Shown: one piece after another, positions 1 through 12,819 of the stretch
How the letters are laid out: each line of letters begins with the position of its first letter
How positions within the stretch are numbered: the first letter of the stretch is position 1
Origin: a virus
Taxonomy: Duplodnaviria; Heunggongvirae; Uroviricota; Caudoviricetes
DNA: 12,819 bases
Reading direction: 5' to 3' (one strand)
IMG/VR virus record: IMGVR_UViG_3300030021_000014
The notes under the pieces: generated by a model
The model's database searches: none
Seen by the model: only the letters and a program-made list of their open reading frames with translations
What the model was told of the DNA's origin: nothing
Made by a program: the position numbers and the translations under genes

Positions 1-218
1 GGGGAACGGTGGCAACACAAAAGGGAGCTGATGCTGGATATGCCTTACCATTTGCTTTTCCCTATGCAGGCTTATTTGCGACCGGAAACCGTGGAACATC
101 TGGCTACAATGCCGCGATGAATGTGCGTATTGCCAGCAGAACGCATATCAGTATTCAGAACTGGTCGCCATCCGGAGAGGGCACCGAAGATTGTTGTTTT
201 ATCGCGCTGGGGTATTAA
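1..218 (+). CDS. Tail fiber protein, C-terminal variable domain of an alternative (silent-orientation) cassette; 5' end lies upstream of the window
   Basis: Frame is open from the window edge to TAA at 216-218; the M at 9 in the ORF track is a GTG codon inside a longer frame. C-terminal motif FIALGY resembles the YLALGI end of the minus-strand fiber (659..1234). A tail fiber assembly gene follows 3 nt downstream. Confidence 0.6.
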   Translation, partial: GTVATQKGADAGYALPFAFPYAGLFATGNRGTSGYNAAMNVRIASRTHISIQNWSPSGEGTEDCCFIALGY

Positions 219-220
219 GA

Positions 221-631
221 ATGAATAAATTTTATAAAGGCTCTTTCTATCCGAAAGCACTAAAAGAGGTATATATCAGCGCCGGTTCATGGCCTGAAAA
301 TGGCGTTGATGTTGATGATGAAACAATGGCAATTTACACAGGCGTAGCGCCACAAGGCAAAACGCTGGGGGCTGATAAAAATGGTAATCCTGCGTGGATT
401 GATATCCCGCCACTCTCCGCTGAACAACAGATTATTCAGGCTGAACAGAAAAGAACGGTATTGCGTTCTATGGCTGATAAGGAAATAGTCTGGAGACAGG
501 ATGCTTTTGATGCGGAAATCGCGACGGCAGAAGAAACCGCCGCGTTATCTGAATGGAAAAAATACCGGGTGCTGCTGATGCGCGTTGATACCTCAAAAGC
601 CCCCGATATTCTGTGGCCTCCGCAACCGTAA
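221..631 (+). CDS. Tail fiber assembly chaperone (Tfa family)
   Basis: ATG at 221 (MNKFYKG...), 136 aa, starts 3 nt after the fiber stop. Size and sequence character match recalled enterobacterial prophage Tfa proteins. The ORF-track start at 191 is an upstream in-frame extension overlapping the fiber stop. Confidence 0.8.
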   Translation: MNKFYKGSFYPKALKEVYISAGSWPENGVDVDDETMAIYTGVAPQGKTLGADKNGNPAWIDIPPLSAEQQIIQAEQKRTVLRSMADKEIVWRQDAFDAEIATAEETAALSEWKKYRVLLMRVDTSKAPDILWPPQP

Positions 632-634
632 CAA

Positions 635-655
635 AAAGCCGCTGTTTGCGGCTTT
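635..655. terminator. Bidirectional intrinsic terminator between the convergent tfa and tail fiber genes
   Basis: AAAGCCGC (635-642) / loop TGTTT / GCGGCTTT (648-655): 8-bp stem flanked by an A-run on one side and T-rich sequence on the other. It fills the 27-nt gap between the tfa stop (631) and the fiber stop (659). Confidence 0.55.
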
Positions 656-658
656 CTC

Positions 659-1234
659 TTATATCCCCAGCGCAAGATAGGTGTAGCTGTCAATATTGTT
701 TGCCGTACCGTTTCCACTCCAGCCATAGAGACTAAACCCGGTCTGCGTGTAATTAACAGATGTTACATACCGATGGTCAGCTGTGATTTTATGCGGAAGA
801 ACGATAAATGGGGTGACATTAAACGGTTTTTTAAAGCTTACCGTAGCATTGGTCGCCTGAACCGAGCCGTGCCCCCATTGCAGCAGCAATCCTCCCGGTA
901 ATTCAAAGTACCCATCAGCCTCCAGTAACCGTTCTCCAAATCCAAGGTTTTCGAGAGCCGTTTTCACCGTGCCATCCGATTTGATATCGCCAAACGGATT
1001 CTTGCGGCTTAACAGCAGCGCGCGAAGTGCGGTAAGTAACTGGTCGTGCCGCCCCTTCTCCAGGCTGGCACCGGATGCCTCCACCACGCTGCAAAGTTCC
1101 TCCTGCAACATGTCAAAGTAGTCATCATCCAGATCGGTGGCAGGCGTGCCGGTCTGGGGGTTACCACGGGTAAAACCGTTCTTACCCGCGCCGAACTTAT
1201 CCTTCTGCGCGGTTTTCGTGTCTATACGATGCAT
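659..1234 (-). CDS. Tail fiber protein (191 aa) with constant N-terminal half and variable C-terminal half
   Basis: ATG at 1234 with GGAG 6 nt upstream; follows the gp48-like gene stop by 3 nt. A Hin-family crossover-like site sits mid-gene at 932-957. Confidence 0.8.
932..957. other. Candidate Hin/Gin/Pin/Cin-family serine-invertase crossover site (hix/gix-like) inside the tail fiber gene
   Basis: TTCTCCAAATCC-AA-GGTTTTCGAGAG: two imperfect inverted 12-bp half sites around a 2-bp AA core. About 20 of 26 positions match the recalled hixL sequence TTCTTGAAAACCAAGGTTTTTGATAA. It encodes residues ~93-100 (LENLGFGE) of the 191-aa fiber, at the constant/variable junction. Confidence 0.6.
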
Positions 1235-1237
1235 GGA

Positions 1238-1822
1238 TTACTCCGGATATTTAAAAATTACGTAGGTATGCGACGGGCAGAGTTTGTTAAGCACACACTC
1301 GACAACGGTGTCACCCCAGATACGCAGTGCGGAATCACAGGGATCGCCACATGTCATCCAGGTGGTGTTGGCGGCGGCTGGCATGTTGACCTGCCAGTAA
1401 TACCGCCATTCCGGCGCATTCACAGCGTCAGTACAGGCCGATGAGCAGGTGAACGTGCTTTTGTCGTATCGCGTGATGGTGGCATCTGGTCTGCCCAGGG
1501 CAGCAAGCTGTGCAAGATAAAAATCCTCGTTGATGCCACCCGCCAGGTTAACCTTCGCATCCAGCCGTTGCTGACGCTGGCGAAGGGTCTGTGTCCCAGC
1601 GGGAATACATTCATCCGGCAGGCCGCACAGACGCTCCCAGCGATTTATCAGTTCGGTGGTGGTGCGCGGATCCAGCTCCCGCATCAGGGCATCCGCACGC
1701 TGATGAACGCGGGTTAATGACGGTGCCGCACCGGCAATCGACGGATCGCTGGCTGACCACGCCGGACCGGGGGGCAACAGTGCCGACAACAGACGGATGT
1801 AATCATCGTTTGTCACGTCCAT
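1238..1822 (-). CDS. Mu gp48-like tail protein (YmfQ/DUF2313-type), fiber-proximal baseplate component
   Basis: 194 aa, the same length as recalled E. coli e14 YmfQ. Its start overlaps the baseplate J stop (ATGGACGTGA) and it lies immediately upstream of the tail fiber. Confidence 0.75.
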
Positions 1823-2871
1823 GAAATCGTCCCCAGTACCGCCAGTTCATTTTTTGCAATGGAGATATTGTCTGCCGGTGCAAGCAACTGATGGCTGTAT
1901 TCCCCGTTCGCACCGGAAATCGCTTCACTGATACGTGACACCTTCAGTTCTCCCTGCGGATAACCATCACGCAGCAGGAACGAACGCAACTCCGCGGTAA
2001 TGGCAGCCCGTATTTCTGGTGTGTCCGGCGTCACGCGGATATGAAAATCCACCGTATGTGCCACCGGCCTGAATACATACAAATCAGAGCCTGCCACCGG
2101 GGCCAGTGGCCCGATATGTTGTCTTGCTGCCGTTTCCGTTGATTCTTCCGGAATGGGATTAATCAGGTCACTGCCGGCAATCATCACACCGACAGTCCCC
2201 GTTCCCATCCAGTGGCGGTATGTCCATGCACGGGTAATGCCGGGCACTTCTTTAGCCCAGACAACATAGTCCCCATCAGCCCCGCCCTGAGGCGTCCAGT
2301 AATACCGCTCAATGACGCGGGCGCGCCACGTTTCCAGATCTTCAGTATCGAATCCGCCAGTCAGGGTATCTGCAACACCGGAAGACGGCAGACCATTCAC
2401 CGGCGTGACCAGGATTAATGCCGTACCGTCGTCAGCGTTACCGACCGCGCCTGCACTTGAGCAGGCGATCGGCACGCGCAGGACACCACCGGAGCTGGTT
2501 GCATCAGCAGTTGCCGTGTACTGAACCAGGTCATCGCGCTGAATCACGCTCCCGGCGGTCACCTTCAGGCCATCGCTGACACCTTCCCAGCGCATATACC
2601 CGCTGGCAGCCGTGGCCCCCTTGCGCGGACACCGTTTCATCGCAGCATGTCGCGCCAGCCAGGACTCATCGCACAGGTCAGGCAGCATGTTCATTGCCAG
2701 ATAATCGATGTAACCGTAAACCGTATGCAGCGCCGCCGCATACACCTTTGCCCGCACGTCTTCATCCATGCGCCGGAGCGTGTCGCTGACGTCCAGCCTG
2801 GCGAATAAATCGTTACGGAGCATACTGATATTTTCTGCCAGCGTCGGGCGCTGAAATTCACTGTCCGCCAT
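1813..2871 (-). CDS. Baseplate J-like protein (Mu gp47 family)
   Basis: 352 aa; sits between the gp46-like and gp48-like genes as in Mu-like baseplate modules; 14-nt overlap with the upstream gene. Confidence 0.85.
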
Positions 2872-3286
2872 GCGTTATCGCACTCCACAGATCATCAAAA
2901 GAAATCATTACCGGTCCGTCACGACGCCAGAGGGTGATACTGTTACCCAGCTCATTAATCCCGGTGCGGCGGATATCCAGATCAATACGGGACACCACGC
3001 CGTCATCAATCATCCATTGCAGGCATTCGCGGATATACCCCCTTACTGTCTGCACCAGCTGATTGGTCAGTTTGCTGCGCTGAAGCAGCCACAGTCGGGA
3101 GCCGTAACGGTCATTCTGTACCGCAGGCCAGGTATCCCCCCACCATCCCATCGGGACGTCGGCGTTGTCATCAGGCTCCGCCCGCCGCCAGGTAAACAGG
3201 GAAATCACCACGGCGCGGGTCAGCGGATCCAGCGGTGCGCTGGCGCAGGTGCGTTTACCGTTCACCGTCAGCCACAGTTCCATCAT
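2858..3286 (-). CDS. Phage GP46-family baseplate protein (Mu gp46 / P2 gpW-like)
   Basis: 142 aa; ATGA overlap with the upstream spike gene; position and size typical of gp46. Confidence 0.8.
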   Translation of the reverse strand: MMELWLTVNGKRTCASAPLDPLTRAVVISLFTWRRAEPDDNADVPMGWWGDTWPAVQNDRYGSRLWLLQRSKLTNQLVQTVRGYIRECLQWMIDDGVVSRIDLDIRRTGINELGNSITLWRRDGPVMISFDDLWSAITHGGQ

Positions 3287-3831
3287 GCCTCCATCGCTTT
3301 ATCCGGTTTGTCGGTGTTACTGCCCTGACCGTTCTCTCTGTGACGATGCCCGTTATAGGCAAGCCGCATCGCTGACATGGTAGTGCCGCTGGAGTCGCAC
3401 AGGTCTTTCACCTGTCCTGTCACTTCCAGGTCCATTTCAAAACGTGCTTTAGGTGAATTGCGAAACGTGATCGTTTTACCTGCACCGTCCACCACGATCC
3501 CCTCCCGGGTCAGCGTCACGGACTGCCCCTGATCGTCATAGACAGCCACCTCACCCGTCTGCAGCCCTTTCAGGCGGTAGCGCCGGTCCGACACCGTAAC
3601 AACCACCGCATGAGAACGGTCGCCATCCGGAAACAACACCACCGCTTCCGCACCGCTGTTTGCCCTTGCGGTAAAACCGTAGGGTTCAAGATGTTCAACC
3701 CCGGCTTTGGGTTCACCGGCAATCAGGGACACATCCACGGTCTGACATTTCGTGGCGGCACTGATGCTTTTCACCACGGCCCGCCCAATCAGGCCGAGGA
3801 GTTGTCGCTGCATGGCTTCAATCGCCCTCAT
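3283..3831 (-). CDS. Baseplate assembly protein V / central spike (Mu gp45-like)
   Basis: 182 aa; gene order between the P-like and gp46-like genes; translationally coupled (TGATG). Confidence 0.8.
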   Translation of the reverse strand: MRAIEAMQRQLLGLIGRAVVKSISAATKCQTVDVSLIAGEPKAGVEHLEPYGFTARANSGAEAVVLFPDGDRSHAVVVTVSDRRYRLKGLQTGEVAVYDDQGQSVTLTREGIVVDGAGKTITFRNSPKARFEMDLEVTGQVKDLCDSSGTTMSAMRLAYNGHRHRENGQGSNTDKPDKAMEA

Positions 3832-4910
3832 CAGAACGGGTCCTCCTGTACTCTGGCTTTTTTCTTTTTCCGCGCGCCGGGATCTTCGGGTTCAGGCAGA
3901 TAAGCATCAGGCGGGCCGACACGGATTTCCGTCAGGGTGCCGTTCTGGTCCTGAGTAAACGTGACTTCCGAAACAAGCAGTTCGGTATTGTCGAAACCAC
4001 AGACCGGATCGAAGACAATCACCCGCTGGTTGGGCTGCCACAGCGTACCGTTACCCTGTCGCCAGCCCTGCACCACATAAGTGGTTTCATCCGTCCGCGC
4101 CGCCCGTTGTCGGGCTTCAAAGTCAGCACGCGCAATACAGCCTGCCCCCGTGGCCTGCCCTGTCTGCCTGATATACATCGGACGGTAACGGGCAATAAAT
4201 GCGTCCTCTGTGCGGGCCCGCAGCGCAGTTGTGGTGGCCTCACCGAAATCATCGTCGTTTCCGGCACGCTGCCCCGCCACCTGGTAAACAGAAAACCGCT
4301 CCCGGATACTCTTCTCCGTATCGCAGGAAAGGATGTTTTCCCCAAGTACCAGCGCGGTATGTGCCCGCGTTGAGCCAATACCGCCAATCACCAGCCTGCC
4401 GTGCGGGTCGTCGTAAGCCAGCGCCTGCTGCTGACCGAGTATTTTGTTGATTACCTCAATCACCGTTTCACCGTGATCAGGCTGAACATCAGGAATAACA
4501 CCCGACGGCGCACCGCTGTTCACCACCTCAATGCCGAAAGGTGCAGCAAGCGCCTGCGCAATCTGCACCAGCGAGCGTCCGTTAAACTGTGTCGGTTCGG
4601 CTGCACAGTCAATCAGCTCAGCCGTCAGACTACGTCCGGCAATACCGGTGCTGACCGAACGGGCATCGTAACGAACGGGAGTCGCCTCCACCCAGCCGGT
4701 GATCACCAGCTCATCACCAATTAGCACTTCCACTTTTGAACCGTTTTTAATGCGCGGCTGAAGCGTGGTGATACCCTCATCTCCCGGCCATTGGCGAGTG
4801 ATCTCCACACTGAAATCCCGCGCCAGCCGTTCAATACCGGCACCGATGCGCACCGATGTCCAGCCATTCCACTCCCGGCCATTTACCCGTAGCGTGACAT
4901 TGTCGTTCAT
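3831..4910 (-). CDS. Mu P (gp44)-like tail protein / late control D-family baseplate hub
   Basis: 359 aa; ATGA overlap with the upstream gene; position after the DNA-circularization-like gene. C-terminus contains a KKKK run. Confidence 0.8.
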   Translation of the reverse strand: MNDNVTLRVNGREWNGWTSVRIGAGIERLARDFSVEITRQWPGDEGITTLQPRIKNGSKVEVLIGDELVITGWVEATPVRYDARSVSTGIAGRSLTAELIDCAAEPTQFNGRSLVQIAQALAAPFGIEVVNSGAPSGVIPDVQPDHGETVIEVINKILGQQQALAYDDPHGRLVIGGIGSTRAHTALVLGENILSCDTEKSIRERFSVYQVAGQRAGNDDDFGEATTTALRARTEDAFIARYRPMYIRQTGQATGAGCIARADFEARQRAARTDETTYVVQGWRQGNGTLWQPNQRVIVFDPVCGFDNTELLVSEVTFTQDQNGTLTEIRVGPPDAYLPEPEDPGARKKKKARVQEDPF

Positions 4911-6235
4911 TGCACTGGCACCTTCAGAGGGATCACCGGCACAAAGCCGGGATGCGTAATGGCATTACGCCGGATAATGTCCGCGTCACGCGCCGCGTTA
5001 TCAAACCAGGTCGCCGCCAGCACCAGCGCGGGTAAAACCTCATCCGGCGTGCGCTGAATGATCCGTGCAGACTGTTCAAGGCGCGTGTTGATATCCGCAT
5101 TCAGATCTGCTTTCACCCGGCGCAGCGCCAGAAACAGCGCATCACTGGTTGTACGGGACAACTCCTTATCAATTGCCGTATTCAGTGTGTCGCGAATGTC
5201 GGTCAGTTCTTCCCACGTTGGCAGGTCAACCGTGTTTTTCACCGCCGGTGCATTGTTCAGTGCCGGATGCGTGACAGAAGGCCAGCCGGTGCTCTGCGCG
5301 GGTGTTGTTGACTGCCCTACTGTGGCATTCTGCATCACCGCGGAAGTTGTGGGCGCAGGCAATCGTGTGACGGCATACGCCGCTTCGCTGATTGCGGTCG
5401 TACGAAGGGTGCTGGCAACCACGTTACGCTGCTGCGTCGCCGTGGCGGTAGTTTTACTGTCCGTTTTCCAGACGCCGCGCGGTTGCAGATCGCTGCCGAG
5501 GCTGACACCGGAAAGCGTTTTGATCATGGTGACCAGGTCGCTGGCGTTACCATAAAGGCGTTTCCCGGTACGCCACATTTTCTGCACCTGCTCAACGAAA
5601 TTTTTGCCTGACGATGGTGGCGGCAGAAGTACCGAGATATCCCCCTGCAACAGCCTGGCGGCATCCGATACGGCAGAATCCACCACTTTCATCGCATCAG
5701 AAACATACCCAAGCATTGTGCTGGCATTACCGACGACGTCGTTCTGCACAAAATCTGCCACGCCATCGATACTGAAACCACTGAAGCTGTCACTGATGCA
5801 GTCATCCAGTGCAGAACAGGATGACATCAGCGTCTGCGCCGTCGCCGCACCTGAAGTGGGGTAAGAGAGTTCTCCCGCTTCGACAAACTTCAGGTCAAAG
5901 CGGACAATACGCCCTTCACTCTTCGATGTGCTGACCCGAACTTCCCCGTCAACACAGACTTTCAGCTCACCGTAAGTCGGATGGACAAGCGTGCCGGGAC
6001 CGGGTTTATTCAGCGCGTCAATCAGGCGATCGCGCTGGTCAAAGCAGTCATCTCCCACCACATAAGCTGTGATGGACGGGCGGAAAGTGATTTTCCCCAG
6101 GTCTTCGGTATAGGGTTTGTCGCGGTTCGGGTATTCGTGCGTTTCCACACGACGACCGGTTCCCGCACTTTCTTCTTCAACCTTAAACGGCACACCGCGA
6201 AATGACGCGTCCTGAAGTCTGTCTTTCCACGTCAT
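4907..6235 (-). CDS. Mu N (gp43)-like DNA circularization protein
   Basis: Preferred start is ATG at 6235 (MTWKDRLQDASFRGVPF...) with GGAG 7 nt upstream. The ORF-track starts at 6277 and 6250 lack an RBS and overlap a hairpin. N-terminal sequence matches the recalled DNA_circ_N signature. Confidence 0.75.
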   Translation of the reverse strand: MTWKDRLQDASFRGVPFKVEEESAGTGRRVETHEYPNRDKPYTEDLGKITFRPSITAYVVGDDCFDQRDRLIDALNKPGPGTLVHPTYGELKVCVDGEVRVSTSKSEGRIVRFDLKFVEAGELSYPTSGAATAQTLMSSCSALDDCISDSFSGFSIDGVADFVQNDVVGNASTMLGYVSDAMKVVDSAVSDAARLLQGDISVLLPPPSSGKNFVEQVQKMWRTGKRLYGNASDLVTMIKTLSGVSLGSDLQPRGVWKTDSKTTATATQQRNVVASTLRTTAISEAAYAVTRLPAPTTSAVMQNATVGQSTTPAQSTGWPSVTHPALNNAPAVKNTVDLPTWEELTDIRDTLNTAIDKELSRTTSDALFLALRRVKADLNADINTRLEQSARIIQRTPDEVLPALVLAATWFDNAARDADIIRRNAITHPGFVPVIPLKVPVQ

Positions 6236-6256
6236 ATAAACTCCGTACATAAAAAA

Positions 6257-6272
6257 TCCCACCGGAGTGGGA
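6257..6272 (-). terminator. Intra-operon terminator-like hairpin plus T6 between the tape measure and gp43-like genes
   Basis: On the minus strand: TCCCAC-TCCG-GTGGGA followed directly by TTTTTT (plus-strand 6251-6256 is A6). Lies 24 nt after the TMP stop and 15 nt before the next start. Confidence 0.35.
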
Positions 6273-6295
6273 CTCATTAACAGATTAATTTTTCA

Positions 6296-8131
6296 TTACC
6301 TGCCAAAGCGCGTATAGCCAACATCATGGCTGACATCAAAACCGCTGGATCGCGTTTCCATAACCCGCATACCCGGAGGCGAATTCACAAAAGAGACCTT
6401 GATCTCACCATCAACTTTTGGCGCAGAAGCTTTGTTAATCATGAAGGGATTCGGGCCTGTGGCACCGGAGGCGTTGTTTGACTGAGCCGGATCTACCGCC
6501 TGATAAGGTGTGTATCCCCGTGCCGGTATTCCCGTCCCATAAGCATCATAAGCACCCGCGCCCCACTGCGCAGAGTTAATGGCATCGACCGTGTCACCGG
6601 AACTGTCGGTAAACCACTCAATAATTGGCTTCAGTTTGTCCCACATATCCTGAAACCACTTAACAACCGGTCCCCAGTTATTGATTACCATCCCCAGCGG
6701 CGACCAGGCAAAAACCTTCTTCAGAAGTTCCCAGCCAGCCTCAAAATAAGGACCAATGGTTTCCCAGAGCTTCTTGAAATAAGGTCCGACAACATCCCAG
6801 TTAGTGATAATTAATCCCGCAGCCAGGGCTATCGCCGTCGCAATCATTCCAATCGGCGTCATCGACATGATCCTGCTGACAATACTGATGGCACCGCCAA
6901 CGCCCATCAATCCCAGTTTCAGAATCGCAAGACCGGCAGCAAGCCCGACGACGCCGCGAATAACCCGGGGATTTTCATCCGCAAACTTCGTGAATTTTTC
7001 CCCTAACTCCCCCAGCCATTGCGTGATATTTTTGGCGTCACCAGAAAATGCGCCGCCAATAGCCGCAAGGCCGTTAGTTGCGGTCCCCGTCATTGCCTCC
7101 CACAGGTTGGACAGCGTACCAAGCTGGGCCTGAACACGTTTATTCAGGCTGGCCTGTTTATTCATCTTCTGCTGGATCTGATCGTAGCCATCCTTTCCTT
7201 TATCGATTAGTGCATTGACCACCTGAAGGGTTTCGGCATCATCACCAAATATTGCCTTAAGTACACCTGTTCGCTTAACGTCGGTCAGTTTTCGCAGCTT
7301 TGCCAGTTGCCTGAACATGTTATCAAGACCGCCAAAACTTCCTTTGCCGTCAGTAAAATCGAGCTGTACCCCGAGTTTCTGGCGGGCCATGATTTTATTG
7401 ACGTCCCTGATTTTCTTAACGCTTAATCCGGACTGGATAACTTTTCGCAGGGCGTTACCTGCCGACTCCCCGTTCATCCCCATCTGATCCATCATGACGC
7501 TGATGGGGGCAAGGCTCTGTGCAGCCTGAAGACCGTCCTTGTTCACCATCTTCAGAACAGAGCTGGTTTTAGTGAAGAAGGACAACATGTTGGTATCGTC
7601 AACACCCAGATAAAACGCCTTCTGGATAGTGTCGAACAGCCCCATCATGTCTTCTGACGCCGTTCCGGTAGCATCCTGCATCTTTGCAGCAAACTCAGCA
7701 GCCGCTTCCGGTGTTTTTTTCAGTTGTACCGCAAGATAAGCTGTCGCTTTACCCACACCGCCAAGAATGTTTTCTGCCGGGATCCCCTGACGCACCAGCA
7801 TCTGCATCATGTTCTGGAAATCAGCCGTTGTACCGGGTAGCTGGTTACCCAGGCCAATAGCCAGTTTATTGATGTCCTGAAAGCTCTTTCCGACCTCGCC
7901 GTTCGCATCCATCATGGCGACTTTCAGCCCGGTGGCGGCGTTTTCCTGATCGGCATAAGATTTCAGGGAAAGCGTCAGACCCGCTGCCAGTCCGCCACCA
8001 AGCGCCAGCCCACCCTGTGACGCTTCTTCCGCCTGGCGTTTAAATCCCCGGATTTTCTTTTGCATTTTCGACAGCGCGGGAGAAAGCCTGTCGACACCGG
8101 TGATCAACGCCTTAAGCTCAAATTCCGCCAT
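6296..8131 (-). CDS. Tail tape measure protein
   Basis: 611 aa, Ala/Gly/Leu/Gln-rich with a hydrophobic segment. Sits between the frameshifted chaperone and the baseplate genes; AGGAG upstream of ATG at 8131. Confidence 0.85.
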   Translation of the reverse strand: MAEFELKALITGVDRLSPALSKMQKKIRGFKRQAEEASQGGLALGGGLAAGLTLSLKSYADQENAATGLKVAMMDANGEVGKSFQDINKLAIGLGNQLPGTTADFQNMMQMLVRQGIPAENILGGVGKATAYLAVQLKKTPEAAAEFAAKMQDATGTASEDMMGLFDTIQKAFYLGVDDTNMLSFFTKTSSVLKMVNKDGLQAAQSLAPISVMMDQMGMNGESAGNALRKVIQSGLSVKKIRDVNKIMARQKLGVQLDFTDGKGSFGGLDNMFRQLAKLRKLTDVKRTGVLKAIFGDDAETLQVVNALIDKGKDGYDQIQQKMNKQASLNKRVQAQLGTLSNLWEAMTGTATNGLAAIGGAFSGDAKNITQWLGELGEKFTKFADENPRVIRGVVGLAAGLAILKLGLMGVGGAISIVSRIMSMTPIGMIATAIALAAGLIITNWDVVGPYFKKLWETIGPYFEAGWELLKKVFAWSPLGMVINNWGPVVKWFQDMWDKLKPIIEWFTDSSGDTVDAINSAQWGAGAYDAYGTGIPARGYTPYQAVDPAQSNNASGATGPNPFMINKASAPKVDGEIKVSFVNSPPGMRVMETRSSGFDVSHDVGYTRFGR

Positions 8132-8542
8132 GTGTGCGTTTCTCCTGCTCTATCCTGTTTGCCTGACTGACCAGCAAGGGAATTTCACTGATCGGCATAT
8201 TCAGCAATTCGAAAGGATTAATGCGCCAGTAGCTGGCGCAGTCAAAGAAGCGATCAGTGAGGTATTCAGCCGTCAGGCCTGGAGGAAAAAACCAGCCACA
8301 AGCCACGCCGCTGCATTCAGGTCTGCCGGAGACATCTGGTCGACAGAGCTTTGCGGCACTTTCGCCAGCCGCACAATGTATTTCGACACCACATGCGCCA
8401 GAAGTCTGACTGACTCATCCTGATTCATCTGGTAGGGATACCCCAGCTCGCGGACATCCTTCCCGGTGGGTTCATCAAACTCCAGTACGGAGAGTGTCTC
8501 ACCATGAGCGATAATCGGTTTCTTTAACTCAAGCTCTTTCAT
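8118..8542 (-). CDS. Tail assembly chaperone, -1 frameshift fusion product (G-T / E-E' analogue)
   Basis: Slippery heptamer T_TTT_TTC on the minus strand (plus coordinates 8285-8291) lies 3 codons before the 0-frame stop. The -1 frame stays open for about 57 more codons to a stop at 8118-8120, 11 nt into the tape measure gene. Confidence 0.55.
8273..8542 (-). CDS. Tail assembly chaperone (short, in-frame product)
   Basis: 89 aa; sits between the tube and tape measure genes, the conserved position of lambda G / P2 E-type chaperones; TAATG coupling to the tube gene. Confidence 0.75.
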   Translation of the reverse strand: MKELELKKPIIAHGETLSVLEFDEPTGKDVRELGYPYQMNQDESVRLLAHVVSKYIVRLAKVPQSSVDQMSPADLNAAAWLVAGFFLQA

Positions 8543-8898
8543 TACTGGTAATCCCCTTCTTCACCGTGGAACTCAAGATCAACCGTGCCTTCTTCGGCAT
8601 TATGGTTCGCTTCGCCGTGCAGCCAGGCGGACGACAATACATAGACCTGACCGTTCGCCAGCTCGGCAGTGATGGTCATCTCATCAGACGAGGTGATTTT
8701 GCTCACCGGAAAATTCTTCGGCACCTTGAAGGTCCCTTTGACATAAGGCGCACGGTGAGTTTCCTTGCGGTCCACTGAACCGTCCAGGCCGATGATGTCA
8801 TCATTGACCGTCCTGTTCATGGGCACCTCAATGCCGCCGGTCAGCGATAGCTGCTGACCGTCAATTTTGAAATAACAGGTTCCCCCGATACGGGCCAT
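8542..8898 (-). CDS. Tail tube protein (Mu gpM-like)
   Basis: 118 aa, immediately downstream of the sheath with TAATG coupling; typical size and position for a contractile-tail tube protein. Confidence 0.8.
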   Translation of the reverse strand: MARIGGTCYFKIDGQQLSLTGGIEVPMNRTVNDDIIGLDGSVDRKETHRAPYVKGTFKVPKNFPVSKITSSDEMTITAELANGQVYVLSSAWLHGEANHNAEEGTVDLEFHGEEGDYQ

Positions 8899-10394
8899 TA
8901 TGCAGACTCCTCTGAATACTGAAGACGGAACTGGTTAACCACGGCAAAGACACGCAACTGGTTAACATAGTCAGACGGGAACAGCGTGTTCAGGCGGTTC
9001 GGATCGCTGGCATCACGCTCCACAACCAGGTACTGCTTAAACAGTTCGTAGTTTTCCACGATCCCCGCACGCTCAAGCTGACGGTAGGTTGCCAGCAGTT
9101 CCCCTTTGATCACCGCCGGTGTGACAATCGCCTGACCGGGACCAAAGCGGGTACCGTCGCTGGCAAGCTTGTGACGCCCGTACTTACTGGTAATGACGGA
9201 TTTCAGTTTGCGCAGCACATACGCGCTGGTATGCAGCGTCTCGCTGTCGAGGTAGCTGTTATCCGCAACACCGTAAGCGTTTTTCCTGTACGTGGTGACA
9301 TCACGCTGAATGCGCAGCACCCCGCTTTCGACATACGCCGTTGCCACGCCATGAGACAGCAGGGTCTGTTGTTCGGTCATCGTGAACCGTTTCCCCTTCG
9401 GCGCAGGCAGCATACCCACCAGCTCACCGGTCTGCGTGGGACGTGCCGGATCGTTGCGAATAAACACCGCTGCGCGGGCGGTACGGCTTGCCGCCAGCTC
9501 GTCGGCAGGCGTCTGGGTCTCTTTTTCGTATCCCGCCAGGGTAATGTGCTGCTGGTTAAACTGGTCACCTGCGTTCACCAGTTCTGACAGCGTGCCGATC
9601 TTTGCCGTATACACATGACCATACAGCTGACGCGCATAGCTCCAGCGACCGCTGGTATCGTTCATCTCTGTCACCAGCGTGTTAACGGAGGCCGTGTCGT
9701 TGAACGGCAGGCCAATATAATCAAACGGCTCATCCGCCATTGCAGCCACCGCGCCGGTGAGAACCGGAGCGCCCGTTCCGGCGCTCCCCGTCGCCACAGC
9801 AATCTGTACGCCCGCTGGCAGCACTTCGCCCCCACCAAAGCCGTAGTAATTGAGGCTGACAGGAATTTCATTCCCGCAAAGCCCCTTATGACGCGCGGTC
9901 AGCGTGACCACGCCTGCCGAAGATGAGGCCGTAAACGGCAGGGCCGGAACGGCATTAATGGCATCTTTGATACTGCTGGCAATCGTCGTGACGTTATCGC
10001 CGTTGGTCACCGGTGCCTGCACGCGGGTACGTCCCACATAAACATTCACCGTGCCGGTTTCGGTTGCCGCCCCGGTCACCGTCAGCGTAACCGTTGCCGC
10101 CGCGCCCGTTGATTCAGGAACGGCAATTACATACAGTTCACCAAACGGGTCGGTCTGGCGATAAGCCTCGACCATACGCGCCAGCTGACTTCCCGCACCA
10201 CAAATCTGGCGTGCATAGTCTGCCGACGGCATCAGCACCAGACTGTTGGCAACAATCTCTGCACCGTTATTGGCATGACCAATCAGCAGCGATGCTCCGC
10301 TGTCCTGTGCAGTATTCGCAGCCTGGTTATCCATTTCCGCATAAAACAGCGGAACCAGCGTATTCGACGGAATGGTGTTAAAGCTTATCGTCAT
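8898..10394 (-). CDS. Tail sheath protein (Mu gpL-like)
   Basis: 498 aa (MTISFNTIPSNT...); size, composition and position upstream of the tube gene. Confidence 0.9.
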   Translation of the reverse strand: MTISFNTIPSNTLVPLFYAEMDNQAANTAQDSGASLLIGHANNGAEIVANSLVLMPSADYARQICGAGSQLARMVEAYRQTDPFGELYVIAVPESTGAAATVTLTVTGAATETGTVNVYVGRTRVQAPVTNGDNVTTIASSIKDAINAVPALPFTASSSAGVVTLTARHKGLCGNEIPVSLNYYGFGGGEVLPAGVQIAVATGSAGTGAPVLTGAVAAMADEPFDYIGLPFNDTASVNTLVTEMNDTSGRWSYARQLYGHVYTAKIGTLSELVNAGDQFNQQHITLAGYEKETQTPADELAASRTARAAVFIRNDPARPTQTGELVGMLPAPKGKRFTMTEQQTLLSHGVATAYVESGVLRIQRDVTTYRKNAYGVADNSYLDSETLHTSAYVLRKLKSVITSKYGRHKLASDGTRFGPGQAIVTPAVIKGELLATYRQLERAGIVENYELFKQYLVVERDASDPNRLNTLFPSDYVNQLRVFAVVNQFRLQYSEESA

Positions 10395-10548
10395 CGGTGT
10401 TCACCTTTTTATTCACGCGCCGGATATCACCCGCTGCTTCACGGCGCAGCCAGTAGTTGTTCTCATCAACATTTCGCCCTTCGGCGGGCAAAAGGTCGCC
10501 GTGGGCAGGGTCAGGCACTGACCGCCCTTTAACAGGTTTCACAAACAT
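10378..10548 (-). CDS. Small conserved phage protein (56 aa) upstream of the sheath gene; not in the supplied ORF track
   Basis: Hand-translated: ATG at 10548 with GAGGA 5 nt upstream, overlapping the preceding stop; MFVKPVKGRSVPDPAHGDLLPAEGRNVDENNYWLRREAAGDIRRVNKKVNTDDKL; stop TAA at 10378-10380, overlapping the sheath start by 17 nt. Fills an otherwise unexplained 160-nt gap in a tightly packed operon. Confidence 0.5.
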   Translation of the reverse strand: MFVKPVKGRSVPDPAHGDLLPAEGRNVDENNYWLRREAAGDIRRVNKKVNTDDDKL

Positions 10549-10556
10549 GATGATCC

Positions 10557-11117
10557 TCAGGAAGGAAGGGGTATTTCGGTGTGATGTTCGATATCGCCGT
10601 CAGGCCCGTTACCGGGATCGAGATAATCAACATCAATCGCCAGCGTTCGCAGTTCATCCAGACTGTTCAGGTCATCCTGCTGGCGGGTATCGTCTTCGGT
10701 CAGCTCGCTGATGACCGAAAAATCGAACTGATAAATCAGCTCATGACGATTCAGATCCAGCAGCGTGCCGCCGTCATAGGTAATCGGGTTACCACACGCT
10801 TCCGGGTTCCAGCCCAGCAGAGCCTTAAAGAGCATCTGCCGGACATCGTCCACCACATCATACGAGGCAAACTGACCGCGCTCATCACGCCCGTTACTCA
10901 GTATGACAACCACGGAGAAGCCCTCTTTCAGCTCCTGCCAGTAGTCGGTCTGGCTTTTGTTTTCTCCCGGAGAGTCATCACCCGGTACCACATATGCCGC
11001 CGGGAGCTTCAGCTTTCCGACCTCCGGCAGATTTTTGAACTGGGCCGCGCCTGCCACCCGGTTTTCAAAATACGGACAGCGGGCACGCAGCGCAGCAATA
11101 ACAGGAGTCAGTTTCAT
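10557..11117 (-). CDS. Tail terminator / completion candidate (Gp37-family-like)
   Basis: 186 aa; ATGA overlap with the gp10-like gene; function inferred from its position between head-tail joining genes and the sheath. Confidence 0.55.
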   Translation of the reverse strand: MKLTPVIAALRARCPYFENRVAGAAQFKNLPEVGKLKLPAAYVVPGDDSPGENKSQTDYWQELKEGFSVVVILSNGRDERGQFASYDVVDDVRQMLFKALLGWNPEACGNPITYDGGTLLDLNRHELIYQFDFSVISELTEDDTRQQDDLNSLDELRTLAIDVDYLDPGNGPDGDIEHHTEIPLPS

Positions 11118-11620
11118 CTGTGTCGTCGCTCCGGCTTCAGTGATTTACGCAATTCCCGCGCCAGAAAATAGCGTGTCCAGCTGCGGTTCTTTTCAAGCGT
11201 TTCCACCATGAAGTTATTACGTGGAGCCAGTCGCCAGCCGCTGCCACCGGATGCACCACGATGATGGCTGCGACGACGCTTTGCCCCTCGCCTCACGCCA
11301 TAGAACAAAAAAGCCGGATAAAAATCACCGGTGATACGGCGGTTTCCCTCTCCATTACGCTGGTTAGGGGCTATACGTGCCATAAAACCAGGGCGATGTT
11401 TACTGGCTCTGGGTACCATGTAACCAATCGAACGAGCCAGGCGTCCGGTCTGATAACCGGGGTTTTCACCCGGTGCCGACCGCGCACGGCGCATCACCAG
11501 CCGACGGGCATCACGCATATGACGCTGACCAATCGTGACAAACGCCCGCCGGACACGGGCGCGGTTAAAGCGCATCTCCGCGGGCTGCTGAAAATCAACG
11601 TGCAAAAAGGAAGTCGTCAT
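11114..11620 (-). CDS. HK97 gp10-family head-tail joining protein
   Basis: 168 aa, basic; GGAGG 5-6 nt upstream of ATG at 11620; position after the head closure gene. Confidence 0.65.
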   Translation of the reverse strand: MTTSFLHVDFQQPAEMRFNRARVRRAFVTIGQRHMRDARRLVMRRARSAPGENPGYQTGRLARSIGYMVPRASKHRPGFMARIAPNQRNGEGNRRITGDFYPAFLFYGVRRGAKRRRSHHRGASGGSGWRLAPRNNFMVETLEKNRSWTRYFLARELRKSLKPERRHR

Positions 11621-12005
11621 TGTTGCCTCCGTGACTCTGCCTACATTCGCCCAGCTCCGTACACTCCAGCAGCAGAAAGCGCCGCGCCCCGTTCAGATCG
11701 CGCTGACGTTTCACCCGGTACACACTGTCACCGCAGACCACCTCATAATCAGCGGTGATCCCCCGGCGGTAACGAATGGTGATGTAATGGGTGATGGCGT
11801 CCCCGGTCTGCGCGGTTTCCTGCCAGGTGGTGGCACTGGTCTGGATAACCTTCGCCCATGTCCGGAACGTAACCGGGTATTGAGGCTCCACGCCAAAGTT
11901 ATCCGCGGGCATATCCACCCGCAGGCGGATCAGGACGCGTTTATTCAGTTCACCGGGGTCCGGCAGAATGTAGGTTGCGCTGGTCTGCGCCTGACGAATT
12001 TTCAT
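11595..12005 (-). CDS. Head closure / head-tail adaptor protein
   Basis: 136 aa; ATGA overlap with the connector gene; conserved connector-closure-gp10 order of HK97-like head modules. Confidence 0.65.
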   Translation of the reverse strand: MKIRQAQTSATYILPDPGELNKRVLIRLRVDMPADNFGVEPQYPVTFRTWAKVIQTSATTWQETAQTGDAITHYITIRYRRGITADYEVVCGDSVYRVKRQRDLNGARRFLLLECTELGECRQSHGGNNDDFLFAR

Positions 12006-12325
12006 TGCGGAAAGTACCTGTACGGGCCGACAAGCCAGCCAAAACTCTGCGGCATGTCGAGTTTCTCCACTTCCGTAACCGACGAGCGGTTTTCGTAAAA
12101 ATGGCTGATAAGCATCAGCATCCCCAGACGAATATCATCCGGCAGGTGCAGCCCGTCCGGATCGCTGTCCGGAATGGTTTCATCCGGTGCATAGAGCTTC
12201 CGGTTCAGATACGTTTCCGTCCGCTTTTGTGCCGCACATGCCAGCAGTTGCAGATGGCGGTCATCAGTATCGAAATCCTCATCCAGCCGGAGTTGGGCTT
12301 TAATCTCTTCCATTGTCAGAAGCAT
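12002..12325 (-). CDS. gp6-like head-tail connector protein
   Basis: 107 aa; N-terminus MLLTMEEIKAQLRLD resembles the recalled gp6-like connector signature; AGAGGG upstream. Confidence 0.7.
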   Translation of the reverse strand: MLLTMEEIKAQLRLDEDFDTDDRHLQLLACAAQKRTETYLNRKLYAPDETIPDSDPDGLHLPDDIRLGMLMLISHFYENRSSVTEVEKLDMPQSFGWLVGPYRYFPQ

Positions 12326-12327
12326 AC

Positions 12328-12528
12328 TCAGCCCTCTTTACTGGTCGTGGCTTTTTTCTCTTTTGCCGCTTTACTGCTTTTTGCACTGATTCCGCGCTCT
12401 GCTAACCCGGCCTGAAGTGCAATCTCCTGCACCCGGGCAGGAAGCGCCCCGTCGTCATACTCACCGGCCCGAATGACCTCAACACGCATACCGTCCGGTG
12501 ACCATTTCAGATCTTGTTTCAGGATCAT
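12328..12528 (-). CDS. Hypothetical small head-module protein with lysine-rich C-terminal tail
   Basis: 66 aa ORF between the capsid and connector genes; its stop abuts the connector start. The RBS is weak and I do not recognise a family. Confidence 0.45.
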   Translation of the reverse strand: MILKQDLKWSPDGMRVEVIRAGEYDDGALPARVQEIALQAGLAERGISAKSSKAAKEKKATTSKEG

Positions 12529-12550
12529 GATTCTTCACCCGTCAGAACAG

Positions 12551-12570
12551 GGGGCGCGGTTCCGCGCCCC
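12551..12570 (-). promoter_or_regulatory. Perfect GC-rich hairpin just after the major capsid stop codon
   Basis: GGGGCGCG-GTTC-CGCGCCCC: 8-9 bp all-GC stem, 7 nt after the capsid stop and 22 nt before the next ATG. No clean U-tract follows on the minus strand (CUGUUCUG). Confidence 0.4.
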
Positions 12571-12577
12571 TGAGTGA

Positions 12578-12819
12578 TTACGCCGCTGCAATCTTCAGCA
12601 GTTTGATGGCCTGCGAATCGACCAGCATCCCGCCGGTGCGCTTGGTGGTATAAAAACCGACAAACGGTTTATTGGTGTACGGGTCACGCAGAATGCGGGT
12701 GCCGATACGGTCAACGATGGTGTAACCCCGTTTGAAGTTACCAAATGCAATGGCTTTCGCATCAGCGGCGATATCCGGCATCTGTTCGTTTTCAGCGATA
12801 CCGTAACCCGCCAGAGAGG
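12578..12819 (-). CDS. Major capsid protein (HK97 fold), C-terminal portion; 5' end beyond the window
   Basis: Open frame runs to the window edge. C-terminal sequence ...DPYTNKPFVGFYTTKRTGGMLVDSQAIKLLKIAAA resembles recalled HK97-type capsid C-termini; lies immediately upstream of the connector genes. Confidence 0.65.
   Translation of the reverse strand, partial: SLAGYGIAENEQMPDIAADAKAIAFGNFKRGYTIVDRIGTRILRDPYTNKPFVGFYTTKRTGGMLVDSQAIKLLKIAAA

Follow-up and report, generated by a model that had tools for sequence, protein, structure and literature searches.

Results and discussion

Organisation of the locus

The window, i.e., the whole 12,819-nt stretch of DNA analysed here, runs at its left end into an invertible tail-fibre segment. 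Nearly all of the rest is taken up by an intact minus-strand operon for a Mu-like tail which, from the list of open reading frames (ORFs) and Pfam, includes tape measure, DNA circulation, gp44-48 homologues, sheath and tube genes. The end of this operon is marked by ymfQ, and the annotations of sibling loci concur. The features at the left end are given in Table 1; the fibre gene, the tfa gene and the silent fibre domain are all present where the sequence-only reading had placed them.

Table 1. Features at the left end of the window (positions in nt)
Feature	Position	Strand	Remarks
Sv' 3' part, silent alternative fibre C-terminus	1..218	+	cut by window edge
tfa	221..631	+	136 aa; Caudo_TAP E 2.3e-36, 125.3 bits (cutoff 22.1)
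Hairpin terminator	635..655	.	common to both convergent genes
Fibre ORF	659..1234	-	191 aa; Sc and tip joined at the crossover site
Sv, tfa-less variable tip	659..931	-	fibre residues ~102-191; predicted compact Gp53-like / H-type-lectin head
hix/pix-like crossover site, 26 bp, TTCTCCAAATCCAAGGTTTTCGAGAG	932..957	+	central AA at 944-945
Sc, fibre constant N-terminal part	958..1234	-	StfP / Mu S N-terminal type, baseplate-attachment end
ymfQ / Mu gp48-like baseplate gene	1238..1822	-	Phage_Mu_Gp48 E 1e-26; directly upstream of fibre

The first 97 residues of Sc agree with K-12 StfP save for one substitution, K91Q, before the crossover site, and in a profile search Sc matched the N-terminus of the Mu fibre S (5yvq/8ju3). 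The crossover site lies inside the fibre gene, at the border of the constant and variable parts, where it encodes ...ENLGFGE... of the fibre and closes the invertible segment on the right. The site pattern matches nowhere else in the window (chance expectation, 0.07 matches), and homology to K-12 e14 begins exactly at this site (window 932-2600, 96.8%). Beyond it the tip extends for 94 aa and carries a Gp53-like_C domain, which Pfam placed at residues 112-190 of the 191-aa fibre (E 3e-9, 37.7 bits; cutoff 24.9).

The silent alternative, Sv', is about 155 aa long past the crossover site, as seen in sibling loci. The part that falls in the window is identical to positions 5001-5218 of locus L001 and holds a second Gp53-like_C domain, which at 24.4 bits is just under the Pfam cutoff of 24.9 because the window edge truncates it; the full-length Sc+Sv' fusion of locus L011 (252 aa) scores 35.4 bits. 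The tfa gene starts 3 nt past the Sv' stop codon and is cognate to Sv'. In the orientation of the window it is antisense to the fibre transcript, and in the flipped state it lies directly downstream of a fibre gene of 252 or 431 aa, in keeping with its assignment to Caudo_TAP. Its product is identical to WP_047149170.1 and also follows Sc-Sv' in L004 and L011.

A six-frame scan of the 12.8 kb with a Tfa HMM gave this gene as the sole match, with no second tfa in the window. The scan thus bears out what had been proposed from the letters, i.e., that the expressed fibre has no downstream tfa and that the only tfa is paired with the silent domain. The rule of a co-oriented tfa after each C-terminus, as in the S-U / S'-U' arrangements of Mu, P1 and e14, does not hold at this locus.

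The stop codons of the fibre and tfa genes are 27 nt apart and the spacer is filled by the hairpin, with no remnant of a tfa in it. The hairpin folds on either strand (-13.3 and -18.5 kcal/mol, z -3.5 and -3.9), and its stem, AAAGCCGC/GCGGCTTT, is kept in five cassette types with three different loops. A consensus terminator scan took the plus-strand version only; the bidirectional terminator proposed earlier is therefore plausible, with folding in favour on both strands and the scan in favour on one. Minus-strand ORFs antisense to tfa (e.g., 436..726) were considered as a hidden helper gene and rejected, as they are positioned behind the terminator and the tfa that they overlap differs completely between cassettes with the same tip. 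Scans of the window and of the pin side of L001 found no promoter-like site reading into the segment, which is weak negative evidence; the pin-side scan covered one region, that of L001, whose pin-proximal slot holds Sv' and not the tip of the window.

Inversion of the segment

The invertase and the second crossover site, whose existence had been deduced from the window alone, lie beyond its left edge and are both present in L011 and L001. In L011, a 99.4%-identical sibling from E. coli EC7, the second site is inverted at 5144-5169 and pinE occupies 5224-5778. The order in EC7 is ymfQ, a 252-aa Sc+Sv' fibre, an identical 136-aa Tfa, the silent tip and an intact pinE; the silent tip, that of the window, is a 107-aa frame on the opposite strand and adjoins pinE. 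The predicted product of inversion, a fibre with the other C-terminus followed by its tfa, therefore exists in nature. When L011 was inverted in silico between its two sites it gave a gap-free 99.4% match to window 1-4905, while uninverted it matched window 1-950 in reverse. The invertible segment here is about 1.2 kb.

Comparison of L004 with L005, and of L007 with L008, shows the half-sites swapped: the inner ones go with the segment and the outer ones with the flanks, the mark that site-specific exchange at the central dinucleotide leaves. The L007/L008 cassette is of a second type, with an intact recombinase.

A P2-like prophage also carries an identical segment (tip 100%), and both orientations are seen there. 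In AR_0137 a 431-aa Sc+Sv' fibre is followed by tfa and the tip is silent, while Y5 and AF43 encode a 370-aa Sc+tip fibre with nothing behind it. A search for the junctions in 5,426 complete E. coli genomes found the tip silent beside the recombinase in 16 and expressed in 13, where it was fused to a P2-type Sc (10 genomes) or to the Sc of a Mu-like tail (3 genomes). The inversion is real and both states occur in nature.

Recurrence of the tip without a tfa

Tip and hairpin form a unit that is found again in E. coli, Klebsiella, Enterobacter and Citrobacter, on tails of both the Mu-like and the P2-like kind. No co-oriented tfa followed the tip in any context examined, i.e., five E. coli cassette types (L003-L011), Enterobacter L018 and L033, Citrobacter L029, and the Klebsiella/E. 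coli loci L030-32. In all of these the gap between the tip and the convergent tfa is 27-29 nt and consists of the conserved hairpin, and homology between cassettes stops just past it. L010, which has a lambdoid side-fibre context, was rejected as a working context since it is annotated as a pseudogene.

On the far side of the hairpin the partners vary. The partner Sv' domains are Gp53-like or collar-type. Among the partner Tfa proteins, those of 136, 141 and 190 aa share just 28-46% identity with one another; a fourth, of 191 aa, is found in L033. Tips that are nearly identical are paired with unrelated Tfa proteins, as in L007 and L009 (6 non-synonymous differences between the tips) and in the window and L010 (6.5 non-synonymous differences). 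The Enterobacter loci have an intact 189-aa fibre beside a partner tfa that is split into pieces of 81 and 68 aa. Judging from these comparisons, the lack of a tfa is a property of the tip module and not an accident of the window's locus.

Pairwise dN/dS in the tip ranges from 0.11 to 0.33, with dS up to 0.93, no indels and constant length. The protein database holds 48 distinct intact variants of the 191-aa fibre, among which Sc is nearly invariant and variation falls in four patches (residues 125-133, 152-154, 160-166 and 173-179). Such patchy variation is what would be expected of receptor-binding loops in a working domain, and not of a remnant. A tblastn search of a collection of 50,697 phage records returned no match to the tip, and its use by a viable virion is therefore undocumented.

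Fold of the tip and its relatives

An AlphaFold2 monomer model, built with a 68-sequence alignment, predicts a confident all-beta head on a helical stalk (pLDDT 88-98 over residues 105-191). Foldseek matched the head to the R1/R2 pyocin fibre foot, to gp53 of phage AP22 and to the H-type lectins Helix pomatia agglutinin, SLL-2 and discoidin II (entries 4mtm, 6cxb, 2ccv and 3wmp), and in a profile search AP22 gp53 (4mtm) was matched across stalk and head (E 6e-14). By profile and by the modelled lectin beta-sandwich, residues ~105-191 belong to the Gp53-like_C / H-type lectin class.

An intramolecular chaperone or an autoproteolytic motif had been suggested as something that the C-terminal domain might contain. 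Structure and motif checks gave no sign of it, as neither Pfam nor the model contained a domain of the Peptidase_S74 type in the 191-aa fibre. Gp53-like_C, the sole Pfam match, reaches residue 190 of 191, leaving no room for a C-terminal autoproteolytic chaperone, and the modelled chain stops in the final strand of the lectin head.

The fold class itself is not decisive on the need for a Tfa. The C-terminal part of AP22 gp53 (gp53C) was obtained as a purified trimer when gene 53 was expressed in E. coli, in a paper that never mentions a chaperone (bioRxiv 10.1101/518761), whereas constructs of the R1/R2 pyocin fibre foot needed co-expression of a chaperone for soluble protein (PMC6363177). Closer to the window, e14 StfP and the abundant fibres of 215 and 220 aa carry Gp53-like tips on the same Sc, each then followed by a Tfa, so that the two-pair layout described as classical is confirmed for K-12 e14 and for these sister fibres. 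A 42%-identical relative, P0033, also has a Tfa downstream. Given these Tfa-coupled relatives, fold alone is no predictor of independence. In one prophage locus that is not invertible, a 49%-identical tip forms the end of the fibre, and neither a tfa nor an invertase lies close by.

An alignment separates the two kinds of tip. The Tfa-coupled sister tips and Sv' carry an extra linker of ~18 aa of the AAKRDVGTGxNQxPDMxxF type between the crossover-encoded LGLGE and the head, and Sv' bears the usual ...LGTAATRDVG... stalk motif. The tfa-less tip is without this linker and passes from LGFGERL straight into the head.

Single-Tfa cassettes in Enterobacterales

To place the window among its relatives, 79 loci with close PinE relatives were surveyed in a collection with one genome per species, using a home-made Tfa HMM, ORFs of at least 50 aa and the site pattern; the resulting counts are approximate. 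About 30 of the 79 loci are fibre cassettes. Two full Tfa genes are found in 16 of these, one full and one truncated Tfa in four (L055, L064, L083, L110), a single Tfa in about eight (L048, L051, L053, L058, L059, L089, L093, L108), and two are multi-site cassettes. Single-Tfa asymmetry is thus fairly common across Enterobacterales. The rarity implied by the sequence-only reading does not stand, as about a quarter of the Pin-linked cassettes have one detectable Tfa.

The tip family of the window is absent from the surveyed PinE-linked loci. L089 and L108 have collar-type tips without the usual Tfa. Small unannotated ORFs of 61-87 aa follow other tfa-less tips (L001, L053, L059, L093); some look like N-terminal Tfa halves by eye, Pfam gave no match, and we do not claim them as such. 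In other single-Tfa cassettes nothing follows the second tip. A literature search found no paper on an asymmetric or chaperone-less invertible fibre cassette.

Comparison with known systems

The closest known system is the P segment of e14 (stfP-tfaP / tfaE-stfE', pinE), which shares with the window's prophage the tail backbone, the constant fibre part, the Pin-type site and the gene order ymfQ-fibre-segment-pin. In e14 a Tfa follows each tip (TfaP of 137 aa, TfaE of 200 aa) and the segment is 1,797 bp long, whereas the window's cassette has a segment of ~1.2 kb with one Tfa, and one of its tips is followed by a terminator only. The G segment of Mu (S-U / S'-U', Gin) and the C segment of P1 (Cin) are likewise built from a constant 5' part and alternative 3' parts, with a serine invertase and 26-bp sites, and the fibre N-terminus is homologous to that of Mu S (5yvq/8ju3). 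The Mu and P1 segments hold two tip/chaperone pairs each; the window's cassette differs from them in having one pair and a chaperone-less tip.

Outside invertible cassettes, AP22 gp53, the founder of Gp53-like_C (PDB 4mtm), resembles the tip in its helical handle and lectin head (Foldseek 1.2e-4) and differs in belonging to a lytic Acinetobacter myovirus. The R1/R2 pyocin foot (6cxb, 6cl6, 6ct8) has the lectin fold and gave the best Foldseek matches to the head, but a gene for a Tfa-like chaperone lies directly downstream of the pyocin fibre gene and its co-expression is required for solubility.

A probable self-sufficient tip and the alternatives

For the asymmetry, the sequence-only reading had offered a chaperone-independent domain, use of the tfa in trans, or a degenerate switch. 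The first of these fits best with the recurrence of the tip without a tfa, its varied partners and the selection on it. We consider it probable that the tip is a self-sufficient receptor-binding module without a dedicated Tfa, and that the switch alternates between chaperone-coupled and chaperone-free tips. The organisation of the cassette, its inversion, the recurrence and conservation of the tfa-less module and its fold class are established by the data above; assembly and function of the 191-aa fibre without a Tfa are what we infer. The window shows a prophage, e14-like with a Mu-like tail, in the state in which Sc is fused to the compact, 94-residue lectin-like head. The portable module consists of the coding sequence of the head and its own hairpin terminator and nothing else, and the head would most probably fold and trimerise on its short helical stalk without a dedicated Tfa, aided at most by general host chaperones. 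A flip of the ~1.2-kb segment at the 26-bp sites replaces it with the longer Sv' tip (~155 residues), followed by its cognate 136-aa Tfa. The chaperone-dependent solubility of the pyocin foot, the Tfa-coupled sister tips on the same Sc, the Tfa downstream of P0033 and the absence of the tip from isolated phages are observations that speak against a Tfa-free reading.

It is also conceivable, though unlikely, that the tip needs a Tfa in trans, supplied either by the cassette tfa if this is transcribed whatever the orientation or by another prophage. The conserved C-terminal Tfa domain is reported to be generic (North et al. 2019), which would favour such sharing. Several tfa genes per genome are usual in E. 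coli, where the neighbouring cassette parts have hundreds to thousands of matches, and the sister tips are Tfa-coupled. Related lectin-fold tips are chaperone-dependent (PMC6363177), and phenotypes have been reported for the ORFs in the pin-proximal slot of K-12 (PMC12529663), so that the slot may be transcribed. Against this, the late transcript meets a terminator ahead of the tfa of the window, to which it is antisense, and no sigma-70-like promoter was found toward this gene, either on the pin side (in L001) or within Sv'. The partner Tfa is wholly different between cassettes with near-identical tips, and in Enterobacter it is broken beside an intact fibre. These points together, i.e., unrelated partners, a split tfa and no promoter-like site, disfavour use of the cassette tfa, and the movement of the module between Mu-like and P2-like tails and between genera argues that it does not rely on any particular resident helper.

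A switch that has degenerated by deletion of a tfa, so that one orientation gives a non-functional or poorly assembling fibre and is effectively OFF, is very unlikely. Decay of this kind is seen elsewhere, in the truncated second Tfa of four surveyed cassettes (L055/L064/L083/L110) and in the collar-type tips without their usual Tfa (L089/L108); in many carriers the invertase is truncated or lost, and the tip is absent from isolated phages (50,697 records). The tip itself, however, is under strong purifying selection with invariant length, and its recurrence and 48 intact variants, with variation focused in loops, indicate that it is not a decaying remnant. Moreover, exactly the same unit of tip and hairpin is kept across genera and on Mu-like and P2-like backbones, the 27-nt spacer is free of any tfa remnant, and the tail operon around it is intact.

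A role on the side of the host was also weighed, in which the pin-proximal tip is made as a free lectin of ~108 aa, analogous to StfE2, that masks receptors from other phages and would have no need of a Tfa. An in-frame ATG (MMPVS...NVGFGE...) is conserved in the ORF of the silent slot, which many genomes, in many genera, have annotated as a protein of 107-108 aa. StfE2, an e14 chimera of K-12 with a Gp53-like domain, is a structural analogue of this ORF and is reported to block adsorption of T2 (PMC12529663). On the other hand, a scan of a single pin-side region, that of L001, where the slot holds Sv', yielded no promoter-like site, and the tip is kept intact as a fibre C-terminus in 13 complete genomes and in the 48 191-aa variants. 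We regard this role as very unlikely as the main explanation; it is compatible with the self-sufficient module and not opposed to it. A broader reading joins the two, with head and hairpin as a portable chaperone-free plug-in for Mu-like, P2-like and perhaps lambdoid side-fibre scaffolds, which may also serve as a free receptor-masking lectin of ~108 aa. Such dual use would explain why the module moves together with a terminator of its own and with no Tfa, but we think it quite unlikely in this full form.

Implications

The common description of invertible fibre segments, in which there are always two tip/chaperone pairs, needs correction, given that roughly a quarter of the surveyed cassettes deviate from it. 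Most tips of Mu, P2 and lambda type need their cognate Tfa to be transferred with them, which limits the retargeting of phages, tailocins and delivery particles; if it is Tfa-free, a compact tip that is swapped between tail types and genera would be a convenient engineering part. These cassettes also provide a system for asking what makes a tip dependent on Tfa, with Tfa-coupled sisters on the same Sc from which the tip differs in the ~18-aa linker.

Orientation and loss of switching

Among otherwise identical P2-like prophages (of the L004–L006 type), both orientations of the tail fibre segment were found, with the tip expressed in six and silent in twelve, yet the local invertase in L004, L005 and L006 is a 108-nt pseudogene fragment. 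As such, either another Pin-family enzyme must have driven flipping in trans in these prophages, or the flipping must be older than the truncation of the invertase. In the Klebsiella and E. coli cassettes L030 and L032, a GmrSD-type restriction gene has taken the place of the invertase, which is either gone or cut down to a fragment of 42 aa, therefore the cassette is frozen in the tfa-less orientation; approximately 20 similar contigs have been reported. The copy in strain Res13-Lact-EB12-05 (L001) may also be locked, since the core of its fibre-side crossover site is mutated. Here the expressed fibre is 241 aa, and the position after it, where Tfa would be, holds an ORF of 77 aa that matches nothing in Pfam.

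When the tip lies in the silent slot it forms a predicted ORF, whose conserved in-frame start (MMPVS...NVGFGE...) comes from the pin-proximal flank. Its exact counterpart in e14 is the chimera StfE2, reported to prevent phage T2 from adsorbing (PMC12529663).

Coordinates of features in the sibling and surveyed loci
Feature	Locus	Position	Source or detail
Recombinase remnant	L004	4374-4481	P2-like prophage (L004, L005, L006)
Silent-slot tip ORF, 107-108 aa	L004; L011	4020-4346; 4871-5194	Proteins P0001-P0019
Cassette with lost or truncated invertase	L030, L032	about 4105-7071	Klebsiella / E. coli A27
77-aa ORF after expressed fibre	L001	5612-5845	
Fibre-side crossover site, mutated core	L001	6271-6296	Core TTCTCCCAATTGAAGG...
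Split partner tfa: 81-aa (Caudo_TAP) + 68-aa (Caudo_TAP_N) pieces	L018-L020	3598-4173	Enterobacter metagenome contigs
tfa-less tip family …NAKFVTxxGSNVNGDWTIWSDG… with small ORF	L053; L093; L051	~4993-5178; ~4956-5189; ~5392-5646	
Tip and crossover site of the window's type	L010	3520-6231	E. coli YZ22PE68, dusA-integrated lambdoid prophage
pinE-adjacent cargo	L011; L001	5836-9156; 1-4067	

Tips without a co-oriented Tfa

The tfa-less fibre (189 aa) is intact in L018–L020, while the partner tfa is split. A separate tfa-less tip family, recognised by its NAKFVT motif, occurs in Enterobacter and Mixta (L051, L053 and L093), always with a conserved ORF of ~61 aa (MRYF…NENGEP[IV]L[VI]D…) 3' of the tip. 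This ORF had no match in a Pfam search but by eye resembles the N-terminal half of Tfa. Its product may be a helper protein of minimal size. Collar-type tips (…RPRN[IV]AFNYIVRA[AS]) have a 200-aa Tfa as partner in E. coli, whereas those of L089 (Rosenbergiella) and L108 (a Sodalis MAG) have no co-oriented Tfa and are separated from a convergent tfa by 117 nt and 10 nt, respectively. This absence could reflect decay or a second instance of Tfa-less use.

Spread of the tip and neighbouring cargo

In L010, the gene in front of the tip and crossover site encodes the N-terminal part of a lambda-type side tail fibre and is annotated as a pseudogene; this arrangement hints that the module reaches lambdoid side fibres too. 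The cargo adjoining pinE differs between sibling prophages: E. coli EC7 (L011) and L001 share the gene for a LEM-3-like GIY-YIG nuclease, which is accompanied by a retron Ec67-type reverse transcriptase in EC7 and by IS1 and a type II restriction-modification pair in L001. This prophage end looks like a hotspot for defence genes.

Follow-up and report, generated by a model that had tools for sequence, protein, structure and literature searches.

The 26-bp sequence at positions 932 to 957 of the window, the whole 12,819-nt stretch of viral DNA analysed here, is very probably the fibre-proximal recombination site of a Pin-type (Din-family) invertible tail-fibre segment, as judged by sequence comparison. 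It represents an allele of pixL and would belong to a myovirus prophage of the e14/SfV family in E. coli. An inverted partner site lies to the left of the window, and both orientations of the DNA between the two sites occur in natural genomes. In the lineage from which the window derives, an IS903-type element appears to have taken the place of the invertase gene pin. The activity of the switch in this lineage is putative, as neither an invertase gene nor a recognisable enhancer is found beside the sites.

The site reads TTCTCCAAATCC-AA-GGTTTTCGAGAG on the plus strand, giving the 26-mer TTCTCCAAATCCAAGGTTTTCGAGAG. It is present in one copy: a scan allowing up to 3 mismatches returned positions 932 to 957 as the sole match within the window, and dinucleotide shuffles of the window (n = 200) gave 0 matches. 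The 12-bp halves form an imperfect dyad (9/12) around the AA core, in agreement with the earlier note, which had described a crossover site of two inverted 12-bp halves around AA. Comparison with published Din-family sites (Table 3 of PMC3241671) gave 24/26 identities to pixL of e14, 20/26 to hixL, 19/26 to cixL and cixR, and 17/26 to gixL. The best 26-mer per shuffled window reached only 16–18/26 (30 shuffles). Thus, the close match to hixL and gix given in the earlier note was a fair lead, but the true closest relative is the pix site of e14. The outer half and the core are identical to pixL, and the inner half-site TTCTCCAAATCC carries two changes, C7A and A10T. The placement at the midpoint of the fibre gene was correctly recognised from the outset: the site encodes codons 93–101 (A-L-E-N-L-G-F-G-E) of the 191-aa ORF at 659–1234 on the minus strand, with the core in codon 97. 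The coordinates of all features are collected in Table 1.

Table 1. Features of the fibre switch and its surroundings. Positions refer to the window unless a locus (L number) is named.
Feature	Position	Strand	Remarks
Fibre-proximal 26-bp crossover site, pixL-type	932..957		Inner half TTCTCCAAATCC on the Sv side, AA core, outer half GGTTTTCGAGAG on the constant fibre side
Core dinucleotide AA, read as TT within Leu97 on the coding strand; probable strand-exchange point	944..945		Reciprocal hybrid sites in flipped relatives
In-window part of the 1,197-bp invertible block	1..945		Continues to the partner-site core 251–252 nt left of base 1
Constant fibre part Sc, aa 1–97	946..1234	-	Orthologue of the N-terminal part of K-12 StfP and of the short tail fibre of SfI/SfII/SfV
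Variable tip Sv fused to Sc in the window, aa 98–191, Gp53-like_C domain	659..943	-	No assembly gene after Sv in the window orientation
GC-rich hairpin, terminator-like, between the convergent gene sets of the block	635..655		Consensus match only
Tail-fibre assembly gene (tfa), 136 aa, Caudo_TAP; belongs to the alternative tip	221..631	+	Co-oriented with the late operon only after inversion; flipped order in L013 is fibre (252 aa)-tfa
3' part of the alternative tip S'v	1..218	+	ORF begins left of the window, just outside the partner site
Mu gp48/YmfQ-like gene	1238-1822	-	Directly upstream of the fibre gene
Baseplate J/gp47-like gene	1813-2871	-	Upstream of the Mu gp48/YmfQ-like gene and the fibre gene; Mu order gp47-gp48-S-G segment-gin
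Morphogenesis genes: capsid gene end and connectors, sheath, tube, tape measure, baseplate genes, fibre	Sheath 8898-10394; tape measure 6296-8131	-
IS903-type element in place of pin	L014 15225-15365; L010 11549-12605; L031 7549-8605; L008 10724-11780		In L014 just left of the window
pin with E78*	L003/L005/L006 11553-12107; L025/L027/L032 7553-8107
gtr regions	L010 12756-15004; L031 10179-12759; L004 17797-20045

The minus strand of the window carries a complete myovirus morphogenesis module, and positions 957–12819 are 97–98% identical to the Shigella serotype-converting phages SfI, SfII, and SfV. In a megablast search with positions 1–1300, P2-like prophages match 1–956 or 1–950 with 99.8–99.9% identity, and SfI, SfII, SfIV, SfV, and e14-like prophages match 932–1300 with about 98%. 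The homology breakpoints between the phage families fall within the site. As the two homologies overlap only in these 26 bp, the site is the boundary of a portable cassette. No complete E. coli genome was found by this search to contain positions 1–1300 contiguously. A few kb past the switch, relatives carry genes for O-antigen modification, namely gtrA, gtrB, and a YfdI_N-type gtr-specific gene, which assigns the prophage to the serotype-converting SfV-like group. A phage integrase is located further beyond the gtr genes in L010 and L008.

The window itself contains no inverted copy of the site, as its partner lies outside. The source contig, L014 (k141_17673, ENA assembly ERZ27277098), was located by searching for exact protein matches to a private variant of the 359-aa baseplate protein. 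It matches the window over all 12,819 nt with 100% identity and reaches 455 nt further left. Among the genomes compared, the metagenome lineage has private nonsynonymous variants at window positions 4617 (E98 of the 359-aa baseplate protein) and 8975 (S474 of the sheath). The leftward extension recommended in the earlier note revealed the partner, which reads TTTTCATAAACG-TT-GGTTTGGGAGAA (TTCTCCCAAACCAACGTTTATGAAAA as the 26-mer of the window-state junction). Its reverse complement, TTCTCCCAAACC-AA-CGTTTATGAAAA, equals pixR in 26/26 positions and is inverted relative to the site at 932–957, and the core is AA in both. Orientation and core were therefore as anticipated, but the distance was not: a partner 60–100 nt upstream had been expected, and it lies 239–264 nt left of base 1. 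The invertible block measures 1,197 bp from core to core. Exact-pattern scans of IMG/VR for the two 26-mers gave 0 matches and are uninformative.

No third site above background was found in the window and its 455-nt left extension, and on sequence grounds the arrangement is a simple switch between two states. Multiple-inversion systems (Min of p15B; shufflons) were considered and rejected, as they need more than two crossover sites and only two score above background.

The block contains two convergent sets of genes. The second, divergent fibre C-terminus that had been read from positions 1–218 of the opposite strand is real. It ends in ...FIALGY, compared with ...YLALGI for the expressed tip, the two tips are 24% identical, and both match the Pfam family Gp53-like_C. 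The cassette is asymmetric, as an assembly-chaperone gene stands behind the alternative tip but not behind the tip expressed in the window (91 variable amino acids). L002 has another Sv tip, with a 77-aa ORF behind it instead. For annotation, this means that the 191-aa "gp53-like" protein is the constant fibre part joined to one of two alternative tips, and that the convergent "gp53-like" fragment with tfa is the silent alternative.

The silent half of the switch carries various insertions. Other IS elements break the silent tip at window 118/119 in the close relatives L004, L007, and L011 (IS3-family, plus an IS66-family element in L004), and in L008 tfa is truncated by an IS element at window 512. 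This half seems to be either a frequent IS target or tolerant of damage. A separate observation concerns Logan metagenome contigs: L016, L017, L019, and L020, which originate from different runs, all end at window 902, and L015 ends at 863, that is 30–69 nt inside the variable tip. The flip junction and SNPs relative to the P2-like cassette copy were considered as causes, and neither explains the breaks.

The fusion predicted for the flipped state at the core is in frame and yields a 252-aa fibre followed by tfa. Thus, the fibre stays in frame in either orientation and differs in its C-terminus, with a length of 191 aa in the window and 252 aa after inversion. The flipped junction is contiguous in three complete E. 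coli genomes. In E. coli EC7, the order is ymfQ-fibre252-tfa-silent Sv-pinE, with pinE intact and the cassette interior identical to the window. The 252-aa fibre protein (P0001) is 100% identical on 29 contigs.

The half-sites also record the exchange. In the window lineage the two sites are TTCTCCAAATCC-AA-GGTTTTCGAGAG, which pairs the Sv half with the Sc half, and TTCTCCCAAACC-AA-CGTTTATGAAAA, which pairs the S'v half with the pin-side half. In the flipped relatives L013 and L031 the sites are the reciprocal hybrids, S'v paired with Sc and Sv with the pin side around the AA core, and the 26-mers of the flipped-state junctions are TTCTCCCAAACCAAGGTTTTCGAGAG and TTCTCCAAATCCAACGTTTATGAAAA. Hybrid sites are present in L013, L031, L025, L027, and L032. 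Owing to the bases that differ between the half-sites, the exchange can be confined to CCAA at positions 11–14 of the site. L006 and L032, from two assemblies of one series, form a near-isogenic pair. Their flanks differ by 2 mismatches in 6,303 nt and 2 in 5,287 nt (99.97%), and the 1,197-bp block is 100% identical and inverted exactly core to core. The evidence on orientation is a comparison between genomes and not a measurement within one population. With the inverted partner, the in-frame flipped fusion found in nature, and near-isogenic genomes inverted for the block, the proposed switch that swaps fibre C-termini is borne out.

The 26-mer alone does not prove a switch, because phage SfII (L023) keeps a perfect pixL (26/26) at 1755–1780 inside its fibre gene, with no partner and no invertase. 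This solo copy is probably kept for encoding the conserved ALENLGLGE motif. The site of the window could be viewed in the same way, as a 26-mer retained for encoding A-L-E-N-L-G-x-G-E and for marking a module boundary at which phages exchange DNA by homologous mosaic recombination, rather than as a working site. The homology between P2-like and e14/SfV-like prophages does break exactly there. Such a reading is nevertheless very improbable. The source contig has the inverted partner at the other end of a two-tip cassette, and neither an exact core-to-core inversion nor reciprocal hybrid half-sites would be expected from homologous exchange between phages. Furthermore, the same sites are proven substrates in K-12 (PMC4272514, PMC12529663): the e14 P segment inverts in culture (PMC4272514), and both PinE and, acting in trans, PinQ of prophage Qin flip the K-12 segment (PMC12529663). 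What proves the switch is the partner site together with the orientation variants.

The mechanism proposed here follows that of serine invertases. A dimer of the approximately 185-aa invertase would bind each of the two inverted 26-bp sites (932–957 and pixR). The four subunits would then synapse, cut both sites at the central AA/TT, rotate by 180 degrees, and religate, leaving the 1,197-bp block inverted. As the cut would fall in codon 97 of the fibre gene, the constant amino acids 1–97 would be joined to one of two tips. Joining to Sv would give the 191-aa fibre with no assembly gene behind it, which is the state in the window, and joining to S'v would give the 252-aa fibre followed by the Tfa assembly gene. 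Inversion would thereby change the receptor-binding end of the fibre and, putatively, the host range. The switch of the source lineage is an orphan, in which an IS903-type element and an adjacent deletion took pin, presumably with the enhancer inside it. Any further flipping would have to come in trans from the Din invertase of another prophage.

The invertase gene had been expected just upstream of position 1, and it is not found there. At 50 nt past the partner site, L014 passes into a 1,057-bp IS903-type element through its terminal inverted repeat GGCTTTGTTGAATAAATCG, and the contig stops within this element. The junction falls 4 nt short of the place where sister prophages have the pin ATG. 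In L004 and L011, whose tail genes are at least 99.96% identical to those of the window, the junction continues as TACC-ATG, the start of a 184-aa invertase gene. An adjacent gene for a serine invertase of about 185 aa is present in the sister prophages L004, L011, L007, L013, and L002. The sister-prophage invertase has Resolvase and HTH_7 domains, is 94% identical to K-12 PinE, and matches the Mu Gin structures 3UJ3 and 4M6F (E 2e-92). The predicted serine recombinase of 180–190 aa is thus absent from the source lineage, but an intact 184-aa gene occupies exactly that place in sister prophages.

The near-side junction of the element (GGGAGATC abutting GGCTTTGTTG) is identical in L014, L018, L010, L012, and L031, and tblastn of these loci detected no pin in any of the five. 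Because the junction is shared and the loci lack pin, its removal in the window lineage is assigned to an IS-associated deletion, and in the closest complete genomes pin is deleted. For L014 itself, the loss would follow from the shared junction, as the far side of the element lies outside the assembled contig. The far flank of the element is located 247 nt past the pin stop in L031 and about 1.7 kb past it in L010, and no 9-bp target-site duplication is present at the element in L031 or L010. The IS junctions are nested (L031/L008, L010, and L008 at window 512), and it looks as if IS-adjacent deletions in series were eating into the fibre switch towards the gtr genes. When the IS-junction state was sought by exact pattern, in either orientation, among JGI metagenome contigs and in IMG/VR, 0 matches resulted, which is uninformative. 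Complete E. coli genomes, searched by megablast with both orientations of the near-side junction (Jn1), contained no match over its full length.

In the Din family, a Fis-bound enhancer in cis assists the reaction, and in Gin, Cin, and Hin it is located in the 5' part of the invertase gene. By analogy, the enhancer was presumably lost together with pin in the source lineage. A degenerate Fis-motif scan of the pin 5' region, combined with an alignment of the first 300 nt of gin and pin, yielded no decisive pair of sites. The enhancer presumably resided in the 5' part of pin, as in gin, hin, and cin. Loss of pin would be expected to lock the switch. In K-12, the P segment is locked in a pinE deletion mutant (PMC12529663), which argues by analogy that losing pin and the enhancer can freeze the switch.

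L031 departs from this expectation. It is flipped, lacks pin, and is 99.94% identical to the window, with 0 mismatches in the cassette interior. It shares the near-side IS junction with the source contig, L010, and L012, and the far-side junction with L008, and SNP 2821 is common to L031 and the unflipped L010 and L012. At least one inversion must have followed the loss of pin if a single IS was involved, because either order of events leaves a pin-less pair of relatives in opposite orientations. L031 is the one flipped genome found in the pin-less clade. Genomes without pin include CP043750.1 in the flipped and GCA_974490435.1 in the unflipped orientation. A second, independent clade shares the pin nonsense codon E78* and likewise contains both orientations, L003/L005/L006 versus L025/L027/L032.

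The switch might instead be a frozen relic. Its sites are intact, but it would have been dead since pin was deleted with the enhancer inside it, the fibre would be fixed at 191 aa, and the flip of L031 would predate the loss of pin. This history is possible, though rather unlikely. It accounts for the deletion of pin beside IS903 in L014, L010, L012, and L031, for the window orientation of the other four clade members seen, and for the locked pinE mutant of K-12 (PMC12529663). To accommodate a flipped L031 that shares IS junctions with L010, L012, and L014 on the near side and with L008 on the far side, as well as SNP 2821 with L010 and L012, it would call for an ancestor with two IS903 copies around pin, from which the same pair of junctions could arise independently in either orientation. 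No such double-IS intermediate, with two IS903 copies flanking pin, was found among 34 loci; histories with a single IS require an inversion after pin loss, and the E78* clade repeats the pattern on its own.

The presence of both orientations within the pin-less clade suggests flipping in trans, and orphaned copies are probably still flipped occasionally by the invertases of other prophages. The more far-reaching proposition is doubtful and is offered tentatively: that the orphaned switch, having lost invertase and presumed enhancer to an IS903-mediated deletion, still flips in natural populations, driven in trans by another prophage's Din invertase without the native cis enhancer. Two clades have no functional invertase themselves, owing to the IS903 deletion in one and to a common nonsense codon in the other, yet near-identical genomes within each occur in both orientations. 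They thus provide support from natural populations for the trans-activation between prophage invertases demonstrated in the laboratory. The natural pin deletion also makes the need for a cis enhancer testable. If orphans do flip in trans, the fibre switches of E. coli prophages would be linked by cross-talk into a network, and the host could retain an orphan cassette to its own benefit, for instance through an StfE2-like block to superinfecting phages.

Such a benefit forms the basis of another reading, in which the bacterium retains the orphan segment as a domesticated defence switch and the pin-side chimeric ORF, a short leader joined to the facing tip, acts like StfE2 of e14. In the orthologous K-12 locus, StfE2 was shown to block adsorption of other phages once the segment is flipped by the invertase of another prophage (PMC12529663). 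Here, whichever way the block faces, an ORF with its own ATG runs through the partner site and on into the silent tip (168 aa in L010, 133 aa in L031), and the orientation varies although pin has been lost. The tips, however, differ from those of K-12, and the phenotype is purely putative in this prophage. Unlike K-12 e14, it also has its head and tail module complete, at 98% identity to the functional phages SfI and SfII, and an ordinary host-range role in the virion is therefore sufficient. Domestication for defence is an unlikely explanation, and a virion fibre switch is the preferred one.

The cassette is not restricted to this prophage group. The identical cassette (window 1–948) is also found in P2-like prophages, where it is joined to the N-terminus of a P2 H-type fibre, at 5574–7771 of L001 (E. 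coli Y5) and in AR_0137 (H13/H51). The outer half-site of the P2-like copies differs (GGTATGCGAGAA). Both orientations are present, with strain Y5 and AR_0137 opposed, and in Y5 only a recombinase pseudogene fragment is annotated beside the cassette. At L009 11448–12121 and L029 7430–8121, the cassette is served by another Din invertase of 187 aa that is 55% identical to PinE, and the invertase-side outer half-site is divergent (ATATTTGAAAGG-TT-...). Invertase module and cassette have evidently been reassorted in these two loci, as judged from their sequences.

Among known systems, the Salmonella Hin/hix system shares the recombinase family and the site architecture, with 20/26 identities between hixL and the window site and an AA core in both. 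Hin, however, flips a promoter and not a coding segment, and hin and its enhancer lie inside the inverted DNA. The G segment/Gin of Mu and the C segment/Cin of P1 share the gene order, with baseplate genes gp47-gp48 followed by the fibre gene, the invertible block, and the invertase gene. Their crossover also lies inside the fibre ORF, combining a constant N-terminus with alternative C-termini through 26-bp sites with a 2-bp core, and the sister-lineage invertase matches Gin at E 2e-92. In contrast, the window site has only 17/26 identities to gix and 19/26 to cix, gix has a GA core instead of AA, the blocks of Mu and P1 measure 3–4.2 kb, and each of their tips has its own assembly gene. SfI, SfII, and SfV share the structural module at 957–12819 (97–98% identical), the fibre N-terminus, and a perfect pixL in the fibre gene, whereas SfII has one fixed tip with tfa and lacks both partner site and invertase.

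The closest counterpart is e14 of K-12, whose P segment and Pin (pinE) were reportedly described as an inversion system by Plasterk and van de Putte in 1985 (cited in PMC4272514). The K-12 locus is arranged as ymfQ-stfP-tfaP / tfaE-stfE-pinE and thus has the same order of ymfQ, fibre gene (Sc), invertible block, and pin, with the same outer half-sites. Amino acids 1–97 of StfP equal the N-terminus of the window fibre bar one residue. The pixR site equals the partner site (26/26), the outer half and core of pixL are identical, and PinE is 94% identical to the sister-prophage invertase. Unlike here, the K-12 block measures 1,797 bp instead of 1,197 bp. Both tips of the present cassette are other sequences (Gp53-like_C), only one of them with a Tfa gene, and two substitutions distinguish the inner half-site. 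Furthermore, the structural module is intact here, and pin has been deleted by an IS903-type element in the source lineage. The switch is therefore already known: it represents one allele of the e14 Pin/P-segment system and is found in many E. coli genomes, and the natural evidence for the flipping of orphaned cassettes is the only mildly new point.

Follow-up and report, generated by a model that had tools for sequence, protein, structure and literature searches.

What is a terminator-like hairpin doing in the middle of a phage tail operon? The locus that raises this question lies between the tape measure gene and the following Mu-N-like baseplate gene (N) in a stretch of viral DNA of 12,819 nucleotides (IMG/VR record IMGVR_UViG_3300030021_000014), the whole of which we call the window. 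An earlier note on this DNA, made from the letters alone, had proposed that the hairpin could act as a partial terminator or attenuator, lowering the expression of the baseplate and fibre genes, or as an element of RNA processing or stability.

Judging by similarity, the window belongs to a lambdoid prophage of the SfI/SfII/SfV type whose tail is Mu-like. Over this region the identity is 99.1% with Shigella phage SfI, 98.3% with SfII and 97.0% with SfV. Of 5426 complete Escherichia coli genomes, 1092 (about a fifth) have a match to a 291-nt query spanning the junction, so the question concerns a common prophage family.

The hairpin and its place in the tail operon

The tail genes all lie on the minus strand (Table 1) and are tightly packed. 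The hairpin stands 24 nt past the tape measure stop and 15 nt ahead of the ATG at 6235, on the coding strand. The earlier note had called this the only sizeable gap of the tail operon, which is essentially right for the tail genes. There is one other annotated tail spacer, of 141 nt (8132-8272), between the chaperone and the tape measure gene, and it is filled by an extension of the chaperone in the -1 frame. Elsewhere between the tail genes the spacers range from -26 to +8 nt, and a spacer of 49 nt is found further upstream (12529-12577).

The chaperone extension deserves a remark of its own. A slippery T TTT TTC sits at 8291-8285 (minus) in the zero frame, near the end of the chaperone gene, and the -1 frame is open to 8118, overlapping the tape measure start at 8131 and covering the 141-nt spacer (window 8118-8306). 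The extension is a probable product of programmed -1 frameshifting.

Table 1. Features around the hairpin in the window, with the cargo found at the same junction in related loci
Feature	Position	Strand	Basis and remarks
Sheath gene	8898-10394	minus	Pfam
Tube gene	8542-8898	minus	Pfam
Tail assembly chaperone gene	8273-8542	minus	Pfam
Tail tape measure gene	6296-8131	minus	Pfam PF10145 PhageMin_Tail, E = 1.3e-26; named tape measure in SfI, SfII, SfV and E. coli genomes
Tape measure stop TAA	6298-6296	minus	Sequence
Spacer from tape measure stop to hairpin core	6273-6295	minus	23 nt; empty slot in the window, position of cargo in relatives (270-1000 nt there, unrelated low-GC genes)
Hairpin core	6257-6272	minus	TCCCAC 6272-6267, loop TCCG 6266-6263, GTGGGA 6262-6257; sequence, fold, covariation
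U-tract (T6)	6251-6256	minus	Directly 3' of the stem; sequence; T-tract columns (nearly) invariant in alignment A2
Shine-Dalgarno GGAG	6241-6244	minus	5 nt before ATG 6235; sequence; CCGGAG/CGGAG kept in relatives
N, Mu-N-like 'DNA circularisation' tail/baseplate gene	4907-6235	minus	Pfam PF07157 DNA_circ_N, E = 6.9e-34; start codon ATG 6235-6233 (PGAP starts, conservation)
Homologues of Mu gp44, gp45, gp46, gp47 and gp48		minus	Pfam
Cargo in relatives	L084 822-1316; L085 778-1155; L092 1702-2079; L056/L048 909-1439		
Reverse-strand cargo in relatives	L086 754-1140; L087 755-1201	minus	
Further cargo gaps	L098, L104, L110, L118, L122, L125, L126		

The anatomy first described for the hairpin, a 6-bp stem with a 4-nt loop and six Ts behind it on the minus strand, is confirmed from the sequence. 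All six pairs of the core are perfect, four of them G-C, and the loop is a tetraloop of the UNCG type closed by a C-G pair. The stem can be extended to 9 bp (6275-6254) by G-U, A-U and G-U pairs. The hairpin has a free energy of -13.5 kcal/mol (ViennaRNA) and stays intact in the fold of an 86-nt context (z = -3.25).

Is such a structure to be expected in DNA of this composition? We defined a strict pattern: a perfect stem, 6 bp or longer and with four or more G-C pairs, a loop of 3-8 nt and, immediately after the stem, six or more Ts. This pattern has a single match on the two strands of the window, the hairpin at 6257-6272, and any match at all occurs in just 11 of 2000 dinucleotide shuffles, which rules out a chance occurrence. 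A looser, generic terminator scan is unselective, with 18 sites against 13.5 +/- 4.4 expected. A bidirectional terminator is also ruled out; the plus strand reads CTCATTAACAG after the hairpin, which is not a T-tract, and the strict scan is empty there. The element thus has what is looked for in an intrinsic terminator: a GC-rich, short-loop hairpin with an adjoining U-tract, on the transcribed strand past a coding region, at an above-chance frequency.

Two other sites in the window may be mentioned here. A perfect 8-bp hairpin, AAAGCCGC-TGTTT-GCGGCTTT, is found at 635-655, just 3' of a minus-strand ORF (659-1234) that is probably a gene of the tail fibre region; this hairpin may be a further terminator, or it may mark the edge of a module. 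A weak terminator-like site at 11326-11341 (minus) falls inside the ORF 11114-11620, and the SfII record marks this site too as a putative terminator, within SfII_10. Lying inside a coding region, this site is probably prediction noise.

Conservation of the hairpin and the cargo slot

The hairpin is shared with phages in which N has diverged considerably, and its stem has changed on the way (Table 2). We scanned species-representative genomes and obtained 80 loci, 42 of the Enterobacterales type and 38 more distant (Gilliamella, beta- and alpha-proteobacteria, Pseudomonas). A hairpin with a T-tract lies within 60 nt of the N start in 31 of the 42 Enterobacterales loci, against a background of 0.013 per 60 nt on the same strand elsewhere. 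Only two of the 38 distant loci have one, and the gap there is usually 0-25 nt. A general feature of Mu-like tails is therefore ruled out, since the hairpin is absent from Mu (4-nt gap), from SfIV (24-nt gap) and from 36 of the 38 distant relatives.

Table 2. The hairpin at the tape measure/N junction in named phages
Phages	5' half of stem	Loop	3' half of stem	Following tract	Slot
Window, SfI, SfII, SfV	TCCCAC	TCCG	GTGGGA	T6	Empty
YeP2 (N 58% identical)	ACCCAC	TTCG	GTGGGT	T6	Empty
EPP-1 and E. coli IrN (L085)	GCCCAC	TTCG	GTGGGC	T6	PH-domain gene
ST64B and 118970_sal3 (N 46-53%)	ACCTGC	TCCG	GCAGGT	TTTCTTAT	Empty

Among the 31 loci with a hairpin, 24 have the loop UCCG or UUCG. Stem sequences vary, with CCCGC/GCGGG, CCCAC/GTGGG, ACCGC/GCGGT and CCGCC/GGCGG among them, and in most loci the end of the hairpin is a near-constant 18-23 nt from the start codon of N. 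For a covariation analysis we assembled an alignment (A2) of 25 distinct stretches of fixed extent, from -58 to +6 relative to the start codon. In this alignment 96% of the cells are paired, and four of the six pairs have changed on both sides, that is, in a compensatory manner. The covariation score is 0.418 compared with 0.151 +/- 0.024 in shuffles, none of 500 of which reach it, and controls with slid partners give at most 0.08. RNAalifold independently predicts the same six pairs. The sequences of A2 were picked for having a hairpin within the fixed extent, so the covariation test complements the count of 31 in 42 and is not independent of it.

These comparisons argue that the structure of the hairpin is under selection across genera, and that the hairpin is a genuine, selected element of the intrinsic (Rho-independent) terminator type, lying in the late operon on its coding strand. 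A riboswitch or attenuator leader is ruled out as a candidate: ahead of the hairpin A2 shows neither sequence conservation nor a conserved alternative structure, the region 5900-6700 has no Rfam match at E <= 1, and the stop codon is just 23 nt from the stem.

A separate observation concerns SfIV (L094 1116-1141), VIT_AJPSC and vB_EcoM-720R4. These phages have the baseplate genes in common with the window, and a different tape measure end and junction. The similarity begins only about 12 nt inside N, and the annotated N there has a different, longer N-terminus. From this we place a recombination breakpoint at the junction.

What else occupies the junction? Our first scan of IMG/VR, with the N protein, returned loci that are 99-100% identical and of no use for covariation, and it exposed the classes of cargo. 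In many relatives of the SfV/ST64B type, in E. coli, Edwardsiella, Serratia and IMG/VR loci, the tape measure/N junction holds extra genes. At least ten unrelated low-GC genes are found there, on either strand. They include a bacterial PH-domain protein (bPH_1, PF08000; E. coli IrN, EPP-1 and Edwardsiella), two proteins, of 164 and 176 aa, without a Pfam match, membrane-anchored tRNA_anti-like OB-fold proteins encoded on the other strand, one Clp-protease-like and one RepL-like protein (the latter a weak match) and several small membrane or secreted proteins. In most cargo-bearing loci the GC content of the cargo gap is 0.29-0.43, compared with 0.50-0.56 in the N gene. PADLOC gave no meaningful match for the cargo and no known defence family.

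The presence of the hairpin mostly goes with the orientation of the cargo. Forward-strand cargo is followed by a hairpin and T-tract in eight loci (L084, L085, L092, L105, L106, L112, L122 and L056). The clear reverse-strand cargo loci are without the forward hairpin, and two of them (L086, L087) carry a different hairpin beside the tape measure stop.

Taken together, the comparisons identify the junction as a previously undescribed slot for accessory genes; the literature yielded nothing specific on a terminator or a hotspot at this junction. A slot of this kind in a common E. coli prophage family is a practical place to seek superinfection-exclusion or defence genes.

Transcription through the hairpin and its possible role

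The late genes of these phages are expected to be transcribed under antitermination. In SfII the gene of a Q antiterminator (SfII_48; PF06530, E = 1.3e-33) precedes the holin, lysin, terminase, head and tail genes, and ST64B has an annotated Q (STMMW_20151). Q lies outside the window, and we infer its presence from phages that are 97-99% identical in this region. The Q-modified polymerase of lambdoid phages resists intrinsic terminators (PMC3851460, PMC2629481).

Transcription across a homologous hairpin can be followed in ST64B, for which per-gene TPM values in Salmonella Typhimurium D23580 are available (Owen et al. 2020, Table S5; PMC7067206). The ST64B hairpin lies between STMMW_19921 (tape measure) and STMMW_19911 (N), at a junction with the D23580 coordinates 2074865-2074897, and has a U-tract, UUUCUUAU, that is weaker than the U6 of the window. 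We call 'induced' the four conditions in which late transcription is highest, and 'uninduced' the other 13. The values, which are per gene, unreplicated in the table and low in uninduced conditions, show a small step at the hairpin: after peroxide shock, tape measure, N and P have 36.2, 30.6 and 31.1 TPM, and after nitric oxide shock 40.7, 29.9 and 30.1 (PMC7067206). Over the induced conditions the N/tape measure ratio is 0.73-0.90, and the mean level of the baseplate genes is 0.93-0.96 times that of late genes near the promoter (holin, lysozyme, terminase, portal). At the resolution of per-gene TPM, read-through at the ST64B hairpin is thus near-complete.

The uninduced conditions look somewhat different. 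There the tube, chaperone and tape measure genes are above the baseline of the operon (tape measure/terL about 1.8), and downstream this excess is largely gone. The ratio of downstream genes to tape measure is 0.68 in uninduced and 0.88 in induced conditions and rises with induction (Spearman 0.61, p = 0.009). Coming from unreplicated per-gene values, the trend gives a hint of what would be seen if unmodified polymerase stopped at the hairpin and Q-modified polymerase read through it. The supplements of PMC7067206 list no transcription start site or ncRNA at the ST64B junction. As a side observation, the levels of STMMW_19921-19951 (PMC7067206, Table S5) suggest an internal promoter near the ST64B tube gene that would be active in lysogens.

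The reading we prefer, with a probability of roughly one half, is that the hairpin, standing where the cargo slot ends on its 3' side, is a terminator that Q can bypass, one that stops unmodified polymerase and is read through in lytic growth. During lytic growth, a Q-modified, terminator-resistant RNA polymerase would pass the hairpin, leaving expression of the baseplate and fibre genes almost undiminished. Polymerase without Q would stop there, sparing the baseplate genes of a repressed prophage. Such polymerase may come from a cargo gene in the slot or from weak, hypothetical internal promoters in the sheath, tube and tape measure region. With a Q-bypassable terminator already in place, genes inserted just upstream would be insulated from those downstream, which would explain why the junction collects cargo. 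That unmodified polymerase terminates at the hairpin, and that this is the function selected for, we infer.

Several points speak against this account. About 22 of the hairpin-bearing loci have an empty slot, and so no cargo transcript to insulate. A simple sigma-70 consensus scan finds no promoter before the forward cargo of L084, L085 and L092; in L085 a TATAAT is visible, at a 15-nt spacer from TTGGCA. In the tape measure gene of the window the same kind of scan gives a single weak match (9/12). Furthermore, no hairpin was detected before N in L118 and L125 despite their forward-strand cargo.

More tentatively, and with the odds rather against it, the terminator may be a 'docking site' that phages of the SfV/ST64B type maintain within their late operon, and not a by-product of cargo: it would silence the baseplate genes in the lysogen and in consequence make the junction a safe landing place, at which accessory genes can come in, be swapped and be expressed while tail assembly goes on undisturbed. 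If this is true, terminators in antiterminated operons would predict, and partly cause, hotspots of accessory genes.

How does the original proposal fare, that a partial terminator or attenuator on the late transcript keeps the baseplate and fibre proteins at a lower dose than sheath, tube and tape measure? The hairpin does stand exactly where the tube and tape measure genes give way to those of the baseplate, empty-slot phages of several genera have kept it, and ST64B has a small step at it. The four upstream tail genes of ST64B also average about twice the baseplate genes. However, this two-fold excess comes from peaks at the tube (122-132 TPM) and chaperone (67-74 TPM) and not from a step at the hairpin. 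The same tail architecture does without the hairpin in SfIV, Mu, distant relatives and relatives with reverse-strand cargo. Antitermination by Q operates in this phage group, and because of this, and of the nearly undiminished baseplate genes of induced ST64B, a strong attenuator is unlikely. Uniform coverage across the site, which the earlier note had named as the result that would speak against its idea, is nearly what the per-gene TPM of the homologous ST64B locus show. We therefore regard the proposal as unsupported, and attenuation as an unlikely selected role; a weak attenuating or RNA-stabilising effect, with a step of up to about 10-25%, may exist.

Could the hairpin be the leftover terminator of a deleted cargo cassette, such as the PH-domain gene of L085 and EPP-1, now without function? 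A moron by definition brings a terminator of its own (PMC3594210), some relatives do without the hairpin, and the window hairpin, together with about 20 nt on its 5' side, is homologous to what stands directly behind the PH-domain gene of L085. A remnant without function would be expected to decay, not covary, and yet the roughly 22 empty-slot loci, from many genera, keep compensated stems, the T-tract, UNCG loops and mostly constant spacing. For this reason we find a vestige rather unlikely.

Quite doubtful, too, is a role in protecting or processing RNA 3' ends, by which the hairpin would block 3'-to-5' exonucleases after cleavage or occasional termination and so stabilise the sheath, tube and tape measure mRNA. 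A C(UNCG)G tetraloop hairpin is stable, and the upstream tail genes of ST64B are more abundant than the downstream ones. But the tape measure has just 1.1-1.4 times the level of N, the peak of abundance is at the tube, two genes away, and the U-tract, which such a role does not need, is the most conserved part.

Least probable is a translational element that uncouples N from the tape measure, masks the in-frame ATGs at 6277 and 6250 or frees the ribosome-binding site of N from upstream structure: N is indeed the only tail gene without a stop/start overlap, the hairpin keeps its near-constant distance to the start codon and the extended stem takes in part of ATG 6277, but that distance is expected anyway from maximal compaction of U-tract, Shine-Dalgarno and spacer, the conserved U-tract is left unexplained, and masking cannot be the selected role because neither ATG is conserved.

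Known counterparts and the start codon of N

The terminator itself is already known. In the SfII record (KC736978.1, 11928-11966) a 'putative rho-independent terminator' is annotated at the same site, between the tape measure and the tail/DNA circulation gene, in a region that is 98.3% identical over 801 nt; the feature takes in both the hairpin and its T-tract. It was predicted by computation and carries no comment on function, and the SfI and SfV records have no terminator annotation. The SfIV paper, from the same group as SfII, used ARNold for terminator predictions and describes Q, leaving this terminator undiscussed (PMC3851460). What is new here is the pattern of conservation with compensatory changes, and the cargo slot.

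On its own, the hairpin is an ordinary intrinsic terminator. It resembles canonical E. coli C(UNCG)G terminators in its short GC-rich stem, its UCCG loop closed by C-G, the U6 directly after it and its place just past a stop codon. UUCG-type tetraloops were reportedly found to be over-represented in E. coli terminators by d'Aubenton Carafa and colleagues in 1990. The window element differs from the canonical ones in that the stem is short (6 bp, 9 when extended), there is no upstream A-tract, and it lies inside a long operon and not at its end. Given the short stem and the lack of an A-tract, it is a unidirectional terminator of probably moderate strength.

A second point of comparison is the moron, defined by its own promoter and terminator, a different GC content and expression from a repressed prophage (PMC3594210). 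The relatives recall lambdoid moron cassettes such as HK97 gene 15, which lies between tail chaperone and tape measure, in that genes of deviating GC content stand at one fixed tail junction, with a terminator downstream. They differ in that the simple scan finds no consensus promoter upstream of their forward cargo. The window differs further, as it has the terminator without cargo; with its slot empty (23 nt) and cargo in relatives only, it holds a slot and a terminator, not a moron. Conservation of the terminator in many empty-slot phages is not predicted by the classical moron model.

The third is lambda-type Q-dependent late transcription. As in that system, Q is upstream of the lysis, head and tail genes in SfII and ST64B, and the late levels of ST64B are near-uniform across the hairpin. 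In the lambda-type system read-through is a property of the modified polymerase; at the present terminator the same would hold by analogy. The comparisons show that selection can clearly act, across genera, on the structure of a terminator that stands mid-way in a late operon under antitermination. The case also advises caution before a terminator-like hairpin in the late operon of a lambdoid phage is taken for a dosage attenuator.

Finally, the comparisons bear on the annotation of N. In-frame ATGs are present on the minus strand at 6277 and 6250, upstream of the one at 6235. The earlier note had the hairpin overlapping both, which holds in part for the first: 6277 abuts the hairpin and partly enters the extended stem, while 6250 comes directly after the T-tract. 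The same note took 6235 to be the real start, and this is borne out. PGAP starts N at ATGACGTGG (6235) in all the E. coli genomes examined, and the conservation of the protein begins there (MTWKDRL, with MSWKDKL and MAWKDRL in the orthologues of YeP2 and EPP-1). The upstream ATGs are not conserved. The codon at 6277 is ATT in SfV, that at 6250 is ATA in L085 and L106, and the sequence upstream of GGAG-N5-ATG is fully divergent among relatives.

The GenBank records of the Shigella phages begin N elsewhere, at the equivalent of 6277 in SfII (SfII_17) and of 6250 in SfV (orf15) and SfI (SfI_0017). Conservation, the GGAG and the PGAP starts favour 6235, and these three records probably begin N too far upstream, so that our analysis offers a corrected start for each. 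The annotated N start of SfII lies inside that record's own terminator feature.

What the first reader, a model, noticed from the sequence alone, without database searches (positions are those of the whole stretch)
8118..8542. Programmed -1 ribosomal frameshift in the tail assembly chaperone
The 89-aa chaperone ORF and a 62-codon ORF in the -1 frame overlap exactly at a canonical slippery heptamer T_TTT_TTC (minus strand, plus coordinates 8285-8291), three codons before the 0-frame stop. The extension ends inside the start of the tape measure gene. This is the conserved G/GT-type arrangement of long-tailed phages and would give a fusion of about 143 aa. Automated annotation would likely call two separate small genes or miss the second.
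Basis: partly seen in the sequence, partly recalled or inferred. Interest (0 to 1): 0.45.

Follow-up and report, generated by a model that had tools for sequence, protein, structure and literature searches.

The report
Frameshifted tail chaperone, SfV-like prophage
This is a correct but ordinary call: an E. coli SfV-like prophage carries the well-known "slippery" site that lets ribosomes make a short and a long tail-assembly chaperone from one gene, and public annotations simply omit the long form.

Summary
On the minus strand an 89-aa ORF (8542..8273, Pfam Phage_TAC_7) lies between the tail tube gene and the tape measure gene. It carries an in-phase T_TTT_TTC (8291..8285) three codons before its stop. 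The -1 frame stays open from there to a TGA at 8120..8118, 14 nt inside the tape measure gene. The fusion is 141 aa, not about 143.

- In 29 distinct homologous genes (Enterobacterales, Burkholderia, Pseudomonas, Bordetella, P2) the site is always NNT TTT TTN, although flanking synonymous positions vary freely.
- The codon-wobble periodicity jumps by -1 exactly at the heptamer.
- 18 of 27 homologues have no start codon for the -1 ORF.
- The joined protein aligns through the junction with P2 E+E', an accepted -1 frameshift.

One relative, Paraburkholderia phage IPK, lacks the heptamer but still keeps its second domain in the -1 frame.

No checked record of this lineage annotates the slippage. 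This is a new, unannotated member of a well-known kind, so interest is low. One unexplained extra is a conserved, unusually stable RNA structure 24-100 nt downstream of the site. No experiment exists for this locus.

The parts
8273..8542 (-). 0-frame tail assembly chaperone ORF (89 aa; equivalent to P2 E and lambda G), ATG 8542, stop TGA 8275..8273
   Evidence: Pfam PF10109 Phage_TAC_7, E=7e-15, 55.2 bits against a cut-off of 25. phrog_166 'tail protein'. PGAP names it 'phage tail assembly protein' WP_000661047.1.
8285..8291 (-). Slippery heptamer T_TTT_TTC. 0-frame codons 85-86 (UUU UUC) sit in the P and A sites. After the slip the ribosome reads UUU UUU.
   Evidence: The pattern NNT TTT TTN is invariant in 29 distinct homologous genes. 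Codon entropy is zero at GGT, TTT and TTC, against a mean of 1.11 bits for other conserved-residue codons.
8118..8285 (-). -1 frame extension (equivalent to P2 E' and lambda T): 55 codons, 8285..8121, PPGLTAEY...THGGI, then stop TGA 8120..8118, 14 nt inside the tape measure gene
   Evidence: phrog_32181, E=5e-40. The wobble periodicity follows the -1 frame. The joined protein aligns with P2 E+E' through the junction.
8542..8898 (-). Tail tube gene (118 aa). Its stop overlaps the chaperone ATG (TAATG).
   Evidence: PF10618, E=2e-33. phrog_185.
8898..10394 (-). Tail sheath gene (498 aa)
   Evidence: PF04984, PF17482 and PF17481. phrog_165.
6296..8131 (-). Tail tape measure gene (611 aa), ATG 8131, with its own AGGAG (8146..8142) 10 nt upstream, inside the -1 extension
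   Evidence: PF10145. TIGR01760. Upstream sequence printed.
8222..8240 (-). Conserved 8-bp GC-rich hairpin UGCGCCAG-CUA-CUGGCGCA, beginning 45 nt (44-nt spacer) 3' of the heptamer. Its role is unknown and it may not belong to the frameshift signal.
   Evidence: RNAalifold on 12 species. Its codons TGC, GCC, TAC and CGC show almost no synonymous variation. 91% of cells are paired.
8185..8260 (-). Long-range 10-bp stem UCACUGAUCG (8260..8251) with CGAUCAGUGA (8194..8185), enclosing the hairpin. Role unknown.
   Evidence: The fold of 8284..8185 has z=-3.75, with 0 of 200 shuffles as stable. Only 0.5% of 212 windows on the same strand reach that value. Helix 2 is 70.8% paired, and 6 of its pairs change on both sides.

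Best explanation
This is a programmed -1 ribosomal frameshift in the tail assembly chaperone gene of an SfV/SfII-like prophage of E. coli, which has a Mu-like contractile tail.

Mechanism:
1. Ribosomes start at ATG 8542.
2. Most read through UUU UUC, add Leu-Gln-Ala and stop at UGA 8275..8273. This gives the 89-aa chaperone.
3. A minority slip back one base on U_UUU_UUC. Both tRNA-Phe can re-pair, on UUU and UUU.
4. Those ribosomes continue with CCU CCA GGC..., add 55 residues and stop at UGA 8120..8118. This gives a 141-aa protein with the same first 86 residues.

By analogy with lambda G/GT and P2 E/E+E', the shared N-terminal part would coat the tape measure protein. The -1-encoded C-terminal domain would recruit the tube protein, and the shift frequency would fix the ratio of the two products.

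What is shown: the sequence anatomy, the family membership, nucleotide-level conservation of the site, coding in the -1 frame, and homology to P2 E+E'.

What is inferred: that slippage really occurs, its frequency, that it is ribosomal, and the binding roles of the two domains.
For: - Anatomy and phase.
- Gene order sheath-tube-chaperone-tape measure, with PF10109, PF10618 and PF10145.
- tblastn of the joined protein finds both halves, in two frames, in phages down to 39% identity.
- In SfV, EPP-1, AH07, SfIV, ST64B, As1, phiP27, BgVeeders33, DVM-2008, PG1 and PBb002 an in-phase T_TTT_TT[C/T/G] sits at the homologous place. The -1 frame runs to within -2 to +14 nt of the tape measure start. 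The 0-frame tail varies (3, 10, 16 or 21 codons) and is not conserved.
- The same holds in 18 loci from other species.
- In 29 distinct genes the codon before the P site always ends in T, even when its amino acid changes (GGT 23, CGT 2, AAT, AGT, CCT, GAT). The P codon is TTT in 29 of 29, although TTT:TTC is 19:18 elsewhere in these genes. The adjacent Ala codon uses all four synonyms.
- The only run of zero-entropy codons in the first part of the gene is GGT-TTT-TTC.
- Variable columns peak at 0-frame codon position 3 before the heptamer (79 of 83). After it they peak at -1-frame position 3 (46 of 52).
- 18 of 27 homologues have no ATG, GTG or TTG in the -1 frame at or upstream of the site, and none has a Shine-Dalgarno sequence.
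- Profile comparison with P2 E+E' gives 95% probability, E=3e-8, over 122 columns across the junction. P2 is annotated as a joined CDS with a -1 frameshift at TTTTTTG, E 91 aa and E+E' 142 aa (PMC3091744).
- U_UUU_UUC and U_UUU_UUU are shift-prone and avoided in E. coli genes (PMC4066793).
- The functional model for G/GT is in PMC5009743.
Against: - There is no direct evidence (protein, reporter or ribosome profiling) for this locus or for SfV in anything I could read.
- A bare UUUUUUC gave only 0.12% shifting in an E. coli reporter without a stimulator (PMC4066793 supplement).
- I found no convincing stimulator at the canonical 5-9 nt spacing. Only a weak 4-bp hairpin sits there, and one of its pairs is broken in 7 of 12 sequences.
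- No Shine-Dalgarno-like element is conserved upstream.
- One relative, Paraburkholderia phage IPK (an UNVERIFIED record), encodes GFF as GGC TTC TTC, so the heptamer is not universal.
- A T6 run could in principle also support transcriptional slippage.
Confidence: 0.9

Rival explanations
1. Transcriptional slippage. RNA polymerase adds one U on the run of six, so a fraction of mRNAs encode the 141-aa protein in a single frame.
For: The site is a homopolymer run, T6 here and T7 in the SfIV/ST64B clade. The resulting protein would be identical (GFFPP), so the conserved protein features do not discriminate. Both mechanisms are reviewed together in PMC5009743.
Against: - The run is always in the phase NNT TTT TTN in 29 of 29 genes. 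NNV TTT TTT would encode the same Phe-Phe with a T6 run and is never seen. Polymerase slippage would not care about phase.
- From my own knowledge, not tested here: efficient slippage by E. coli RNA polymerase needs runs of about 8-9 or more.
- The homologous P2 site TTTTTTG is accepted as translational (PMC3091744).
Confidence: 0.04
2. Two independent genes. The 62-codon ORF is translated on its own from GTG 8306, as some automated annotations imply.
For: The ORF exists with a GTG start. It is annotated as a separate 'hypothetical protein' in vB_EcoM-689R6 and on 921 contigs. phrog_32181 is built from such calls.
Against: No Shine-Dalgarno-like sequence precedes the GTG. 18 of 27 homologues have no start codon at all in the -1 frame at or upstream of the site, yet the -1 peptide is conserved. 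The homologous P2 E' is made only as a fusion.
Confidence: 0.02
3. Chance overlap or decay. Either the heptamer is accidental, or the locus is a once-single 141-aa gene broken by a 1-nt deletion in a defective prophage.
For: Two IMG/VR contigs carry an in-frame version with an extra G, GCTGGGTTTTTTCC. One is deposited as KEN10546.1, 141 aa. Prophage genes often decay.
Against: The two-frame arrangement is the rule: 78 of 80 IMG/VR loci and every diverged lineage examined. None of 5,426 complete E. coli genomes carries the in-frame variant. Both frames show purifying selection, and the site shows synonymous-site suppression.
Confidence: 0.02

Closest known systems
Phage P2 E / E+E' (-1 frameshift at TTTTTTG in the FETUD tail operon; Christie et al. 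2002, as cited in PMC3091744)
   Same: - Same Pfam family for the first part, PF10109.
- Same position, after the tube gene and before the tape measure gene.
- Almost the same sizes: 91 and 142 aa in P2, 89 and 141 aa here.
- The heptamer sits at the homologous residues, ..VVGF|L in P2 and ..VAGF|F here.
- The -1 stop overlaps the tape measure start.
- The joined proteins align through the junction (hhalign 95%, E=3e-8).
   Different: - Z is C here and G in P2.
- The 0-frame tail is 3 codons here and 6 in P2.
- The -1 domain here does not reach Pfam PF06528 (P2 GpE), which scores E=1e-21 on P2.
- The surrounding tail module is Mu-like, not P2-like.
- The P2 shift has been shown experimentally. 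This one has not.
Phage lambda G / GT (-1 frameshift at G_GGA_AAG; Levin 1993; Xu, Hendrix and Duda 2004, 2013, 2014, as summarised in PMC5009743)
   Same: Same logic and gene position. A chaperone and a -1-extended chaperone share an N-terminus. They are made in a fixed ratio, and neither is in the virion.
   Different: No detectable sequence similarity to lambda G. The slippery heptamer differs. Lambda has a non-contractile tail. The binding roles (first part to tape measure, second part to tube) are only transferred by analogy.
Phage Mu gp41 (-2 frameshift, per PMC2628397 and PMC5009743)
   Same: The tail module of this window is Mu-like: sheath L, tube M, DNA circulation protein, gp44-48 homologues. 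Mu gp41 sits at the same position.
   Different: Mu gp41 is 144 aa and is reported to use -2. Here the +1/-2 frame is closed (16 codons, ending just after the 0-frame stop) and the -1 frame is the one conserved.
Stimulated bacterial -1 frameshift signals (dnaX, IS911, IS3)
   Same: An X_XXY_YYZ heptamer that allows tandem tRNA slippage.
   Different: Those signals have a Shine-Dalgarno-like element upstream and/or a hairpin or pseudoknot 5-9 nt downstream. Here neither is convincing. The stable conserved structure starts 24-44 nt downstream.

Membership tests
Tail assembly chaperone with programmed frameshift (G/GT type, Xu et al. 2004) | The gene lies between the major tail (tube) gene and the tape measure gene | tested here: met
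   Tube 8898..8542 (PF10618), chaperone 8542..8273, tape measure 8131..6296 (PF10145, TIGR01760).
Tail assembly chaperone with programmed frameshift (G/GT type, Xu et al. 2004) | A second ORF overlaps the 3' end in another frame, extends to about the tape measure start, and has no start signal of its own | tested here: met
   The -1 frame is open to 8118, 14 nt into the tape measure gene. No Shine-Dalgarno sequence precedes GTG 8306, and 18 of 27 homologues have no start codon.
Tail assembly chaperone with programmed frameshift (G/GT type, Xu et al. 2004) | An in-phase slippery sequence lies in the overlap and is conserved among relatives | tested here: met
   T_TTT_TTC at 8291..8285. NNT TTT TTN in 29 of 29 distinct genes. 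Synonymous variation is suppressed there. The exception is phage IPK.
Tail assembly chaperone with programmed frameshift (G/GT type, Xu et al. 2004) | Both products are made in a fixed ratio, both are needed for tail assembly, and both are absent from virions | not testable with these tools
   Needs protein detection and genetics. No paper on this for SfV-like phages was found.
Tail assembly chaperone with programmed frameshift (G/GT type, Xu et al. 2004) | The first part binds the tape measure protein and the frameshift-encoded domain binds the tube protein | not testable with these tools
   Known for lambda only (PMC5009743). The structure model of the fusion was too poor to use (pLDDT 47).
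Pfam PF10109 Phage_TAC_7 (P2 E / Mu gp41 family) | Score above the curated gathering threshold | tested here: met
   55.2 bits against a cut-off of 25, residues 4-86 on profile positions 2-78 of 79.
P2 E+E' type | Homology of the frameshift-encoded domain to P2 E' (Pfam PF06528 Phage_P2_GpE) | tested here: inconclusive
   PF06528 is not hit by this -1 domain even at E<=1, and the Bordetella relative reaches only E=0.0098, below threshold. Against that, profile-to-sequence alignment with P2 E+E' covers the domain (95%, E=3e-8), and the motif [FY][HW]W..P.EL is shared.
Mu gp41 type (-2 frameshift) | A conserved extension in the +1/-2 frame | tested here: not met
   The +1/-2 frame is open for only 16 codons and closes 5 nt after the 0-frame stop.
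Canonical stimulated -1 frameshift signal | A stable hairpin or pseudoknot 5-9 nt downstream, or a Shine-Dalgarno-like element 6-17 nt upstream | tested here: not met
   The first 60 nt after the heptamer (8284..8225) fold no better than shuffles, z=+0.15; by mononucleotide shuffles the first 50 nt give z=+1.15. Only a 4-bp hairpin sits at a 5-nt spacer, with one pair broken in 7 of 12 sequences. No Shine-Dalgarno-like sequence lies upstream in the window (my reading).

The most novel reading that the evidence does not exclude
The frameshift frequency may not be set by the bare heptamer. It may be tuned by the conserved, unusually stable RNA structure that starts 24-44 nt downstream (the 10-bp stem 8260..8251 with 8194..8185, enclosing the hairpin 8240..8222).

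This would be a distal, non-canonical modulator. It might act on the leading frameshifted ribosome and those queued behind it, or on mRNA fate. That could explain why E/E'-type sites such as P2's shift far more in their native context than the bare heptamers do in reporters.

Comparable excess structure is seen in P2 (z=-3.3), EPP-1 (-4.55) and Burkholderia relatives (-3.96 and -2.55). It is absent from the SfIV/ST64B/phiP27 and Bordetella clades.
Probability: 0.12. Interest if true: 0.4.

Novelty: new member of a known kind. Interest (0 to 1): 0.17.

Why it matters
The value is mostly practical. The long chaperone form is missing from every annotation I checked for this prophage family. That covers PGAP on complete E. 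coli genomes and the records of SfV, SfII, EPP-1, AH07, SfIV, ST64B, phiP27 and others. About 1,060 of 5,426 complete E. coli genomes match this region, and about 900 of them carry the stretch around the slip site.

A joined CDS, join(8542..8285, 8285..8118) on the minus strand, would repair this. It would also remove spurious 60-63-aa 'hypothetical proteins'.

The biology adds nothing new in principle. It is one more instance of the conserved tail-chaperone frameshift, close to P2 E/E+E'. Two points could interest recoding specialists: the nucleotide-level conservation of T_TTT_TTN across four bacterial orders, and the distal conserved RNA structure.

Tried and rejected
- Literature: Xu, Hendrix and Duda 2004, the SfV genome paper and Christie 2002 are not held in the library. 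I therefore could not check whether SfV orf13 was already listed as a frameshift case. Searches for SfV or ST64B with 'frameshift' found nothing relevant.
- NCBIfam has no model for the chaperone.
- The PDB holds no relative detectable by sequence.
The in-frame natural variant P0017, folded alone, gave pLDDT 47, which is unusable, so I ran no fold search.
- A genome-contig scan with the 10-sequence alignment failed for lack of a conserved stretch. The 4-sequence alignment worked but returned only 18 loci. One of its two search patterns contained ...VAGFF. That biases towards Phe-Phe, though not towards the particular codons.
- No canonical downstream stimulator was found.
- I saw no conserved upstream Shine-Dalgarno-like element. 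GGTGG or GGAGGTG occurs in some relatives but not in the window.
- No terminator-like or promoter-like site lies in 7900..8700.
- The hairpin palindrome does not recur elsewhere in the window.
- -2/+1 shifting as in Mu is rejected because that frame is closed.
Full report
**1. What is in the sequence**

All genes of interest are on the minus strand. Searches show an 89-aa ORF with ATG at 8542 and TGA at 8275..8273. Its last codons are GCT GGT TTT TTC CTC CAG GCC TGA.

Plus coordinates 8285-8291 read TTTTTTC on the minus strand, in the phase T_TTT_TTC. The first T is the wobble base of Gly-84. UUU and UUC are codons 85 and 86. Three sense codons follow before the stop.

The -1 frame is open across this point and continues to TGA at 8120..8118. 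The next gene starts at ATG 8131, so the -1 stop lies 14 nt inside it.

A tandem -1 slip gives MKEL...WLVAGFF|PPGLTAEY...RTHGGI.

**2. Context**

Pfam assigns the flanking genes as follows:

| Window coordinates | Assignment |
|---|---|
| 10394..8898 | tail sheath |
| 8898..8542 | tail tube (PF10618) |
| 8542..8273 | PF10109 Phage_TAC_7, 'tail assembly chaperone proteins, E, or 41 or 14' (55 bits, cut-off 25) |
| 8131..6296 | tape measure (PF10145; TIGR01760) |
| downstream | Mu-type DNA circulation, gp44/P, gp45, gp46, baseplate J and gp48 homologues |
| upstream | head-tail connector, head completion, tail terminator and DUF2635 genes |

The DNA is 100% identical to many E. coli chromosomes and 98-99% identical to the Shigella phages SfII, SfV and SfI. 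The window is therefore the Mu-like contractile-tail module of an SfV-like prophage.

**3. Is it more than chance?**

The 17 minus-strand genes of the window (3,928 codons) contain six in-phase X_XXY_YYZ heptamers. Only this one is followed by a long -1 ORF: 55 codons, against 0-29 for the others. It is also the only one placed just before a stop, with the -1 frame ending at the next gene's start. The comparative data below settle the point.

**4. Comparative evidence**

*Phage records.* tblastn with the joined 141-aa protein against 50,697 phage records found 30 records. In 23 of them the two halves were found as two pieces in two frames, down to 39% identity. I read one representative of each of 11 lineages (scripts).

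Ten lineages have an in-phase T_TTT_TTC, T_TTT_TTT or T_TTT_TTG at the homologous residues (..AGFF, ..RFF, ..NFF, ..SFF, ..PFL, ..DFL):
- SfV/SfII
- Edwardsiella EPP-1
- Pantoea AH07
- SfIV
- ST64B/As1
- phiP27
- Burkholderia BgVeeders33
- Pseudomonas DVM-2008
- Pseudomonas/Stutzerimonas PG1
- Bordetella PBb002

In these ten the -1 frame runs to within -2 to +14 nt of the tape measure ATG. The joined products are 129-150 aa. The 0-frame tail after the site is 3, 10, 16 or 21 codons long and is not conserved. The -1 peptide is conserved, with the motif [YF]-W-[RK]-[ILV]-[ND]-P-x-E ... A-N-R-I.

*Other species.* Eighteen further loci from the one-genome-per-species collection all show the same arrangement. 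They include Buttiauxella, Citrobacter, Scandinavium, Kluyvera, Erwinia, Pantoea, Kosakonia, Burkholderia and Pseudogulbenkiania. One of the two retrieval patterns contained ..VAGFF. This biases towards Phe-Phe but not towards particular codons.

*Nucleotide-level constraint.* Over 29 distinct gene sequences:
- The codon before the P site always ends in T, even where its amino acid differs (GGT 23, CGT 2, AAT, AGT, CCT, GAT).
- The P-site codon is TTT in 29 of 29, although TTT:TTC is 19:18 elsewhere in these genes.
- GGT is only 34% of Gly codons elsewhere in these genes.
- The Ala codon immediately upstream uses all four synonyms.

In 11 SfV-like species, GGT, TTT and TTC have zero codon entropy, and they form the only such run in the first part of the gene. 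The mean for the 50 conserved-residue codons is 1.11 bits.

*Reading frame.* In the same 11 species, variable columns concentrate at 0-frame codon position 3 before the heptamer (79 of 83, against 40 and 30 of 83 at positions 1 and 2). After it they concentrate at what is position 3 of the -1 frame (46 of 52) and are fewest at its position 2 (23 of 52). The coding frame under selection therefore changes by -1 exactly at the heptamer.

*No independent start.* 18 of 27 homologues have no ATG, GTG or TTG in the -1 frame at or upstream of the site, and no candidate has a Shine-Dalgarno-like sequence. This includes the window's GTG at 8306.

**5. Relation to characterised systems**

P2 is annotated with E (91 aa) and a joined CDS E+E' (142 aa), with 'site of -1 translational frameshift' at T_TTT_TTG, six codons before the E stop. 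E' ends inside the tape measure gene T (PMC3091744).

A profile of ten joined proteins from this family aligns with P2 E+E' over 122 columns, straight through the junction (hhalign probability 95%, E=3e-8). The slip sites are at homologous residues. The E' motif FHWPPSEL corresponds to YWRINPFEL here and is literally FHWPPSEL in the Bordetella relative.

Pfam's PF06528 (P2 GpE, which is the E' part) does not detect the window's -1 domain. That domain is therefore a divergent version. It is captured only by phrog_32181, a family of 'unknown function' built from stand-alone ORF calls.

Lambda G/GT is the functional paradigm. The two products are made at about 30:1. The first part binds the tape measure protein and the T domain binds the tube protein. 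Neither is in the virion (PMC5009743).

Mu, whose tail module otherwise resembles this one, is reported to use -2 (PMC2628397 and PMC5009743). Here the +1/-2 frame is closed after 16 codons.

**6. Mechanism and what remains inferred**

U_UUU_UUC lets both tRNA-Phe re-pair one base back. U_UUU_UUC and U_UUU_UUU are among the motifs that are shift-prone and under-represented in E. coli genes (PMC4066793).

Reporter values from that paper's supplement for UUUUUUC are:

| Context | Shifting |
|---|---|
| no stimulator | 0.12% |
| IS911 stimulators | 0.89% |
| IS3 pseudoknot | 7.6% |

UUUUUUG, the P2 motif, gave 0.118% bare. Yet P2's native efficiency is said to be 2-3 times that of lambda. Context evidently matters.

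I found no canonical stimulator:
- The first 60 nt after the heptamer (8284..8225) fold no better than shuffles, z=+0.15. By mononucleotide shuffles the first 50 nt give z=+1.15 in the window and mostly -1.4 to +1.7 in 15 relatives, with one at -2.4.
- The only element at the right spacing is a 4-bp hairpin. One of its pairs is broken in 7 of 12 sequences.
- No upstream Shine-Dalgarno-like element is conserved.

The actual efficiency is unknown. So is the assignment of slippage to the ribosome rather than RNA polymerase. The strict phase NNT TTT TTN argues for the ribosome: NNV TTT TTT would encode the same Phe-Phe with the same run length and is never seen. A mass-spectrometry junction peptide would not separate the two mechanisms. 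cDNA sequencing would.

**7. An unexplained extra**

The 100 nt after the heptamer (8284..8185) fold at -32 kcal/mol with z=-3.75, and 0 of 200 shuffles do as well. Among 212 windows of 100 nt on the same strand, the mean z is -0.58, the sd is 1.09, and only 0.5% reach -3.75.

The fold has two main elements:
- a perfect 10-bp long-range stem, 8260..8251 with 8194..8185;
- inside it, an 8-bp GC hairpin, 8240..8222.

The hairpin's codons are TGC, GCC, TAC and CGC, within the motif CASYWR. They are almost invariant at synonymous sites across 11 species, whereas neighbouring conserved residues vary freely.

On 12 distinct sequences, 81% of cells pair, against 76% in shuffles (0 of 500 reach the observed value). 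The long stem has six pairs that change on both sides. One caveat applies: I derived the structure from one of the aligned sequences.

With a spacer of 24-44 nt the structure is too far away to be a classical stimulator. Similar excess structure occurs in P2, EPP-1 and the Burkholderia relatives, but not in the SfIV/ST64B/phiP27 or Bordetella clades. I leave its function open.

**8. Exceptions and variants**

- Paraburkholderia phage IPK (an UNVERIFIED record) encodes GFF as GGC TTC TTC. Its conserved second domain is still in the -1 frame, but that frame opens only 7 nt before the 0-frame stop (GAG GGC GCG TAA). If the sequence is right, its recoding site has moved.
- Two IMG/VR contigs from one E. 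coli sequencing project carry an extra G (GCT GGG TTT TTT CCT). This puts both parts in one frame and encodes exactly the predicted fusion. One is deposited as KEN10546.1.
- None of 5,426 complete E. coli genomes has this variant. It is either a rare mutant that is probably tail-defective, or a sequencing error.

**9. Verdict**

- Observation: confirmed.
- Interpretation: supported, with about 0.9 confidence in a programmed -1 ribosomal frameshift.
- Novelty: an unannotated member of a well-known kind. It may already be listed in Xu et al. 2004, which I could not read.
- Interest: low, 0.17. The main value is fixing annotation.

Noticed in passing
window 8185-8260 (minus strand); hairpin 8222-8240: There is a conserved, unusually stable RNA structure 24-100 nt 3' of the slip site (z=-3.75, top ~1% of windows on this strand). 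Synonymous variation is suppressed in the hairpin codons TGC, GCC, TAC and CGC. It lies too far away for a canonical frameshift stimulator, and its function is unknown.
   Followed up: partly
L004:2501-2923 and L005:2501-2923 (IMG/VR UViG 2585427730_000011 and 2585427747_000001): An extra G before the T run (GCTGGGTTTTTTCC) fuses both parts in one frame, giving exactly the predicted 141-aa protein (KEN10546.1, 'mu-like prophage FluMu gp41 family protein'). The variant is absent from all 5,426 complete E. coli genomes. It is either a rare mutant, probably tail-defective, or a sequencing error.
   Followed up: partly
L090:689-1200 (Paraburkholderia phage IPK, PV588664.1, UNVERIFIED): This homologue has no T run, and GFF is encoded as GGC TTC TTC. 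The conserved second domain is still in the -1 frame, but the frames overlap by only 7 nt just before the 0-frame stop (GAG GGC GCG TAA). The recoding site has apparently moved, or the record contains errors.
   Followed up: partly
window 11306-11312 (minus strand), in gene 11620..11114: A second in-phase T_TTT_TTG heptamer lies in an unassigned 168-aa head-tail gene. The -1 frame runs only 29 codons after it, and 63 0-frame codons remain. It is probably chance. I did not check it in relatives.
   Followed up: no
window 8118-8131 compared with L002:1970-1977 (SfV): In the window the -1 ORF ends 14 nt inside the tape measure gene (...THGGI*). In SfV and most relatives it ends 8 nt inside (...THG*). 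A change that is synonymous in the tape measure gene (GCT to GCG at codon 2) removes the earlier stop and adds two residues to the long chaperone.
   Followed up: yes
L001 (NZ_CP024273.1 186823-187234): The PGAP locus tags jump from A5T63_RS01050 (chaperone) to A5T63_RS01060 (tape measure), and the 141-nt stretch between them is unannotated. A call for the -1 ORF may once have existed and been dropped.
   Followed up: no

Follow-up and report, generated by a model that had tools for sequence, protein, structure and literature searches.

A DUF2635 (Mu gp38 family) gene between the tail terminator and sheath genes of an SfV-like prophage, and its possible role in tail assembly

The 56-codon open reading frame (ORF) situated between the tail terminator and tail sheath genes of the window, a stretch of 12,819 nucleotides of tailed-phage DNA, is unambiguously a genuine gene and belongs to the DUF2635 / Mu gp38 family. 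From the comparisons set out below we infer, with a probability close to one half, that its product is an accessory tail-assembly factor, acting at the step of sheath polymerisation or terminator capping and not kept as an ordered and stoichiometric part of the finished tail. The gene and its surroundings are arranged as follows.

10557..11117, minus strand: tail terminator gene, 186 aa, counterpart of Mu gp37, upstream (Pfam PF23840 Phage_tail_terminator, E=3.7e-26)
10554..10558, minus strand: GAGGA ribosome-binding site (RBS) of the small gene, with a 5-nt spacer to the ATG (read from the sequence)
10378..10548, minus strand: 56-aa DUF2635 / Mu gp38-family gene (ORF, translation, Pfam, PHROG, RefSeq, dN/dS)
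10402..10407, minus strand: AAGGTG Shine-Dalgarno sequence of the sheath gene, within the coding sequence (CDS) of the small gene, 7 nt before the sheath ATG
10378..10394, minus strand: 17 nt shared by the 3' end of the small gene and the 5' end of the sheath gene (read from the sequence)
8898..10394, minus strand: tail sheath gene, 498 aa, Mu gpL type, downstream (Pfam Phage_sheath_1, domII, 1C)

The ORF extends from an ATG at 10548..10546 to a TAA at 10380..10378 on the minus strand, which carries the entire operon, and its 56 codons and stop translate as MFVKPVKGRSVPDPAHGDLLPAEGRNVDENNYWLRREAAGDIRRVNKKVNTDDDKL. It was missing from the ORF list because of the default cut-off of 60 aa and appears when the list is rerun with a minimum of 40 aa. 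A preliminary description had proposed a 56-codon ATG frame in this gap, preceded by a strong GAGGA RBS that overlaps the upstream stop. Both are present. The frame occupies 10378..10548, and the GAGGA (10558..10554) shares bases with the TGA stop (10559..10557) of the 186-aa gene, giving the coding-strand junction ...CCTTCC TGA GGA TCATC ATG.... The stop of the small gene had also been said to overlap the sheath start. There is such an overlap, but with 17 nt it is more extensive than the stop codon alone, the sheath ATG (10394..10392, minus strand) lying inside the small ORF. The location of the ORF on the minus strand was absent from that description. The identities it gave to the neighbours are borne out by Pfam, which finds the PF23840 tail terminator family in the upstream gene and three phage sheath domains in the downstream one; the latter also matches the Mu sheath in PDB entry 9khy (E=1.5e-78). 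The small gene is a late gene on the same mRNA as the terminator and the sheath and is translationally coupled to both.

The protein matches the Pfam family DUF2635 (PF10948), the model singled out in the preliminary description, with 61.6 bits against a curated gathering threshold of 26.6 (E=5.5e-17, profile positions 1-45 of 46), which is well above that threshold. It also matches PHROG 208 ('unknown function') with E=5.4e-26, and it is 42.3% identical to Mu gp38 over residues 3-54 (tblastn, E=7e-7, Mu 21498-21653, the Mup38 CDS). The domain covers residues 3-47 of the 56 and is the single, N-terminal domain of the protein, as in the rest of the family. Profile score, similarity to the founding member, architecture and gene position all identify the protein as a DUF2635 member. 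Mu gp38 (Mup38) and Haemophilus FluMu gp38 (HI1510) both belong to this family, which is PF10948 in Pfam and 208 in PHROG.

The family is large. A word-indexed search gave 70 close relatives, and PF10948 is found in all of those with precomputed domains. An exhaustive profile search through 1.84 billion cluster representatives returned 2705 members of the family (E<=1e-3); among the best 150 of these, most are 44-105 aa long and have the domain at the N terminus. NCBIfam has no model for the 56-aa protein, and a literature search on the family name DUF2635 found nothing. The proteins called 'gp38' in papers on Sf14 and KS10 are unrelated to DUF2635 gp38.

The small gene is clearly under purifying selection, dN/dS being 0.11-0.36 in the core at dS values of 0.7-2.3 relative to 13 enterobacterial orthologues. 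A chance open frame that is not a gene might be suspected from the length of only 56 codons, under default ORF cut-offs, and from several phage records that leave it unannotated. This supposition is refuted by the Pfam match, by the occurrence of the frame at the same position from E. coli to Alphaproteobacteria, by the selection just described and by the strong RBS.

The source of the window is an E. coli prophage that is SfV/SfII-like and has a contractile tail of the Mu type. The 351 bp surrounding the ORF show 97-99.7% DNA sequence identity to Shigella phages SfII, SfIV, SfV and SfI and 100% identity to several E. coli chromosomes, and the locus is present in about 1070 of 5426 complete E. 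coli genomes, about a fifth. In E. coli H7 (NZ_CP010171) the identical 171-nt CDS is annotated by RefSeq as WP_032225398.1, 'DUF2635 domain-containing protein', between a gene labelled 'phage tail terminator protein' on one side and the sheath gene on the other, in a prophage that combines an HK97-type head with a tail and baseplate of the Mu type. Because RefSeq already carries the identical CDS, the gene call is known and adds nothing new. The orthologue in SfV is orf10; the proteins of SfV, SfI, SfII and SfIV have 98% amino acid identity and that of ST64B (sb12) 83% identity to the 56-aa protein, with identical gene order throughout; the SfV, SfII, SfI and ST64B orthologues show essentially no difference from the prophage gene. 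Their GenBank labels are 'unknown' (SfV orf10), 'hypothetical' or none (SfIV, phiP27). The earlier remark that small genes at this position are easily missed is supported by the GenBank/RefSeq records of SfIV, VIT_AJPSC and phiP27, where the gene is unannotated.

The protein is predicted to be a compact domain of about 47 residues, in which short beta-strands pack against one helix, followed by a short, disordered and charged tail. An AlphaFold2 model based on a 23-sequence alignment has a mean pLDDT of 84.9, and over residues 1-40 the block means reach 93-96. The model consists of short strands, a helix (residues 31-38) and a last strand (residues 42-45), and residues 49-56 are disordered. 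Thirteen positions are invariant among the 23 sequences (M1, P5, V11, D13, P14, P21, G24, R25, V27, Y32, W33, R35 and R36). The C-terminal tails, in contrast, are highly variable across the family: they are rich in Lys, Ala, Pro or Thr, and their length varies between 5 and more than 60 residues; the tail has 11 residues in the prophage protein and 21 in Mu gp38. Tryptic peptides of the 56-aa protein include SVPDPAHGDLLPAEGR and NVDENNYWLR.

Resemblances of the model to NTL9 (bL9), the GINS B-domain, the N-terminal domain of B. subtilis YqbF and the C-terminal domain of lambda gpFI were considered as possible homologies and rejected, as they do not score above noise (Foldseek E>=1, 7-22% identity, no common motif) and justify no functional inference. 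Sequence searches of the PDB with the 56-aa protein, the family profile and Mu gp38 gave nothing relevant. Charge complementarity was likewise discarded as a clue to the binding partner: although the terminators are strongly acidic, a basic character is not a consistent feature of the DUF2635 core.

The position of the gene is fixed, and the gene is part of the tail module rather than of the head. The fixed position was shown by scanning 34 loci with purpose-built HMMs for the terminator, DUF2635 and the sheath. The loci scanned were those of the window, Mu, Vibrio martha, Pseudomonas PG1, Acetobacter phiAP1 and a P. fluorescens tailocin, together with 29 genome loci from Enterobacterales, Gilliamella, Pseudomonas, Pandoraea, Burkholderiales and alphaproteobacterial metagenome-assembled genomes. 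The next gene downstream of DUF2635 is the sheath in all 34 loci, which span Gamma-, Beta- and Alphaproteobacteria. The next gene upstream is the terminator wherever the contig extends far enough, except in one locus (L116), in which the small gene starts at position 533 and the terminator HMM has no match. The triad of terminator, DUF2635 and sheath occurs with Mu-type heads, with HK97-type heads and, in Acetobacter phiAP1, with lambda D/E-type heads. Homologues are present at the equivalent position in Mu and Mu-like tail modules, in support of the preliminary description. Mu gp38 itself is of the same size class and occupies the same slot between the gp37 terminator and the gpL sheath, also with overlapping junctions. 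The overlap with the sheath gene is 4 nt in Mu and 17 nt in the prophage, and the Mu gene is part of a transposable genome whereas the prophage gene is part of an SfV-type prophage with an HK97-type head module.

The junction between DUF2635 and the sheath gene measures -17 to +6 nt in 33 of the 34 loci and +117 nt in the remaining one, which is consistent with translational coupling. The ORF could then be mainly a coupling device that sets the expression ratio of sheath to terminator, the peptide itself having little function: ribosomes that have completed the terminator gene would start again on the ORF and so be handed on to the start of the sheath gene. The tight and conserved junctions would suit such a device, the stop of the terminator gene overlapping the RBS of the small gene and both the Shine-Dalgarno sequence and the ATG of the sheath gene being placed within the ORF. 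Nevertheless, this explanation is very improbable. The 13 invariant residues, the 2705 representatives, the low dN/dS and the confidently predicted fold are properties of a protein, and the conservation of the fold contradicts a pure coupling spacer. Furthermore, in two lineages described below a terminator or terminator-like gene abuts on the sheath gene without any such ORF.

The triad is also retained in two headless Pseudomonas tailocin clusters, those of P. fluorescens Q8r1-96 (EU982300) and P. entomophila L48. In Q8r1-96 'prophage 01' the Pfam-confirmed order is prtR...holin...cma...Orf9 terminator, Orf10 DUF2635, sheath...lys, cinA, recA. The 'prophage 01' elements have neither an integrase nor head genes, and their tail cluster begins at orf10 (PMC2647930). 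The tandem tailocin locus of L48 consists of a P2-type tail set followed directly by terminator, DUF2635 and sheath. Orf10 of the Q8r1-96 / Pf-5 'prophage 01' R-type tailocin (PFL_1215) and its L48 counterpart score 67.3 bits against DUF2635 and have about 47-60% identity. Like the prophage gene, they lie between a PF23840 terminator and a Mu-type sheath, and unlike it, they are part of a headless bacteriocin cluster in the mutS-cinA/recA region. As these clusters are headless, the role of DUF2635 there cannot involve heads or DNA. The protein therefore functions in the tail itself and not in head joining or DNA handling. Mu-type Pseudomonas tailocins are under development as targeted antibacterials, so that learning whether the 6-kDa protein is required for assembly or is able to carry cargo would have practical value.

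A Mu-L-type sheath is found at E<=1e-20 in 184 phage records. Among these, Ralstonia YO023_3 and Komagataeibacter phiKM1 possess a genuine DUF2635 gene, located upstream of the sheath. In the large group of Ralstonia YO019_1, whose sheath is of the Mu-L type (HMM E 1e-106), no DUF2635 is detectable genome-wide, and the sheath gene is directly abutted by a PF23840 terminator gene (E 3.7e-23). The same is true of a Silvanigrella phage, which has no DUF2635 detectable genome-wide despite its Mu-L-type sheath (HMM E 1e-79); here the gene abutting the sheath gives marginal terminator matches only (E 0.004-0.19). Two further genes in the same slot, gp36 of KS10 and the 64-aa 'sheath terminator protein' of Microcystis phage yong2, match DUF2635 only marginally. 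The tails of YO019_1 and of the Silvanigrella phage, which are more distant tails of the Mu type, show that DUF2635 is an accessory and not a core component. It is specific to one large branch of the Mu-type tails and is dispensable in some related tails.

The protein is probably not an abundant, ordered component of the tail, a conclusion on which the cryo-EM study of Mu and the proteome of Agrobacterium phage 7-7-1 agree. In the Mu maps, at 3.3-3.8 Å resolution and in both the extended and the contracted state, gp37, gp39, gp40 and the baseplate were modelled. Three proteins of the late operon, gp35, gp38 and gp41, are those that the authors 'could not resolve', although they class gp38 as 'probably structural' (PMC11915804). 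The PDB contains chains for Mu gp37 and the Mu sheath (9khy, 9lj8) and no chain that matches Mu gp38 or the DUF2635 family profile. In 7-7-1, the 68-aa gp125 is syntenic with DUF2635, its neighbours being gp124, a detected structural protein, and gp126, the sheath. The BFVD fold search ranks gp125 first (E 0.02, TM 0.69), and hhalign matches its entire length to the family profile (E 7e-4). Although its score does not reach the Pfam threshold, gp125 is a probable distant homologue. Tandem mass spectrometry of the 7-7-1 virion identified 24 proteins, among them gp124, gp126, gp127 and even a peptide of 3.2 kDa, and gp125 was not among them (PMC3517404). The paper on the SuMu proteome does not mention any homologue of gp38. 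These absences, from cryo-EM maps and from a single proteome, are no more than negative evidence; such methods would miss a protein of 6 kDa if it were flexible, sub-stoichiometric, mismatched in symmetry or located in the tube lumen.

The last of these locations would correspond to an internal or ejected protein of the tail lumen, or to one with some other role after assembly, for example in the target cell. Its small size and its flexible, Lys-containing tail would be compatible with this. The N-terminal part of the Mu tape measure in the tube lumen was not seen at high resolution (PMC11915804), and a protein hidden there would reconcile 'structural' with 'not seen'. However, neither signal or transmembrane features nor any resemblance to known ejection proteins was found, family members differ in whether the domain has a basic net charge, and the 7-7-1 proteome did not contain the probable homologue among the proteins detected (PMC3517404). 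A role in the lumen or after assembly is thus improbable.

The reading preferred here is that of an assembly factor that departs. A parallel is offered by the tail assembly chaperones (lambda gpG/GT, P2 E/E+E', Phage_TAC_7), which are likewise small, are encoded in the tail operon beside their client, as the DUF2635 protein is beside its proposed one, and are absent from the finished particle, as the DUF2635 protein probably is too. The resemblance does not extend further. The DUF2635 protein has no sequence or fold similarity to these chaperones and no programmed frameshift, and searches of Pfam, NCBIfam and the PDB gave no match other than DUF2635. The small gene was therefore rejected as a gpG/GT-like tail assembly chaperone. 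The actual chaperone gene of the module is located elsewhere in the operon:

8273..8542: tail assembly chaperone gene (PF10109), with its own -1 frameshift site

The families of tail completion and sheath-stabilising proteins (T4 gp3/gp15 and P2 gpR/gpS types) were rejected as well, as no similarity in sequence or fold connects them to the small protein. By sequence and fold the DUF2635 protein is a member of neither the chaperone nor the completion families, yet it may work like a chaperone. If it is an accessory assembly factor, it would act when the sheath polymerises or when the terminator caps the tail, for example by keeping sheath or terminator subunits competent for assembly, and it would form no stoichiometric, ordered part of the finished tail. 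No fold or sequence similarity to known chaperones was found for the 56-aa protein.

The preliminary description had suggested small proteins at this position as candidates for tail assembly or sheath-initiation factors. The indirect data fit a role in tail assembly, and nothing in them is specific to sheath 'initiation'. Sheath initiation occurs at the baseplate. The question of what gp38 does is a minor one, and Mu and the tailocin systems make it easy to test. The comparative data narrow the search: the protein functions in the tail and not the head, is kept in headless tailocins, is dispensable in some tails and is probably not ordered in the particle.

Long DUF2635 proteins are rare, exceeding 120 aa in 4 of the best 150 of the 2705 representatives. 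One of them (P0118, 402 aa) has an N-terminal DUF2635 domain fused to fn3 and is encoded among neck genes, between a head-tail adaptor and a head-closure gene. Another (P0157, 737 aa) combines an N-terminal DUF2635 domain with an Asp-box-like SEDDGETF motif and adjoins a fibre-like Gly_rich_2 gene. Their architecture suggests a module that docks to the virion, or attaches there, and displays a cargo, rather than a chaperone. On the short metagenomic contigs that carry fusions of the P0118 and P0157 types no sheath gene was seen. A further candidate, a 138-aa protein (P0244) taken at first sight for a fusion of terminator and DUF2635, is the remnant of an internal deletion in a decaying SfV-like prophage, which makes it uninformative on an interaction between the two proteins.

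These fusions lead to another explanation, in which the virion or tailocin contains the protein as a minor structural component. Its N-terminal domain would dock to the terminator, the top ring of the sheath or the neck, and its variable C terminus would be displayed outward, the displayed part amounting to about 10 charged residues in the prophage and elsewhere to low-complexity linkers or to fn3 and beta-propeller-like domains. Such an arrangement would account for the contrast between a conserved N-terminal domain of about 46 residues and a highly variable, Ala/Pro/Thr/Lys-rich C-terminal tail. It would also account for the fn3 fusion among neck genes, for the second fusion beside a fibre-like gene and for the retention of the gene in tailocins, and it has in its favour the classification of gp38 as 'probably structural' by the authors of the Mu cryo-EM study (PMC11915804). 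It is at odds with the Mu maps, in which gp38 is unmodelled even though they span the terminator, sheath, tube and baseplate in both states, and with the 7-7-1 proteome, in which both neighbours of the probable homologue were detected and gp125 itself was not (PMC3517404). The long fusions, moreover, are rare and come from short contigs without a visible sheath gene. Docking as a structural component is the main rival of the assembly factor; it is less likely than the latter, but far more likely than a role in the lumen.

Either as an assembly factor that departs or as a docking module, DUF2635 might represent a new class of small factors of contractile tails, a proposal that is itself doubtful. 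In the first form the protein would be a sheath/terminator chaperone that leaves the tail; we know of no contractile injection system that is currently known to need a dedicated chaperone of this kind. In the second form the domain of about 46 residues may be a universal module at the top of Mu-type tails and tailocins that accepts variable cargo, which may be as little as a few charged residues or as much as fn3 and beta-propeller-like domains. If the second form is true, the module would provide an engineerable display site on tailocins.

The DUF2635 gene (Pfam PF10948, the Mu gp38 family) is missing from the records of several phages that carry it. Translated searches (tblastn) showed that it is encoded in the DNA of SfIV, VIT_AJPSC and phiP27, with 74-98% amino acid identity, and no DUF2635 gene is annotated in the GenBank/RefSeq entries of SfIV (KC814930, NC_022749), VIT_AJPSC (OR799564) and phiP27 (AJ298298, NC_003356).

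A locus of Pseudomonas entomophila places two types of contractile tail side by side.

L129, 1..20183: tandem tailocin locus of P. entomophila L48 (CT573326)

The complete P2-type tail set of this locus (fibre, sheath, tube, chaperone, tape measure, gpU, gpX and gpD) is directly followed by a Mu/SfV-type set, which opens with the terminator, DUF2635 and sheath genes. Of the two sets, only the Mu-type one includes a DUF2635 gene; there is none in the P2-type set.

Three other phages have a small gene in the slot upstream of the sheath gene, with the following hhalign E-values for its product against the DUF2635 family profile.

L131, 4733..4939: Agrobacterium phage 7-7-1 gp125; E = 7e-4
L122, 1307..1501: Microcystis phage yong2 small gene; E = 1.6e-4
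L120, 1188..1466: Burkholderia phage KS10 gp36; E = 0.012

The match is marginal for all three, which may be very divergent members of the DUF2635 family. The yong2 gene is annotated as "sheath terminator protein", the basis of which is not evident.

It is rare for DUF2635 to stand at the N-terminus of a long protein, as it does in the following two.

L087, 3036..4244: P0118, 402 residues; N-terminal DUF2635, then fn3
L086, 1580..3793: P0157, 737 residues; N-terminal DUF2635, then about 690 residues

The P0118 gene is situated among neck genes. The P0157 gene adjoins Gly_rich_2 fibre-like genes, and the region of its product that follows DUF2635 contains an Asp-box-like SEDDGETF motif. The architecture of these two proteins suggests that the DUF2635 domain can act as an attachment module.

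L126, 3001..3417: P0244, in an SfV-like prophage found in a sequencing run

In P0244 the terminator gene is cut down to its first 75 codons, which run in frame into the DUF2635 gene. This was rejected as a natural fusion protein, being the product of an internal deletion in a decaying prophage.

10557..11117, minus strand: tail terminator gene, Pfam PF23840

The naming of the terminator was compared for the window gene, Mu gp37 (NC_000929), Vibrio phage martha VPCG_00013 and Pseudomonas phage PG1 WID41922. The Mu gp37 structure (9khy) carries the name "Probable tail terminator protein". PHROG 209 and several RefSeq phage records call the terminator "portal protein", and in PG1 it is labelled "transposase". 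The latter two labels appear to be propagated misannotation.

11114..11620, minus strand: 168-residue gene upstream of the terminator, PHROG 879

Labelled "hypothetical" in RefSeq, the product of this gene has no match in Pfam; among the PHROG families it matches number 879 ("tail completion or Neck1 protein"), with E = 5e-94. The gene shares 26 nt with the head-completion gene that precedes it.

8273..8542, minus strand: tail assembly chaperone gene, PF10109
8285..8291, minus strand: T_TTT_TTC heptamer near the 3' end of the chaperone gene
8118..8306, minus strand: -1 frame, open past the chaperone stop

The chaperone gene ends in GGT TTT TTC CTC CAG GCC TGA, a sequence that includes the canonical -1 slippery heptamer T_TTT_TTC. 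In the -1 frame no stop follows for about 55 further codons, to 8118; this frame thus fills the apparent 141-nt gap upstream of the tape-measure gene and overlaps the start of that gene at 8131. The arrangement appears to be the conserved chaperone frameshift of the G/GT type (E/E+E' in P2). The same gap is unannotated in the RefSeq chromosome of E. coli H7. There, an additional hypothetical gene for 176 residues (L001 4378..4908) separates the DNA-circularisation and tape-measure genes; the corresponding part of the window (4907..8131) lacks it, and its two genes are spaced by 18 nt.

What the first reader, a model, noticed from the sequence alone, without database searches (positions are those of the whole stretch)
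12551..12570. Perfect all-GC hairpin directly after the major capsid gene
An 8-9 bp uninterrupted G/C stem sits 7 nt after the capsid stop codon and 22 nt before the next gene. It lacks a clean downstream U-tract, so it is not a classic intrinsic terminator. Its placement after the most abundantly needed structural gene suggests a 3' stabilising stem-loop or partial terminator that sets capsid-to-connector stoichiometry.
Basis: seen in the sequence. Interest (0 to 1): 0.35.

Follow-up and report, generated by a model that had tools for sequence, protein, structure and literature searches.

The report
Stem-loop after the phage capsid gene
This is the local copy of a long-noticed, terminator-like RNA hairpin that sits just after the major capsid gene in lambda-, HK97- and P22-type phages; here it has lost most of its U-tail, and a near-identical copy in a Salmonella prophage shows no drop in RNA across it, so it is ordinary and probably has little effect on gene dosage.

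Summary
The genes lie on the minus strand. The late mRNA reads UAA, 7 nt, GGGGCGCG-GAAC-CGCGCCCC (12570..12551, -17.4 kcal/mol), then 22 nt to the AUG of a 66-aa gene. All-GC 8-bp hairpins are expected 0.05 times per shuffled window.

The window is an SfIV/SfII/SfI/ST64B-type prophage late operon, found in 1041 of 5426 complete E. coli genomes.

A hairpin at this position is the rule. Among 56 non-redundant relatives, 79% have one, against 10% of size-matched coding windows. The stems are unrelated in sequence and many carry a canonical U-tract. Database records annotate the equivalent feature in HK97, SfV (both "putative terminator") and P22 ("stem-loop"), and lambda has one after gene E.

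This lineage has a stronger stem but a decayed tail (CUGUUCUG).

Published RNA-seq of the ST64B orthologue shows no fall in RNA after the capsid gene (57 to 76 and 67 TPM). In the same dataset, the U-rich hairpin of phage BTP1 gives a twofold fall.

Best reading: a terminator-type hairpin that is at most very leaky and is read through by Q-modified polymerase. The claim that it sets stoichiometry is not supported for this variant. Interest is low.

The parts
12578..12819 (-). 3' end of the major capsid gene (HK97-fold), which runs off the window; stop TAA at 12580..12578
   Evidence: Pfam PF05065 Phage_capsid, E = 3.6e-22. 99% identical to the SfIV major head protein gene.
12551..12570 (-). 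Hairpin in the sense RNA: GGGGCGCG (12570..12563), loop GAAC (12562..12559), CGCGCCCC (12558..12551); 8 G-C pairs
   Evidence: -17.4 kcal/mol; 0.047 expected per shuffled window; stem unpaired probability about 0.
12548..12572 (-). Possible extended stem: CA (12572..12571) pairing with UG (12549..12548) across a 1-nt C bulge at 12550. In SfIV-type copies without the extra C it is a clean 10-bp stem
   Evidence: SfIV form -21.6 kcal/mol; window form -18.4 kcal/mol, with the extension left unpaired in the predicted fold.
12543..12550 (-). Degenerate U-tract CUGUUCUG (4 U in 8, first base C)
   Evidence: not called as terminator-like; tail score 2.53, against 4.1-4.2 for lambda, HK97, P22 and BTP1.
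12535..12540 (-). Shine-Dalgarno-like GGGUGA of the next gene, 6 nt before its ATG
   Evidence: Read from the sequence. Relatives have GGAG/GAGG at the same place.
12328..12528 (-). 66-aa gene of unknown function (Sb7-like, phrog_1020), the first gene after the hairpin
   Evidence: Annotated as sb7 in ST64B. Not annotated in the SfIV RefSeq record.
12002..12325 (-). gp6-like head-tail connector (adaptor Ad1), the second gene after the hairpin
   Evidence: Pfam PF05135, E = 9.8e-10.

Best explanation
The hairpin forms in the late mRNA (minus strand) immediately after the capsid stop codon. It is this prophage's version of the post-capsid stem-loop of HK97-like and lambdoid late operons, an intrinsic-terminator-type element.

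In many relatives the stem is followed by a U-tract and should release part of the polymerases. In the SfIV/ST64B lineage the stem has grown to 8-10 G-C pairs and the U-tract has decayed to (C)UGUUCUG. Here it is at most a very leaky terminator.

During lytic growth the late operon is transcribed by polymerase modified by the phage's Q-type antiterminator, which reads through it, so RNA levels do not change measurably across it. Any remaining action would be on unmodified polymerase (stray transcription in the lysogen), or as a nuclease-resistant 3' end for the few transcripts that stop or are cut there.

Shown: the structure, its position, its recurrence in relatives, the weak tail, and the absence of an RNA drop in the orthologue. 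Inferred: read-through by Q-modified polymerase, and any residual termination or insulation.
For: 1. A stable sense-strand hairpin lies in the main non-coding gap of the operon.

2. The position recurs. Of 56 non-redundant relatives (capsid identity 100% to 41%), 79% have a simple hairpin of -9.5 kcal/mol or better in the spacer, against 10% of size-matched windows in the capsid gene (Mann-Whitney p = 5e-13). The median distance is 8 nt from the stop and 17 nt to the next start.

3. The stems are unrelated between genera: GGGGC/GCCCC, CCGGGAGC, GGCGGC, GCCCUUUAUU and GUGCCCGC.

4. Tails are U-enriched on the sense side (3.95 U in the 8 nt after the stem against 2.45 A in the 8 nt before it, p = 2e-4). 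18 of 44 have at least 5 U in 8, for example Serratia CAGGGGC-UUCG-GCCCCUG-UUUUUAAUUGGAG.

5. The HK97 and SfV records annotate a putative terminator at this position and the P22 record a stem-loop 'similar in location to stem-loops in phage HK97 and phage lambda'. Lambda has UGGCCC-UUCG-GGGCCA-UUGUUUCUCU after gene E.

6. The top pair is G-C here, A-U in phi467-type copies and U.G in ST64B.

7. SfIV and ST64B both encode Q-like antiterminators.

8. ST64B RNA-seq shows no drop across the hairpin, while BTP1, with a U-rich tail, drops about twofold.

9. The tail score is 2.5 here, against 4.1-4.2 in lambda, HK97, P22 and BTP1, and 4.0 for the T7 terminator at 7562-7595.
Against: - There are no transcript 3'-end data for this phage. 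The RNA-seq evidence comes from an orthologue in Salmonella, at per-gene resolution and low expression, and the two downstream genes are short (201 and 324 nt), which can inflate TPM.
- About 40% of hairpin-bearing relatives also lack a U-tract (18 of 44 have 3 or fewer U in 8). That fits a role of the hairpin itself, not termination.
- Among 80 near-identical copies the stem is at least as polymorphic as synonymous sites (8 of 16 stem columns vary, against 27 of 100 third positions). About half of the single changes break a pair, so no purifying selection is visible at shallow depth.
- BTP1 also has a Q-like protein and still shows a drop, so Q read-through alone does not explain the ST64B result.
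- In uninduced ST64B the downstream genes are not lower than the capsid gene either, which gives no support to an insulator role.
Confidence: 0.5

Rival explanations
1. It is an mRNA 3'-end stabiliser. After endonucleolytic cleavage downstream, or rare termination, the GC stem blocks 3'-to-5' exonucleases. The portal-protease-capsid message then outlives the connector and tail message.
For: - The hairpin is very stable (-17 to -22 kcal/mol) and is kept where the U-tract is lost. 18 of 44 relatives have 3 or fewer U in 8.
- All 15 variant forms folded (14 from near-identical copies plus ST64B) keep -13 kcal/mol or better.
- This would work even with antiterminated polymerase.
- ST64B capsid RNA is 1.3-1.7 times that of the protease and about 1.3-1.6 times that of sb10 and sb11.
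Against: In ST64B the two genes just after the hairpin are as abundant as the capsid gene or more so (76/93 and 67/92 TPM against 57/74). The step down comes about 500 nt further on, not at the hairpin. No half-life data exist.
Confidence: 0.18
2. It is a translational insulator. The stable stem between the capsid stop and the next Shine-Dalgarno sequence stops ribosomes that finish the heavily translated capsid gene from sliding on and re-initiating. Output of the downstream gene is then set only by its own start site.
For: - The placement between stop and Shine-Dalgarno is tight and conserved (median 8 nt and 17 nt).
- The hairpin is kept without a U-tract in many lineages, often abutting the Shine-Dalgarno sequence (SfV, Mangrovibacter).
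- There is no RNA-level effect in ST64B.
- Seven Xenorhabdus relatives without a hairpin have the genes only 15-23 nt apart.
Against: No direct evidence. The same geometry is expected for any terminator squeezed between two genes. The U-enrichment of the tails points to transcription, not translation.
Confidence: 0.12
3. It is a relic. An ancestral terminator has lost its function, and the palindrome persists through recency and through template-switch mutation, which tends to keep or restore symmetry.
For: - The tail is decayed.
- There is no RNA effect in ST64B.
- The stem is as polymorphic as synonymous sites.
- There are signatures of palindrome-driven mutation: an inverted loop (GAAC to GUUC) in L042, and G-run/C-run length variants in all four combinations.
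Against: The stem is longer and stronger than in relatives, not eroded. All 15 variant forms folded (14 from near-identical copies plus ST64B) still fold at -13 kcal/mol or better. Hairpins recur at this site in non-homologous capsid modules (lambda, P22, HK97, SfV).
Confidence: 0.15
4. It is a DNA-level element: a palindromic protein-binding site, a recombination or mosaic joint, or a terminator for a plus-strand transcript.
For: - It is a perfect DNA palindrome apart from the loop.
- Mosaic joints lie nearby. phi467 and 606R7 diverge from about 12452, and SfV has a different capsid module.
Against: - The joints are not at the hairpin.
- Stem sequences differ completely between relatives, so no sequence-specific binding site is conserved.
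- The plus strand has no T-tract and no nearby plus-strand gene.
- It is not a dispersed repeat: the median is one place per genome among the E. coli genomes that carry it.
- There is no Rfam match.
Confidence: 0.05

Closest known systems
Post-capsid stem-loops or putative terminators of lambdoid and HK97-like phages: HK97 after gp5, P22 after gene 5, lambda after E, SfV after orf5
   Same: The place is the same: the short spacer between the major capsid gene and the first head-completion gene, inside the single late operon. The hairpin is GC-rich, on the sense strand, a few nt after the stop and just before the next ribosome-binding site. The HK97 and SfV records call it a putative terminator and the P22 record a stem-loop. 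P22 and BTP1 even share the CAGGGGC...GCCCCU core.
   Different: The model-phage versions have shorter stems (6-7 bp, -11 to -16 kcal/mol) and U-rich tails (tail score 4.1-4.2). This one has 8-10 G-C pairs (-17 to -22 kcal/mol) and a poor tail (score 2.5-3.3). The SfV hairpin has another sequence, follows a different capsid gene and abuts the Shine-Dalgarno sequence.
Intra-operon terminator after the procapsid module of phage L and P22-like phages (PMC8022706)
   Same: It is a terminator-like hairpin inside a Q-type antiterminated late operon. The authors say that the roles of such elements 'are not known' and propose partial termination, or stopping spurious non-antiterminated transcription.
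   Different: In BTP1, a P22-like phage, RNA falls about twofold after the coat gene. In ST64B, the orthologue of this window's element, it does not.
T7 T-phi terminator after the major capsid gene 10
   Same: It is a partial terminator directly after the most abundant structural gene, with lower RNA downstream (PMC6938266).
   Different: T-phi acts on T7 RNA polymerase and a measured drop follows it. Here the host polymerase transcribes and no drop is seen in the orthologue.
Intrinsic terminators of E. coli polymerase with an interrupted U-tract, such as the T7 terminator at 7562-7595 (the T7 early terminator TE, from my own knowledge)
   Same: A strong GC stem of 8 bp with a tetraloop, followed by UUUCUG..., which resembles the UUCUG of this lineage.
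   Different: The T7 element starts with three U and has a second U-run (UUUAUA), giving a tail score of 4.0. The window's tail starts with C and has no second run, giving 2.5.
Intercistronic hairpin stabilisers, such as the REP element between malE and malF (from my own knowledge)
   Same: A stable hairpin without a U-tract after the more highly expressed upstream cistron of an operon.
   Different: It is not a dispersed repeat (one copy per prophage). The expected excess of upstream over immediately downstream RNA is not seen in ST64B.

Membership tests
Intrinsic (Rho-independent) terminator | GC-rich stem of about 5-14 bp with a 3-8 nt loop in the nascent sense RNA | tested here: met
   8 G-C pairs, GAAC loop, -17.4 kcal/mol, formed with probability about 1.
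Intrinsic (Rho-independent) terminator | U-tract of about 7-9 nt directly after the stem (at least 5 U in 8 in the scan used here) | tested here: not met
   The tail is CUGUUCUG: 4 U in 8, first base C. The scan did not call it. Tail score 2.53, against about 4.1 for lambda, HK97, P22 and BTP1 and 4.0 for the T7 terminator at 7562-7595.
Intrinsic (Rho-independent) terminator | Transcript 3' ends at the site, or less RNA downstream | tested here: inconclusive
   There are no data for this phage. In the ST64B orthologue, per-gene TPM does not fall (capsid 57.0/74.1; next genes 76.0/93.2 and 67.4/92.4). 3' ends were not mapped, and a loss below roughly 25% could not be seen.
Intrinsic (Rho-independent) terminator | Equivalent position in relatives holds canonical terminators | tested here: met
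   18 of 44 hairpin-bearing relatives have at least 5 U in 8. U-enrichment is on the sense side (p = 2e-4).
Post-capsid stem-loop of HK97-like and lambdoid late operons (a class defined by position) | Lies in the spacer between the major capsid gene and the next head-completion gene, on the sense strand | tested here: met
   7 nt after the capsid stop and 22 nt before the next ATG.
Post-capsid stem-loop of HK97-like and lambdoid late operons (a class defined by position) | Recurs at that position in related and in non-homologous capsid modules | tested here: met
   79% of 56 relatives, against 10% of control windows. Also seen in HK97, P22, lambda and SfV.
Post-capsid stem-loop of HK97-like and lambdoid late operons (a class defined by position) | Lies inside a late operon driven by a Q-type antiterminator | tested here: met
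   The Q gene lies outside the window. The 99%-identical phage SfIV has gp46 'anti-termination protein Q-like', and ST64B has STMMW_20151.
REP/BIME-type dispersed palindromes | Many copies scattered in intergenic regions of the host chromosome | tested here: not met
   A 201-nt query centred on the hairpin gives a median of 1 place per genome in the 1041 E. coli genomes that have it, always with the capsid gene.
Intercistronic mRNA stabiliser | The upstream segment is more abundant or longer-lived than the segment just downstream | tested here: not met
   In ST64B, the genes downstream of the hairpin are at or above the capsid level in all five conditions with capsid above 10 TPM. Half-lives were not measured.
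RNase III processing site (T7 R-site type) | Long duplex of about 20 bp, often with an internal loop | tested here: not met
   The stem is 8-10 bp only. The 20-bp criterion is from my own knowledge.
Any curated RNA family (Rfam 15) | Match to a covariance model | tested here: not met
   No hit at or near 12551-12570, even at E up to 1.

The most novel reading that the evidence does not exclude
The hairpin, not termination, may be the selected feature. It is kept, and even strengthened, in lineages that lost the U-tract because it acts on the finished mRNA. For example, it could be a barrier that uncouples translation of the very heavily translated capsid gene from the low-copy head-completion genes, or a processing and stability determinant. 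If so, the long-noticed post-capsid stem-loops of lambda, HK97 and P22, whose role is stated to be unknown (PMC8022706), would be translational or RNA-level dosage devices, not terminators.
Probability: 0.15. Interest if true: 0.45.

Novelty: new member of a known kind. Interest (0 to 1): 0.17.

Why it matters
It matters little on its own. The element is an unannotated copy of a feature already marked in the HK97, P22 and SfV records, and it sits in a prophage module carried by about a fifth of complete E. coli genomes.

The useful point is a natural comparison within one published dataset. BTP1 has a U-rich post-capsid hairpin and its RNA falls twofold. ST64B has a stronger stem with a decayed tail and its RNA does not fall. 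This suggests that such hairpins cannot all be read as dosage-setting attenuators, and that capsid excess in this phage type is probably set at translation.

The role of intra-operon terminators in antiterminated late operons remains formally open, and it could be tested cheaply with this pair.

Tried and rejected
1. An outer helix between UCACUC (just after the stop) and the Shine-Dalgarno GGGUGA. It appeared when the spacer was folded alone. It has probability 0.0 in a 193-nt context and is not conserved outside the lineage. Rejected.

2. A plus-strand terminator or antisense element. There is no T-tract and no plus-strand gene nearby. Rejected.

3. A known RNA family. Rfam has no match.

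4. Covariation as proof of RNA structure. Only the top pair varies (G-C, A-U, U.G, U-U). Among the one-off stem changes, four are C-to-U changes that keep a G.U pair, three are G-to-A and one is G-to-C, and those four break a pair. This gives no strand signal and no sign of selection. I therefore did not build a covariance model, because the stems of different genera cannot be aligned.

5. The viral-contig scan returned only copies 99-100% identical. It was useful for polymorphism and not for depth.

6. Literature. The SfV genome paper (PMC134923) is not held, and my guessed id for the P22 paper (PMC142878) found nothing. The SfIV paper shows its predicted terminators only in a figure. The ONT-cappable-seq papers I opened say nothing specific about terminators after the capsid gene.

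7. I recalled a sequence as phage 82 't500'. The search showed it is a T7 sequence at 7562-7595, annotated 'terminator'. I corrected this and used it only as a comparator.

8. d'Aubenton-Carafa or TransTermHP-type discriminants. I used only the tail-decay score, with the formula recalled from memory. I did not apply the thresholds, because I could not verify them.

Full report
**What is in the sequence**

All long ORFs of the window are on the minus strand. They form a head-completion and contractile-tail operon.
- The capsid gene's C-terminus matches PF05065 (E = 3.6e-22).
- Next come a 66-aa ORF, a gp6-like connector, a head-completion protein, a tail terminator, the sheath and the tube.
- The segment is 99% identical to Shigella phages SfIV and VIT_AJPSC, 96-97% to SfII and SfI, and 88% to Salmonella phage ST64B.
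- A 201-nt piece centred on the hairpin occurs in 1041 of 5426 complete E. coli genomes, including the type strain.

On the coding strand the RNA reads UAA-UCACUCA-GGGGCGCG-GAAC-CGCGCCCC-CUGUUCUGAC-GGGUGA-AGAAUC-AUG. The stem has 8 pairs, not 9.

**Is it more than chance?**

- It is the only all-GC perfect hairpin of 7 bp or more in 12.8 kb. Dinucleotide shuffles give 0.047 hairpins of 8 bp or more per window.
- It folds at -17.4 kcal/mol and is fully formed in a 193-nt context.
- It sits in a 49-nt spacer. Neighbouring gene junctions overlap or are at most 18 nt apart. The one larger apparent gap (8131-8273) is covered by the -1 frame extension of the tail chaperone.

**Relatives**

A scan of one genome per bacterial species with the full SfIV capsid protein gave 60 loci with 100% to 41% identity. 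I located each capsid stop and searched the spacer for simple hairpins.
- Of 56 non-redundant cases, 79% have a hairpin of -9.5 kcal/mol or better, against 10% of 336 size-matched windows inside the capsid genes (p = 5e-13).
- The hairpins lie a median of 8 nt after the stop and 17 nt before the next start. The loci are phylogenetically related, so the p-value overstates independence.
- The stems are clearly different in different genera: GGGGC-UUCG-GCCCC in Klebsiella, Citrobacter, Serratia and Erwinia; CCGGGAGC in Mangrovibacter; GGCGGC in Morganella and Xenorhabdus; GCCCUUUAUU in Gilliamella.
- Non-homologous capsid modules carry one too: SfV, P22, HK97 and lambda.
- Seven Xenorhabdus loci have no hairpin and a spacer of only 15-23 nt.

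The tails are U-rich on the sense side (3.95 U in the 8 nt after the stem against 2.45 A in the 8 nt before it, p = 2e-4). 18 of 44 have at least 5 U in 8, and some are textbook terminators (U8 in Gilliamella L049, UUUUUAAUUGGAG in Serratia L023). But 18 of 44 have 3 U or fewer.

**This is a known kind of feature**

- The SfV RefSeq record annotates 'putative rho-independent terminator' between orf5 (capsid) and orf6.
- The HK97 record annotates a putative terminator directly after gp5.
- The P22 record annotates a stem-loop after gene 5, 'similar in location to stem-loops in phage HK97 and phage lambda'. Other P22-like records call it 'RNA stem-loop' or 'terminator'.
- The phage L paper discusses exactly this element. 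[quoted passage not shown] It suggests partial termination, or stopping transcription that started without antitermination (PMC8022706).
- T7 T-phi after gene 10 is the classical case of a terminator after the capsid gene with a measured drop (PMC6938266).

**How this copy differs**

| Element | Stem | Hairpin energy (kcal/mol) | Tail score |
|---|---|---|---|
| Lambda, HK97, P22, BTP1 | 6-7 bp | -11 to -16 | 4.1-4.2 |
| SfIV, ST64B, phi467 and this window | 8-10 G-C pairs | -16 to -22 | 2.5-3.3 |
| This window alone | 8 G-C pairs | -17.4 | 2.53 (lowest of its group) |

The window is lowest because an extra C separates the stem from the first U. The same window ends its operon with a normal terminator (655..635, GCCGC-AAACA-GCGGC-UUUUUGUU). 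This host-phage pair therefore does use canonical signals where transcription must stop.

**Experimental evidence by proxy**

Owen et al. 2020 (PMC7067206, Table S5) give per-gene TPM for the prophages of S. Typhimurium D23580. The ST64B late genes are expressed after peroxide and nitric oxide shock. Values below are peroxide / nitric oxide, in TPM.

| ST64B gene | TPM |
|---|---|
| portal | 32.8 / 36.3 |
| protease | 36.6 / 43.8 |
| capsid | 57.0 / 74.1 |
| sb7 (201 nt) | 76.0 / 93.2 |
| sb8 | 67.4 / 92.4 |
| sb9 | 40.7 / 61.2 |
| sb10 | 42.8 / 49.5 |

- The capsid-sb7 spacer in D23580 is 50 nt, as in the ST64B reference, whose hairpin is GGGGCGCU-GAAC-GGCGCCCC-UGUUCUGA.
- There is no fall across the hairpin in any of the five conditions with capsid above 10 TPM. 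Short genes may be somewhat inflated, but correcting for that gives about equal levels, not a drop.
- The same table serves as a positive control. BTP1 (P22-like) has AGGGGC-UUCG-GCCCCU-UUCUUAUUUGAGG after its coat gene. Its RNA falls from 41.4 to 20.9 TPM (ESP), 24.2 to 13.4 (LEP) and 42.2 to 22.2 (oxygen shock).
- So a U-rich version attenuates about twofold in this host, and the U-poor version does not detectably attenuate.

**Evidence on selection**

Within this lineage only the loop-closing pair varies in a pairing-preserving way: G-C, A-U in phi467-type copies, and U.G in ST64B. A U-U form also exists.

Among 80 copies with 99-100% identical capsids:
- 8 of 16 stem columns are polymorphic, against 27 of 100 third-codon positions.
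- Single changes split about evenly between wobble-preserving and pair-breaking.
- I folded 14 of these variant forms, plus the ST64B form, and all 15 stay at -13 kcal/mol or better.
- An inverted loop (GAAC to GUUC) in L042, and G-run/C-run length variants in all four combinations, point to palindrome-driven mutation.

Conservation is therefore strong at the level of 'a hairpin is here' across distant phages. It is not detectable at the level of individual bases among close copies.

**Conclusion**

The best-supported reading is a terminator-type sense-strand hairpin, a member of the known post-capsid class. In this lineage it is at most very leaky. SfIV and ST64B encode Q-like antiterminators, so read-through in lytic growth is expected. 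This is inferred, not shown, and BTP1 shows that Q does not abolish attenuation at a good terminator.

The specific idea that it sets capsid-to-connector stoichiometry is not supported by the only available expression data.

The evidence does not exclude these rivals:
- a 3' exonuclease barrier
- a translational uncoupler between the capsid gene and the next gene
- a relic kept by palindrome dynamics

A DNA-level site is unlikely. Nothing here is surprising to a phage specialist. The open point is the general and still unresolved role of such intra-operon hairpins.

Noticed in passing
window 635-655: AAAGCCGC-TGTTT-GCGGCTTT lies between the convergent ORFs 191..631 (+) and 659..1234 (-). It is a canonical bidirectional intrinsic terminator, and its minus-strand tail is UUUUUGUU. 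It is probably the true end of the late operon. It contrasts with the U-poor hairpin after the capsid gene.
   Followed up: partly
window 8273-8306, slippery site 8285-8291 (minus strand): The 89-aa ORF 8273..8542 ends GGT TTT TTC CTC CAG GCC TGA. The heptamer T TTT TTC is followed by an overlapping -1 frame ORF (8118..8306). This looks like the programmed -1 frameshift of tail assembly chaperones (lambda G/GT type), located just before the tape-measure gene.
   Followed up: partly
window 8222-8240: A perfect 8-bp hairpin (TGCGCCAG-TAG-CTGGCGCA) lies inside the frameshift extension, about 45 nt after the slippery site. That is too far for a classical frameshift stimulator. Its role is unknown.
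   Followed up: no
window 12328-12528 (minus strand): The 66-aa ORF right after the hairpin (phrog_1020, unknown function, conserved K-W-S-P-D-G motif) is annotated as sb7 in ST64B. It is not annotated in the SfIV RefSeq record, which leaves an apparent 251-nt gap there. That record also labels the prohead protease 'major head protein'. P22 has a 69-aa ORF of unknown function (a different PHROG family) in the same place.
   Followed up: partly
window 12535-12540 with about 12494-12498 (minus strand): In a 193-nt fold, the Shine-Dalgarno GGUGA of the 66-aa gene is predicted to pair with UCACC inside the gene's own codons for W-S-P (unpaired probability about 0.01). This could damp its translation.
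   Followed up: no
L042 (Edwardsiella hoshinae contig), and L065-L144: One relative has the loop inverted (GGTTCC instead of GGAACC). The G-run and C-run occur as 4/4, 4/5 (this window), 5/4 and 5/5. These are signatures of slippage and template switching at a palindrome.
   Followed up: partly
window about 12452; L003 (phi467), H17 (vB_EcoM-606R7), L004 (SfV): There are mosaic joints near the element. phi467 and 606R7 share the capsid gene, the hairpin and the first ~75 nt of the 66-aa gene, and then switch to different head-completion genes and a different downstream (tail) module. SfV shares the connector genes but has another capsid gene, another hairpin and no 66-aa gene.
   Followed up: partly
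window 421-597 (+): A sub-threshold Rfam match to IS009 (33 bits against a gathering score of 117, E = 1e-4), inside or next to the plus-strand ORF 191..631.
   Followed up: no
H15 (OR844966, 'Enterococcus phage Efm 3-10'), L022 (Bacillota MAG), L016 (Martelella alba): Records labelled as Gram-positive or alphaproteobacterial carry this enterobacterial capsid module at 81-97% identity. This is probably contamination or mislabelling in the public records.
   Followed up: no
ST64B prophage in D23580 (PMC7067206, Table S5): The tail tube gene has 2-3 times the TPM of the sheath gene before it and of the tape-measure gene after it (122/132 against 46/59 and 36/41). The corresponding junctions in this window have no intergenic hairpin. 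This suggests differential RNA stability or an internal start.
   Followed up: no
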